64,000 nucleotides of DNA from assembly GCA_951406725.2 (NCBI GenBank), contig OX597834.1, positions 7,378,001-7,442,000 of the forward strand. The letters run 5' to 3'. Source of the DNA: Octopus vulgaris. Lineage: Eukaryota. Positions 1-64,000 of the stretch are shown here, piece after piece (positions within the stretch are counted from its first letter, which is position 1; the number at the start of each line of letters is the position of its first letter). The notes under the pieces were generated by a model. The model made no database searches. It had not been told where the DNA came from and saw only the letters and a list, made by a program, of their open reading frames with translations. The translations under genes were made by a program, and so were the position numbers.

Positions 1-61
1 CACGCACAAAATAAGATAGTGATGGTGATGATGTATATGCAGTTCTTTCTTTCTTCCTCTG

Positions 62-120
<59 letters not shown>

Positions 121-139
121 ATACATGCATGCATGTATG

Positions 140-315
140 TATATTTAATTTTTTTAAAATTTTCTCTCTCAGCTTATTTCTGTGTATCTTTCTGTCGAAG
201 AGCGTAGGCTCGAAACTTAAAAGACTTTTTCTATTCCTAAGCGTTACACTAATACATCTGTTTGTTTTGTACACCACCTCTCTTCGTCTTATGTCTTTTT
301 CGTAAACTCTCCCCT
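140..315 (+). mobile_element. Short HHR-like element (family H1, putative PLE pLTR derivative) between microsatellites
   Basis: Contains tcttt-CTGTCGAA-gagc gtag gctc-GAAA-ct-TA-aaaga (187-224); homologous to 3040-3240, 10050-10410 and 37890-38000. Confidence 0.6.
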
Positions 316-683
316 ATATATATATATATTTATATATATAAGCAAAACAGCTTGTAGTAAAATCTCAAGAAGTGATCGAGTAGAAGCTATACAAAACAGT
401 AAAGCCAGTCGCCTCACCAAAGTGGCTGTTGAATGTTACTACTAGTTTAACCCCAAGCAGATTCTCCGCCAGCTGGTTATCGAGGAGATATTCGTTACCG
501 TTTATATATAATACAATTTCCAGCAGGGGGACCGAACCCCTATCACCCTCTCGTAGATAACAGGATCGTGAGACTGACTTTGTTTCGAGCTGTTTGGCTC
601 CTCCTCAGCCGCGAGCACCTGCATGCCAGAGCAATGGTCATTGTCCACTACTACTAACAATATATTGTAAACAAAGCGACCAA

Positions 684-1098
684 GGCGCAGGAGTGGCTGT
701 GTGGTAAGTAGCTTGTTTACCAACCACATGGTTCCGGGTTCAGTCCCACTGCATGACATCTTGGGCAAGTGTCTTCTACTATAGCCTCGGGCCGACCAAA
801 GCCTTGTGAGTAGATTTTGTAGACGGAAACTGAAAGAAGCCCGTCGTATATATGAATATATGTGTGTGTGTGTGTGTGTGTGTATTTGTGTGTCTGTGTT
901 TGTCCCCCTAGCATTGCTTGACAACCGATGCTGGTGTGTTTATGTCCCCGTTACCTAGCGGTTCGACAAAAGAGACCGATAGAATAAGTACTGGGCTTAT
1001 AAAAGAATAAGTCCCCGGGTCGAGTTTCTCGACTTTAAAGGCGGTGCTCCAGCAAGGCCGCAGTCAAATGACTGAAACAAGTAAAAGAGCAAAAGAGT
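684..1098 (+). mobile_element. tRNA-derived SINE family A (CORE-like body, internal TA/TG microsatellite, GTAAAAGA tail)
   Basis: ggcgcaggagtggctgtgtggtaag head, ggttcagtcc B-box-like motif, cttgggcaagtgtctt core, gactgaaacaagtaaaaga tail; more than 12 copies in the window. Confidence 0.9.
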
Positions 1099-1480
1099 AT
1101 CAGTCACTGATCTGCAAGAAGTAAAATAACAAGTTGTAAAAACTGAAGAAGAGACACGAAAAAGATAGAATAAATACCAGAGTTAAAATATAGGTACTAG
1201 GATCGATTTGTGTGTGTGCTGTTGGCTGTTATTTTTTATGTGGCTGACCGTCTTTACGTTTGACGTCCGAAAAACGGTATTCATGTTTACGTCCCGTAAA
1301 ACATTAATGATATAAAGGTGAATAATATTCTCTGAAATATGTTTTGTACTGATGGCGATAGAAACGAGTAAAAAGCTTCGAGGCAGTGCCCCAGCTTGGT
1401 CGCACTCTTACTATTGAAACACAGAAGGGAGTACTAAGTATATACCGTATATGTCTCAAGTCATAGATATGTTTGTCAAA

Positions 1481-1549
<69 letters not shown>

Positions 1550-1642
1550 AATCTATCTATCTGCCAGTCTGTCTGTCTGTCTATCTCTCTCTTTCTATCT
1601 ATCTATCTATCTATCTGTCTGTCTGTCTGTCTGTCTACCTAC

Positions 1643-1697
<55 letters not shown>

Positions 1698-1926
1698 CCT
1701 ACCTATCTATCTATCTACCTACCTATCTATCTATCTATCTATCTATCTATTTATCTATCTGTCTGTCTGTCTATCTGTCTGTCTGTCTGTCTCTGTATGT
1801 ATGTATGTATGTATCTATCTATCTTTCCATCTCTCTCTATCTTTCTTCCCTTCTTTCTCTCTATCTCACTGTCGGTCTCCATAAATACATAAATATGTGC
1901 GCACGTGTGTGTCTGTGTGTGTTTTT

Positions 1927-1970
<44 letters not shown>

Positions 1971-1987
1971 TGTTTCTGTGTGTGTGC

Positions 1988-2039
<52 letters not shown>

Positions 2040-2060
2040 GTATAAGTATACGTATATGTG
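1481..2060. repeat. Compound microsatellite (CTAT)n/(CTGT)n/(TG)n/(TA)n
   Basis: Seen directly. Confidence 0.97.
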
Positions 2061-2408
2061 AGATCTATGAGAGTATGAAAGTGAAAGTAAGGGAGACTAT
2101 AGCGAATGAGGACGGATGGAATCAATACAAGTAAAAGGGAGGAAGCTTGATGCCGGTCGGATGACAATGTGTCAAAGAGAATTACACGATAGAAGCTGAA
2201 ATGGTCGACTTCTGACCATGAAACCAGGAAAGGCAAGAATAATAAAGAAATATTTGTAATTGTGACGACGTCTTCTAGAAAGTACCAGTTTATTACACCC
2301 GTAAAGAAATGTTATCGACGAAGAATAAATAATCGTAAGAAATGCTAATCCACAACCGATTATTCTACTGATCGAATGTGGTTGTTCTTCTTGGTGATTG
2401 CCTTATAA

Positions 2409-2627
2409 CAGTGCTTTTCAAGCTTTTTACTGGAGCGAAACCCCAAGGAAACATTCCACTGGCTCGAGGAACCCCTGGGCAATAATTTAATAGTTTTATG
2501 CACACATATCTGCACAGGAGAATTAAAAATTACTGCCGATTTTCGAAGTATTGTAACTTCTTGCGGAACCCCTGGACTGTACTGGCGGAACCCTAAGGTA
2601 CCGCGGAACCCTGGCTGAAAACCACTG
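2409..2627. mobile_element. hAT-type MITE
   Basis: TIRs cagtgcttttca / tgaaaaccactg, exact 8-bp TSD ccttataa (2401-2408, 2628-2635), repeated subterminal ggaaccc motifs. Confidence 0.85.
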
Positions 2628-2749
2628 CCTTATAATATCTCTTCCTCATCAGATTCGGCCTAAAGTAAACCTAATAGACAACGACACTATTTGTTGGAGA
2701 GGTTGGGGAAGTAAAAAGAGGAGGGTGAAATATTGTATTGTTTTATGTC

Positions 2750-3430
2750 TTTTGTTTCTTTTACTTGTTTTAGTCATTTGATTGCGGTCATACTGGAGCA
2801 CCGCCGTGAAGCGTTTTCGTCGAACAAATCGGCCTCCAGAACTCACCTTTAAAGCTTACCACTTATTCTATCTGTTTCTTATGCTAAGCCCCTAAGTTAC
2901 GGGGACGTAAATACATCAACACCAGTTGTCAAGTGCTGAGGGAAGGACACACGCAGGCACATAGACATACCCACAGATATATAAATACATGCACACACAC
3001 ACAGACACACACAAACACACGCACAGTAAATTGAAATAAAACGTCAATTACAATAAACTAATAAGATTAACGAACAACAAGGGAACGTGCACAAGAAATG
3101 TATTAACATGACGCTCGGTGAAAAGAGAGAGTTTGACGTTTCGAGCCTACGCTCTTTAACAGAAAGGTCTGAGAGGAAAAGATGGATAGGGAACGGAAAG
3201 TATAGAAGAACAGAGAGAGAAAAGGAAAAATATGCAGGGATTTTATATATAATTATAAACACACACACGACGGTCTTCTTTAAGTTTCAGTCTGCCAAAT
3301 CCACTCACAAGGCTTTGGTCGACCAGAAGTTATAATATAGAACACTAGCCCAAAGTGTCACGATGTGGGACTGATTCCGGAAGCATGTGGCCGGGAAGGA
3401 AGCTTCTTACCACAGAGCCACGCCTGCGCC
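2750..3430 (-). mobile_element. Old SINE A copy interrupted by an H1 element (about 3040-3240)
   Basis: 3' part 2750-2940 and 5' part 3270-3430 match family A; HHR-like motif at 3131-3166. Confidence 0.75.
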
Positions 3431-4366
3431 TGTATCGGAATAGATGAGAGGAAGTAAAATTAAGAGATGTTAAAAAATACTTATGAACAAGACATGAGAA
3501 GGGGAAAAAGAAAAACTGAAAAAAATTGAAATTCGGAACTTGAAATTGGGAGGTGTGTTCAATATCTAAGTCAGGAATGAGTGGTTAGAGATATACCAAA
3601 CTGCCTTCAGTTTATTCTGTTCAGTGAAGATATGAAAGATTCTATCTTCTGTTACTCTTCTATAAGAACACCGGTGGATCGTTTGAATAATACTGGACGT
3701 TCAGGTGATATGTTAGAATCAATGGTTTAGAGGGATTGCTGTTTGTTAACCAGACCAATAAGATTCCTCAGTTGCAATTCTGCTGCATTCGTATGACGAC
3801 AAACTGGTTTATATATTTGGCAGTTAGCAAACAATTCCATCGCTTTACTAAGCTTTAAATGGAAAACCACAGCGATGATATTACTTTTACGATCGTATGA
3901 TTGCCATAAAACGATCTTTTCTAGATTTTCTTTCCGTTTGGAGTTGCAGGTGAAAGTAATAGACTTTGATGTGCCTGAGGAGCCGTCCAGAATTCATTGT
4001 CTTCCGTGTCAGATTGTGAATGTATTGAAAGCTACCAGGGAAAGTCAAAGGAAGAATGCAAACTGAACATGATCTGTTAGTTCTATCATTATTGATTGAA
4101 TCTTGCCTCTTGGGGATACATACATATATCTGAGACTTTATTTAATTCGTCTCAGAAATCTTCTAACGTAGAGCAGTCTCTTTAGATTGTACTTTAGCAA
4201 GCATATTCATTGTACACCGGTTGACAAGAATTTGATCTCAATGCAGATTCTTGGATGAATTGCCGCAAGGAAAGGACAGGATATAGATCTATGCGTGAAA
4301 CTGATTCTGATGTATTTAATTTGGCTTCTGTTAATTCACATTGATACTGTCTTAAGGAAAATTCTA

Positions 4367-4601
4367 TACCTATTTTTTTACTACCCGCAAGGGGCTGAAC
4401 ACAGAGGGGACAAACAAGGACAGAAAAACGGATTAAGTCGATTACATCGACCCCAGTGCGAAACAGGTACTTAATTTATCGACCCCGAAAAGATGAAAAG
4501 CAAAGTCGACCTAGGCGGAATTTGAACTCAGAACGTAACGGCAGACGAAATACGGCTACGCATTTCGCCCGACGTGCTAACGTTTCTGCCAGCTCGCCGC
4601 C
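4367..4601 (-). mobile_element. SINE family B (Meta-domain-like gcctttcatcctttcggggtcgataaa body)
   Basis: Full copy with TSD cttaaggaaaattctatacc (4351-4370, 4603-4622). Confidence 0.9.
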
Positions 4602-5415
4602 TCTTAAGGAAAATTCTATACCAACGTACTATAGGACCTATTTCAGTTACATTTTGGACATTATTTTTGGACATCACAATGATGATTTTGTTATGGAGAT
4701 CTTTGCAGATGTTGGCAGACACCTGCTGCATTAAGATGCATTAAAACGACAAACCTCTTTCATGATTGGCTTTTGATTCATCAATGACAAACTTCAAGGT
4801 GAATGCAGATTCTAAAGTATATTTGCAGCTCACGGCAGAAATCTTCTTTGCCATGAAACCCCTTAAGAATTTTCTCGTGTAGTAGGAAAGACAACGTTTT
4901 ATATTATAGACCAGTTTCCAGCAAAGTAAAGCCGCTGTACCCGCAAAAGTGCAGCAGCTGTACTAGGAAAGAGCTGATAAATTTTCTAATTTTGAGCAAA
5001 AATCCCTCTTATCCTTTAATAGATGGCATTATTGTACCTTATCTAATGTATTGCTGCCAAAAGAAGTAATTGGTATTTCTTGATGTTCTGCAAGAAATAA
5101 GAGGATTTCTATAAATAATAGGAAAAAGGTAACTAGAGTGTTCCCCTAGAGCAACAAGAACTGATAGTTTTTCTTACAGGATTATATTGCTGCCGTCAAC
5201 TCTTTTTATTTTGGGGGTAAATATAATTTTCACAAATTCAAGTCACGCTGCCAACTGAGGCAATTTTTTTTTTCGATGGCTTAGTCACGTCCATATTCAT
5301 AACACACATACCTCTCTTCCATTGCTCATCTGTTTACTGCTGAGAGCTAACCTCTGCCTATATTGCCGTTTTTGTTTTCCGTCTGGCGTGGTGTAATCCT
5401 GCGTGTACATGATAT

Positions 5416-5804
5416 GATGGATGGAAGCACTCCGTCGGTTACGACGATGAGGGCTCCGGTTGATCCGAATCAACGGAACAGCCTGCTCGTGAAATTAACG
5501 TGTAAGTAGCTGAGCACTCCACAGACACGTGCACCCTTAACGTAGTTCTCGGGGATATTCAGCGTGACACAGAGAGTGACAAGGCCGGCCCTTTGAAATA
5601 CAGGTACAACAGAAACAGGAAGTAAGAGTGAGAGAAAGCTGTGGTGAAAGAGTACAGCAGGGATCACCACCATCCCCTGCTGGAGCCTCGTGGAGCTTTA
5701 GGTGTTTTCGCTCAATAAACACTCACAACGACCGGTCTGGGAATCGAAACTGCGATCCTACGACCGCGCGTCCGCTGCGCTAACCACTGGGCCATTGCGC
5801 CTCC
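5416..5804 (-). mobile_element. tRNA-derived SINE family C
   Basis: Head ggaggcgcaatggcccagtggttag with A and B boxes; TSD gtacatgatat (5405-5415, 5805-5815). Confidence 0.9.
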
Positions 5805-6379
5805 GTACATGATATACATGTAAGCCAATCTGGCAATTACTGTTACAGTTCTGACTGCCATCCATCAATTGTCTCCAACTGTCGGGAGTTCGTTCTGTTC
5901 AAGGAAAGCTTCGTCGTCTCAAGAGGATTTCAAAGCGTATAGAACACTGCTGATAGATTCGTTTTCACTGCTCATTTATGTTTTATTGACATCAAAGCAC
6001 AATTGTGAATGAAGAAGTGGAAGTTAAAAATATGGGGACATTTTTTCCATGACATTGTTACTAGAAATATCTCTCGTAGCGAGTCACTTATACATACGAG
6101 GGAGGGCTTTGTTTTGTTGTGACCGTAAAAATATCTGCGCTAGTACACATACATACACACATAGAAACACACACACACACAAGCACACACACATCACAGA
6201 GAAATAATGTCGTATACAGATATACATACGTTCATTCATAGATACATAGATACATAGAGATAAATAAACGAACGTGTCCGGATGTTTTGTTGTCCTCTAT
6301 TGCGTTTTTGTTCCATTTTATAGAAACGATAAGAACTACGTGTGAATGACTAACCAGCCTTCGCGCCATAATTCTGTTA

Positions 6380-7430
6380 GACCTTCAACGACCGGATAAA
6401 GTTCAAAACTTATTCTAATAATAGCAGAGCTTGAAGCAATCCAGCGCCATTACACTAAAAGGCTGAAACAGTGCGGCGGAGGAGTCACAGGGAGAGGCTG
6501 AAAAAACTATAAACTTACTCCCTGGAGCGAAGGCGCGACAGATATCCAATAATCATAATCTACATATGGAAAACTCTAGAAGGGCTTTACCTAATTTCGG
6601 CATTGAGTGTTAAACAAATGCTAGAACGCAGGAGTGGCTGTGTGGTAAGTAGCTTGTTTACCAACCACATGGTTCCGAGTTCAGTCCCACTGCGTGGCAC
6701 TTTGGGCAAGTGTCTTCTACTATAGCCTTGGGCCGACCAAAGCCTTGTGAGTGGATTTGGTAGACGGAAACTGAAAGAAGCCCGTCGTATATATGTTTAT
6801 ATATATATGCGTGTGTGTGTGTTTTTATGTCTGTGTTTGTCCCCCTAGCATTGTTTGACAACCGATGCTGGTGTGTTTACGTCCCCGTTACTTAGCGGTT
6901 CGGCAAAAGAGACCGATAGAATAAGTACTGGGCTTACAAAAGAATAAGTGCCGGGGTCGAGTTGCTCGATTGAAGGCGGTGCTCCAGCATGGCCGCAGTC
7001 AAATGACTGAAACACGTATAAGAGTAAAGAGTAACTGGCCCGTCATTGTATTGTACCAAAGGTACCATCCACTCCATCTAAATTCAGGTTCAAGTACTGC
7101 GATGGTGTAAGGTTTAAAGGCCCAACAGCTCTTCAATGTCCCGTTACAAAATTTTTTTAAATTGCATAAAGTGGAAGTAGATGTCTTCAAAAAGGGACTA
7201 GACAACGTCCTATCTACAATAACGGATGAACCAACAGCGTGACATAAGGAGCAGACGACTATAGCTGAATCAAACTCACCTATACACCAAATTGGCCGAC
7301 AGAGGGGACAAGGGCGCATACAGGTGTGGTAATGTGAACCACCCCAGACTAAGAACATTAGCAAGACAATGATAGTGCTCCAGCATGACCACAGCCGCAT
7401 GGTTGAAGCAAGTAGCAAAGTAAAAGAGTG
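6380..7430 (+). mobile_element. 3' remnant of a CR1/L2-group LINE, interrupted by SINE A
   Basis: Frameshifted peptides IAELEAIQRHYTK, YSLERRRDRY, IYIWKTLEG, FKKGLDNVLSTITDEP; 3' end gtgctccagcatgaccacagc...aagcaagta. Confidence 0.75.
6627..7033 (+). mobile_element. SINE A
   Basis: Near-identical to 684-1098. Confidence 0.9.
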
Positions 7431-7516
7431 TGTGTGTGTATATAAAAGAGTTTATACACACACATACACACACATGCATGTATGTATCAATGTGGTGTGT
7501 ATGTGTCTGTGATAAT

Positions 7517-7748
7517 ACCTATTTCTTTATTACCCACAAGGGGCTAAACACAGAGAGGACAAACAAGGACAGACATAGGTATTAAGTCGAGTACATCGAC
7601 CCCTGTGCGTAACTGGTACTTAATTTATCGACCCCGAAAGGATGAAAGGCAAAGTCGACCTCAGCGGAATTTGAACTCAAAACGTAACGCAGACGAAATA
7701 CCGCTAAGCATTTCGCCCGGCGTGCTAAAGTTTCTGCCAGCTCGCCGT
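7517..7748 (-). mobile_element. SINE B
   Basis: TSD tctgtgataatacct. Confidence 0.9.
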
Positions 7749-7849
7749 CTGTGATAATACCTTACTGGTATAAACATCGTCAATCTCATTTTATTTCATG
7801 ATTAATTCCAATATAATGTCTTGTGTGCATAGGTGAATGCATGCATGCG

Positions 7850-8960
<1,111 letters not shown>

Positions 8961-9385
8961 GTAGGTATATATGCAGTCATATCTAGATTCTCAACTATAG
9001 TTATGATTTCATACATATCTATTCATTTATTTATAACTTTTTATTGTGCTTCCGATTCTACGTCCAGATTTCAACAAAGCTTTTCATATTTCTGGGATCG
9101 ATACATTAACGTTGCAGACAAGTGTATATCATCAAAGAGCTTCTCGCCACAAACTATCGCCTTCGTACTTAAAAAGGAACCGTTGCATCATATTCACACA
9201 CACACACACACACATACGCTGACAAATACATATGGCTGTGTGGTAAGAAACTTGCTTCCCAACCACCAGGTTCCGGGTTCAGTACCACTGCGAGACAGCT
9301 TTGACAACTGTCTTCGTTTAGAGCCTCGCGCCAACAAAGGCCTTATGTGTGGATATGATAGACGGACACTGAAAAAAACCCGACG

Positions 9386-9416
<31 letters not shown>

Positions 9417-9600
9417 GTCTCTGTGTGTGTGTCTCTCTATATATGAATATATATACATATATGTATATATATACGCACACACACATGTATATATATATGT
9501 ATTCCATATAAATAAGGATAAGATCGTTATTTTAATTAATGGTCAAACATATCAAGTGGTAGCGTGGGAAAAAATCCTTAAAGTTTATAATTATTATTAA

Positions 9601-9997
9601 AATTATAAATAAGGGTATCTAAGAGATACCACCATGCTTGAAATAGCAGTCAAAACCTGACTCTTAAAACCACACAGAAGTGATCAACACAGCACAAGAT
9701 GAAAAGACAAATAGTTAAGTAAACTAGTAAAAATTGGATAAACCCAGACCCTGGATTTCTGACTCTGTATAAAAATACTTTCCTTTCGTCAATGAAATAA
9801 AACCAAGAGTTGTACATAATTACATACATATACGCACAAACATACGAATACTCGCGTATACGCAGGTGTACATACATATATTAGTTTATCTACTTGACCT
9901 TTCAGTTTGTGCTGTATTAAACACTTGATGTGGCTTTTAGAGTCAGGTTTTGACTGCTATTGTAAGCATGGTGGTACCTCTTAGATCACCTTATTAA

Positions 9998-10004
<7 letters not shown>
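9601..10004. mobile_element. Fold-back element family H2 with an HHR in the spacer
   Basis: Diverged inverted arms at about 9601-9726 and 9881-10004; homologous to 37364-37789; HHR on minus strand at 9743-9796. Confidence 0.7.
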
Positions 10005-10049
<45 letters not shown>

Positions 10050-10052
<3 letters not shown>

Positions 10053-10410
10053 AGAGTTCATGAAAAAACAAAAGACTGTAGAAAACAAATAGATGTATTA
10101 GTATAACTTTCAGGAATTGAAAACGTCTTTTACGTTTCGAGCCTACGCTCGTCTACAGTAAGGGACACAGAAAAAATAAGGAGAGAAAAAAATGTGTGTA
10201 GTGGCTACCGATCTATCATGGCGAGAATTTACAAAGAAAAAAAAACGAAACAAAACAAAAGACGAAGACAGTTGTGTAAAAAACACACAGATATATTAGT
10301 TTAACGCTCGGGAAGTGAGAAAGTCTTTTACGTTTCGAGCCTACGCTCTTTGACGGAAAGGAACAGAGAAATAAACAGGGAGAGAAAATATAAATCGTTT
10401 AGTGGCTAGA
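10050..10410 (-). mobile_element. Tandem dimer of H1 elements
   Basis: Two units 198 bp apart, each with cttttacgtttcgagcctacgctc. Confidence 0.7.
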
Positions 10411-10411
10411 G

Positions 10412-10530
<119 letters not shown>

Positions 10531-10581
10531 GTGTGTATGTATGTGTGTGTGTGTATGTATGTATGTATGTATGTATGTATG

Positions 10582-10662
<81 letters not shown>

Positions 10663-11525
10663 ATATTTCTGACACAAATAAAAGATGAAAGATGAAAGAT
10701 ATAAGATATACAACCTAGCTTCATGCGTGTGAGTCGGATTTTGGTGTGTACAAATTATGCTTTGGTGTATACAAAATTGCTCTACTTCTATATAAATACC
10801 TAAATGTGTGTATGTGTGTGGTTTTTTGTAGACACATAGTAAGATGTTATATAAATCTGTGGCTAAACGCAAATATATCGCTCCATTTCACCCAACTCTA
10901 CCATCCTACATCTGCAGGAGTGTGATGGCTTAGGAGGTCTTTATTATGTCCACTTAGCCACACTTATGCAAACACACGCACACTCAGTCGCATATACTAT
11001 CAACAATTCTGTAGTGTCTTTTACTTTTCGTAGCATAAAGAAGTAAGTAAATTAAAATATCCGTGTAATTAATTTGCACAGTTATTTGACACGACGTCTA
11101 CTTGTTATGTTGGGTAGCGTACGTTGATCAATTAGAAAGCCATCACCAGTTCTTGCCAGCTGTATTTGTTTCCGTCTCCATCTTATTCTCTCTGAATTAT
11201 TCCTCCTCCTTCTTCTTCTTTTTCCCTTCTTCTCTTTCTCTCTGTGTCTGTTTTTGAGGACCTCTTACCGACTTGAGAAACGTCGTCTCTGTTTTTCTCT
11301 TATTATCAATAAGTCTGGTAGCAGACAAATCCTTTTGAAATTTCCTCTTTTCATCGTTCAGTTCTACGTCTTGTAGTTAATTGTACTTATCACTTCCTTT
11401 GTAAAGCTGTCGCTTTGTCTGAGTCGTCGTCCAACTATGTAAAATATATTGGTTTGTACCACATAACACACCAGAACAACAACAGATGCTTTAAGACAAG
11501 CTCCCCCCTTGCTAACACAAGATGT

Positions 11526-12290
11526 GTTTCTTTACTACCCACAAGGGACTAAACGTAGAGGGGACAAACAAGGACAGACAAATGGATTAAGTCGATTACA
11601 TTGACCCCAGTGCGTAACTGGTACTTAACTTATCGACCCCGAAAGGATGAAAGGCAAAGTCGACCGCGGCGGAATTTGAACTCAGAACGTAGCGGCAGAC
11701 GAAATACCTATTTCTTTACTACCCACAAGGGGCTAAACACAGAGGGGACAAACAAGAACAGACAAACGGATTAAGTCGATTACATCGACCCCAGTGCGTA
11801 AATGGTACTTAACTTATCGACACCGAAAGGATGAAAGGCTAAGTCGACCTCGGCAGAATTTGAACTCAGAACGTAACGGCAGACGAAATACCTATTTCTT
11901 TACTACCCACAAGGGGCTATACGTAGAGGGGACAAACAAGGACAGACAAATGGATTAAGTCGATTACATCGACCCCAGTGCGTAACTGGTACTTAACCTA
12001 TCGACACCGAAAGGATGAAAGGCTAAGTCGACCTCGGTGGAATTTGAACTCAGAACGTAACGGCAGACGAAATACCTATTTCTTTACTACCCACAAGGGG
12101 CTAAACATAGAGGGGACAAACAAGGACAGACAAATGGATTAAGTCGATTACATCGACCCCAGTGCGTAGCGGGTACTTAACTTATCGACCCCGAAAGGAT
12201 GAAATGCTATGTCGACCTCGGTGGAATTTGAACTCAGAACGTAACGGCAGACGAAATACGGCTACGCATTTCGCCCGGCGTGCTAACGTC
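11526..12290 (-). mobile_element. SINE B tetramer with 184-bp period
   Basis: gaaatac recurs at 11701, 11885, 12069 and 12253. Confidence 0.92.
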
Positions 12291-12494
12291 TCTTGTTATC
12301 TTTGTAGATCCCCATTTTTGTGGTGATCATCCTGGTTCTCTTTTCAAAATACTATTCTTCTTCCTTCCAGTCGCCAGAATTATTAGTTGTCTCCTATGAG
12401 ACAGAAAAAAACCTGGGTGACTATTTATATGTGATATAGATACAAGATCGCACATATAAGATAGAAATAGACGCGTAGCTGAAGATGAGTTAAG

Positions 12495-12770
12495 TTAATT
12501 TTTTGGCTCCAAAAGCAAAAAGCAAGGCCATGTAGGGGGACATGGAATTATGTACAGGGAGGGTGTTCATGCAAAGAGTTTAGGCCATTTCTGGTCAAGA
12601 GAGATTTTGAACCGAGCGGTCGTCGGCATCTTCACTATCTCGTCCGGCAGCTTATTCCACGGATCCGCAACGCGGACGGAGAAAGCCCCTCTCCTTCGAT
12701 TGAGATGAAATCGTCGCAGATAGAGCTTTTCGGAGTGACCCCCGCAGCCGACGCTCTGGAGCATTAAGTT
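12495..12770 (-). mobile_element. CR1-clade LINE 3' end
   Basis: GHSEKL...RRGAFSVRVADPWNKLPDEIV...FKISLD, the typical CR1 ORF2 C-terminus. Confidence 0.85.
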
Positions 12771-13007
12771 AAGATACCTTTCTTTCACTGCTCATGTGTT
12801 TACGACCCAGACCTAGCCTATACTTGACTTGCTTTTTATACTTTCCGTCTGACGTGGCATAGTTCTAGGCGTACATGGTCTGGTAATACTGCTATTGTCC
12901 TGATTCTCATCCATTAATTATCTCCAACTGTCGGGTAACGTTCTGTTGGAAGAGAGTCACACACTTAATCTCAAGTAAAAACATTCAGGGGATTACTCTT
13001 CTGTTCA

Positions 13008-13401
13008 TTTACTTGTTTCAGTAATTTGACTGTGGCCATGCTGGAGCACCGCCTTTTAGTCGAGCAAATCGACCCCAGCACTTATTCTTTGTAAGCCTAG
13101 TACTTACTCTATCGGTCTCTTCTGCCGAACGTCTAAGTTACTGGGACGCAAATACACCAGCATTGGTTGTCAAGCGATGTTGGGGTAATAAACACAGACA
13201 CACAAACATATACACACACATACATACACATATACATATATACGACGGGTTTCTTTCAGTTTCTGTCTACCAAATCCACTCACAAGGCTTTCGTCGGCCC
13301 GGGGCTATGGTAGAAGACACTTACCCAAGGTGCCACGCAGTGGGACTGAACCCGGAACTACGTGATTGGTAAGCAAGCTACTTACCACACAGCCACTCCT
13401 G
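13008..13401 (-). mobile_element. SINE A
   Basis: Family match. Confidence 0.88.
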
Positions 13402-13419
13402 AAATATGTATGGCATTTT

Positions 13420-13800
13420 GCTTGTAGTTTTTGTCAGAGGGGGAAGGATAATGGACATGGCCCTTAATATTTTCATTCAGCTCGGGCTTGAAATAGTTCA
13501 ATTTTATATTTTGTTGTTTAATATGTGGTGCCATATCTAGTTTAGTTATTGCAGGCCTCCCAGTGCTTTTCGAATGCGGAAACCCTTTTGTGAGTTGATA
13601 ATGTGTGCGCCAAGATATTTGAAGTGTTTTACCCTCTTTACGATGTTGACGGATAGTGACCTCCATTTAAGCTCTAGTTGATCAAATTTTGATGAGTAGA
13701 GCTGAAACGTAGACATAAACAACTGGATGGTACATTCACCAGTCTCCTTTTAAGAGCACAAACCATACACTGGAGTGATCATACCACACCCATAACAAAT
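13420..13800 (-). pseudogene. RTE-like reverse transcriptase remnant
   Basis: VKRVKHFKYLGAHI and RIRKAL peptides. Confidence 0.55.
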
Positions 13801-13857
13801 ATATGGAAAGCTGAAGTCACTATGTATGCGTCTCTGTCAGAGATACCTAGAATTAGT

Positions 13858-14074
13858 TACTCTTACTCTTTTACTCTTTTACTTGTTTCGGTCATTTGAC
13901 TGCGGTCATGCTGGAGCACCGCCTTTAGTCGAGCAAATCGACCCCCGGGACTTATTCTTTTGTAAGCCCAGTACTTATTCTATCGGTCTCTTTTGCCGAA
14001 CCGCTAAGTAACGGGGACATAAGCACACCAGCATCGGTTGTCAAGCAATGCTAGGGGGAACAAACACAGACACA

Positions 14075-14148
<74 letters not shown>

Positions 14149-14318
14149 ATATATACGACAGGCTTCTTTCAGTTTCCGTCTACCAAATCCACTCACAAGG
14201 CATTGGTCGGCCCGGGGCTATAGCAGAAGACACTTGCCCAAGATGCCACGCAGTGGGACTGAACCCGGAACCATGTAGTTGGTAAGCAAGCTACTTACCA
14301 CACAGCCACTCCTGCGTC
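13858..14318 (-). mobile_element. SINE A
   Basis: Family match. Confidence 0.9.
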
Positions 14319-15237
14319 TAGTTGGTTATTTTTTATTTTATTTTATTTTTATTTTTTTATTTATCTAGGTTCAGTTCACGATCTGTGACCATGCTGGGGC
14401 ACCGCCATTAAAAAAGTCAATGGTCCCTACTAAGCACAGACCATAGTAGCTAAAGCCCATGCAGTAGAACAGTGTCTTCAAGTAAGTCAGTGTGAGAAGT
14501 ACACGTAAGCCTATGCTATCGTAATACAGCAGTATTACAAAAGCCTTAGAGTGCCTTTCGTAAATTAGAAGAGGTACACCAAGGGAAGATGAAAGAGGCT
14601 AAATCGGCTTAGCAGGAACGGACTTAGCAAACGGAAAGATAATTTCATCATACACTTATTGAGGCCGACAGGGTCTTCCAAAAACAAACTGGCTTTCGTA
14701 GGGATTTGGCTTCCTTAGTTATTGTGCATAACTCATAAATTGCCATCAATGATCTTGGAGTTGCGATGAAAGATCGAGAGGTGTGGAAATCGATCGAACT
14801 AGGAAACGCGACTGGTTGAGATTGGTTGTTCAGCCAGGTGGAAAAATGATGATGATGATATTTTCATGGCCTCTGATGCTGATAAGAAGAAAGGTCAATG
14901 TTATCGTTAAACTTCAGTCATTGCCCAAGTGTTTGCCAGAGTGGGAATAAATAAGATATGCAGAACCAAAGATCACGCAATTAATGGTAAACCCTAACCT
15001 CACTACCACCAGACCAACCACGAAATAATAAGGAGGGTATTGATAAAAATATGAGAAGGAAGAATGGGCATATGAGATAAAGTGGATATGAATAATTCAG
15101 TGAAAACAAGAATCGTAATTATCGTTGCTGCTGCTACTGCTGCCGCTGTTGCTGCTTTTGTCCTTGTTATTGTTGTTTAAGAGATATACCCTTCAATATT
15201 TACGGATGTGGGATGCACCACATTATTATTAAACCTA

Positions 15238-15900
15238 GGCGCAGGAGTGGCTGTGTGGTAAGTAGCTTGCTTACCTATTTCTTTATTACCCACAAGGGGC
15301 TAAACACAGAGGGGACAAACAAGGACAGACATAGGTATTAAGTCGATTACATCGACCCCAGTGCGTAACTGGTACTTAATTTATCGACCCCGAAAAGATG
15401 AAAGGCAAAGTCGACCTCGGCGGAATTTGAACTCACAACGTAACGCAGACGAAATACCGCTCAGCATTTCGCCCGGCGTGCTAACGTTTCTGCCAGTTCA
15501 CCGCTTACCAGCTTACCACCGCTCACAGCTCACCAGCTTACCAACCACATTGTTCCGGATTCAGTCCCACTGCATGGCACCTTGGGCAAGTGTCTTCTAC
15601 TATAGCCCCGGGCCGACCAAAGCCTTGTGAGTGGATTTGGTACACGGAAACTGAAAGAAGCCCGTCGTATATATGTATATATATATATGTTTGTGTTTCT
15701 GTGTTTGCTCCTCCCCTAACATCGCTTGACAACCGATGCTAGTGTGTTTACGTCCCCGTAATATAGCAGTTCGGCAAAAGGGACCGATAGAATAAGTACT
15801 AGGCTTACAAAAGAATAAGTCCTGGGGTCGATTTGCTCGACTAAAGGCGGTGCTCCAGCATGGCCACAGTCAAATGACTGAAACAAGTAAAAGGGAAAAG
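15238..15900 (+). mobile_element. SINE A with nested SINE B (15272-15504, minus strand)
   Basis: A head is broken after gcttacc and resumes at about 15536. Confidence 0.88.
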
Positions 15901-16157
15901 GGAAAGGGAATATATGCACACATATGTGCTTGTAGGTTCTGATGAGAGGGAGAGCATGCACCTGACAAAAAGCACATCAGTGATAATGCGAGTCCAACCC
16001 GACCGTTAAAAAAATCTAACGTAGAATCTTAATGATGATGACGAAGAATATTGTGATAATGATACATAGATACTCATGCACCTACAGATATATATGTATA
16101 CTCACATAATATATGTGTGTATGCATACATAGATACATACATACATATATACATACA

Positions 16158-16381
16158 GGCGGCGGGCTGGCAGAAACGTTAGCGCGCCGGGTGAAATGCT
16201 AAGCGGTATTTCGTCTGTCGTTACGTTCTGAGTTCAAATTCCGCCGAGGTCGACTTTGCCTTTCATCCTTTCGGGGTCGATAAATAAAGTACCAGTTACG
16301 CACTGGGGTCGATATAATCGACTTAATGTCTGTCCTTGTTTGTCTCCTCTGTGTTTAGCCCCTTGTGGGTAGTAAAGAAAT
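16158..16381 (+). mobile_element. SINE B
   Basis: Family match. Confidence 0.88.
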
Positions 16382-16576
16382 ATATATACATACACACCAA
16401 GTGAAAGTACAAAAGGCAAGATATCATTGTGTGGGATCACAAAAAAGATGATGTACTATTATGAAAATCAGTCGCCCTCTGGATGCGAATGGGGTTAGAA
16501 AAATATAAGAGAAAGATGATACCCTTTCAGTTTCAAACCTAATATTATTGAAGCATGCATTCATACATTCATCTTT

Positions 16577-16958
16577 GAAGCACTCCGTCGGTTACGACGA
16601 CGAGGGTTCCGGTTGATCCGATCAACGGAACAGCCTGCTCGTGAAATTAACGTGTAAGTGGCTGAGCATTCCACAGACACGTGTACCCTTAATGTAGTTC
16701 TCGGGGATATTCAGCGTGACACAGAGAGTGACAAGGCCGGCCCTTTGAAATACAGGTACAACAGAAACATGAAGTAAGAGTGAGAGAAAGTTGTGGTGAA
16801 AGAGTACAGCAGGGATCACCACCATCCCCTGCCGGAGCCTCGTGGAGCTTTTAGGTGTTTTCGCTCAATAAACACTCACAACGCCCGGTCTGGGAATCGA
16901 AACCGCGCTCCTATGACCGCGAGTCCGCTGCCCTAACCACTGGGCCATTGCGCATCCA
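16577..16958 (-). mobile_element. SINE C
   Basis: Family match. Confidence 0.9.
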
Positions 16959-17098
16959 CTCATTCGTCTTACACACAAGAAGAAATCATTTACGTTCAGG
17001 CCGAGGCTTCCTCTAGAATTCGCAAATAATTTCACCAGAACCAAAGGAGTCATCAAAAGTATCACAGAAATATACGAACTCAGACAATCAGACATACA

Positions 17099-17140
<42 letters not shown>

Positions 17141-17266
17141 AGCACACACACATATATAAGCACACACACACACATATAAGCACACACACACACATATAAG
17201 GACACACACACATATAAGCACACACACACACACACACGCACAAATATATGTATATACACCATTATA

Positions 17267-17676
17267 GGCGCAGGAGTGGCTGTGTGGTAAGTAGCTTGCT
17301 AACCAACCACATGGTTGCGGGTTCAGTCCCACTGCGTGGCATCTTGGACAAGTGACTTCTACTATAGCCCCGGGCCGACCAATGACTTGTGAGTGGATTT
17401 GGTAGACGGAAACTGAAAGAAGACTGTCGTATATATGTATATATATATGTATATATGTGTATGTGTGTGTGTTTGTCCACCTAACATTGCTTGACAACCG
17501 ATGCTGGTGTGTTTACGTCCCCGTCACTTAGCGGTTCGGCAAAAAGAGACCGATGGAATAAGTACTGGGCTTACAAGGAATAAGTCCCGGGGTGGATTGA
17601 TCGACTAAAGGCGGTGCTCCAGCATGGCCACAGTCAAATGACTGAAACAAGTAAAAGAGTAAAAGAGTAAAGAGTA
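17267..17676 (+). mobile_element. SINE A
   Basis: Family match. Confidence 0.9.
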
Positions 17677-18074
17677 TTACATTCCGCTATGGTCGACAAC
17701 ATTTATCGTAGGTAAAGTTTAATGAGATCGAACCCGGAACCATGTGAGAGCGATGTTAGTTTCTCCAAATAGTATAATATACCTGATTTCTATGCAGAAA
17801 TCTATAGAAATAATCAAATTACTGTAAACACTGCAGTTGATATCTGCGCCAACGAGCCAACTGCTCTGAATATAAAAAAAAAAAAAATACTACAAGATAA
17901 TCAATTAGACAAGTATCTCACACAATCTAAAATAATTACGGAAGAAATCTATAAAACTCTCGTTATTGAAATTAATTAACTTTGAAATAGCAAAGTATTC
18001 ATGCAAACTATGAAAACAAGGAAGTGTAATGAAGAAGTAGGACTGTTAAGTTTGATTAATTGTACAATGTTTAT

Positions 18075-18120
<46 letters not shown>

Positions 18121-18300
18121 CTGTGTGTATGTATATATGTATGTGAGTTTACATATGAGTATGTATGTAATAAATACATGTAAATATGTAAATATATGTA
18201 TTTATATATATCTATATGTATGGATACACACACATATATACACAGCTATGTACAAATATAAATACACACAGATATGTATATATACATATGCATATGCATT

Positions 18301-18369
<69 letters not shown>

Positions 18370-18438
18370 TCAGACGCACACATATATATGTATATTAATA
18401 TATATATGTATATATATATACTATGTTTTTATAGATAC

Positions 18439-18469
<31 letters not shown>

Positions 18470-18703
18470 AACATAGTATATATATACATATATATATACA
18501 TATATATATATACTATGTGTATATATATATACTTATGTATATATACACAGACATATATATATATCTATATTTCTACCTTTATACACACCTAAACACAAGA
18601 TATATACAGGTATATCCGTATATTTGCATATATATGCGTGTGTGTGCATGTGCGCGTGTTTCAGTGTGTGTGTGTTTGAGATCTGTGTAAGTGTTGTGAG
18701 TGT

Positions 18704-18739
<36 letters not shown>

Positions 18740-18939
18740 TACATAGTTGCGTATTTAAACACACATCTTATTGTCAGAAATGTTCTCCGAGACCAACTCC
18801 TGCAGTGAATGTCATTCGTGATCAATTGTGAAGCAACATGTTCAAAAAAATATATCCGACATTATTTTTATCTTCTCAGCTTCCTGTCCTCATGTTAGAT
18901 TGGTTTGCTTGAATACACAGATGCAACTACTATACTTTT

Positions 18940-19410
18940 CCTACATACAACATAACTTCATGCCTAGCTCCAAATGACCTAGGTGTTATATGTCACTGAG
19001 GAGTTGAAATACACCGAAACTCCGCGTATCCTTGTTCGCTGACACCATTTGAAACCTCTTGTATATTTGCACGAATTTTCTATAGAGAAATTTGATAACT
19101 GAGGCAAAAGCACACCGCAAATTACATCCAAGGCTGTCTCCAATTGACCTAAGTGATATGTACCACTGAAGAGGCATTAGTACATCAAAACACTGTGCCT
19201 ATTGTTTCGCTGGCTTTGTTTGAAACTGCTTGCGTATTTACACAAATGTCCTATCATCTCGCAGAAAATTGCAGTCATGCCTGTCTACAAATAAACTAAT
19301 GATATGCACTTCTGAAGAGGCGAAAGTATGCCGAGACACCGTATTTAGTTGTTCGCTGGCATTGCTTGAAACTTCCTGTGTATTTCTAGAAATTTGCTTA
19401 CCGTGGCAAA
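18940..19410 (+). repeat. Three degenerate tandem units (150-170 bp) with HHR-core-like motifs
   Basis: ctga(a/g)gag...(g/a)a(a/g)ac...ttcgctg...ttgaaac...tattt repeated at about 18996, 19166 and 19312. Confidence 0.6.
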
Positions 19411-19625
19411 AGGAAGCAGCAATTTGTTTTTACGAATTAGTTTGAAGGAAAATGTTATGAATAAATTAATGATCAATGTTTTTTGTTCACGCTTCTTCGT
19501 GTGCTTCTTACCGAATATACATACATACATATATGGAGAGATAGTTCAAATGTATATGTAGATAGATAGACAGACAGATAGGTAGACATGTACGTAGATA
19601 GATAAATAGATAGATAGACAGATAG

Positions 19626-19656
<31 letters not shown>

Positions 19657-19969
19657 GACAGATAGATAGATAGATAGATATATAAATAGATAGATATGAG
19701 TGTGCTTATGTGGAAAAGTAAAAGAATTTAGAAGGTATGCAGACAGTTTCTTATGATGACGTTCCAAATCCAGAGAAGTCATGTAAGTCTCACACCCATC
19801 ATCAGGAAGAAAAAATTGTTATTGTCCCGTTTAACTGCTCAATGTTATGTGCTGGGCAAATGAGAGATTTTCTGTTAATTATATTGCTTGAATTTCATTA
19901 ATGCATTAGCACTTTAATGATTTGATGTTTTGATAGATAAATACACGCACACACACACACTCACACGCA

Positions 19970-20040
<71 letters not shown>

Positions 20041-20073
20041 GTGCATATATGTTGAAACAATATATATATTGAA

Positions 20074-20305
20074 GGCGGCGAGCTGGCAGAAACGTTAGCA
20101 CGCCGGGCGAACTGCGTAGCCGTATTTCGTCTGCCGTTAAGTGTTCTGGGTTCAAATTCCGCCGAGGTCGACTTTGCCTTTCATCCTTTCGGGGTCGATA
20201 AATTAAGTACCAGTTACGCACTGGGGTCGATGTAATCGACTTAATCCCTTTGTCTGTCCTTGTTTGTCCCCTCTGTGTTTAGCCCCTTGTGGGTAGTAAA
20301 GAAAT
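20074..20305 (+). mobile_element. SINE B
   Basis: Family match; flanking duplication atatatgttgaaacaat. Confidence 0.9.
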
Positions 20306-20711
20306 ATATATGTTGAAACAATTGAATTTAAAAAGTTGATAAAATAGAATAATGAAAAATGAAGCTGAAAATAGAGAGTAAAGTGTATTGCGAGAGACAA
20401 ATACAAATTTTGTAACTTCGAAGTTTTCTTCTCACATTCAATTTTTTCAGGTAACTTAACCGAAAATTATTCAGATAATGGGGAATGCATTCTTGTACAA
20501 ACTTTTGTTAATCCTCGTTTAATCCAATCTCTCGTCCATGATCTTTAGCATATCGTTCCAGAATAGAACTGAAAGATGGTGTTCAACCCAAATTGTACAT
20601 GCGACTGTCATCTAATGGTTTTATAACGAGACACGTTCCGCTTACACAATGCAAACAAGAAATATTCCCTGCACTTTCAATTATTTGGGAATTGGGGAGT
20701 AATGTGCGACG

Positions 20712-20941
20712 GTAGCTGGCAGAAACGTTAGCACGCTGGGCGAAATGCCTAGCAGTATTTCGTCTGCCGTTACGTTCTGAGTTCAAATTCCGTCGAGGTC
20801 GACTTTGCCTTTCATCCTTTCGGAGTCGATAAATTAAGTACCAGTTACGCACTGGTGTCGATGTAATCGGCTTAATCCGTTTGTCTGTCCTTGTTTGTCC
20901 TCTCTGTATTTAGCCCCTTGTGGGCAGTAAAGAAATAGGTA
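20712..20941 (+). mobile_element. SINE B
   Basis: Family match. Confidence 0.88.
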
Positions 20942-20951
20942 GCTTGTCATA

Positions 20952-21843
20952 TACGAGGGGTTACCCAAAAGTAACCGGAAACGTTCCCTCTGAGACAAGC
21001 CCGTTGTAGTTTAGGCTTCCGTCACGAGAAGCCACTTGATGCGACCTTCAGGCATTAGTCTACCGACCGGCGTTGTTCGGGGTGGTCACGCTGCCACGTG
21101 GTACATCTGTATTTTGCAGTGTTTCTCCCCTGTTCGTCGATTTTTGCGATAGATGAAATGAAGGAACAACATGCTTCTGAGAATCTGTTTTCTGCTAGAG
21201 GAAACGTCGGCCGAAACAGTTGTCATGCTTCAAACAGCTTACAAGGACGGTACCATGAGTAAAACATTAGTTTATGCGTGGTTTCCATGCTTTAGGAATG
21301 GTCAAGAAGACTAAAACCTCGTTCAGAGCGACCGTCGACCCCACGAACGAATAAAAACATAAAAATTCATGAAGGTGTCTTGGAGAACCGTCACCAAACA
21401 CTTGACGACTTGTTAAAATTATTGGTGTGTCCTGGTGCTTCTGCCAACGAATTTTGAGTGAAGAATTAAGAATGAAAAAGAGTTGCAGCTAAATTTACGC
21501 CTCGCTTACTCACGGAATATTACTAGCAGTCTCAACTGAATGCCTGTCGTGAACTGAAAGTTGATCTGGATCTGTTTTCGAAGGTCATCCCTGGTAACGA
21601 AAGCCGATGCTATGGAATTTGCAGATATGGAAGTGGTGAAGGTAAAAACAAAATGATGGAGGCGTTAAAAGGCATCACTTCACAAAAGTTTCGACATTGC
21701 TTCGAACTTTAGAAAACGCGTCAGGACCGATGCATTTGCTTCAAATGGGGAATACTTTGAAGATGATAAAAGTATAAACATGTAGACCTAAGTGAATGAA
21801 ATAGCATTGCAAAATTCTGGTTTCTCTTGGGTAACCTGCTGTA
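20952..21843 (+). mobile_element. Internally deleted mariner transposon
   Basis: TIRs tacgaggggttacccaaaagtaaccggaa / ttctggtttctcttgggtaacc; peptides SAETVVMLQTAYKD, QRILSEEL, RVAAKFTPRLLT, SNGEYFE. Confidence 0.85.
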
Positions 21844-21957
21844 ATATTGGGTACCCTGCTGCAATAAGGGCCATTCTCGATTTTGCGCTTGCTTACAAAC
21901 ATGATAACAGCTGCAAAAAAGCTGAGTTTTCTGTTTTATTTAACCGAAATAATATGA

Positions 21958-22110
21958 GAGTGGCTGTGTGGTAAGGAGCTAGTTTACCAACCACATGGTT
22001 CCGGTTTCAGTCCCACTGCATGACACCTTGAGCAAGTGTCTTCTGCTATAGCCTCGGGCCAGCCAAAGCCTTGTGAGTGGATTTGGTAGACGGAAAGTGA
22101 AAGAAGCCCG

Positions 22111-22157
<47 letters not shown>

Positions 22158-22378
22158 TGTGTGTGTTTGTGTGTCTGTTTTTCCCCCTCCCTAGCATTGC
22201 TTGACAACCGATGCTGGTGTGTTTATGTTCCCGTTACCTAGTGGTTCGGCAAAAGAGACCGATAGAATAAGTACTGGGCTTGCAAAAGAATAAGTCCCGG
22301 GGTCGAGTTGCTCGATTAAAGGCGGTGCTCCAGCATGGCCGCAGTCAAATGACTGAAACAAGTAAAAGAGTAAAAGAG
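21958..22378 (+). mobile_element. SINE A
   Basis: Family match. Confidence 0.88.
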
Positions 22379-23118
22379 AGAGAGAGTAATCATAATCTAA
22401 TGGAAGCACTTTCAATTCAAGGACTGATTTTCATGTAATTATTTGCATCAACCGAAATATTCTATAAGTAAATTTTCCAAAACGTTCCACCACTGGAAAT
22501 GACATTGCTAATTTCCTCACTGTTTATGTACATGATGTATGACTTTCCGAATGCAGAACAATATCTGACCAGACTATTTATGTCGGTGATTTATGATTTT
22601 ATGAATACAGAGCGATTTCTGACCAACGTTTGGAAGTTATGGCTATTTTTTTCTCACTATTTGTAACTCGTTTTTTAACATTCTAAACTTTTTTCTTTAA
22701 TACTTTTTCCTTCTCTGCATTTTTTTTTCTAATGTGGTAAGCGTGAATGGAGCTTTGTAAATAGACGGAAATATCTGCATCTAATATGATCGAATTATAA
22801 ACGTTATTTGTTGAATTTTTATTCGTTCGTTCTTTAATCAGCTCATTGCATCTGCATGTATTTATTTCAACGAATATTTTTTCAATTTATCTTTACATAC
22901 GCAGCCAAATAAGTGCTTCGTTCTTTTGGTTCTGCTATCTGACGGCTTCATCTTTCACTCAACAATTCCAATTGAATTGTTAAGTACGTGAAACTCAGAA
23001 TCATGGAATTTACCCTTTCCTGGTCGCTCACTACTAATCGTGAAAACCTATAATTACTTAAAAAACGTAAACGGTACATTACCGCTATCAAGTTCATCAG
23101 TTTATATAGGATCATCTA

Positions 23119-23349
23119 AGGCGGCGAGCTGGCAGAAACGTTAGCACGCCGGGCGAAATGTGTAGCCGTAATTCGTCTGTCGTTACGTTCCGAGTTCAAA
23201 TTTCGCCGAGGTCAACTTTGCCTTTCATCCTTTCGGGGTCGATAAATTAAGTACCAGTTACACTCTGGGGTCGATGTAATCGACTTAATCCGTTTGTCTG
23301 TCCTTGTTTGTTCCCTCTGTGTTTAGCCCCTTGTGGGTAGTAAAGAAAT
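23119..23349 (+). mobile_element. SINE B
   Basis: Family match. Confidence 0.9.
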
Positions 23350-23687
23350 ATATATAGGAGCATCTGAAATGCTCAAGGGCGCCGACAGTTTCTCTAGGCC
23401 AGAAGAGTAAGTACACACACGCGTACACGCACACATACACACACATATGCGCACACACATTTAATGTAACGTCACACACCCATCTTCTCATTGCTACCCC
23501 GTAATTGTAGGAATTTATTTCGTGCGACGTCTCTTTCTTTCTCGTGTTCTCCCTCTATCTCCCCTTCACTCTCTCACCACTCTCTGCTGCTTTTTTGATC
23601 TCGGTTCGTTTTCGTCACTGACTTCCGTCTTCGCTCATTCTTCCCAGCAGGTTTTTTTGCTGTTGACGCTACAAACAATGCACAGTA

Positions 23688-24034
23688 TCTCTCTATATAT
23701 AAACGGCAAAATCTGTGTGTGTGTGTGTGTGTGTGTCCTTTATACAAATCCACAATTTTTCAGATAGAGAGCTCGCACTTTCTATGGTCATTCAAAACCG
23801 TCCAAGGGTAGTCGTGTACAGCTTTACATTAAAAAATCAATAGAAGTGACTTTTTTGTGAATTTTCTTTCCAAAACACAATCAAAACGCCCGAAACTTGA
23901 TACGCCAATTGAATGCCATCTAGCTGTATGTGATTGGTCGGAGATTTGGACAGTACTCGCGTGTGTGCACACACGCGCAGCTGTATATGCATGCATTAGC
24001 ACTAAAACCCGGTGTGGCCGGGTCATAGTACTAG
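23688..24034 (+). mobile_element. Non-autonomous Helitron
   Basis: A|TC 5' end, subterminal hairpin acccgg-tgtgg-ccgggt, CTAG|T 3' end. Confidence 0.8.
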
Positions 24035-24128
24035 TTATTGTTAAAAGTGTGAAATCGTGATGATTTTTGGGATGACGACTGAAGAGGAAAGGTCGTATCC
24101 ATATCTTGTGTTTGAAGTTTTGAAATTT

Positions 24129-24209
<81 letters not shown>

Positions 24210-24458
24210 TTATTGACCGAGGTTACCGCGGTCTTCTCCGTTGGCTTTTCTTTCCACGGATAAACCTTATCTGCTTCCTCCTTTACACTTTACATCATGA
24301 CGTTTCTCTGATACACGATCCCTATTGATCGTTTTCTTCTTTTCTTTCCCTTTTACGATCCCTTTTGATCGACCCCCCCCGTTTTTTCTCTCCCCCAAAA
24401 GAAAAGCTCTACTTTGTAATCTGTCCCGTCTGTGTGCAGCCCTGTGAGGCTAATAAAG

Positions 24459-24523
<65 letters not shown>

Positions 24524-24559
24524 TGCACAGACGTAAAACGTGACACAATTTCCCGCAAC

Positions 24560-24790
24560 CATTTATGATGTATTATCAACTTCAAAAAAGTGATTCGACA
24601 TCGTGCACAGGAATCTCAATCGATGTATCGTTGCTTTATTGAAAATGCCTTCCCGTTATATCAGCGTTATGTAATCACTTTACCGGATAACAAGTTGCTG
24701 GTTCTGAAAACAAAAGTATGAATATTTCGGAATTCCACATCATCACTGGGGTGTGCCAGGGATGTACAGTGACTGCCTTGTTATTCTTTC
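24560..24790 (+). pseudogene. Non-LTR reverse transcriptase remnant
   Basis: INFKKxFDIVHR and TGVCQGC motifs, frameshifted. Confidence 0.55.
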
Positions 24791-24814
24791 GGTGGGGGAC
24801 AAATTAGAAAAGGT

Positions 24815-25175
24815 AGCTTTGGTGTTGGAGAAGACTTTTACGGATTCCATTGACAGCGAGGCTCACGAATGGAGAAGTTCTTAAGCAGATCAAGCCGAAA
24901 ATGTCGCTAGAAACTAGGATCACCAAGCGTTAATTGGCATATTTCGGTCATATTATGCGGAGAAAATCCCTGGAGAAGGACATCATGCTCGGAATGGTCA
25001 GTGGCAAGAGAGGAAGCGGCCGACCAAGAACCCGCTGGCTTGACACCATCAGGAGTGATACCGGAATGGACATGGCCAATCTGAAAGAAGCGGCCCAGGA
25101 TAGAACTGACTGGAGGATACTGGTTCAGCGAGTAACTGAGAGTCGACTTCGACTGAGCGGATAGAGATAGATAGA
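24815..25175 (+). mobile_element. RTE (BovB-like) LINE 3' end
   Basis: LWCWRRLLRIP...YFGHIMRR..LEKDIMLG...GRPRTRWLD...DRTDWR. Confidence 0.9.
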
Positions 25176-25855
25176 AAGTTATAATATATATGATATAAAG
25201 AACGGGATAGATTAGGCTTTTCACTAAAGATATATCGTCATCAAAAACAATAACAACAGCGTTAATGAAAATAAAGTATACGCGAAACCCATCTAGCAGG
25301 AGATTTAATCGTTCAATTGCTTCTCTTTCAGAAACCTTACGGAAAACTGTGGCAATCGTAGCTGTAGTAATGGAAGGCGGTTATCTCAACAAGCAACAAG
25401 CATTATAAAGCCTATTCTTTTGCGTGTGTCAGTTAGATTTGAAATAGTCTCTCCTGGAAATCGGTGACAATGGCTTGAACTTGATTAATTGGGGATTATC
25501 TCTAGCGACCACAATAGGTCAGCATATCTACTTACGGACAACGTAGACAGCTGCAGTATGTACAATTTGTCATGGATCCAGTTCTATCATTATTGACTGA
25601 GTCTTGCATCTCGAAGTTGCTATATATGAGTCCTTACTTAATTCGTCTCGGCTGTGTTCTAACAGAGAGCAGTCTCTCAGATTGCATCTTAGCAAACATA
25701 TTCATTGCACACTAGCTAACTAGAGTTTCACACATCGCCCGGTTCAGGAATCGAAACCACTTTTTTATGATCATGAGTGTAACATCTTAACTGCTAAGCC
25801 TATAATCAACTACACACTCATACACAAACAAGCGCAGATGAAAACTAACATACTC

Positions 25856-25932
<77 letters not shown>

Positions 25933-25967
25933 ATATATTCATAAGATACATATATAGTTATTGAGGC

Positions 25968-26077
25968 CGGTTACTGATGAGAATTCGCCTGGTGAATGAT
26001 ATTGTTTTGCTAAATTACCTATTAAAGGATGGCAAATAATCTTATTTGTAAAGAAATTCGAAACCATGGTATAACCG
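25968..26077 (+). ncRNA. Type I hammerhead ribozyme with intact core
   Basis: cggtta-CTGATGA-gaatt...aattc-GAAA-ccatgg-TA-taaccg. Confidence 0.85.
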
Positions 26078-26248
26078 CTAATAAAAATAACAAGGTAAAA
26101 GATTTTATTTTTCATTTACTTCGAAAATTGCTATTACATCGTGGTTTTGACCGGTTGGTTGCTTTTTCTAGCATGTAAAAATTACCTGTTAAAGAGTAGT
26201 TTTCTTTTGCGTTTAAATGCGCACTATTTTAATATATGTATATATATG

Positions 26249-26303
<55 letters not shown>

Positions 26304-26487
26304 CAGATGGTTTGGAGATGATGTACAGTTATTTTATATTAGAAGAAATGAGGTACTCAGAAATTCGGATGGTTTTATATTTACAGATATTTATTTGTAT
26401 ATTAACATTAGCGCTTTCGTCCATTCTGGTGGATTTTTCAAATTGCATCCATACTGGTGGACTTTTCAAATATATATATATATGACA

Positions 26488-26518
<31 letters not shown>

Positions 26519-27271
26519 GTATGTGTGTGTGTAGGTATGTATGGGAAAGAGGTTGAGAGAGACTGATATATAGATACGAATTTAGATATACGTATATTTG
26601 TGTGTGTGTATGTGTGTGTGGTTGTATGGTCAACTTAACGTCTAATGTTGGGTAGCCTCTTAATAAATAGTTAAAAGGATTGACACTTGAGAACATATGA
26701 ATAGAGTGCAATTGCTGTCTACATTGATTTTAGTTGTCATTTGTTATATTTGATAACCAAGATATTTTTATTATCGCAACGTTTATTCATACACTTATCG
26801 AAAAACACAAAAGTATATTTGCATTGTTGAATTGTGTGTATTAAGTTGCTTCTAATACGGCAGCTATTTCAGTCAGAGGGAAATTGTAATGATTCGATTT
26901 TTGCATCTGTGCTCACGCCGTGCAAAAACACTGGCGCAGCAGATTGGTGCGAATATATGCAGGTAAATGTACATAATATATACGTTAATAGTGAACAATG
27001 AGAATGAGTGTTCAACACTCAAATCCCCTACTAAACAAGGTTTTTGAAAATAGTCTCTGTCTGTACACCTACATAATTCCCACCCAATACCGAAAGCTGA
27101 ACAGTTATCTCCCTTACCCAAAATACCCAAAACAATAGCAATAATAACGACAGCCAATTACCTCCCTTTATTTATCTAATTGTGAAGTCATTCACTCGTG
27201 AATTTCATCACACACAACATGGACCAAATTTCTTCGTAAGGAAAAATATTTATTCAAGTAAGTAAAACATA

Positions 27272-27306
27272 ATATCATGAATAGCGATAGCGAAACCGGT
27301 CGATAT
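27272..27306 (+). ncRNA. Minimal hammerhead with decayed core
   Basis: atatc-ATGAATA-gc gata gc-GAAA-ccgg-TC-gatat. Confidence 0.55.
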
Positions 27307-27425
27307 ACCGAAAATCATATTAAAACTATGTAAGTGTGCGTATTTTCCTTGTTTAATTTCTTATATACGTTACAACTCACCACGTGGGGATAATCGAAAT
27401 TCCTCTTTTCTGTTACTACTACTAC

Positions 27426-27502
<77 letters not shown>

Positions 27503-29363
27503 AAACTATGTGTGTGTATGCTTGCGTCTGTGTTTGTCCCCACTCCCGGTCGCCAACCGGTGATGATGTGCTTACGTCCCATAACTTAGCGCTTCGCGAA
27601 AGGGACCCAAAAAATAAGTACCAAGCTTAAAAAATGTATTAGTTCTGGCGTAGATTCATTCAACTAAAAATTCTTCAAGGCAGTACTCCAGCTTGGCCGC
27701 AGTGTAATGACTGAAACCAGTAAAAGATGAAAGATAAAAATATGATTTTAGACTACAAGAACACCGCTGCATAATTGAACATTTTTGCAAGAAACTAGCT
27801 TTAAAAGATGACAGGAATGAGTTTTAACATCAAAAGTGGATACGATGGAATAAAAGAGTTAAGCGAAACTTTGATAGTCGTTATATAAACGATTGATCTG
27901 GAGATATGAGGCGCGTAGCTCTATGAGCAATGTGGCAATGAGATAAATAGATAACAGGGAAAAAAATTTAGGAGATACAATGAGATAAATTGCTAAAAGA
28001 AACATTGATAACAATTGTATAAACGGCTGATGTTGAGATAGCGTTTAGCAGCTGTAAGAATAAGGTACCACTGAGATGGAAAGATTACAATTAAAAGAAC
28101 GCTGACACCTAAGTCCCCGATTTGTATTATAAGATGTAAACTTGTAATTTGAGGATTATTTAGGCTACCAGAATAGAAATCGTCCTCGGCCCGCTTAAAG
28201 AAGTTTTCTACATTTCAATTCAGGTGTTACGATTCCAGTTCTTTTAAAGTCTGGCCAGATACGTGCGTGCGACCTGGCACAAACGATAACTGCAGACACA
28301 TGGAGATGAAGATGGGAAGATGCTGATAATGCGAGCAAAACTAATACGATTATTGGATTTGTGCCTCTCAGGCTCGAATTATACATAAATTATACAATGG
28401 AGAATAGAAATATAAGATAATATAAGAATTACACCACAATAACTATACATCGAGTAATAACTCACATTTCTACAACTGCATATCACAGATGCAGACACAA
28501 AACACTGCTAAAACTCTATAACGTTTATTCATAGAAGTTTAAATAAGATCTTAAGAAATAAGAACTATGCATTGCGGAAAAGTGAGATAATAATAAGGTT
28601 GTGTAAATATAATTTAGACTGGAAGAGTAGAGTACTTAAAAGAGAGATGGGTTGATAGGAGATAATAAGTAAATGTAACATTGTTAACAACTATATAAAG
28701 CATTGATGCGGAAGTAAAAGATAGCAACATCAAGAACAATCGAGCAATAAGGAAAAAAAAACTAGCGATAAAAGTTAAATGAACGATGAAGAGTTTAAAG
28801 ATAGCAAATGAAATACTCAAATACCAAGATAAAAGCTATATATTTATAACACCTAACTCCTATTAAACGTAAGAAGATATGAATTCATAGCACCTAACTT
28901 CGATTAAATATAATATGTAAATTTATAACACCTAACTCATATTAAATATAAACAAGATGCAAATTGATAAGTGGAAGATTGTTTATATTCCCAGAATAGA
29001 TGCTGTCCGTGGTTTCTTCTTTCAAGCGCGTATTTTTATGGTAAATATGCCAACAAAAATTCAGTTGCAGACACAGAAGAAGATATTTCTGAATCATACC
29101 AGTTTCAGTCTCTAAACAGACACACGAAGCCCAGAAAAGGATGATTAATTGAAAGAATGTGAGAAAATCGATGGAATTCTGCACTAAGGCCTGCCATCAC
29201 TGATGCATTTTACAAAGAGGGTAATGAATAAAAAGATATTTTATTACATGACAAAATCCACCAACAGACAAGCAGCCCTCACTTTCATAACTACATAGTA
29301 CACGCATGCATGTACACATACAGATCTCTCTTTTCGAAGATAACATATACAGTTATACATAAA

Positions 29364-29779
29364 GGCGCAGGAGTGGCTGTGTGGTAAGTAGCTTGCTAAC
29401 CAACCACATGTTTCCGGGTTCAGTCCCACTGCGTGGCACCTTGGGCAAGTGTCTTCTGCTACAGCCCCGGGCCGACCAATGCCTTGTGAGTGGATTTGGT
29501 AGACAGAAACTGAAAGAAGCCCGTCGTATATATGTATATATGTATGTGTGCATGTATGTTTGTGTATCTGTGTGTGTCCCCCTAGCATTGCTTGACAACC
29601 GATGCTGGTGAGTTTACGTCCCCGTTTCTTAGCGGTTCGGCAAAAGAGACCGATAGAATAAGTACTGGGCTTACAAAAGAATAAGTCCCGGGGTCGATTT
29701 GCTCGACTAAAGGCGGTGCTCCAGCATAGCCGCAGTCAAAATGACTGAAACAAGTAAAAGAGTAAAAGAGTAAAGAGAG
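29364..29779 (+). mobile_element. SINE A
   Basis: Family match. Confidence 0.9.
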
Positions 29780-30069
29780 TTACTAAAACGGGAAAATTAG
29801 AAATAAGCGCTGATCCTCATGCCGGCTGAGAAAGGTTTTCGAAGACACCATGTAACCAGCAAAACCAATAACCAAGTACTATAACATGCTTTAGAACTTT
29901 AGGATGGTACTTCAAAGTTCACATTAGAAGAATACAATCTTGAGAATAGAATTGTGACAAGTTGAACAATCTCAGTCATCCTATTTGACGTTAATGTATT
30001 TGGCGACATGGATATCGTACTAAATTCAACGGAGGTAAGGTACCAAGAAGCTCAGACAAATCTTTACAT

Positions 30070-30484
30070 TACTCTTTTACTCTTTTACTTGTTTCAGTCA
30101 TTTGACTGCGGCTATGCTGGAGCACCGCCTTCAGTCGAGCAAATCGACCCCGGGACTTATTCTTTGTAAGCCCAGTACTTATTCTATCGGTCTCTTTTGC
30201 CGAACCGCTAGGTGACGGGGACGTAAACACACCAGCATCGGTTGTCAAGCAATGCTAGGGGGACAAACAGAGACACACAGACACACACACACATACATAT
30301 ATATACATATATACATATATATGACAGGCTTCTTTCAGTTTCCGTCTACCAAATCCACTCACAAGGCATTGGTCGGCCCGGGGCTATAGCAGAAGACATT
30401 TGCCCAAGATGCCACGCAGTGGGTCTGAACCCGGAACCATGTGGCTGGTTAGCAAGCTACTTACCACACAGCCACTCCTGCGCC
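30070..30484 (-). mobile_element. SINE A
   Basis: Family match. Confidence 0.9.
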
Positions 30485-31629
30485 TAGATCAAAGGATAAG
30501 AAATTTTATCAATGATCTGACACAACATCACAGCTACTAGATATAGCTGGGTTCAACAAAGACTTGTGAACCTCTTGTCTTGGATAACCTTTTACATTCA
30601 CCCATCAAATTCAAAGTTTGTTGACTGACTAAATAGAAATGGGTAAAAAAGATCCGTTCGTTATCATCGAAACTATCATCTCAACATTTAAAAAAAATTT
30701 AAGAACAGGAGATTTTGAATGCAACCTGTGTAACACAGTTGCCATCCGAAATAAAAACAGGGTAAACCTTGAAAACTGCTGTATAAATGTTTATATCGGT
30801 TCTCTCTCAAAAAAGAAAAAAAAAAAACTTTTATGTGACTTAGGATAAAAAGGACTGGCCTATGATCAGTTGCCGACGGAAATGGAATCATTAATTAAGT
30901 TGCCGGCGGAGATGGAAGCGTGGATGGGTTAACTGGACGGAGGTGTCAGATTTTGAAAAAAACGAACACCCCCTTGACTCCCAAAGACATGACTAATCAC
31001 GAGTTCTGATGCACTCAAGAAATGTCTTGAAATATCAAGTTAGAAGATAACAGAACAATACATAAAATATGGTTAAAAGAAGCATTATTTTAAGCGAAAA
31101 AAAAATGGCAGAGAACAGCAAAAGCAATCGATATACCACAGTTAGTACAATGGGATAAAATATTGATAGCAATTATATAAGAGTCTTATGTGTAGATTAC
31201 AGACAGAACTTACAACAATAATATAGCAACGAGATGAAAAGATAATAGAGATGAGACGTATGAAGATTTGAAAGAGAACAAATATAATAACAATCTCCAG
31301 AAATATGGAAAGAGAGAGAAATATCGGAAGAGAAAAACATGATCATACTGTTAGATCAGATATTGATGTTATAACAATATTTCATTGGAAATATAACAAG
31401 GTGAATATTTATATTAAATCCAGCTCTTGTTAAACAGAAACCAGTGTAATATATATAATACCATCGGATTTTTGTTAAATACGTCAAGTAAATTTTTCGA
31501 TATCCCACGTTTAATTCAAGTAATCCTATTAAATTCAACACGGCATAAAAACCTATAACACTTAACTTCTGTTAAATGTGATCTACATACGTATGACACA
31601 CACATACACGAAACCACAAACTCACACAC

Positions 31630-31689
<60 letters not shown>

Positions 31690-31692
<3 letters not shown>

Positions 31693-32020
31693 GGCTGCCC
31701 CCTCGTTATCGAGTATGGCCATTGCACGAAGCTTAACTGTCACTGGTGCTGTGATCGAATGTGACTTTTTAGCCCAGCTAAAGATCTATAATGTCTTCTA
31801 CAGAATTGACAACTAAAACCTTTACCAGTAATAGCCGGCTGTAGTTGTAACTGGGCTTCATGTACCTTTGCATGTCGTTTAAGTCCTCCTGCCGAATTAC
31901 ACTCTCTTCCACATGCCCGACAGATATGATTAGTATGGTGTGTTACACCATCACCAGTGGCCAGGTTGTCACTCATCTGTCTCGTTTTATGACTACGAAG
32001 ATGACTCTTGAGTCCAGCTT
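31690..32020 (-). mobile_element. RTE-like LINE 3' end with C2H2 zinc fingers
   Basis: CRACGRECNSAGGLKRHAKVH and CQFCRRHYRSLAGLKSHIRSQH; tail tggccatactcgataacgaggggcagcc recurs at 38042-38083. Confidence 0.75.
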
Positions 32021-32606
32021 TATATATATATATATATGCGTGTGTGTGTGTGTGTATGCATACATGTATATGTATATATATATGTATATGTATATGTATA
32101 TATATATACACACGTATGTATGTATTACGTATGTATAATCCAAAGATGATTTATACTACCAGAACAGAAACGTAGTCACTTCACATGCTCACGTTTAGAA
32201 ATTCGTAATTTTCGTAACAAATATCACAATTCTAATTCACAAGTTAAAAGAATTCGTTGGCTAAAGTTAATTTTTTGTTAAGACTTTGAAAACATTTCAA
32301 AATTGGATGGAAACGTTCCTGAATGTGACCTCGTTCAAACACGAAATACTGTCATATGGAAACCCTAAACACTCTGATTTGTATGGTGTGTTACACCAGC
32401 ACCAGTGGCCAGGTTATCTCGTTTGTTTTCGCCTCCACTTCTCCCGTCGGAGGAGGCGCGCGAGTATACGAACGGCCGCCGACCGGGCGAGCCCTAGTCG
32501 CTCGCCTCTGCTTTCGGCCCGCCGATTCCTCTTCTTCTTTTTCCGCTCGGCGGCGGCTACTTCCCGAGCTGCCGCGCTTCGTTTTTAAAGGTGTGTCGTC
32601 GGTGAT

Positions 32607-32667
32607 TCCTGGTGATACCTGCCAGTAGTCATATGCTTGTCTCAAAGCTTAAGCCATGCAAGTGTAA
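32607..32667 (+). rRNA. 18S rRNA 5'-end fragment (orphan/pseudogene) preceded by a GC-rich ETS-like segment
   Basis: cctggtgatacctgccagtagtcatatgcttgtctcaaagcttaagccatgca matches the conserved eukaryotic 18S start. Confidence 0.88.
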
Positions 32668-32938
32668 TGACAAGATTTCTGGATTTCTGTCTTTCACTCT
32701 GGTACTATTGATAAAGTATACAACGGAATGCTAAAGAATAAAACTATTTTTATCTCTTACACAATTACAACAACATAATACCAACAACAACGTTTACAAG
32801 TCTAAAATACACAGGAATACTATGGACGGAAGTTTTAATATAAAATTAAGTAAGCCAGAAATCAGAGATTGTAATAAGAGAAAAGTTTAAAGATTTTTAC
32901 CCGTTCTTCGTTCTTACATGTCTATTTGTTGGTTCGGT

Positions 32939-33325
32939 GGAGGCGCAATGGCTCAGTGGTTAGGGCAGCGGATTCGCGGTCATAGGATCGCGGTTTCGAT
33001 TCCCAAACCGGGCGTTGTGAGTGTTTATTGAGCGAAAACACATAAAGCTCCACGAGGCTCCGACAGGGGATGGTGGTGATCCCTGCTGTACTCTTTCACC
33101 ACAACTTTCTCTCACTCTTACTTCCTGTTTCTGTTGTACCTGTATTTCAAAGGGCCGGCCTTGTCACTCTCTGTGTCACGCTGAATATCCCCGAGAATTA
33201 CGTTAAGGGTACACGTGTCTGTGGAGTGCTCAGCCACTTACACGTTAATTTCACGAGCAGGCTGTTCCGTTGATTCGGATCAACTGGAACCCTTGTCGTC
33301 GTAACCGACGGAGTGCTTCCATCCA
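32939..33325 (+). mobile_element. SINE C
   Basis: Family match; flanking tttgttggttc duplication. Confidence 0.9.
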
Positions 33326-33485
33326 TTTGTTGGTTCAATTTTACGGTGAAAAGGACGTGAGTGAACAAACATTTACCGAAACAACTCCGGTAGCGATATA
33401 AACAAGAGCACTTTGAACCCAAAAGCCAACACGAGAGTTTCTCTCACGGTATCTTCCACAGTATAGTTTGTTCTACATATACATA

Positions 33486-33881
33486 CTAGTAGTATCGCCC
33501 GGCGTTGCTCGGGTTTGTAAAGGAAATAACTATATAAGCATTTTTAGAGATGTAAAGTATAATAGCCATCCCAATATGGCTAACCACAAAGGAGGGTGTT
33601 ACTGTAGCTTTTTACGTTCTGAGATTTAATAATACATTTTTAGAGAGTTACTTCCCTTATATATGCCAAAAATGCATTAAAAATGGGAAAAATTGATGGT
33701 AAATTTTTTTTTAAATCGTAGACTCATCGTAGACGCGCGCTAATACCCAGAAGGGCTCGATATGAATCACGACTATAAGATACCCGGTTTTTGTTAAACT
33801 GCACCGCAAAATGTGGGAGTAGTTAGGAATCTAAATCGTAGGAGACAGACACCACACAACCTCTCTTTTTATATATAAAGA
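33486..33881 (-). mobile_element. Non-autonomous Helitron
   Basis: On minus strand: A|TCTTTATATAT start, hairpin cccgagcaacgccggg, CTAG|T end. Confidence 0.8.
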
Positions 33882-34029
33882 TATTGCGTGTTCGTTTCTT
33901 TTTTGCATCTGGGATTTTATTTTTGTTATTCTATGTAAATGAAGATATTCCCTTCGATTTGCAGCTTTTCTTACTACGAATTGAGAAGATACATTGCAGA
34001 ACTGCTATTTTAACGAGCTGTGTCTATTT

Positions 34030-34135
34030 ATCACCCGACGAGACACCTCTGCACCGCCGGATGCTAATGAACCAGTTGTTAAATGCCCTACCCGTGAGGG
34101 ATCGATGCTAGATGTGTCGAAATAATTATCGTGAT
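34030..34135 (+). ncRNA. Type I hammerhead with CCGACGA core
   Basis: atcac-CCGACGA-gacac...gtgtc-GAAA-taatta-TC-gtgat. Confidence 0.78.
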
Positions 34136-34504
34136 TAATAATATATTCTCGTATATTTCATCTTCTGTCTTCCATATATATACATATATATATATATATA
34201 TAAATTAGAAAAAAACACCTTTTATCAATTCAAAATAAACAATTAAATTACACCATCTAGAAAATTACATATAATACAAATATTAAAGTTAAAATAACAG
34301 TAAAATACCAATGATTAAGTAAATTGCAAAAAAAATAATAAAAACGTATATAATTGGTAAAATAACAATAAAAACGTATATAATTGGTAGAAAAGCAATA
34401 AAATCGTATATAATTGGTAGAATAAATTTGATTTAGTATTTCTAAATTAAATTTTTTTCCCTGTAAGTTTTGATTAATATTCCCTCAAATAATTATTATA
34501 TATA

Positions 34505-35598
34505 TACAGGGTGCTCCAATATAAAAGCAACTAAATGTTTTCAATTTTGCCACAGAAAAATATTCTTATATTTCGGGTCCGTGAGTTGCGATGCAATGGC
34601 AAAGGAAGCACAGTTATGACCCCATCACATTTATTTGATATGACCACCTCTGTTTCGAATCACAGGCTTAAGTTTAGGTGTGAATGCTTTGCACGTGACA
34701 CGCAGCTGCTGGGCTCCTTGAGGGTCATAAATCTATGCCTATGGAGGACAGAATATTTTTCTGAATCCAGTATTGTGTCTGTTTGGAGCTGTGGGACGGG
34801 GCCAAGTCCTGTTCAAAGTGCGCCCCGAAAGTGTTCAATCGCCCATGGAAGCAGTTCAGCTTCCAGAATGTCATTAATGTATCACTGGGCATTAAGTTTT
34901 ACACCTGAGGGCACAAGAACGAAGGGAGACCTTCCAGCGGCTGCAATAGTCGCCCAAACCATAGCTGACTGTGGATTTTGACGTCCATTTACGTATCTAC
35001 CCTCTACGGAGCCAGATACATTCCAAAAGTCGATCATTCTGATGGTTTACTGTCTGTTCGATGTCAAATTTGTTTTCATTAGTGAACACCCGGTTGGGCA
35101 AGCATGCCTTCAGCAATCTGACAGAGGATAAGACGATTCCTCTCCAGTCTTATAGCGTTATAAACTTTTGTGAGTTCATGACGACGGTTCCTTTTCTAGG
35201 GATGGGTCCTGAGATCCTCCGTCAGCACTCGATACATCGATGTTCGGTTATTTTTGCTTTAGCAGCCAGTTTTCTGACAGAACGACGAGGATTTCACCGT
35301 ATATTTTCTCTGGTACTTTTGATAAGCTGAGGGGCCCGCACACTAGTTTTTCGGCCGCGCTCAAGCCGATCAATGGTGGAACCAGTCCCTTGAAATTCCT
35401 CGACCATTTTAACTGACTGTTGTTCGGTTAATTTAAAGCCTTTTAAGGTTTTTATTATAGAGGTATTCCTTTCACCTCCTTTATGGAGGGTTATGATTGT
35501 TTTTCGGTCTAATTTATAAGTCTGAATTTATTTAGTCTGAAACAAAAAGAAGCTTTTATAATGATGTATAATTTTATAACAGTTACCTTCATTTTAGG

Positions 35599-35605
<7 letters not shown>
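34505..35605 (-). mobile_element. Degenerate Tc1/mariner-superfamily (maT-like) transposon
   Basis: NHQNDR, AMVWATIAAAGRSPFVLVPSGVKLNAQ, DILEAELLPWAIEHF; tacagggtg terminus. Confidence 0.75.
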
Positions 35606-35646
<41 letters not shown>

Positions 35647-35694
35647 AATACACACACACACATCTATCTATCTATCTATCTATCTATCTATGAT

Positions 35695-35912
35695 TGATTG
35701 ATTGATTGATTGATTGATTCTAGTTTCAGCTTATGAGCTGCGGCCATGCTGGGGCACCGCCATTTGGTGGTGCTACTTGGTTTCACTTCACGAAAGCTTT
35801 CTAGCAACTGCCATTTGGTGCATGAGAGAGTTCGATGCAGCTGCCCTCATCTGCCCCTCCTGCCGTGAAGTTGGTTCATCTGGGACACCTGACAGGAAGA
35901 GATCCAGCTTCA
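35695..35912 (-). mobile_element. Short retroposon family E (A-like tail)
   Basis: Matches 49945-50165 (+) and the partial copy at 14335-14410. Confidence 0.75.
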
Positions 35913-36132
35913 TTTTAAGATATTAGAAAAAAACACTTTTTATCAATTCAAAATCAATAATTAAATTACACCATCTAGATGGTGTAATTTAATTATTCAT
36001 TTTGAATTGATAAAAGGTGGATTTTTTTCTAATGTTTTATATATATATTATTTTGTGTGGAATTTGATTTAGTATGTCTAAATTGAATTCTTTTTCCTTG
36101 TAAGTTTGGATTTTATTCCCTCAAATAATAAT

Positions 36133-36564
<432 letters not shown>

Positions 36565-36725
36565 GAGGACCGAAATCCTTCAAAGCGATGTCAAACATAA
36601 AATTCTACCAGTACTGTCCAAGTAAAGAATATATATAAAAAAATATATATTCAGTGTTTGCAAAAACAATAAATAAAGTGTAAGGAAAGGAAAAAAATGT
36701 ACATGTAGATGATCTTTAATTCATA

Positions 36726-37103
36726 ATCCAGGTTGGTACAGATCCAATATAACTTCTGCAAATTGTTTCGGAGACTAATTAATTCCAAAGACGAAAACGA
36801 AAAACTCTTCTTGAAATAAAGAATTAGTTTCTTCGTCAGGAGTTACAGGAATTACATATTGCTATGAATAATTACGACCGACAAAAATATACAAAGACCT
36901 TTCATAGCCCAAATGGGAACGAAGAAATAATCATTATTTGTTCGTTCCCGTCTGTTCTTGGTCGTAATTATTCATGACAATATGTAATTCCTGACGAATA
37001 ATCTATATTTCATTTCAAGAAGAGTATTTGGTTTTTGTCTTTGGAATTAATTAGACTCTGCAACAATTTGTAGAATTTATATCGGATCTGTACCAACCGG
37101 GAT
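36726..37103. mobile_element. Fold-back element with a decayed HHR in each arm
   Basis: Imperfect palindrome; HHR on minus strand at 36750-36845 and on plus strand at 36986-37077. Confidence 0.75.
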
Positions 37104-37289
37104 ATATATATATATATAATAAAATATTAGGGAATAAATCCAAACTTACAGGGAAAAATCAGATTATCTTTTATTAAACTTTTAATACATTTGATATATA
37201 TTTAAAATAATATAAATTAATTAATTTTATGTATTGGCTTATGTTTTTCATTGTTTTATTTGCCTAATAGTGGTTTTATCTCTAATTTA

Positions 37290-37363
<74 letters not shown>

Positions 37364-37368
<5 letters not shown>

Positions 37369-37789
37369 AAATAAGGATGTCTGAGAGATACCACCATGCC
37401 GAAATAGCAGTCAAATCCCTGACTCTAAGAACCACCTTAAATGTTCATATCGCACCATGAGATAAGACAGAGGGACAAAATAGACTAGCAAAAACAATAT
37501 TACTGAATAATTCAAGATCCTGGATTTCTACCTTTGCTTCAAATAAGCTTTGCTGTCATCAGTTGAATATATCAGATGGGCACATAAATACAAATTTATA
37601 TATACAGAACAAACGTTATACTTACATATAGGATCGTCCATACATATACATATTGTTTTTTTGCTAGTCTATTTTGTCCCTCTGTCTTATCTCATGGTGC
37701 GATATGAACATTTAAGGTGGTTCTTAGTGTCAGGGATTTGGCTGCTATTTCGGCATGGTGGTGTCACTCAGACATCCTTATTTTTAGTT
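37364..37789. mobile_element. Fold-back element family H2 with an HHR in the spacer
   Basis: Near-perfect arms 37364-37500 and 37650-37789; HHR on minus strand at 37510-37568. Confidence 0.8.
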
Positions 37790-38039
37790 GTAAAAAATTA
37801 TTACCTTTGTATGGTATTTATTCGCATGCTGGCCACTTGATAATACCGATATTTAAATATAGATATCATATATATATATATATATATAACGGGAAGGTTT
37901 ACGAAAATAAAAAAAAGACAAAGGCAGGTGGAGTACAAACAAACAAATGTATTAGTATGGCGCTCAGGAATAGAAATAAAACAAGTCTTTTACCTTTTAC
38001 ATACATACATACACACATACCCACATACATTCATACATG

Positions 38040-38510
38040 GTGGCTGCCCCTCGTTATCGAGTATGGCCATTGCACGAAGCTTAATCAATGTTGTTATCAT
38101 GCAATGCCTGTGCAAGAAGATTTTTTTAAAGTGAGGAAAGGCTGTGCACTAAGTCAATCCCACTCACTAAGCAACAGCAGGCATAATCCGAAAAGAAGAA
38201 CAAGTCAACATCATCGGTAACCACTGAGCCGCAGGTTTTATGTCGGAGTTATCCCAGTTACCTGAGTTACCTTCTCCCAGACGGATGCCCTAACAGAGGT
38301 AAGGAGTGCTTCACTCCCAATGGCTTAACCGCACGATCGGGTATTCAGTCCGAATATTTCTATGTCCCCGCGCATGATACAGTCTTAAGACATTTATTGG
38401 ATGGCCGTTGACTCTCAAGAGTCCTCCGCCCTTTGACGGGTTTTGTTTTTCATCCCGCTGAGTGTTCAATAAACACCCTCCTCACCAAGCAAGCTTGGTG
38501 GGGTTGCACA
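38040..38510 (-). mobile_element. Internally deleted RTE derivative (5'UTR-like part joined to the RTE tail)
   Basis: Tail identical to 31692-31735; ctgggagaaggtaactc...taaaacc resembles RTE 5'UTRs. Confidence 0.55.
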
Positions 38511-38666
38511 TACCTACATACATTCATACATACACATACATATATAATACATATGTATATATACATACATATATAAATACTCTGTTTTCTTCAAATAGCT
38601 ATATATTCTTAGCAGTTACGTATAGACCTACTCGCATTCAGAACATTATATAGAATTGTACACATA

Positions 38667-38830
38667 GGCGCAGGAGTTGCTGTGTGGTAAGTAGCTTGTT
38701 TATCAACCATATGATTCCGGGTTCAGCCCACTGCGTGGCATCTTGGGCAAGTGTCTTCTACTATAGCATCGGGCCGACCAAAGCCTTGTGAGTGGATTTG
38801 GTAGATGGAAACTGAAAGAAGCCCGTCGTA

Positions 38831-38912
<82 letters not shown>

Positions 38913-39156
38913 TGTGTGTGTGTGTGAGTGCGTGTATGTTTGTATGTCTGTGTTTGCCCCCCCAACATCGCTTGACAACCGATACTGGTGTGTGTTTGTC
39001 CCCGTCACTTGGCGGTTCGGCAAAAAAGACCGATAGAATATGTACTGGGCTTACAAAAGAATAAGTCCCGGGGTCGAGTTTTTTCGATTAAAGGCGGTGC
39101 TCCAGCATGGCCGCAGTCATGTGACTGAAACAAGTAAAAGAGAAAAAAAGAGAGTA
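38667..39156 (+). mobile_element. SINE A
   Basis: Family match. Confidence 0.9.
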
Positions 39157-39720
39157 TAGTCGATTGTACTGGCTTTCTGTTTCACTCCTTCTTACCTTCG
39201 CCCTCTTTTTCACTGTCTCTACCCCATTCTTTTCCATCCACGCCCACCACCACTCGTAAATTGCATCGCATTTATAAAACATACAACATCACACAACTTG
39301 GCAATGACATAACCGTGTTTGATTTTTTTTGCATTTCACGTGTACCTTGTTAAAATAAATAACCATTTGTACATAGAGTTATATCGATAAAAACAATGAT
39401 ATCGCCAGCAATAGTAACAACAATAACGAAAGTAGGAGCTATGAATGCAGCAATCACAGCGGAATTACCTCTGTTGACAGAAGAAACAGATCTAAAGCTA
39501 AAATCTGAGGAAAGCTAATATTTATAATTACTTAATTGAATTTTATGGCTCACTGAAGTCTCTCAGAAGAACAGACGTTCTTATCACAGCAGAAAATCAC
39601 CGTGAGTGTGTATTATCTTCCCCCACTCCCATATTATGTCTTGCTGGAAATAGCAAGTAAATCCGATCAAAATTATACTTTGGTGTCTTACGAAAGTGAA
39701 GGACATATAAGGCAAAATGT

Positions 39721-40100
39721 AAGCACTCCGTCGGTTACGACGACGAGGGTTCCGGTTGATCCGAATCAACGGAACAGCCTGCTCGTGAAATTAACGTGTA
39801 AGTGGCTGAGCCCTCCACAGACACGTGTACCCTTAAAGTAGTTCTCGGGGATATTCAGCGTGACACAGAGAGTGACAAGGCTGGCCCTTTGAAATACAGG
39901 TACAACGGAAACAGGAAGTAAGAGAGAGAGAAAGTTGTGATGAAAGAGTACAGCAGGGATCACCACCATCCCCTGCCGGAGCCTCGTGGAGCTTTAGGTG
40001 TTTTCGCTCAATAAACACTCACAACGCCCGGTCTGGGAATCGAAACCGTGATCCCACGACCGCGAGTCCGCTGCCCTAACCACTGGGCCATTGCGCCTCC
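39721..40100 (-). mobile_element. SINE C
   Basis: Family match. Confidence 0.9.
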
Positions 40101-40287
40101 ACGGTCGATAAAATAAATAACAGTTGGACACTCGTGTCAATATAATCGGCTTACCCCGCTCCTGAAATAACTTACCTTGAGCCACGTTATGAAACCGATA
40201 TTTCAAAGAGAAGATAAGGCGTCGAGCTAGCAGAATCAGCACTTTGGGCAAGATGCTTAGCGGTATTTCATCCATCTTTGCTTTCTG

Positions 40288-40600
40288 TGGAGGCAGATGG
40301 CCAAGTGGTTAGAGCAGCGGACTCGCGGTCGAGGGATCCCGGGTTCGAATCTCAAACCGGGCGATGTGTGTGTTTATGAGCGAAACACCTAAGCTCCACG
40401 CGGCTCCGACAGTAGGTAATGGCGAACTTCTGCTAACTCTTTCGCCACAACTTCCTCTCACCCTTTCCCCCTGCATCTTGTAGCTAATCTGCGATGGACC
40501 GGCGGCCCGTCCAAGTGGGGAGCCTATACGCCAAGGAAACCGGGAACCCGGCCCTTATATGCCAGGCATGGCTTGAGAAGGAACAAACAAACAACAACAA
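40288..40600 (+). mobile_element. SINE family D (C-like tRNA head, different body, (AAC)n tail) inside an old B-like copy
   Basis: TSD catctttgctttctg (40273-40287, 40601-40615). Confidence 0.85.
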
Positions 40601-40789
40601 CATCTTTGCTTTCTGAGTTCAAATCTCGCTGAGGTTAACTTTGTACTTCATCCTGTCGATAAAAAAAGTACCAGTTGATCACTAGGGTCAATCTAATCGA
40701 CTTGACCCCACCCTTAAAATTGCTGCCCTCGTGCCAAAAATTGAAACCTGTATCAGAAAGAGAAGAACTCATTGCAAATTATATAAAGC

Positions 40790-41011
40790 TTTACTCTTTT
40801 TACTCTTTTACTCTTTTACTTGTTTCAGTCCTTTGACTGCGGCCATGCTGGAGCACCGCCTTTAGTCGATCAAATCGACCCCGGGACTTATTCTTTGTAA
40901 GCCCAGTACTTATTCTATCGGTATCTGTTGCCGAGCCGCTACGTGACGGGGACGTAAACACACCAGCATCGGTTGTCAAGCAAAGCTAGGGGGACAAACA
41001 CAGACACACAA

Positions 41012-41066
<55 letters not shown>

Positions 41067-41233
41067 TATACGACAGGCTTCTTTCAGTTTCCGTCTACCA
41101 AATCCATTCACAAGGCTTTGGTCGGCCCGAGGCTATAGCAGAGGACACTTGCCCAAGATGCCACGCAGTGGGACTGAACCCGCAACCATGTTGTTGGTTA
41201 GCAAGCTACTTACCACACAGCCAGTCCTGCGCC
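40790..41233 (-). mobile_element. SINE A
   Basis: Family match. Confidence 0.9.
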
Positions 41234-41394
41234 ATAGAATATATCTGAAGTAAATGATAACGGTTACGATTGGAATGAATTTAATAATCTTTCTTCTCAC
41301 TTAGATTAATTAAAAGCAGAATAGCAGCAACATTTGTGCACTCAGACAGATATGCATAACTGCCCTTTCTCATTTTCAGTCATATTTATTATAT

Positions 41395-41800
41395 GCGCAG
41401 GAGTGGCTGTGTGGTAAGTAGCTTGTTTACCAACCACATGGTTCCGGGTTCAGTCCCACTGCGTGGCACCTTGGGCAAGTGTCTTCTGCTATAGCCCCAG
41501 ACCGACCAAAGCCTTGTGAGTGGATTTGATAGATGGAAACTGAAAGAAGCCCATCGTATATATGTATAAATATGTATATGTGTGTGTGCGTGCGTGTGTG
41601 TGTGTGTGTGTGTCTGTGGTTGTCCCCCTAGCATTGCTTGACAACCGATGCTGTTGTGTTTACGTCTCCGTCACTTAGCGGTTCGGCAAAAGAGACCAAT
41701 AGAATAAGTACTGGGCTTACAAAGAATAAGTCCCGGGGTCGAGTTGCTCGATTAAAGGCCGCAGTCAAATGACTGAAACAAGTAAAAGAGTAAAAGAGTA
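41395..41800 (+). mobile_element. SINE A
   Basis: Family match. Confidence 0.9.
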
Positions 41801-43022
41801 TTTCCTTTTACGGGGTTAAATGTAACTACATCTTAACACTGTCGCTTGGCTCCTGTCTATCTAGAGAAGGTCATTGTTTTTTAGAAGTATTCAGGCCCGG
41901 CCTTGCTGTAAAGGATAACTTCTTGCTGTTATCCTACTACTCGTCGAACTGGCCGAATCGTTAGCACGCCCGACAAAATGCTTAGCAGCATTTCGTCTGA
42001 GTTCAAATTACGCTGATATCGGTTTTACCTTTCATCCCTTTCAGGGTCGATAAGATGATACTGCCATGCGTAAAGATAAGCTCCGATGTTTTATTCAAAA
42101 TCCTTTATGAACTTACGTTTTGCGTATTTAATCCACTGTTTTAGGAAATTCAGACAACAGATTAATAAAATCGTCATCGAGCTGTGGAGTCGATTTAAGC
42201 CACTTAGCTCCTCCCCATCACCGAAATTGCTGACCTTCTGCTAAAATTTGAAATCAATATTCCACTTATCTAAGGCAGCCAACTTGCAGAATGGTTAGCA
42301 CGCCGGACCAGATGCTTCGGGATATTTCCTCTGTCTTTACGTTGTGAGTTCAAATTTCATTCTTTCGGATTCAGTAAAAATACCTATCAAATATTTGGGT
42401 TAATGTTATCAACTAGACTTTCCCCTAAAACTTCAGGGCTTGTGCCTATTGTAGAAAGGGTTATCCCACTAGTTTCAGAGGGCCTAAAATTCGTTTCCTC
42501 CCTTGATTAAGCCTTAAAGAATTTAAAGCAACTTCTCTAGCTTGATAAATTCAGCTTATATATAAAAAAAAATAATCCCAAATTGTTACAACAAAATTAT
42601 TTTACAATAATGAGACAGAAGTGATAACCTTACCAATCTGTTGTCAACATTTGCTAAAACAGTGAATTAAATACGCAAAACATAAGTTGATAAAGGACTT
42701 TGAATAAAAGATCGGATCTTATCTTTACGCATCGCAGTATCACTTTTGCTTGAATCACTTGAACTTCTTCATTTCAATACAAAAACAAAATAGGATCTGT
42801 TATTTCTTTTCAAATTCAAAACGAAAGTATTTGATCGATTGTGCATTGTCAAATATTTGAGATGTACTTTTTGGCAAACATACAAGTCTTTCAATTAACG
42901 TCGTTTCTGTTGAATGATGAAGTCAGTTACTTTATTTCTCGTAATCAGAGGAGTATCAATCAATGATTAATCAACCATATAGATTGATGAACGTGATCTT
43001 CTTTATTTTCTGACATCATATA

Positions 43023-43240
43023 CGCCAGCCTCGTCTGGCACCTGTGTCGGTGGCACATAAAATCACCCACTACACTCTCGGAGTGGTTGGCGTTAGGAAG
43101 GGTATCCAGCTGTAGAAACACTGCCAGATCTGACTGGCCTGGTGCAGCCTTCGGGCTTCCCAGACCCCAGTTGAACCGTCCAACCCATGCTAGCATGGAA
43201 AGCGGACGTTAAACGATGATGATGATGATGATGATGATGA
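43023..43240 (+). mobile_element. 3' part of an RTE-tailed SINE
   Basis: ggttggcgttaggaagggtatccagc...aacccatgctagcatggaaagcggacgttaaac(gat)n. Confidence 0.7.
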
Positions 43241-43410
43241 TATACGCTGGGGCTAAATTCATATTTTGTTTTTATAGCCTCATCAAAGAAACACCCGTAA
43301 CCTTTCGCAGGTCTACGAGAGTTATGTGTGAGGAGTAGAGAAGGAAATGTGGTATATGGCTTCTTCACTAAGATGGAGCATATCATTCAAATTTAAGTCA
43401 TAGTTTAGGG

Positions 43411-43790
43411 GAGCACTCTGTCGGTTACGACGATGAGGGTCCCAGCTGATACGATCAACGGAACAGCTTGCTCGTGGAGTTAACGTGCAAGTGGCTGAGC
43501 ATTCAACAGACACGTGTACCCTTAACGTAGTTCTCGAGGAGATTCAGCGTGACACAGAGAGTGACAAGGCCGGCCCTTTGAAATACAGGTACAACAGAAA
43601 CAGGAAAAAGGAGTGAGATTAAGTTGTGGTGAAAGAGTACAGCAGGGTTCACCACCACCCCATGCAGGAGCCTTGTGAAGCTTTAGGTGTTTTCGCTCAA
43701 TAAACACTCACAATGCCCGGTCTGGGAATCGAAACCGCGATCCTACGACCGCGAGTCCGCTACCCTAACCACTGGGCAATTGCACCTCCA
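43411..43790 (-). mobile_element. SINE C
   Basis: Family match. Confidence 0.88.
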
Positions 43791-43879
43791 CCATAGTTTA
43801 AGAGGTCAGAGCAGAATAGATTCTGCTTACGGCACTCGAGACAGTTGAGGTTTTTCAAGGCAGGCGAAGACTAAGTCTA

Positions 43880-44355
43880 CCAAACAAGAACGTGTGTAGT
43901 GTAGCAGCACAAATTTTGTCTATTCATTTTCACTAGTAATGTTGCATGAAACGAAAATGTTTTCTTTTTTATAAAATCATCAGCAAGCAAAATTGGTCTC
44001 CACACAAATGTGAAGTAAACATAGTACATGTCCTCCAACCAAAAACAAAGATCATCATCTATGAACAATGAACGTTTCAAAGATGATTTTGTGTTCGGAT
44101 CCCCGGTATCTTCGTAGTTGGGCAACAAACAGTTTTGACACTGATATAAAAGTCGGAAAAGCAACATTTGTACAGCATGTCCCATCTACAAGAGAATATG
44201 GAAGTCCCGACTGTCAAAGAGAACAAATATCAAACAGTTCCTTGCCAGTGCTTTTGTATAGCAGCAAAACGTAGACATTTACCAAACAAGCAAAGAAGAG
44301 CTTAGCTGCCTGCTGCACAAGGATGCTACGATTGGACCTAGATACGATATGGGAG
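43880..44355 (+). pseudogene. RTE-like ORF remnant
   Basis: RYLRSW...DIKVGKA, PVLLYSSKT, CTRMLR. Confidence 0.5.
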
Positions 44356-44360
44356 AAAAA

Positions 44361-44964
44361 GGCTGCGAGCTGGCAGAAACGTTAGCACGTCGGGCGAAAT
44401 GCTTAGCGCTATTTCGGCTGCCGCTACGTTCTGAGTTCAAATTCCGCCGATGTCGACTTTGCCTTTCATCCTTTCGGTGTCAATAAATTAAGTACCAGTT
44501 ACCTACTGGGGTCGATGTAATCAACTTAATCCATTTGTCTGTCCTTGTTTGTCCTCTCTGTGTTTAGCCCCTTGTGGGTAGTAAAGAAATAGGTATATCG
44601 TCTGCTGTTACGTTCTGAGTTCAAATTCCGCCGAGGTCGACTTTGCCTTTCATTCTTTCGAGGTCGATTAAATAAGTACCAGTTACGCACTGGGGTCGAT
44701 ATAATCGACTTAATTCGTTTGTCTGTCCTTGTTTGCCCTCTCTGTGTTTAGCCATTTGTGGGTTGTAAAGAAATAGGTACTTCGTCTGCCGTTACGTTCT
44801 CGGTTCAATTTCCGCCGAGGTCGACTTTGCCTTTCATTCTTTCGAGGTCGATTAAATAAGTACCAGTTACGCACTGGGGTCGATATAATCGACTTAATCC
44901 GTTTGTCCGTCCTTGTTTGCCCTCTCTGTGTTTAGCCCCTTGTGGGCAATAAAAAAATAGGTAT
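44361..44964 (+). mobile_element. SINE B trimer with 184-bp period
   Basis: aaa(g/a)aaataggta at 44583, 44767 and 44951. Confidence 0.92.
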
Positions 44965-45346
44965 ACATTTTCCGTGATTAATCCTTTAGCATTCATATTA
45001 TTCTGTCAAATGCAACGCCTGTTTATTGTCTTAAATTAATAAAGAATCATCTCATAGCTTCGAGATTTCAATAACGTTATTATTTATATTTAGAACGATA
45101 TGATAGGGCGCGTTTGAGGGGCTCGCTCTGACCTGTTTGATTATAAAACTAGTAGGTGCACACCTAGTTACATGGTAGGAAGTTCGCTTTACCACCACAT
45201 GGTTCCGGGTTCGGTTCTACTGCGTGGCATATTGCATCACGCCCACAAACCATTGCTAGTAGATTTAGTAGACGAAAACTGTAGGAACCCGTAGTATATA
45301 TATTTACATATTTATATATATATATGTATGTATGTATGTATATATA

Positions 45347-45426
<80 letters not shown>

Positions 45427-45706
45427 TGTATATATATGTAAGTATGTATGTATGTATGTATGTATGTATATATATATATACACACTTACATATGTATACA
45501 TTTACATATGTATATATATATATAATAAATATTAGGGAATAAATCCAAATTTACAGGGAAAAATCAGATTTAGGATTGAATCCAATTTTATAGTAAAATA
45601 TAATATAATATTATTAGAGACAAAACCACTATTATGCAAATCAAACAAAGAAAGACTTAATCCTATACATAAACAAATTTATATAAATTAAATATAATTA
45701 AGATAT

Positions 45707-45752
45707 CCACTACGATCGTTTCTTGTCACTTCTATTGACATTCATCAGGTGG
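45707..45752 (-). ncRNA. Type I hammerhead with intact core
   Basis: ccac-CTGATGA-atgtca atagaag tgacaa-GAAA-cgatcg-TA-gtgg. Confidence 0.82.
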
Positions 45753-46234
45753 TTTCAAGACCTTCTTTGCAAGTTTTAAACATATACACTTACATATGTA
45801 TATCTATGTGTGTGTGTTTTTCTGTCTGTTTGTCTCGCTTCCACAACTTGACAACCGTTGCTAATGTGTTTACATACCCGTAAACTAGAGCTTCGTCAAA
45901 AGAGAACGATAGAAAAAGGCATAAAAAAAGAAGAACGGGGATCGAATCATACGACTAAAAATTCTTCAAGGCGGTGATCCAGTATGGCCGCAGTCTAATG
46001 ACTGAAACAAGTAAAAGGGGGGAAAAGATAAAACATAGAATATTTGGGCTGGATAGAACCGGTTTGAACGTGAAAGGGTCAAAGGATCTCCTTTACACGA
46101 ACTAAAATTTCACCGTTCATGTATGCACCTATCAACTATATACAAGCTTGTGTGTATATGTATGTATGTGTGTGTATGTCTTTGTTAGTATCTGTCTGTG
46201 TGTATGGGATTATTTTTATATTGTAGCATTCATA

Positions 46235-46456
46235 GGCGCAAGAGTGGCTGTGTGGCAAGTAGCTTGCTAACCAACCACATGGTTCCGGGTTCAGTCCCAC
46301 TGCGTGGCATCTTGGGAAAGTGTCTTCTGCTATAGCCCCAGGCCGACCAATGCCTTGTGAGTGGATTTGGTAGACGGAAACAGAAAGAAGCACGTCGTAT
46401 ATATGTATATATATATATACATATATATATGTATATATATGTATATATGTATATAC

Positions 46457-46514
<58 letters not shown>

Positions 46515-46722
46515 TTGTGTGTCTGTGTTTGTCCCCCTAGCATTGCTTGACAACAGATTCTGGTGTGTTTACGTCCCCGTCACTTAGCGCTTCGGCAAAA
46601 GAGACCGATAGAATAAGCACTGGGCTTACAAAGAATAAGTCCCGGGGTCGATTTGCTTGACTAAAGGGGGTGCTCCAGCATGGCCGCAGTCAAAATGACT
46701 GAAACAAGTAAAAGAGTAAAAG
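46235..46722 (+). mobile_element. SINE A
   Basis: Family match. Confidence 0.9.
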
Positions 46723-47199
46723 TGTCAAAGAGTATACACAAAATAACCGTAAATGCTATCCATTGTTACTCGCTAGGTTTTGTTTACTTCACTTCTATTC
46801 ATTGTTCCTATAGACTTTCTCTTGTGTGTGTATATTTTATATTTTATTTTCCTCTTGCTACTTGCTATTATTAGCAGTGCTATGATCATGAAATGCTCAA
46901 TTTATTTGTGTCTGTTTCTGCTGCCTGCAAAGCAATTTTAATGGTGCGAGATTTGTCACATAGCAGACTATGGTATTAAAGCTGAGAAAAGATAAACATA
47001 TACACAAAAGATATTTATCAGCACAAAGGCACACAGATTCTGCACCAATAAATCTTCAACAGTTCTCAGTTGTGAATATACGCTCTTATACATAAATGTA
47101 TATCTATATACATACCCATATACCTACATTCTGAATTCAATCACATAGACACACACATATCTACATATACACGGCTATATATATATGTACATATATATA

Positions 47200-47525
47200 T
47201 ACTCTTTTACTCTTTTACTTGTTTCAGTCATTTGACTGCGGCCATGCTGGAGCACCGCCTTTAGTCGAGCATATCGACTCCGGAACTTATTCTTTGTAAG
47301 CCCAGTACTTATTCTATCGGTCTCTTTTGCCGAACCGCTAAGTGACGGGGACGTAAACACACCAGCATCGGTTGTCAAGCAATGCTAGGGGGACAAACAC
47401 AGACATACAAACACATACACACACATACATATATATACATATATACGACAGGCTTCTTTCAGTTTCCGTCTACCAAATCCACTCACAAGGCATTGGTCGG
47501 CCCGGGGCTATAGCAGAAGACACTT
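47200..47525 (-). mobile_element. SINE A, 5'-truncated at a fold-back HHR element
   Basis: Match stops at gaagacactt. Confidence 0.88.
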
Positions 47526-47652
47526 TTCTCATCAGGAAAAGCAAGGAACTTATGTCAACATCAAGATGCACAAAACACTTTTCACTATGGGCTCCGTGTG
47601 AGCAGTCATCTAAAAGTTTTTTTGCATCTTGATGTTGACATAAGTTCTTTGC

Positions 47653-47735
47653 TTTTCCTGATGAGAAAGCGGCATAATATACTCCTTATTCCTTCGCAAT
47701 TAGGAATATGCAGCCTTCGAAACATATGTCGAAAA
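47653..47735 (+). ncRNA. Type I hammerhead with intact core
   Basis: ttttc-CTGATGA-gaaagc...gccttc-GAAA-catatg-TC-gaaaa. Confidence 0.83.
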
Positions 47736-47776
47736 TAAAGGAATTTTGTTAATTCGTCGTTCAACTCCATTCTTTC

Positions 47777-47814
<38 letters not shown>

Positions 47815-47827
47815 TGATAGATAGATA

Positions 47828-47880
<53 letters not shown>

Positions 47881-47882
<2 letters not shown>

Positions 47883-48395
47883 GATTATTAAAATCGAATG
47901 GACCGATTTCATTACGCAATATTTTAATAAGAAAAAGCAATATAAAACTCCAGTCAAGTCACAAGTATTTTCTTACAATCAACTTTTATTCCCTGTCTTA
48001 CAAGTGTTCAATGTGGTCACCACTTGCAGTATAGGCAACATCAACACGAGAAGAGGATTCCTCTCAGACGCGTAATCAGCATATCACGACCTACTGAGTT
48101 GATCGCTGTTGCTATTCGATGCTTAAGGTCATCGGGGTCAATGGGTAGCGGTGGAAAATAAACGCGATCTTTTACATATCCCCACAAGAAAAAAATATCA
48201 CACACGGTGAGGTCTGAGGATCTCGCAGGCCAGGCAGATACGCGTCTGGGATTATTTCTCTTATCGCATTAATATTGCCCGTGATGCAGGTGGTGGCCAC
48301 ATTGAACACTTGTGACTTACCTGGAGTTCTCTAGTGCTTTTCCTTATCAAGATATTGCGAAATGAAATCGGTTCATTCGCTTTGAATAACCCAGT
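47881..48395 (-). mobile_element. Tc1/mariner derivative with long inverted ends
   Basis: WPARSSDLTVCD..LWGYVKDRVY...GDHIEHL on minus strand; 47881-48030 is inverted at 48284-48395. Confidence 0.8.
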
Positions 48396-48629
48396 ATTGG
48401 AGATAATGAGCACAAAGGGAAGACAGAATGGGAGGCACAAGTTTTAATAAATATATTAACCTAACGCTTGAAAACAAGGGATAAAGTTTTGATGCTTCGG
48501 ATGCAAGTCATTTATCCCAAGAAAGATCAAAAGAAGAGAAAATTGAATATAAGAGAAATATGGTTTAAAAACACACACACACACATGCATAAACACAAAC
48601 ATATGTATACATGTATGAGTATATATACG

Positions 48630-48693
<64 letters not shown>

Positions 48694-49349
48694 TATATAC
48701 ATCTATATATATTTTTAAAATCTTAGGGAATATATCAAGACATTTACTATTTTATACTTTACTAATGCAATGTAAACAGTATCATTTATAATATTATTAC
48801 AAATTTGGGATTTTACCAATAGAACCGCAACTCCTATTTCAGGATAACCTTATTTTATGGAATACACACAGAAAGTTATGTCCAATAAAGTAATATAAGC
48901 ATTTAAAAAACCTACTATAAAATACAATGAAGTTATTTGAAAAATATATTTGTAAAAATCTACATAACTTACCTGTTATTAGTCTGTGGGGGAAGAAGAT
49001 ATTTTTAATAAACGCTGCACGTTTCTGCGCTGGAGGGGAGTTTATAAAGGCTATACCTAATACATAATAAATCCATCAGTGCACCCTCAGGCTATTTATT
49101 TTATTCTTATTATTATTAACGGATCAAAGTTAAAAGTACAAATTATAAGTCAAATTAAATAGAAAAATAAGAATATGAATACAAATATAAAAAAAATATA
49201 ATAAAAATATATAAATTACAAATTAATTTTTTTTTAAATCTAAAATTGAACATCTTAAAAAAACATTAAAAAATTAAACAAATTAAAAAAAAATTAAAAA
49301 CTAAACAACTTTAAAAAGATTAAAATATTAAACACCTAAAAGTACAATA

Positions 49350-49405
<56 letters not shown>

Positions 49406-49944
49406 CATACATACATACATACATACATACATAAGTATACATATCTATTTATCTATATGTAAGCATGTACATATATACAGGCCATAGATTTAAAAGTATA
49501 ACATATTTCTAGTTATTACCTTGCCTTGAATTCAACCTCTCTAATATAATTGGTCTTAGAGAATTTTCCCAGACTATTTTATTTTATTTATGTTAATTCC
49601 CATAATACTTAGCGCATGGCAGAGAGACCAACCATTTATACAAGAATGAGAAGGAATAAACAATATGCCCATTAGTATTCTTCCTTTGTTAATATATGAA
49701 CTAGATTTTTACTAATTTTATTTATAACGCATATAGTGGTTTTTACTAAATAATCTGTTTAAATACTATTAACTTACGTTTGACATAAATAATGGCAATT
49801 TATACTTGTATAGATAAGGGTAAATCTTACACTAAATTATAAATTCCTGTAATGTTTATATAGATAGATTGCAGGATTTTATGTGTTTATAATACAGTCG
49901 TTGAGTGTTTTCTTAGATTTAGCATTTTATATATATATATATAT

Positions 49945-50165
49945 AAAACTGGATCTCTTCTTGTCAGGTGTCCCAGATGAACCAACTTCACGGCAGGAGG
50001 TGCAGATGAGGGCAGCTGCATCGAACTCTCTCATGCACCATATGGCAATTGCTACAAAGCATACGTGAAGTAAAATTATGTAGCAACACCAAATGGCGGT
50101 GCCCAAGCATGGCCACAGCTCGTGAGCTGAAACTAGATAAAATAAAAAAATAAATAAATAAATAA
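49945..50165 (+). mobile_element. Retroposon family E
   Basis: Matches 35695-35912; (AAAT)n tail. Confidence 0.75.
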
Positions 50166-50561
50166 TAAGCGTGTGCATCTGTGTGTGTGTGTGTGCGCGC
50201 GCCTTTGCTTGTATATTGGATGATGTATATAGTTACATGCTGAAATGGTTAACTGCTCTAGTTGTCCTCTCCGTTAAAACGTATCAGTGGCATTGCTGTC
50301 TCAGACACACTTAATAAAGAAATAAGAAAATGCTTCCTACTATCTGTTCTTTTATTATCCGGCTTTTCGTATTCTGGAAAACACTTTTTTTTATTTCTTG
50401 CTTTCGGTTACTTTTGTCAGCAAGGTGTGTCTGAGACAGCAATGTCACTGATACGTTTTAACAGAGAGGACAACTAGAGCAGTTAACCATTTCAGCATGT
50501 TACTATATACAGCATCCAATATGCACAGGCGCGCGCACACACCCAGATGCACACGCGTATA

Positions 50562-50608
<47 letters not shown>

Positions 50609-50748
50609 TTCAAATATCGAAGAAATCACAGAGTAACCTGAGATGAAGTGTTTTGTGAAGGAATAACATAACACCCGGCCCGGAATCGAACACACGATCT
50701 TACGATCATGAATACAACTTCCTAACCACCAGGCCACGTGGCTTTAAA

Positions 50749-50829
<81 letters not shown>

Positions 50830-50840
50830 ATAAGCATATG

Positions 50841-50878
<38 letters not shown>

Positions 50879-51183
50879 TATGTATGTATATAAGCGTGGG
50901 TATAAATATATCTATATATTTATATACGTATTCACATAAACATGCACACAATATATGTATGTACCCGACCAGATATTGATTGATTTTCATTGCTTTACTC
51001 TCTGCCTGTGTGAGTAAACTTCAAGTATTTTGGCTTCTCTGGGAGACCCTTTTAAAGTAGAAGAAATAGCTAAGATTTTTGGCTGCTATTTCTAAACTTC
51101 GGTGTGTGGTGAGGCAAATCTTTGTTGCACCCTTTTATTAGTATATATACATATATGTATACATGTATGTGTGTGTATATATG

Positions 51184-51223
<40 letters not shown>

Positions 51224-51254
51224 CATACTTATAAATATACATACCTACACATAC

Positions 51255-51309
<55 letters not shown>

Positions 51310-52104
51310 CATACACATGTACATGCATATACACGCACAGAAATATTATAAGATAGTTGGAAGTTAATAGAGAGCTATGAAATACATAATTTCCTTTCGA
51401 ATTGAATTTTCTTTATTCTTTTGATATTCTTGATGGTATAAAGTCCATAATGGTAGCATTGAAGATACAATCTTCGAGAAAACATATTTGAAAACTATGT
51501 TCTCTGTGCGCTTGTTATCTCTTTCTACCTCGAGAGTTTTATCTATTATTTTTATGTTTACGTCAAGAAGTGAGCAATCTCATATATGGAACCAAATTGA
51601 AGATATCGTTTATCTATAAACGTTATTCTGTTACCGTACAACTACGCAAGGTCTCAACAGAACTCAATACGATGTAATACGTTCTTGTATTGATATCAGA
51701 GAAACGTGTATCGCAATGGTCGTGAACCTACAATCCCTGTGAAGGATGTTGAATATAAACGATATCACAGAAATATATTAAAATGTGATATACATGCACG
51801 TGCGTACACGCACACGCACATAGATATTTATGCATACAAGCATACATGTAGCTATATATATATATATATAGCTACATGTATGCTTGTATGTGTGTGTGTG
51901 TGTATTATATATATATATATGCATATGTATGAATATATACGTGTGTATATATACAAATATGAGAGAGAATCCACTATGTGGACGCTCTTACGCTAGATAT
52001 AGATCCGCAAGGGTCTGAAACACTAAGAACTGTTCTCGAGAAAAATTTAGCACACTAAGAACGTAAGTGAGCAGGACAAATGAAAAGTAACAAAAATATA
52101 GTTA

Positions 52105-52180
52105 ACCCCATACAATTGTTTCTCTGTTAATAAATTATGCAATTTTACTTACATAATTATCCTCAGATCCTCGGTGAGGT
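52105..52180 (-). ncRNA. Type I hammerhead with CCGAGGA core
   Basis: acctca-CCGAGGA-tctg...caga-GAAA-caattg-TA-tggggt. Confidence 0.78.
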
Positions 52181-52319
52181 ACGTCATAAAATATAATTTG
52201 TCGAAATGCACGCTATATATCAACACGAGGTCAAAGATACGAGTAGTTCGGCCTATTATATTCACAGTTATATTCAAATTCCCTCATTCTAGCGCGTTAT
52301 GCAGTATTCCTTTTACGTG

Positions 52320-52390
<71 letters not shown>

Positions 52391-52409
52391 ATATATATAT
52401 ATATATATA

Positions 52410-52760
52410 TAAACTTAGATAAACTTAGATGTGTTTCGACCAATGATTGGTCCAGGCCATGTCTAACTTAATAGCACCACCTGATAGGATTATTTGAATC
52501 CTGTTTAAGTCAAGTTTTGCGTATGGTCCATTCAAGTAGTGAGTTTTTGTTGGGTGAGTTGTATCCAATTATGGGTGGCTTATCTGGTATTCTTTGAAGG
52601 AATCTATCCAGACTCCGTTTAAAGTTGATGGGATCCTGTTCCTCTTTGATCTCTTTCGGGACAATGTTAAATAGGGCAGGGCCTGTTGAGGAAAAGAAAT
52701 TATGTTGTAGTGTATAAGTATGCTGTGATCTTGAATTGGGCAGGGGACGTATGGCCCGTA
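52410..52760 (-). mobile_element. CR1/L2-group LINE 3' end
   Basis: [16 protein letters not shown]...[16 protein letters not shown]...NSLLEW; (atctaagttt)2 tail. Confidence 0.75.
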
Positions 52761-52858
52761 TATATATATATATACGTATACACATATACATGCACACAAT
52801 AAATATATGTTATAGGTATATACATATATATGTATATATATATACATATATATATATA

Positions 52859-52909
<51 letters not shown>

Positions 52910-52969
52910 TTATATATACATATATATGTATATATATATAGGCATATATATATACATAGATGTATACGC

Positions 52970-53034
<65 letters not shown>

Positions 53035-53980
53035 CACATATGTGAGTGTGTGTGCCTGTGTGTGTGTTTGTGTGTTTTCATGTGTAAATAATTAAAAATA
53101 ATTATTCTCTAGTCGATTGTCTAACGAAACATATATAATTTGTGGCTATAATAGATAACGAGGTCGATTTCTTACCACAAATAAAGCGATATTTACTTAA
53201 CCTTTAAGAGAATATTACATATATAATTATCCTTGAAGCTCAAACTCCTACCAGCTAAAATAATTACGATAGAACTACTGTATGCGTGTAGAATTTTGCG
53301 CATGAATACGCAAGGAAATTTAGCCTATCACAAAAATCGATGTTGTATATTACCAACGCTAATTTTTTGAAATATCTTCCTTAAGGAGGGAAAAAATTCG
53401 GATGATAATTTCAAAGGCCTAACATCCAGAGCAGTGGTTTACAGCCATTTCTTACCCAAGCCCATCTTTGATACCGATTTTACTCAGATGGACCCTAATA
53501 ACTATTATGTGATGTTTAAAAAATCCTATTGTGGTTTTAGAATTAAATTTTATTAGGAATTGTATTAGAACGTTGTTAATATATTTTATACATTGTAGAA
53601 GTATGGCCATTTTATTTATATAAATTTCAACAAAATATAACATGGATCCTCAAGAGTCATATGGAATCACAAGGGCCATACGAACCCCCAGCCGAGAGCA
53701 ACAGATCTATAGGATTATATACATTCCCCTGGAAAGGAATGAGATGTATTAATATCACAATTCAGGTGTGGCTAGGAGGGTTTTATGTGTAGAATTGAAT
53801 GAATGGTACTGATTTTAGGCTTAAGAGAATCCACAGTATTTATTTAGCTAAGTTACCGGGTTTATATATCTGAGATATATCCATCATATTAGTTTCAGAT
53901 TTTGGCGCAAGGCCAGCAATTTCGGGCGGAGTGGGGTGGGGTTAAGTCGATTATAGTGACCCCCAGTGATCAACTGGTAA

Positions 53981-54215
53981 GGCGGCGAGCTGGCCGAATC
54001 GTTAGCACGTCAGGCGAAATACGTAGCCGTATTTCGTCTGCCGTTACGTTCTGAGTTCAAATTCCGCCGAGGGCGACTTTGCCTTTCATCCTTTCGGGGT
54101 CGATAAATTAAGTACCAGTTATGCACTGGGCTCGATGTAATCGACTTAATCCGTTTGTCTATCCTTGTATGTCCCCTCTATGTTTAGCCCCTTGTGGGTA
54201 GTAAAGTAAGGGGTA
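53981..54215 (+). mobile_element. SINE B nested in an older opposite-strand B-like copy (53890-54350)
   Basis: Family match. Confidence 0.85.
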
Positions 54216-54597
54216 TTCATTTTATTGACTTCGAAAGGATGAAAGGCAAAGTTGACTGCGGCAGCATTTGAACTCAGAACGTAATGACGAATGAAATGCT
54301 GCTAAACATTTTGTCCAGCATGCAAACAATTCTACCAACCTACTGCCTTAGATACATCCACCATATTGTTAATATTCAGCGACACCTGGCAGGATAGAGT
54401 GCATGCACGGTAGAGACACGACTAGTCTGCCATTAAATTGTAGTAAACATAGAAGTAAGGTGCAATGGCTATATTTGTTAAGCAACAATTCAATGCACTT
54501 TGAGCTCGGTTACAGAAGTTCTGTAGATAAGATTCGATGGCCAGCTAACATGGGCCGTCCGTATACTATGACACATTGACTAAAGGTGTCCCAAAAT

Positions 54598-54825
54598 AGC
54601 TGGCAGAATCGTTAGCAGGCCGGACGAAATTCTTGGCGGTATTTCGTCTACTGCTACGTTCAGAGTTCAAATTCCGCCGAGGTCGACTTTGCCTTTCATC
54701 CTTTCAGGGTCGATAAATTAGGTACCAGTTACATACTGGGGTCGATATAATCGACTTAATCCGTCTGTCTGTTCTCTTGTGTCTCCTCTGTGTTTGGCCC
54801 CTTGTGGGTAGTAAAGAAATAGGTA
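54598..54825 (+). mobile_element. SINE B
   Basis: TSD ggt(g/a)tcccaaaata. Confidence 0.88.
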
Positions 54826-57164
54826 TCCCAAAATATTATATACTAGCGGGACCAGTGATTGCTTCACAGAATTAATGGTAAACGTGTTGGGTTATTTCTG
54901 AAAACTTTATTCAAAAGCCCTGAAAGCCTCGCCTGTGTTGTGTCTATATAAAAAGATATTCGCTCATCGGAAAAGAGAAGGAAACTGGAATACGATGATT
55001 ACTTAATGCTCTTTATATATACACTTTATATACTTTATACACAGTTTTATAGGTTCAATACACATCAATCTCCCTCTTTCTCTCTTCCTCTTCACCTTAC
55101 CCTCTGTTTCTCTCCCTTTTCTTTCCCTCTTTTTCTTTCCCAATTCGCTTTCCCCTTCAAGTAATCATGTAAAAGCATTACAGAAAAGCTAAGTAATGGA
55201 GGAAAAAAACTTAGTTTACAAAAGAATTACACATTTCTCTCTCAGCATAATTAACAGAGGTCAGCATTTTAACAGTAAAAATATTATTGGAGCATAACTT
55301 GAGTTTAGCTACACAAGTGAATGTGCGAAAAGTAAAATGGGAAATTTGAAAGCATTATCTATAAAACTAGTTTCTTTTATACACGGAATGACTACGGAAA
55401 TAAAATACGAATCAAAGTTGGTTGATAAGTAAAAATCGGTTTGGTAACCACTGCACTAAACGCTTTAACAATAACTTGTTGCCGTTGAATTACTTGCAGA
55501 TAGATCAAGAACTTTCTCATACACGACATCATCGAGCTTGGTGACCTGCACAAATGGTGCATCACCAGTTGTGCACAATACCATGTTACTGAAAGAAATA
55601 TTTCCATCTTAATGGCAACTTTTTAAAACTTCCATAATTATTTTCTATTTTATTTTGTATCTATTTTGAGCGATTTACCGAAAAAAAATTGTTCGCAGAT
55701 TTTCACTCTTTTAACCAAATGCACATAAGCCACGGATAAAGAAAGCTTCGCTGCAACGTACAGGTAGTTGGTTTGTTATTGCCGTATACTAAATTTCGAC
55801 CTTCTAAGTTTTATGCACAACTGATTTTTCAATATCTTCACTCATTTCATCAATCTGGTAAGTGACAGAGAGTTATTACTAAAAGGAACCGATTTTAAGG
55901 TATCTGTAGCTACTTTAAGAACGACGGTGAAAAATATTTCAGAAACTGAAATATCGTTTCCTACATTTATCTATCAGTTGTGATATCTTGCACGAAGCAA
56001 CAACACGATTGTCATGTTTTTGGATTATGTTTGTTAGACATATCTAGAGTAGGGTGTCTTTCAAATGTTTTCTTTTTGTAACTAATATATCACATAAATA
56101 TTTTTTTCTGGGTACTTTCTCGAAAAGTGCTCTTGTAGACGCGATAATTTCGTAGCTTCATGTAATAAAATATTTTCACAAAAAAAGCCACGTAGGTCAC
56201 CGTTGAGTTAAAGGGAGAGAGATAAATCCATACTTCAGGTCGTTTACATTATATTGGCTGACGTTGGTTTTACTTTCTATCTGTATTTTTTATGGGCAGA
56301 ACTACTTGTGCAAGTTACATCATTTTCCCACTTGCTTATAAGAGTAAGAAATATCTAAAATTTAAAGGCAAAAGATTTTTCGAGTTACAAACACGAAAAA
56401 AAATCCATAATTTCTAATACTTTGTATAGCTGAATTCTGATCGAAACACACCATATATCTGTCAGCAAAATTTTATTTCTTTATTTTTTCGACTATATTT
56501 CGGATTTATTTATTTTTCCCTGTGTTATGTTTTGATTCTGTCTGCGAAAACATACGAAATGCCAATTTTGTTTTTGTTCTTTTTTTTTTATTTTTTGTTA
56601 AATTGCCTGTCTTTATTTTTGAACTTTTGCTTGTTTTATTTTAAATTTATGTTTGAAAAATCCGACAGTATGATTCGGCAAAAAATATTTTTCTTTCAAA
56701 ATTTTAATATAAATTTTGAAATCAAAAATGGAAAAAAACAAAAAAAAAATGCGCATAATTTCGCGCATTCGCGTGAACCGACATAAATTATGACAGCTTC
56801 TTCGATTAGTTTGTGTGTGTATACCAAATATGAAAACTTCTTTCTTTCTGTTTGTCTGAGTGTGTGTGTGTGTGTGTGCGCGTATGTGTGTGTAAGTGCT
56901 GTGTGAAGGTGTGATATTACATTTTATTTGACATACAACTTATTGAAAGAGATAGAAATTATTGAATAAAAAGGAAGCGTAGAAAATTTATTGATGAAAA
57001 TGTTAATAAAGACTTGTTGTTTAGCTTACTGGGCGTGGATCAAAAGACGGTGCGTTGTCATGCTACATACCTCCTCGATTTTCCAATGTTATCTACATTT
57101 TTCCTACAAGCGTATAAAGCGAAAGAATTTTCTATAATCTGCCAAAATTTTTCATAATCCGGCG

Positions 57165-57977
57165 GACGAAATGCCTATTTCTTTACTACCCACAAGGGGT
57201 TAATCACAGAGAGGACAAACAAGGACAGACAAACGGATTAAGTCGATTACCTCGACCCCAGTGCGTAACTGGTACTTAATTTATCGACCCCGAAAGCATG
57301 AAAGACAAAGTCGACCTCGGCGGAATGTGAACTCAGAACGTAGCGGTAGACGAAATACCTATTTCTTTACTACACACAAGGGGCTAAACACAGAGAGGAC
57401 AAACAAGGACAGACAAACGGATTAAGTCGATTACCTCGACCCTAGTGCGTAACTGGTACTTAATTTATCGACCCCGAAAGGATGAAAGGCAAAGTCGACC
57501 TCGGCGGAATTTGAACTAGCGAAGAAAGCTCTGTGGCCAAATATATCAAACATGCTGAAACCTATTTCTTTACTACCCACAAGGGGCTAAACACAGAGAT
57601 GATAAACAAGGACAGACAAACGGATTAAGTAAATTACATCGACCCCAGTGGGTAACTGGTACTTAATTTATCGACCCCGGAAGGATGAAAGGCAAAGTCG
57701 ACCTCGGCGGAATGTGAACTCAGAACGTAACGACAGACGAAATACCTATTTCTTTACTACCCACAAGGGGCTAAACATAGAGGGGACAAACAAGGACAGA
57801 CAAACGGATTAAGTCGATTACATCGAGCCCAGTGCATAATTGGTACTTAATTTATCGACCCCGAAAGGATGAAAGGCAAAGTCGACCTCGGCGGAATTTG
57901 AACTCAGAACGTAGCGGCAGACGAAATACGGCTACGCATTACGCCCGGCGCGCGAGCGTTTCTGCCAGCTCGCCGCC
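57165..57977 (-). mobile_element. Two adjacent SINE B dimers
   Basis: 57165-57517 and 57561-57977; the second has TSD atcaaacatgctga. Confidence 0.88.
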
Positions 57978-58729
57978 ATCAAACATGCTGATCCCGGGCT
58001 TATTGTTTAAAGACAAGGAAACGATTCTATAAGGCGGCGGCTTATTGATTAACACGTCTCTGTGCTTAATTTTATCAACAACGAAAGTGTGAAAAGCATA
58101 AATGACTTATATGTTTGACTTTTGCTTTATATTTGTACAAGTTGACTCCAAGTCTCACTCAGGGACCTCAAGAGACAGTAGGTTGGAAGTTCACGTTGTT
58201 GTTATGCCTAGTGTGCCATTTGAACTGTTGGAAAAAAGAGCCGGAACAAATACTGTACGTCTTTTTGTCCGGCGTTCTCATAATTATGAAATTAATTAAT
58301 TTAAAATTATCTCAGAAAGTCTTAATTTCTCGGCATGTTGCAATTCGTTATATTTTGAAGATTAACCCTTTTCTTTTTCTAGTGTATACAATGATTAATC
58401 TTTTTTCAAGATATAAGAGATGATATGGATGCAACAGGCTTAGACGCTCCATCTCCAATATTTATAAAAAAATAAGAAAGGAAATTATCCATGGGCATTT
58501 AACTTGCAAGAAAGAGCAGCCAGAGTACCCTCGAACCACACAGGCGTATCTCTAAAATGATAGAACACATTAGATGATGTCATTTTCGAAGGACTGTCAA
58601 CCGAAAAATTTCGATAATAGCTTTTATCAAATTGTTAAATAACAACCACGCTTAAAATTAAAAGCTTCTAATTGGAGACCTGACAATTGCATTTCTAGCT
58701 TTGCCTTGAAGGAAGCTTTCATGGACTCA

Positions 58730-58885
58730 CGTTTCTGTGCGCAACGATCTTGTTAAAATCCCGTTAATAGCACCATATGCAGGTCCTTTCCGTTTTCTTT
58801 CACGCTTGGAAAAATTTTTCCCTATAGACCTTAATGGTTGTAAAGACACTATATCAGTCGATAGACTAAAAGTGGCCTTCATAGA
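58730..58885 (+). pseudogene. Gypsy/Ty3 integrase C-terminal (GPY/F) remnant
   Basis: VRNDLVKIPLIAPYAGPFR...DTISVDRLKVAF. Confidence 0.75.
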
Positions 58886-59219
58886 GAAAACTGTCCTTGT
58901 TCCAACTGCAGATGACACACACACTGTATTACAAACACCAGCAAACCCACCTTTACATTCCATGACTACCATTGGGATCGATCAAGTACTGGACAAGAAT
59001 TCTAGATTATATTTCCGTTTGTTTTTTGTTTTTTTACTTAATATTTCGAAGCAGTCGGGTTCATTTATAATATTCTCATTTGTGAGAGGAGTCGAATTTA
59101 TTTCAGATATTCTCATTTAAAAGTTTTAAAAATTATCTTCAGCTAATCTTTGCGAGGTCGTTGGTGTTGCCATGGCGGAAGCTTGCGATCTCTGAGTGCT
59201 CTTGTTGTTGCTGCTGTTC

Positions 59220-59278
<59 letters not shown>

Positions 59279-59826
59279 GAGTGAGTGAGCAGTGCATGCC
59301 ATCAAAATGACACTGGGGTACAAATATGCGAAACCCAATACATCCATCATGACTTCCCATCTGATAAGGGTACACCAGGCACATGCATCACAACCATATG
59401 CGCACAACAGGGTGATCTCATATCAAGATAAACAGCGCATGACCTTCCAGGTGAGGCCCAGTTAGAATTTAGCAACATTTAAGCCGTCCTCACGTTCTGA
59501 GTGCAAATTCCGCCGAGGTTGACTTTTTCTTTTATCGTTTCGGGGCCCAAGGAAATAAGTACCAGTTGAGTACTGGGGTCATTGTAATCGACTTGCCCAG
59601 TATTTCAGGCCTTGTGTCTGAAAAACATGCATATGTACACTCACACAAACACATACACACACACACATACACACACAGATAATTAATTAATGAACAGCTA
59701 AATGTACATAACTTTGTCTGCGAAGGTGGTTTATAAATACTTAGTCCTATAGACTTAGAGAGAATTATATTTATTATTACCCTCATCATGAAGCTGATGA
59801 CAGATATGTTTATTAAAGCGACCATA

Positions 59827-60367
59827 GAAGCACTCCGTCGGTTACGACGACGAGGGTTCCGGTTGATCCGAATCAACGGAACAGCCTGCTCGTGAAATTA
59901 ACGTGTAAGTGGCTGAGCACTCCACAGACACGTGCACCCTTAACGTAGTTCTCGGGGATATTCAGCGTGACACAGAGAGTGACAAGGCCGGCCCTTTGAA
60001 ATACAGGTACAACAGAAACAGGAAGTAAGAGTGAGAGAAAGCTGTGGTGAAAGAGTACAGCAGGGATCACCACCATCCCCTGCCGGAGCCTCGTGGAACT
60101 TTAGGTGTTTTCGCTCAATAAACACTCACAACGCCCGGTCTGAGAATCGAAACCGCGAAATACAGGTACAACAGAAACAGGAAGTAAGAGTGAGAGAAAT
60201 TTGTGGTGAAAGAGTACAGCAGGGATCACCACCACCCCCTGCCGGAGCCTCGTGGAGCTTTAGGTGTTTTCGCTCAATAAACACTCACAACGCCCGGTCT
60301 GGGAATCGAAACCGCGATTCTCTGACCGCGAGTCCGCTGCCCTAATCACTGGGCCATTGCGCCTCCA
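59827..60367 (-). mobile_element. SINE C with an internal duplication of about 160 bp
   Basis: gaaatacaggtac...gaaaccgc is repeated; TSD ttaaagcgaccata. Confidence 0.9.
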
Positions 60368-60919
60368 CTTAAAGCGACCATATTGGTGTTAATTACAATG
60401 ATAGAGATGGAAGCCATGGTGAAAGAGACGATGGTCTTGCTTGCATTAGTGACTAGCAATACGCGTTGAAGTATTAATAATTCAATCATCATAAGGCTTA
60501 TAATAGCAACAATGCTGGCATTAATAGCAGTTTAAGAGTAAACGATGATGATGACGACGACGACGACGACGACGGTGGTGGTGGTGGTGTTGGTTGTCAT
60601 CATAGTGCTAATGATTATGATATTCACACCAAATTAATTAATGAACAGCTAAATGCGCATATCCGTCTCTGCGAAGCTGGTTTATTGATATGAGACCTAC
60701 ATCCTTTGAAACCAATCAGATGAAAGTTGAGAAGCGGCACATTTAATGCTGTCGATGTGTTAATTTATACATATATTCAACAAATCCTACATACATAGAT
60801 ACACAGGCGTTGCAATGGTACTCCGTCGGTTGCGACGACGTGTATCCCAGCTGATCCAAGCAACAAAATACAGTCCCCTCGTGAAATTAACGTGCAAGTG
60901 GCTGAGTACACTTGCTAAC

Positions 60920-61480
60920 AACACCCAATCCAAGAAACACAAATGTTTACAATATTATCCACCAGAACATTCCACTACCAAACCAAGACCCAAGAATGAA
61001 ACAAGCATTCGAAATACACAAAAATAATCAATAGTAAAAGACAATCAAAGTGTCTCCAAAAATTCCTCACAAGTGCTAAATTACCTTCCACAATTCCTAC
61101 ACCAACAGTGAAAAAGAGGTGCCGCCCCAACCGCAGGACATGCATCAACTTTATTGAGAACATAACATAGGAATTCAAATCAGGACAGATTTTACCGTAA
61201 AAAAATCACTTGACATGTTCTTCAAGGAATTGAATATACGCTACCAAATGTCATGGATGTAATGAAGATTACATAGGTAAAACAGAGCTTACTCTAAGAA
61301 ATAGACTAACCATTCATCAACAACAAATACGCGACCCCAGTACTAGAAAGATTCCCTTGAGTAGACACAGGTATATGTGCAAAAAATAAGTCCCCCAAAT
61401 TCCTGATCTTCCCACAGATGAAACACTAATAAACAAAGTAAATATTTTTATACAAAAGTACAAACCACAACTTTACGAAC
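60920..61480 (+). pseudogene. Penelope-like element ORF remnant with GIY-YIG endonuclease
   Basis: CSSRN*IYATKCHGCNEDYIGKTELTLRNRLTIHQQQIR, upstream NSKRQSKCLQKFLTSAKL linker, terminal FIQKYKPQL. Confidence 0.85.
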
Positions 61481-63678
61481 TTTAACAGAGTACATATATT
61501 AGAAAACTAATTTAATAAAATATACATAAAAATAAAACTAATAGATACTAATATATGGCATATTCATGAATATCTATAATTTACCTCTTAGATACACTTA
61601 TTATATATAGCGTTTAACTTCTTAAACACACTAATACTCTATATGCATCCTTCAAAGTAAAAATGATAACCGAAGTTCTATAAGCTCATAATAACCCTAA
61701 TGGAGTCCTACCCCATATTTTTAAAATATGATACTTTTTTTAGCATTTAACTAAATGTTTAGAATTTCTGGTCAGCTATGGAATTGTACTGAAACATATA
61801 TGTAGGTTCTTTTATTTTTTCGAGCTTTATCACTTGTAATCATTTTATTTGTACTGTAATGTTTTTTAAAAGAAATTTTTAACATTTTATAACATACAAA
61901 TAAATTATTCATACATTCATTTGCTTCTCCATTTTCTTTTCCCTCAATATATATAATTGAACATTTCAGGCCCGAGGCAAAGTGTGCCGTGTTTGGTCTC
62001 TGAAGGGAAAATATCCACATAGACTTTTGTCATTAGACCTACACTTAATTACAAGATCAGAGAAACAAAGAAATATAACACTTCAGTAAATACCTATTAC
62101 TCAACTAGGAAATCACACGTTCATTAGAATTAAACCAAATATCTGTATATTCCTTTGATATTACCTTATCTAAGATATCCATTATATCTTATATGTATCT
62201 TTTTTATTATTCCTCTACTTATGTTTTTGTTAATACTGATTTTATGTATAAAAACATAAATGTAAATATAAAATACACACATACACATTTAATTCCCAGA
62301 GACTGCTTTCAGAGAGCCAGCTCTTTCATGTATTTTCACAATGTCGTATTTACATTTTAATGAATATAAATTCAATGCATGCTTTATAAGCATATCCACT
62401 CATTCAAGCATGTGAATGAAAATTTATGACGAGCTTGCCCAATTATATTTGTTAATGGAAACAATAAATATTGCCTTTTGATAGAATATTTCATATTTTA
62501 GAAGACACTTTTCCATACACGTACGGATCCTTTCGTGAAAATACTGAGAAGTCTGTAAGCTTATTTCGAAACTTGTAAGGCTTAATATTAGAATAGACAT
62601 ATTCTGAAATATTAGAATAGACATTTTCTTCCCGATTCTCTTAAAACAATATGAATTCTAAAGAGAATCAAGACTATTGAAAAGGTTGCAAGACGCAACG
62701 GAAATTTAAGGAAAATAAAAATAAAAAATAAGTGGAAATTTTACAGAGGCACAAAAAGAAAATGACTCTCCCCAGACACAACAAAATATGCTTCAACACA
62801 CGAACTCATATAAAGAATCTTGCACACCAAATCCAAAAACGAAAAATAATTCTAACGAATATTTCCATGTATATCTTTCAGAACAATGAAGTTAGCGACT
62901 AGGCAGAATCTTTAGACAGTCGGACAAAATGCTTTGCCGTATGTCTTTCGACTAAATATATCCTGGTTTTAAATTCTGCTCACATCAACTTCGATTTTAT
63001 CCCTTCGGATCGATAAAATAAAGTACCAATCAAGCACAAAGGCATCGAAGTTACAGACTTGTTCCCAAATTTGTCCCGAAATCCTTCTAGAAAATACTTT
63101 TTGAATTCTATATTTTCCAGTTATTTCCATTCTGGTTTCGAACCTTCCATACCTTCATAATTAAAAATTTCTTTCTCAGTAAGATCGCTTATACTTACCT
63201 CCCAGATCCCTTGCCTTTCCCTTCCAATTTTTTCAACCAAAGAAAGAGTTCGTGGGACCGCGATTTGATGAGGCACGGAATAATAATGGCTGAGAAGAAG
63301 CTAGTGGAATAGTTAACGGCAAAAAGACTGATAAAATAAGTTCTAGACTAAATGTATAAGTCCTCGAGTCAATTTGTTTGAATTAAAGCCCTTCAAGGCG
63401 TTGCCCCAGCGTGGCCGCAGTCAAATAACTGAAACAAGTAAAAGAATGAAAGTACATGTCCCTTAATAAAAAAGGTATGCCCACTCTTGGTATAACCTGT
63501 GTGTAGGTTCATTATATAAATATTTTGCGTACGCGCTCGTATGTATGTATGCCTCTGTATGTGTGTGTTTGTGTGGGGGTGTGCACGAGTATGTGTGTGA
63601 GTGTGTGTGTGTGCATGCGTGTGTGTATGTGTTAAAAGAAGATGAATCTTATTTAGCTTTTATTCATCTAAGCGAAGG

Positions 63679-63835
63679 ATGTTGCGAGTCAGTTGTTCGC
63701 ATTCATTTAAGTCACAAATATATAAACTCGTAGCCCCGACTACTGGATAAGTCTTTAAACGACTTATCCAGTAGTCGGGGCTATGAGTTTATATATTTGT
63801 GACTTAAATGAATGCGAACAACTGACTCGCAATAT
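63679..63835. repeat. Near-perfect hairpin with 72-75 bp arms and a 7-nt loop
   Basis: 63682-63753 is the reverse complement of 63761-63832 with one G/T pair. Confidence 0.95.
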
Positions 63836-64000
63836 ACCTATTTCTTTACTACCCACAAGGGGCTAAACACAGAGGGAACAAACAAGGACAGACATAGATA
63901 TTGAGTCGATTACATCGACCCCATTTGGTAACTGGTACTTAATTTATCGACCCCGAAAGGATGAAAGGCAAAGTCGACCTCGGCGGAATTTGAACTCACA
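63835..64000 (-). mobile_element. SINE B, cut by the window edge
   Basis: Family match. Confidence 0.88.

Follow-up and report, generated by a model that had tools for sequence, protein, structure and literature searches.

What hammerhead motifs do in Penelope-like elements (PLEs) is an open question, and it bears on a family of motifs of which several copies lie in the window, the stretch of 64,000 nucleotides at 7378001-7442000 of Octopus vulgaris contig OX597834.1 that was analysed as a whole. The motifs have the stems of a hammerhead ribozyme arranged around cores that depart from the canonical CUGANGA. The locus raises three questions: whether such cores are products of decay or an inherited variant, what kind of element carries them, and whether an RNA of this form would cut.

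Copies of the motif in the window

Four copies had been reported in an earlier note on this DNA, and all were recovered at their positions, each with an exact GAGC-GTAG-GCTC-GAAA. Copy 1 lies in the 5'-truncated 3' tail (the pseudo-LTR end) of a Penelope-like element at 157..314 (+), which ends at a (TA)n run and is closest to the N7=A subfamily (89–93% identity). Its motif (187..224, +; core CTGTCGAA) has five stem I pairs (187-191/220-224), the core C3-U4-G5-U6-C7-G8-A9 with an extra A at 192-199, stem II at 200-211, GAAA at 212-215 and a predicted cut between 219 and 220. Copy 2 belongs to an old, diverged tail fragment from the earliest rung of the family tree (3096..3195, −); its motif (3131-3167, −; core CTGTTAAA) shows G8A decay, a stem I reduced to three pairs and a predicted cut between 3135 and 3134. 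Copy 3 is in a tail fragment of the N7=A subfamily that ends at (TA)n (10045..10204, −), and its motif (10127-10163, −; core CTGTAGAC) has the extra base changed from A to C and a stem I of three pairs with the closing pair lost. Copy 4 is in a tail fragment of an N7=C subfamily (10217..10403, −), with a motif at 10325-10361 (−; core CCGTCAAA) that carries U4C and G8A (CpG) decay and four stem I pairs. The earlier note had listed the four cores as variants; U6 is indeed inherited, whereas the changes just described in copies 2, 3 and 4 are private decay. The ACGT palindrome is kept in three of the four copies, "mostly" as had been said, and is broken in copy 1 (ACTT). Copies 3 and 4 (10045-10403, −) stand head-to-tail yet come from different subfamilies, so one was inserted beside the other. 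Inverted or adjacent copies also occur at several of the fetched loci (L012, L048, L169).

A profile search added a fifth copy, overlooked earlier, at 37888..37997 (−). It consists of the downstream tail only, 5'-truncated inside the motif a few bases before the predicted cut, with core and stem II absent. A pattern search for stem II gave five matches in the window at three or fewer mismatches (four of them exact) against 0.15 expected by chance, and none of 100 shuffles reached five. The match at 6525-6540 (+) was rejected as a family member, as hammerhead and family flanks are missing; this look-alike sits in a different repeat, common to the window and L015:398. The 150 best-scoring of 228 Rfam matches in the window were microsatellite and hairpin noise, with none to a hammerhead model. 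Two long, near-perfect inverted repeats (50192-50539 and 63682-63830) surfaced as false miRNA matches and are probably MITE-like or inverted transposon ends. Elsewhere in the window, 583-608 (−) reads CTGAGGA...GAGCCAAACAGCTC-GAAA, a canonical core with GUH not directly after it.

The carrier element

By their sequence, the window motifs lie in broken-off 3' tails of a Penelope-like retrotransposon with a C-terminal GIY-YIG endonuclease and a Neptune-type linker. The window has tails only, and tblastn did not find a remnant of the element ORF in it. At locus L025 the endonuclease frame was found upstream of the motif, with a CX4CxxC linker, a CxxC inside the GIY-YIG and two later histidines. 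All 150 scored endonuclease candidates (17,497 first-look candidates) were 99–100% identical to it. Pfam searches at locus L088 gave RVT_1 at 31.6 bits, above the cut-off, and GIY-YIG at E 0.007, below the curated cut-off with the motif visible; a match to Herpes_glycop_H (E 0.15) was discarded as chance. In a set of 20 regions chosen because they held long frames or tandem matches, a long frame of 1,021–1,214 codons was present in 18, and twin motifs 4,449–4,573 bp apart, flanking the ORF, were present in 17. The element occurs as units of about 4.5 kb with a single ORF, reverse transcriptase followed by GIY-YIG, with the motif in both terminal repeats, a partial-tandem pseudo-LTR layout and (TA)n ends. 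U6 was found in 32/32 motifs near the youngest endonuclease copies (L051-L080) and in 38/38 motifs of L081-L100, two sets that overlap; the earlier note would have been refuted by youngest copies with a canonical core, and this is not what these copies have. The Neptune clade has been reported to possess a CX2-5CxxC linker before the GIY-YIG, a CCHH motif and microsatellite targets (PMC8557442). The present element fits Neptune by its linker and microsatellite targets; the linker is shared by Nematis. Young and high-copy, the element is apparently active. It is present in 20 of 24 sequencing runs, with no RNA run among the holders listed.

The family core and the change at position 6

The 17-mer of stem II plus GAAAC has 21,744 exact matches in the genome (2.8 Gb, microsatellite-rich), and its reversed control has none. 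In a sample of 92 copies picked by the stem II anchor only, the eight bases upstream of stem II are C (90), T (86), G (90), T (90), N7 (T 36, C 23, A 22, G 11), G (88), A (92) and A (91). The family core is C3-U4-G5-U6-N7-G8-A9 plus one extra A (CUGU-N-GA-A), that is, A6U, with U6 in 90/92 copies of this sample. Across the genome, 19,249 copies have T at position 6, 270 (1.3%) have A and 575 (2.9%) have C or G; by eye count, C accounts for 91 of the first 100 of these 575. The background at invariant flank T columns is A 1.6%, C 2.6% and G 1.4%, and the shares of A and C at position 6 are close to it, with G lower.

These counts uphold the earlier view of an inherited variant core over decay, on grounds other than those first given. 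The constant length of eight nucleotides had been offered as evidence, but the consensus of PLE minimal hammerheads is CUGANGAH, which normally has an extra base after A9 (PMC4209133). Nor is CUGANGA replaced as a whole, since the family core differs at position 6 alone: CUGUNGAA agrees with CUGANGAH in length and extra base and departs from it at that position. In place of A6 of the CUGA turn, U6 is found in all young copies examined, while C3, U4, G5, G8, A9, G12, A13, A14, A15.1 and U16.1 are fixed, N7 is free and H17 is not G (156 copies and tree counts). The other features of PLE minimal hammerheads are present, namely G10.1-C11.1 opening stem II, a short stem I and a palindrome at 15.1-16.1. 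Because a core of eight nucleotides is ordinary for PLE hammerheads, the family-wide A6U is, as judged from the letters, the only unusual feature of the motif. It is built as a PLE minimal hammerhead yet has U where A6 is expected, and catalytic activity is predicted only.

A search for U6 families with another stem II gave 790 matches against 98 in the control. Most of those listed proved to be point mutants of the family already described, and seven unrelated candidates were without hammerhead flanks. A natural A6U hammerhead was not found in the literature searched, nor in the sections covered of PMC11014351, PMC12192606 and PMC13725137; the survey of PLE variants by Lunse et al. (2017), which may contain U6 forms, lay outside that scope. 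The single literature match for A6U concerns twister, not the hammerhead.

Sister family and history

The same genome contains a sister family with canonical A6 (core CUGANGAA, stem GAGC/GCUC, mostly a 3-nt loop), to which most of the first 100 among 9,732 CTGANGAAG...CGAAAC matches belong and in which T6 occurs just 21 times. It is a natural control for A6U. The sister family agrees with the U6 family in stem II, the palindrome, the A-U pairs of stem I and the words GAGCG and TAATAC further downstream, and differs from it in A6, a variable loop and G-C rather than C-G at 2.4-1.4. This stem I pair is C-G in 114/151 U6-family copies and G-C or G-U in 26/28 sister copies. An attempt to tie the sister family to an ORF tied it to none. 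One tree cluster of the sister family (L019, L049, L143, L178, L187, L230, L236, L322) has the core CCGACGAA (U4C), and this subfamily is, from its clustering, a second inherited core change in the genome. Both families also conserve two words after the predicted cut (for example at window 240-255): GAGCG at 16–25 nt, which repeats the 5' strand of stem II and is able to compete for GCUC, and a branch-point-like word, ACTAATAC, at about 30 nt. Other canonical minimal hammerhead families, with stem II of the GGAC/GTCC type, occur at L159 (G000:C1:4515047) and among further matches.

A tree was built from 194 tails with positions 6, 7 and 17 masked; it rests on a short alignment, with weak support and one long-branch warning. 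Its subfamilies branch off one after another as a ladder, and U6 is present from the earliest rung up to the youngest; A6 copies are dispersed among the U6 copies. No A6 or C6 clade appeared on it (four C6 rows are four changes), and a canonical A6 subfamily inside the U6 family was rejected. In one old subfamily, the first 100 of 328 copies have T 84, C 10 and A 6 at position 6 by eye count, with C in excess over background (p=9e-5) and A borderline (p=0.045). The excess of C suggests relaxed constraint rather than a preference, and the hold on position 6 may have been loose at an early stage of the family. Endonuclease remnants beside older U6 copies are 71–88% identical to the young protein, decay included. 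U6 is taken as the derived state because the sister family and 56 published motifs all have A6.

Selection on the motif

Selection was assessed on 156 copies, from which A6-picked copies were excluded and short or truncated rows dropped, with the youngest group thinned to four. Columns with a second letter at 10% or more numbered 1/34 in the motif against 62/129 in the flanks, and 1/34 against 23/66 (p=1.6e-4) once low-complexity and gappy flank columns were removed. In the stem-II-chosen sample (88 copies), 0/34 motif columns were polymorphic against 31/77 flank columns. Outside the search anchor the count was 1/18 motif columns (p=3e-4), and stem II was also constant in copies located from their flanks (first 100 of 19,458). 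As motif columns are not independent, these p values are rough. The constancy of U6 alone is non-significant, with about half to two thirds of flank columns equally unchanged. The earlier note had counted on a conserved stem I, and the family does conserve it. All four columns of the GUAG loop are monomorphic in the U6 family, and the loop is variable in the sister family.

Two motif positions behave differently. N7 required 25 changes on the tree against a shuffled mean of 77, and H17 required 12 against 32; the H17 clusters are A, U or C, with G confined to two scattered rows. Variants at position 6 do not follow the tree (five changes against five in shuffles). C3 is fixed in 154/156 copies and U16.1 in 156/156. 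Since N7 and H17 track subfamilies while the other motif columns are fixed, the constancy of the motif outside N7 and H17 points to selection on the hammerhead fold.

Predicted folds, template and junctions

Folding of the monomer indicates that U6 lets U4-G5-U6 pair with A15.1-C15.2-G16.2. In a young copy the resulting closed hairpin is the minimum-energy fold (−10.8 against −8.4 kcal/mol for the open junction). For the G5-C15.2 pair, 90 natural U6 copies give median probabilities of 0.44–0.98 over the four N7 classes, against 0–0.10 for 21 natural A6 members of the family and 0–0.01 for eight sister copies. Stability relative to shuffles is modest (z −0.6 to −1.8). The palindrome is conserved except for CpG decay, and when two copies are cofolded the lowest-energy structure is a non-catalytic duplex.

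Each of the 17 twin elements runs on for about 100 nt beyond the predicted 3' cut before it ends, and a TA run lies 89–108 nt past the cut in about 64 of 92 sampled copies. Because full-length elements keep these 100 nt, the copied RNA would have been uncut or rejoined at the 3' motif. The internal continuation at the element end site starts TTATATA and resembles the (TA)n target. At L088:4211-4220 and in the other twin elements, the internal stretch immediately beyond the terminal repeat opens with TTATATATT, matching the (TA)n target, and this start is likely a priming microhomology for internal initiation of reverse transcription. For a run-off test, 97 5' junctions were drawn from truncated copies among the first 100 matches out of 399. 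They gave no clear pile-up at the predicted cut, where 16 fell against 15 at two TA microhomology sites and against nine at two A-runs (p=0.11), a contrast that reassigning ambiguous '-1' rows would raise. In L361-L456, 5' truncations are concentrated where TA or A microhomologies to the target microsatellite occur. Within a single insertion the two repeats are near-identical upstream of the motif (0.18 substitutions against 3.9 between elements, a figure that fixed windows may inflate), and downstream of the motif the comparison gave no contrast. Repeat identity within insertions does not separate a circular from a linear template.

Does the motif cut?

On a modest balance of probability, the motif is a hammerhead-type element in PLE terminal repeats, fixed for A6U, that likely cuts the element RNA after GUH, slowly, and only once its predicted closed fold has been opened by a second copy or by the element's own protein. 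The ACGU palindrome would form stem III between two such copies. Weak or delayed cutting would suit the element because an RNA that serves as the DNA template has to be either uncut or joined again at its 3' motif. A natural A6C hammerhead has been reported to be a weak cutter, with k < 0.1 per min in Mg and improved activity in Mn (PMC3088659, PMC7151607), and a PLE hammerhead has been reported to cut only with the element's protein present (PMC11167929). Other reports count against cutting. A pairwise mutational scan found single mutants of the CUGA turn to be all of low activity, with no rescue except by a C3-G8 swap; the value for A6U itself is not in the sections covered (PMC9901934). Hammerhead mutants left PLE insertion in vitro unimpaired, and the same study reported that RNA-seq ends at the cut site of its PLE were not found (PMC11167929).

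As the main alternative it is possible, if doubtful, that the motif does not cut at all, and that A6U has created a stable irregular hairpin kept for binding by the element's protein or as a 5' UTR signal for translation or splicing. The hairpin would consist of stem II, tandem G-A pairs, U4-G5-U6 paired with ACG, and stem I. It is the minimum-energy fold of the young copy, the GUAG loop is fixed in the U6 family and variable in its sister, insertion in vitro does without cutting (PMC11167929), and full-length elements retain about 100 nt past the cut site. C3 and U16.1, however, are unpaired in the hairpin and nonetheless fixed, no subfamily has G as its H17 even though such a G would pair with C3 and make the hairpin stronger, and N7 is free although U7 would add a pair. 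Slow, assisted cutting is favoured over a non-cutting structure because C3, U16.1 and the rule at H17 matter for catalysis and not for a hairpin.

A further, rather unlikely proposal is that A6U is a selected switch, in which the monomer would be locked by pairing between core and palindrome and would cut only on contact with the element's protein or in a dimer. The closed fold, a nearest-neighbour prediction, could be a mere inhibitory by-product. If the switch were real, a retrotransposon would have given up catalytic perfection for control over the timing of template cutting, and whole families of such motifs would escape searches based on CUGANGA.

An efficient monomer, with A6U compensated for example by a new contact from the fixed GUAG loop, is improbable: no second-site rescue in the CUGA turn was found in the pairwise scan (PMC9901934), even PLE minimal hammerheads with A6 are poor cutters in vitro (PMC4209133) and the monomer is predicted to be closed, though U6 and the GUAG loop do co-occur here, unlike in the sister family, and all four loop columns are monomorphic. 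Conservation at the level of DNA is similarly improbable. PLE terminal repeats do contain promoters (PMC6765202), and an internal promoter or factor site could leave the hammerhead shape as mere inheritance, but N7 and H17 are precisely the positions left free and the stem I pair is compensatory relative to the sister family, both of them rules of an RNA. Random decay of a canonical CUGANGA holds for the private changes in window copies 2–4 and can practically be dismissed for the family, being refuted at position 6, where U6 is near-universal (19,249 copies against 270 with A6), is present in all young copies examined and has just 21 counterparts in the reverse direction (T6) in the A6 sister family.

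Significance and comparison with known systems

Slow and assisted cutting by the A6U motif and a non-cutting role would have different consequences. If the U6 motif cuts, the natural hammerhead core is widened and rescue by protein or dimer is implied; if it does not, the fold is kept for another job. In either case, an apparently active element has passed through many successive subfamilies with a core change expected to cripple cutting, and has retained the remainder of the motif.

Cervera and De la Pena (2014) have described the minimal type I hammerheads of metazoan PLEs, and the nearest of those listed is the Neptune motif of Acropora digitifera (PMC4209133). The U6 family has in common with these hammerheads a place in both terminal repeats, the extra base after A9, G10.1-C11.1, stems of 4 bp, a palindromic ACGU replacing stem III, a U-rich 5' flank and thousands of solo truncated copies. 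It differs from them in U6, as all 56 motifs of Fig. S3 in that work have A6. The descriptor used there demanded the catalytic boxes, so the U6 family is undetectable by it, and descriptor searches with CUGANGA fixed miss families of about 20,000 copies. The A6C hammerhead of phage Bcep176 shares with the U6 family a natural change at position 6 with the remaining core kept (PMC3088659, PMC7151607). Its weak activity has been measured, while that of the U6 family is predicted only; in addition, the change is to C and not U, and it occurs at a single phage locus as a full monomeric ribozyme rather than in a family of about 20,000 copies. In the Poseidon element PAc of the anole, too, a minimal PLE hammerhead precedes the internal site at which reverse transcription begins, and the template spans the motif (PMC11167929). 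PAc differs in belonging to another PLE clade and in a hammerhead that overlaps the start of the ORF, and the covered part of that report describes no core change.

Follow-up and report, generated by a model that had tools for sequence, protein, structure and literature searches.

The fold-back repeat described here (hereafter the window copy) lies in a 64,000-nt stretch of Octopus vulgaris DNA, contig OX597834.1, which was analysed as a whole and is called the window. We conclude with high confidence that it is a truncated two-armed, ORF-less repeat, likely laid down by a Penelope-like enzyme and likely dead. The family to which it belongs likely behaves like a non-LTR retrozyme, and its insertion pattern is the one published for endonuclease-bearing Penelope-like elements (PLEs).

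Aligned with the family monomer, the window copy is a 5′-truncated repeat copy joined head-to-head to a second truncated, tailed copy (Table 1). The earlier note had described near-perfect arms forming a stem of about 137 bp. The arm alignment (137 nt paired, 4 mismatches and two small indels) and the predicted fold, one long stem of about −252 kcal/mol on either strand, agree with it, and the hammerhead string that it quoted was found exactly at its place on the minus strand. Of the unit 37364..37789 given there, the arms stand but the right end does not, as the true unit reaches ~37866 via a tail on one arm. This tail (about 77 nt) is about 20 nt short of the tail end of most copies. Two rare variants, m471 C>T and an ATTG variant at about m352 (m, monomer position), are common to both arms. 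The window copy is without monomer part m101-195, its long arm has 13 differences from the family majority, and it resembles a decaying copy. A target-site duplication is unreadable at this locus because (TA)n stands on both flanks.

Table 1. Features of the window copy and its flanks (positions in the window; m, position in the 485-nt monomer).
Feature	Position	Strand	Description
Left flank, target microsatellite	37283..37363		81-nt AT-only run, mostly (TA)n
Long arm, 5′-truncated sense copy, m196-485, end at site 1	37364..37653	-	93% to real monomer L008
Left arm of 137-nt inverted repeat	37364..37500		arm alignment, paired with 37789-37650
Type I hammerhead motif	37510..37568	-	core 37562-37556 and 37528-37525, palindromic stem III
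Head-to-head junction	37650..37653		4-nt overlap ATAT, assignable to either arm by alignment
Second arm, inverted, 5′-truncated, about m347-485	37650..37789	+	monomer alignment
Tail, first part of the following monomer (m1 to about m72)	37790..37866	+	on the second arm only; site-2-type end
Right flank, target microsatellite (TA)n	37867..37889		sequence

The locus of the window copy is a nest of such insertions. Directly to its left, separated by (TA)n, lie two further ones (36726-37103 and 37102-37298): a 378-nt fold-back that has CTGACGA in each arm and GAAG instead of GAAA, and a stub of the family found at 45508-45760. Elsewhere in the window, 9507-10005 is a diverged sister copy, about 69% identical to the monomer and of the same anatomy, with the tail on the long arm and T for C3 in the hammerhead core. 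Two further type I hammerhead motifs with palindromic stem III were seen at 45700-45760 (minus strand; A.A at the base of stem II) and at 47525-47775 (inside a fold-back). More fold-backs, these without a CTGANGA core, lie at 35916-36039, 50142-50582 and 63679-63835, and a degraded PLE GIY-YIG fragment at 61024-61488.

Upstream alignment of copies gave a 485-nt ORF-less monomer, the end of which continues into its own beginning. The best genomic matches were mostly limited to positions 1-290 of the query, that is one arm and the loop and not the whole fold-back. The genome searched (2.8 Gb, 227 contigs, microsatellite-rich) contained at least 367 exact matches to a 31-nt end motif, a count that is a lower bound on copy number. 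For the census, 140 loci were fetched; removal of 10 duplicates and of 8 loci with less than 85% identity (L214 and 7 members of a diverged subfamily) left 122, among which L030 and L201 may represent a single insertion that was duplicated. Its three sources bias the sample: similarity searches supplied 33 loci, the hammerhead pattern 50 and the end motif 39. Divergence of the arms from the majority had a median of 4.3% (n = 151), and the burst is therefore not very recent.

Head-to-tail monomer joins were present, and an ORF-less unit of this kind with a type I hammerhead has the make-up of a retrozyme. Two complete hammerheads in tandem were found only in L245 among the loci examined, with stem III mutated; the window copy has a single motif, and no long array of the 485-nt family was seen in these loci. 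The 485-nt circle is predicted to be strongly self-paired (z = −5.7). Arm lengths close to one monomer (488-507 nt) were found repeatedly (L007, L012, L024, L082, L104, L015, L018 and L019); such arms may stem from a single round on a circle or from halts at AT-rich patches. Upstream of the hammerhead, the monomer has a 30-nt palindrome with two TATCGATA (m49-80; L008:1354-1385), plus TTTGGCGGG at m156-164. These motifs resemble DRE and E2F promoter sites and may act as a promoter inside the element. In the window copy, the palindrome is damaged in both halves.

Instead, the 485-nt unit might represent the terminal part (pLTR) of an autonomous PLE with long copies that escaped the sample, which had 122 loci against at least 367 exact end-motif matches. 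The longest copies (for example L007, L012, L024, L026, L093, L095, L233 and L245), however, run 5′ into a preceding monomer, and among the family loci sampled none runs into an ORF. At L202:1505-1535 the 5′ end of a family copy is joined, on the same strand, to a truncated RT fragment of an old PLE, which does not resume downstream of the family copy. That fragment belongs to an unrelated old family, and we regard the pLTR interpretation as quite improbable.

The ends of the copies followed a countable rule. Two fixed 3′ ends about 90 nt apart were recognised: site 1 is m485, and site 2 is the tail end, mostly near m90. Both are preceded by a hairpin and a CCTTATT motif, and the pairs of the site-1 hairpin are kept in its common variants. 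Head-to-head arms were present in 68 of the 122 loci and a partner arm was missing from 54. The outer ends of two-armed loci were site 1 plus site 2 in 59/68; one locus had site 2 at both ends, none had site 1 at both, and 8 had an internal end. Thus a tail stood at one end only in 59 of the 60 loci with two classifiable ends. Single-armed loci ended at site 2 in 32 cases and at site 1 in 22. The 5′ ends were variable, with arm lengths from none to about 700 nt, and the arm junctions (n = 68) comprised 40 overlaps, 23 inserts and 5 blunt joins. (TA)n was found within 30 nt of 114/136 outer ends, as compared with 11% of random window positions. With variable 5′ truncation, a one-sided tail and a (TA)n bias, the insertions are of PLE type; variable PLE-type ends were one of the alternatives that the earlier note had named.

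MITEs are short non-coding elements with terminal inverted arms, TA flanks, fixed length and symmetric ends. A DNA-transposon derivative with 137-bp terminal inverted repeats (TIRs) and a TA duplication, in which a hammerhead was captured by chance, would agree with the near-perfect arms at the ends of the window copy and with its TA flanks. Yet matching site-1 ends occurred in 0/68 two-armed loci, 54/122 loci are without a head-to-head partner arm, and arm length has the wide range given above. Unlike MITEs, the octopus family has no fixed length and no symmetric ends, its monomer occurs in tandem, and it carries a ribozyme. Membership in a MITE family was rejected, as the census of 122 sampled loci found neither fixed symmetric TIRs nor uniform length, and this origin has hardly any chance of being right. 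The remark in the earlier note that the copy only looks like a MITE was sound. It had also named fixed TIRs and target-site duplications, together with an unconserved hammerhead core, as findings that would speak against its reading; when this was run as a census, no fixed TIRs were found and the core proved real.

A closer competitor keeps the same family and enzyme and derives the inverted arm from self-priming (snap-back) of one cDNA or antisense template, with endonuclease trimming at site 1. For rotifer Penelope elements, the available text of PMC3846280 describes the same insertion pattern and argues for self-priming from junction palindromes. In the octopus family, the snap-back geometry fits in 32/59 loci, and the stops of the two arms are no more than 15 nt apart in 14/59. 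Such near-symmetric stops were in excess in the end-motif set (10/26 vs 4.6 expected, p about 0.003) and not in the selected set (4/33 vs 2.2 expected). Rare variants common to both arms agree with it, as they do with two cDNAs made on RNA of one source: arms of the same locus had 7.6 such variants per 1000 nt in common vs 0.67 between loci (11-fold; 25/52 loci), a sharing that could also stem from later gene conversion between arms. As a comparison of a circular with a linear multimeric template, rare variants in common were counted in tandem overlaps (5 in 1494 nt) and in inverted arms (53 in 7018 nt). Against snap-back, the tail-less arm outreaches the tailed arm by over 15 nt on the 5′ side in 27/59 loci, the window copy included (the reverse was seen in 18/59), and a longer tail-less arm cannot therefore be a snap-back copy of the tailed arm. 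In most of these loci neither arm contains the other; this holds for the window copy, and each of its arms was therefore copied from a template and not from the other arm. Moreover, the part of PMC11167929 available describes a PLE enzyme for which cutting and extension of both strands, from two start sites on the RNA, were seen in vitro. We consider snap-back rather unlikely, and prefer separate copying of the two arms.

The hammerhead is a real feature of the family, as the earlier note had proposed. A pattern of core plus stem III gave 185 exact matches in the genome vs 0 for the reversed control; it is not a chance pattern, because the control gave none. An Rfam search returned no hammerhead match, only sub-threshold miRNA and snoRNA matches; the family nonetheless has a type I hammerhead core and three helices with covariation. 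Compensatory swaps separate two subfamilies in stem I (A-U/C-G) and stem II (U-A/A-U), with 96.7% of cells paired in the subfamily alignment of 19 sequences; this covariation comes to some two events separating the two subfamilies, and an intact core had been a criterion in the choice of loci. In loci of the main subfamily not chosen by the pattern, the core kept 368/378 cells (97.4%) vs 9556/9898 (96.5%) for the rest of the monomer. Core decay that matches the rest of the monomer is what dead copies would be expected to show. The subfamily-B copy L091, the one copy tested, likewise folded poorly, and single copies are therefore often damaged.

In the window copy, the cut is predicted between 37516 and 37515. 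The poor pairing at the base of stem II pointed out in the earlier note was seen, and it has two layers. One is family-wide, an unpaired A before GAAA in nearly all among the matches listed; the other consists of helix-breaking changes specific to the copy, with a private C-to-G at 37531 that breaks basal stem II. The basal column reads C.A, A-U, G.G, C-G, and its base is not paired. The predicted pair probability of basal stem II is ≤0.09, as against about 0.8 in a majority-type copy, and the predicted fold energy of the hammerhead is −0.2 as against −4.5 kcal/mol. The stem III palindrome has a predicted pair probability of ≤0.1 in the monomer and a predicted duplex energy of −9.0 kcal/mol. 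Cleavage as a dimer has reportedly been described by Lunse et al. The family ribozyme is predicted to process multimeric RNA in a dimer-dependent way, and that of the window copy to be a crippled passenger that needs a dimer partner, with no or weak cleavage.

The earlier note had supposed that a transcript of this locus would be a hairpin able to open its own loop, with a stem that feeds ADAR or Dicer. If read through, the locus would yield a 137-bp stem from either strand, and stem I pairing is still predicted at about 0.4 in the full-length context. Basal stem II, however, is broken and stem III unstable in the monomer, and the copy has lost m101-195 and accumulated its long-arm differences. 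Most two-armed copies, moreover, have no ribozyme: among those of the end-motif set (n = 26), 19 have no hammerhead, 6 have one and 1 has two, and the hammerhead in the loop is incidental because 19/26 hold none. A functional hairpin RNA of this kind is very improbable, and the supposition was not upheld. No ADAR imprint was found on the sense strand of genomic family copies (A>G 8.25 vs T>C 8.17 per 1000, no bias). The joint expected from splicing at GTAAGT near m224 was absent from 4 contig sets. Four presumed-RNA contig sets cover parts of the monomer; strand, ends and locus are not readable from such contigs.

An enzyme source was sought among the PLEs of the genome, where GIY-YIG candidates number in the thousands and PLEs form several families. 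One PLE family has intact 781-aa frames with RT, a CX4CXXC linker and GIY-YIG (Neptune-type); CX4CXXC is given as the Neptune-type finger in the available text of PMC8557442. The GIY-YIG fragment in the window is 42% identical to this family. Two of its copies, L056 and L057, have the 781-aa RT plus GIY-YIG frame, an upstream open frame of 333-378 aa, and tandem repeats behind the stop. No RT plus GIY-YIG ORF was attached in cis in 130 family loci; a PLE protein match was present in 2/130, and neither proved to be the partner. No monomer match beyond 15-nt motifs was found in 45 PLE stretches (some overlapping), and the monomer ends were absent from 24 loci of a further PLE family. Searches via GIY-YIG loci, the end motif, two sister families and the neighbour at L202 found no autonomous partner. 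The old (AAT)n-flanked PLE family (L277-L298), to which the RT fragment at L202 belongs, has the hammerhead-like core TTGACAA, similar to the U3-A8 variant described in PMC4209133, as far as its text was available. Mismatches at the base of stem II were also seen, by eye, in hammerhead-like motifs behind PLE endonuclease fragments (L059, L063 and L068).

The two sister families carry TTTGACTGCTATTTC or a close variant plus a CCCTTA end; their shared pattern gave 2691 matches vs 5 for the control, and those of their loci that were examined had no attached PLE ORF. They have the same one-tail pattern and the same end motif as the 485-nt family. Their partner arms ended at site 1 in 25/37 cases, 5/37 were unclassified and 7/37 were scored as site 2. 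The 7 exceptions were rejected, as they are not true end pairs and one match in each runs into the next monomer. One sister family, which has a canonical hammerhead and looks younger, forms arrays of 584-589-nt units. Tail-out inverted arrays of these units with identical end motifs were observed at C1:50431334-50435737 and similar places.

Two primings, one per cut strand and per site, on RNA of the same source are the simplest reading that we infer for these ends. A PLE reverse transcriptase-endonuclease, supplied in trans, would nick both strands of a (TA)n tract. Each nicked strand would prime one cDNA on an uncleaved RNA of more than unit length; one cDNA would start at site 1, the other at site 2. 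Both cDNAs would stop at variable points and would then be joined via short overlaps. The fold-back would be the stretch copied by both cDNAs, a by-product of insertion, and a hammerhead would stand in the loop only when one arm had crossed it and the other had not. Arm stops at the ribozyme cut were looked for: five arms begin at m333-338, next to the cut (m333/334), the main start cluster is at m381-420 and many arms cross the cut, in a sample partly selected for an intact hammerhead motif. Twin priming is known from L1 elements. The two primings may show a strict division of labour, in which one enzyme dimer on one RNA would use two start signals (hairpin plus CCUUAUU, ~90 nt apart), one per strand; we would argue for this no more strongly than against it. 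If it is true, the inverted end and the one-sided tail would be two products of one twin-priming reaction, and the complete cis signal would lie in a two-site module of ~190 nt, common to at least three ORF-less families in the genome.

The comparisons below refer to the available portions of the papers cited. PMC8557442 describes PLE insertions as 5′-truncated, with partial tandems and an inverted copy next to them; their tail often stands at one end only, and their targets are (TA)n. Like these endonuclease-bearing PLEs and those of PMC3846280, the octopus family is head-to-head, one-tailed and 5′-truncated, with partial tandems, (TA)n targets and a hammerhead near the 3′ end. It differs from them in its tail (30-40 nt there, about 90 nt here) and in being ORF-less. 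The one-tail rule is counted here (59/60), whereas the two papers have "often" or "optionally". For Anolis Poseidon PAc, PMC11167929 describes an enzyme that cuts and extends both strands, with two RNA start sites that bracket the tail; the enzyme is a predicted dimer, hammerhead cleavage is unneeded for insertion, and targets are AT-rich. The Poseidon start sites lie in the ORF start, with no site-per-strand assignment in the text available, whereas both sites of the octopus family lie in non-coding RNA. Each octopus site follows a hairpin and a CCTTATT motif, unlike the Poseidon PAc sites as described. Formation of the second strand, the inverted end and the tail in PLEs is stated to be unresolved (PMC8557442, PMC11167929), and a literature search on twin priming in PLEs found none.

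The PLE hammerheads reported in PMC4209133 have a palindromic helix III and low activity, and they occur as opposite-strand pairs at distances of 100-700 bp. The octopus motif shares with them the dimer-predicting palindromic stem III, an extra base at the 5′ end of stem II and the opposite-strand pairs. Unlike those hammerheads, it adds an A between stem II and GAAA in nearly all among the matches listed, and its G10.1-C11.1 pair is often G-U. An axolotl retrozyme has a U.U mismatch at the base of stem II (PMC7229834). Retrozymes are defined, and tied to PLEs, in PMC7229834 and bioRxiv 10.64898/2026.07.22.740005. As in the non-LTR retrozymes described there, the octopus monomer is ORF-less, tandem-capable, AT-rich, has a type I hammerhead, is strongly self-paired as a circle and co-occurs with PLEs. 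Octopus copies, however, are mostly truncated singles and inverted pairs, with no long arrays seen. At 485 nt, the monomer is above the 170-400 nt of PMC7229834 and inside the range 51-972 of bioRxiv 10.64898/2026.07.22.740005. A literature search on cephalopod retrozymes gave, apart from the Naiad PLE survey, just unrelated titles, and in the literature searched the family extends retrozyme-like elements to a cephalopod-type genome. Among these systems the window copy is an ordinary PLE-type fold-back stub, one of many; its family offers a counted one-site-per-arm rule, which is likely a trace of how Penelope-type elements insert, and a short defined RNA for a model of two-sided priming.
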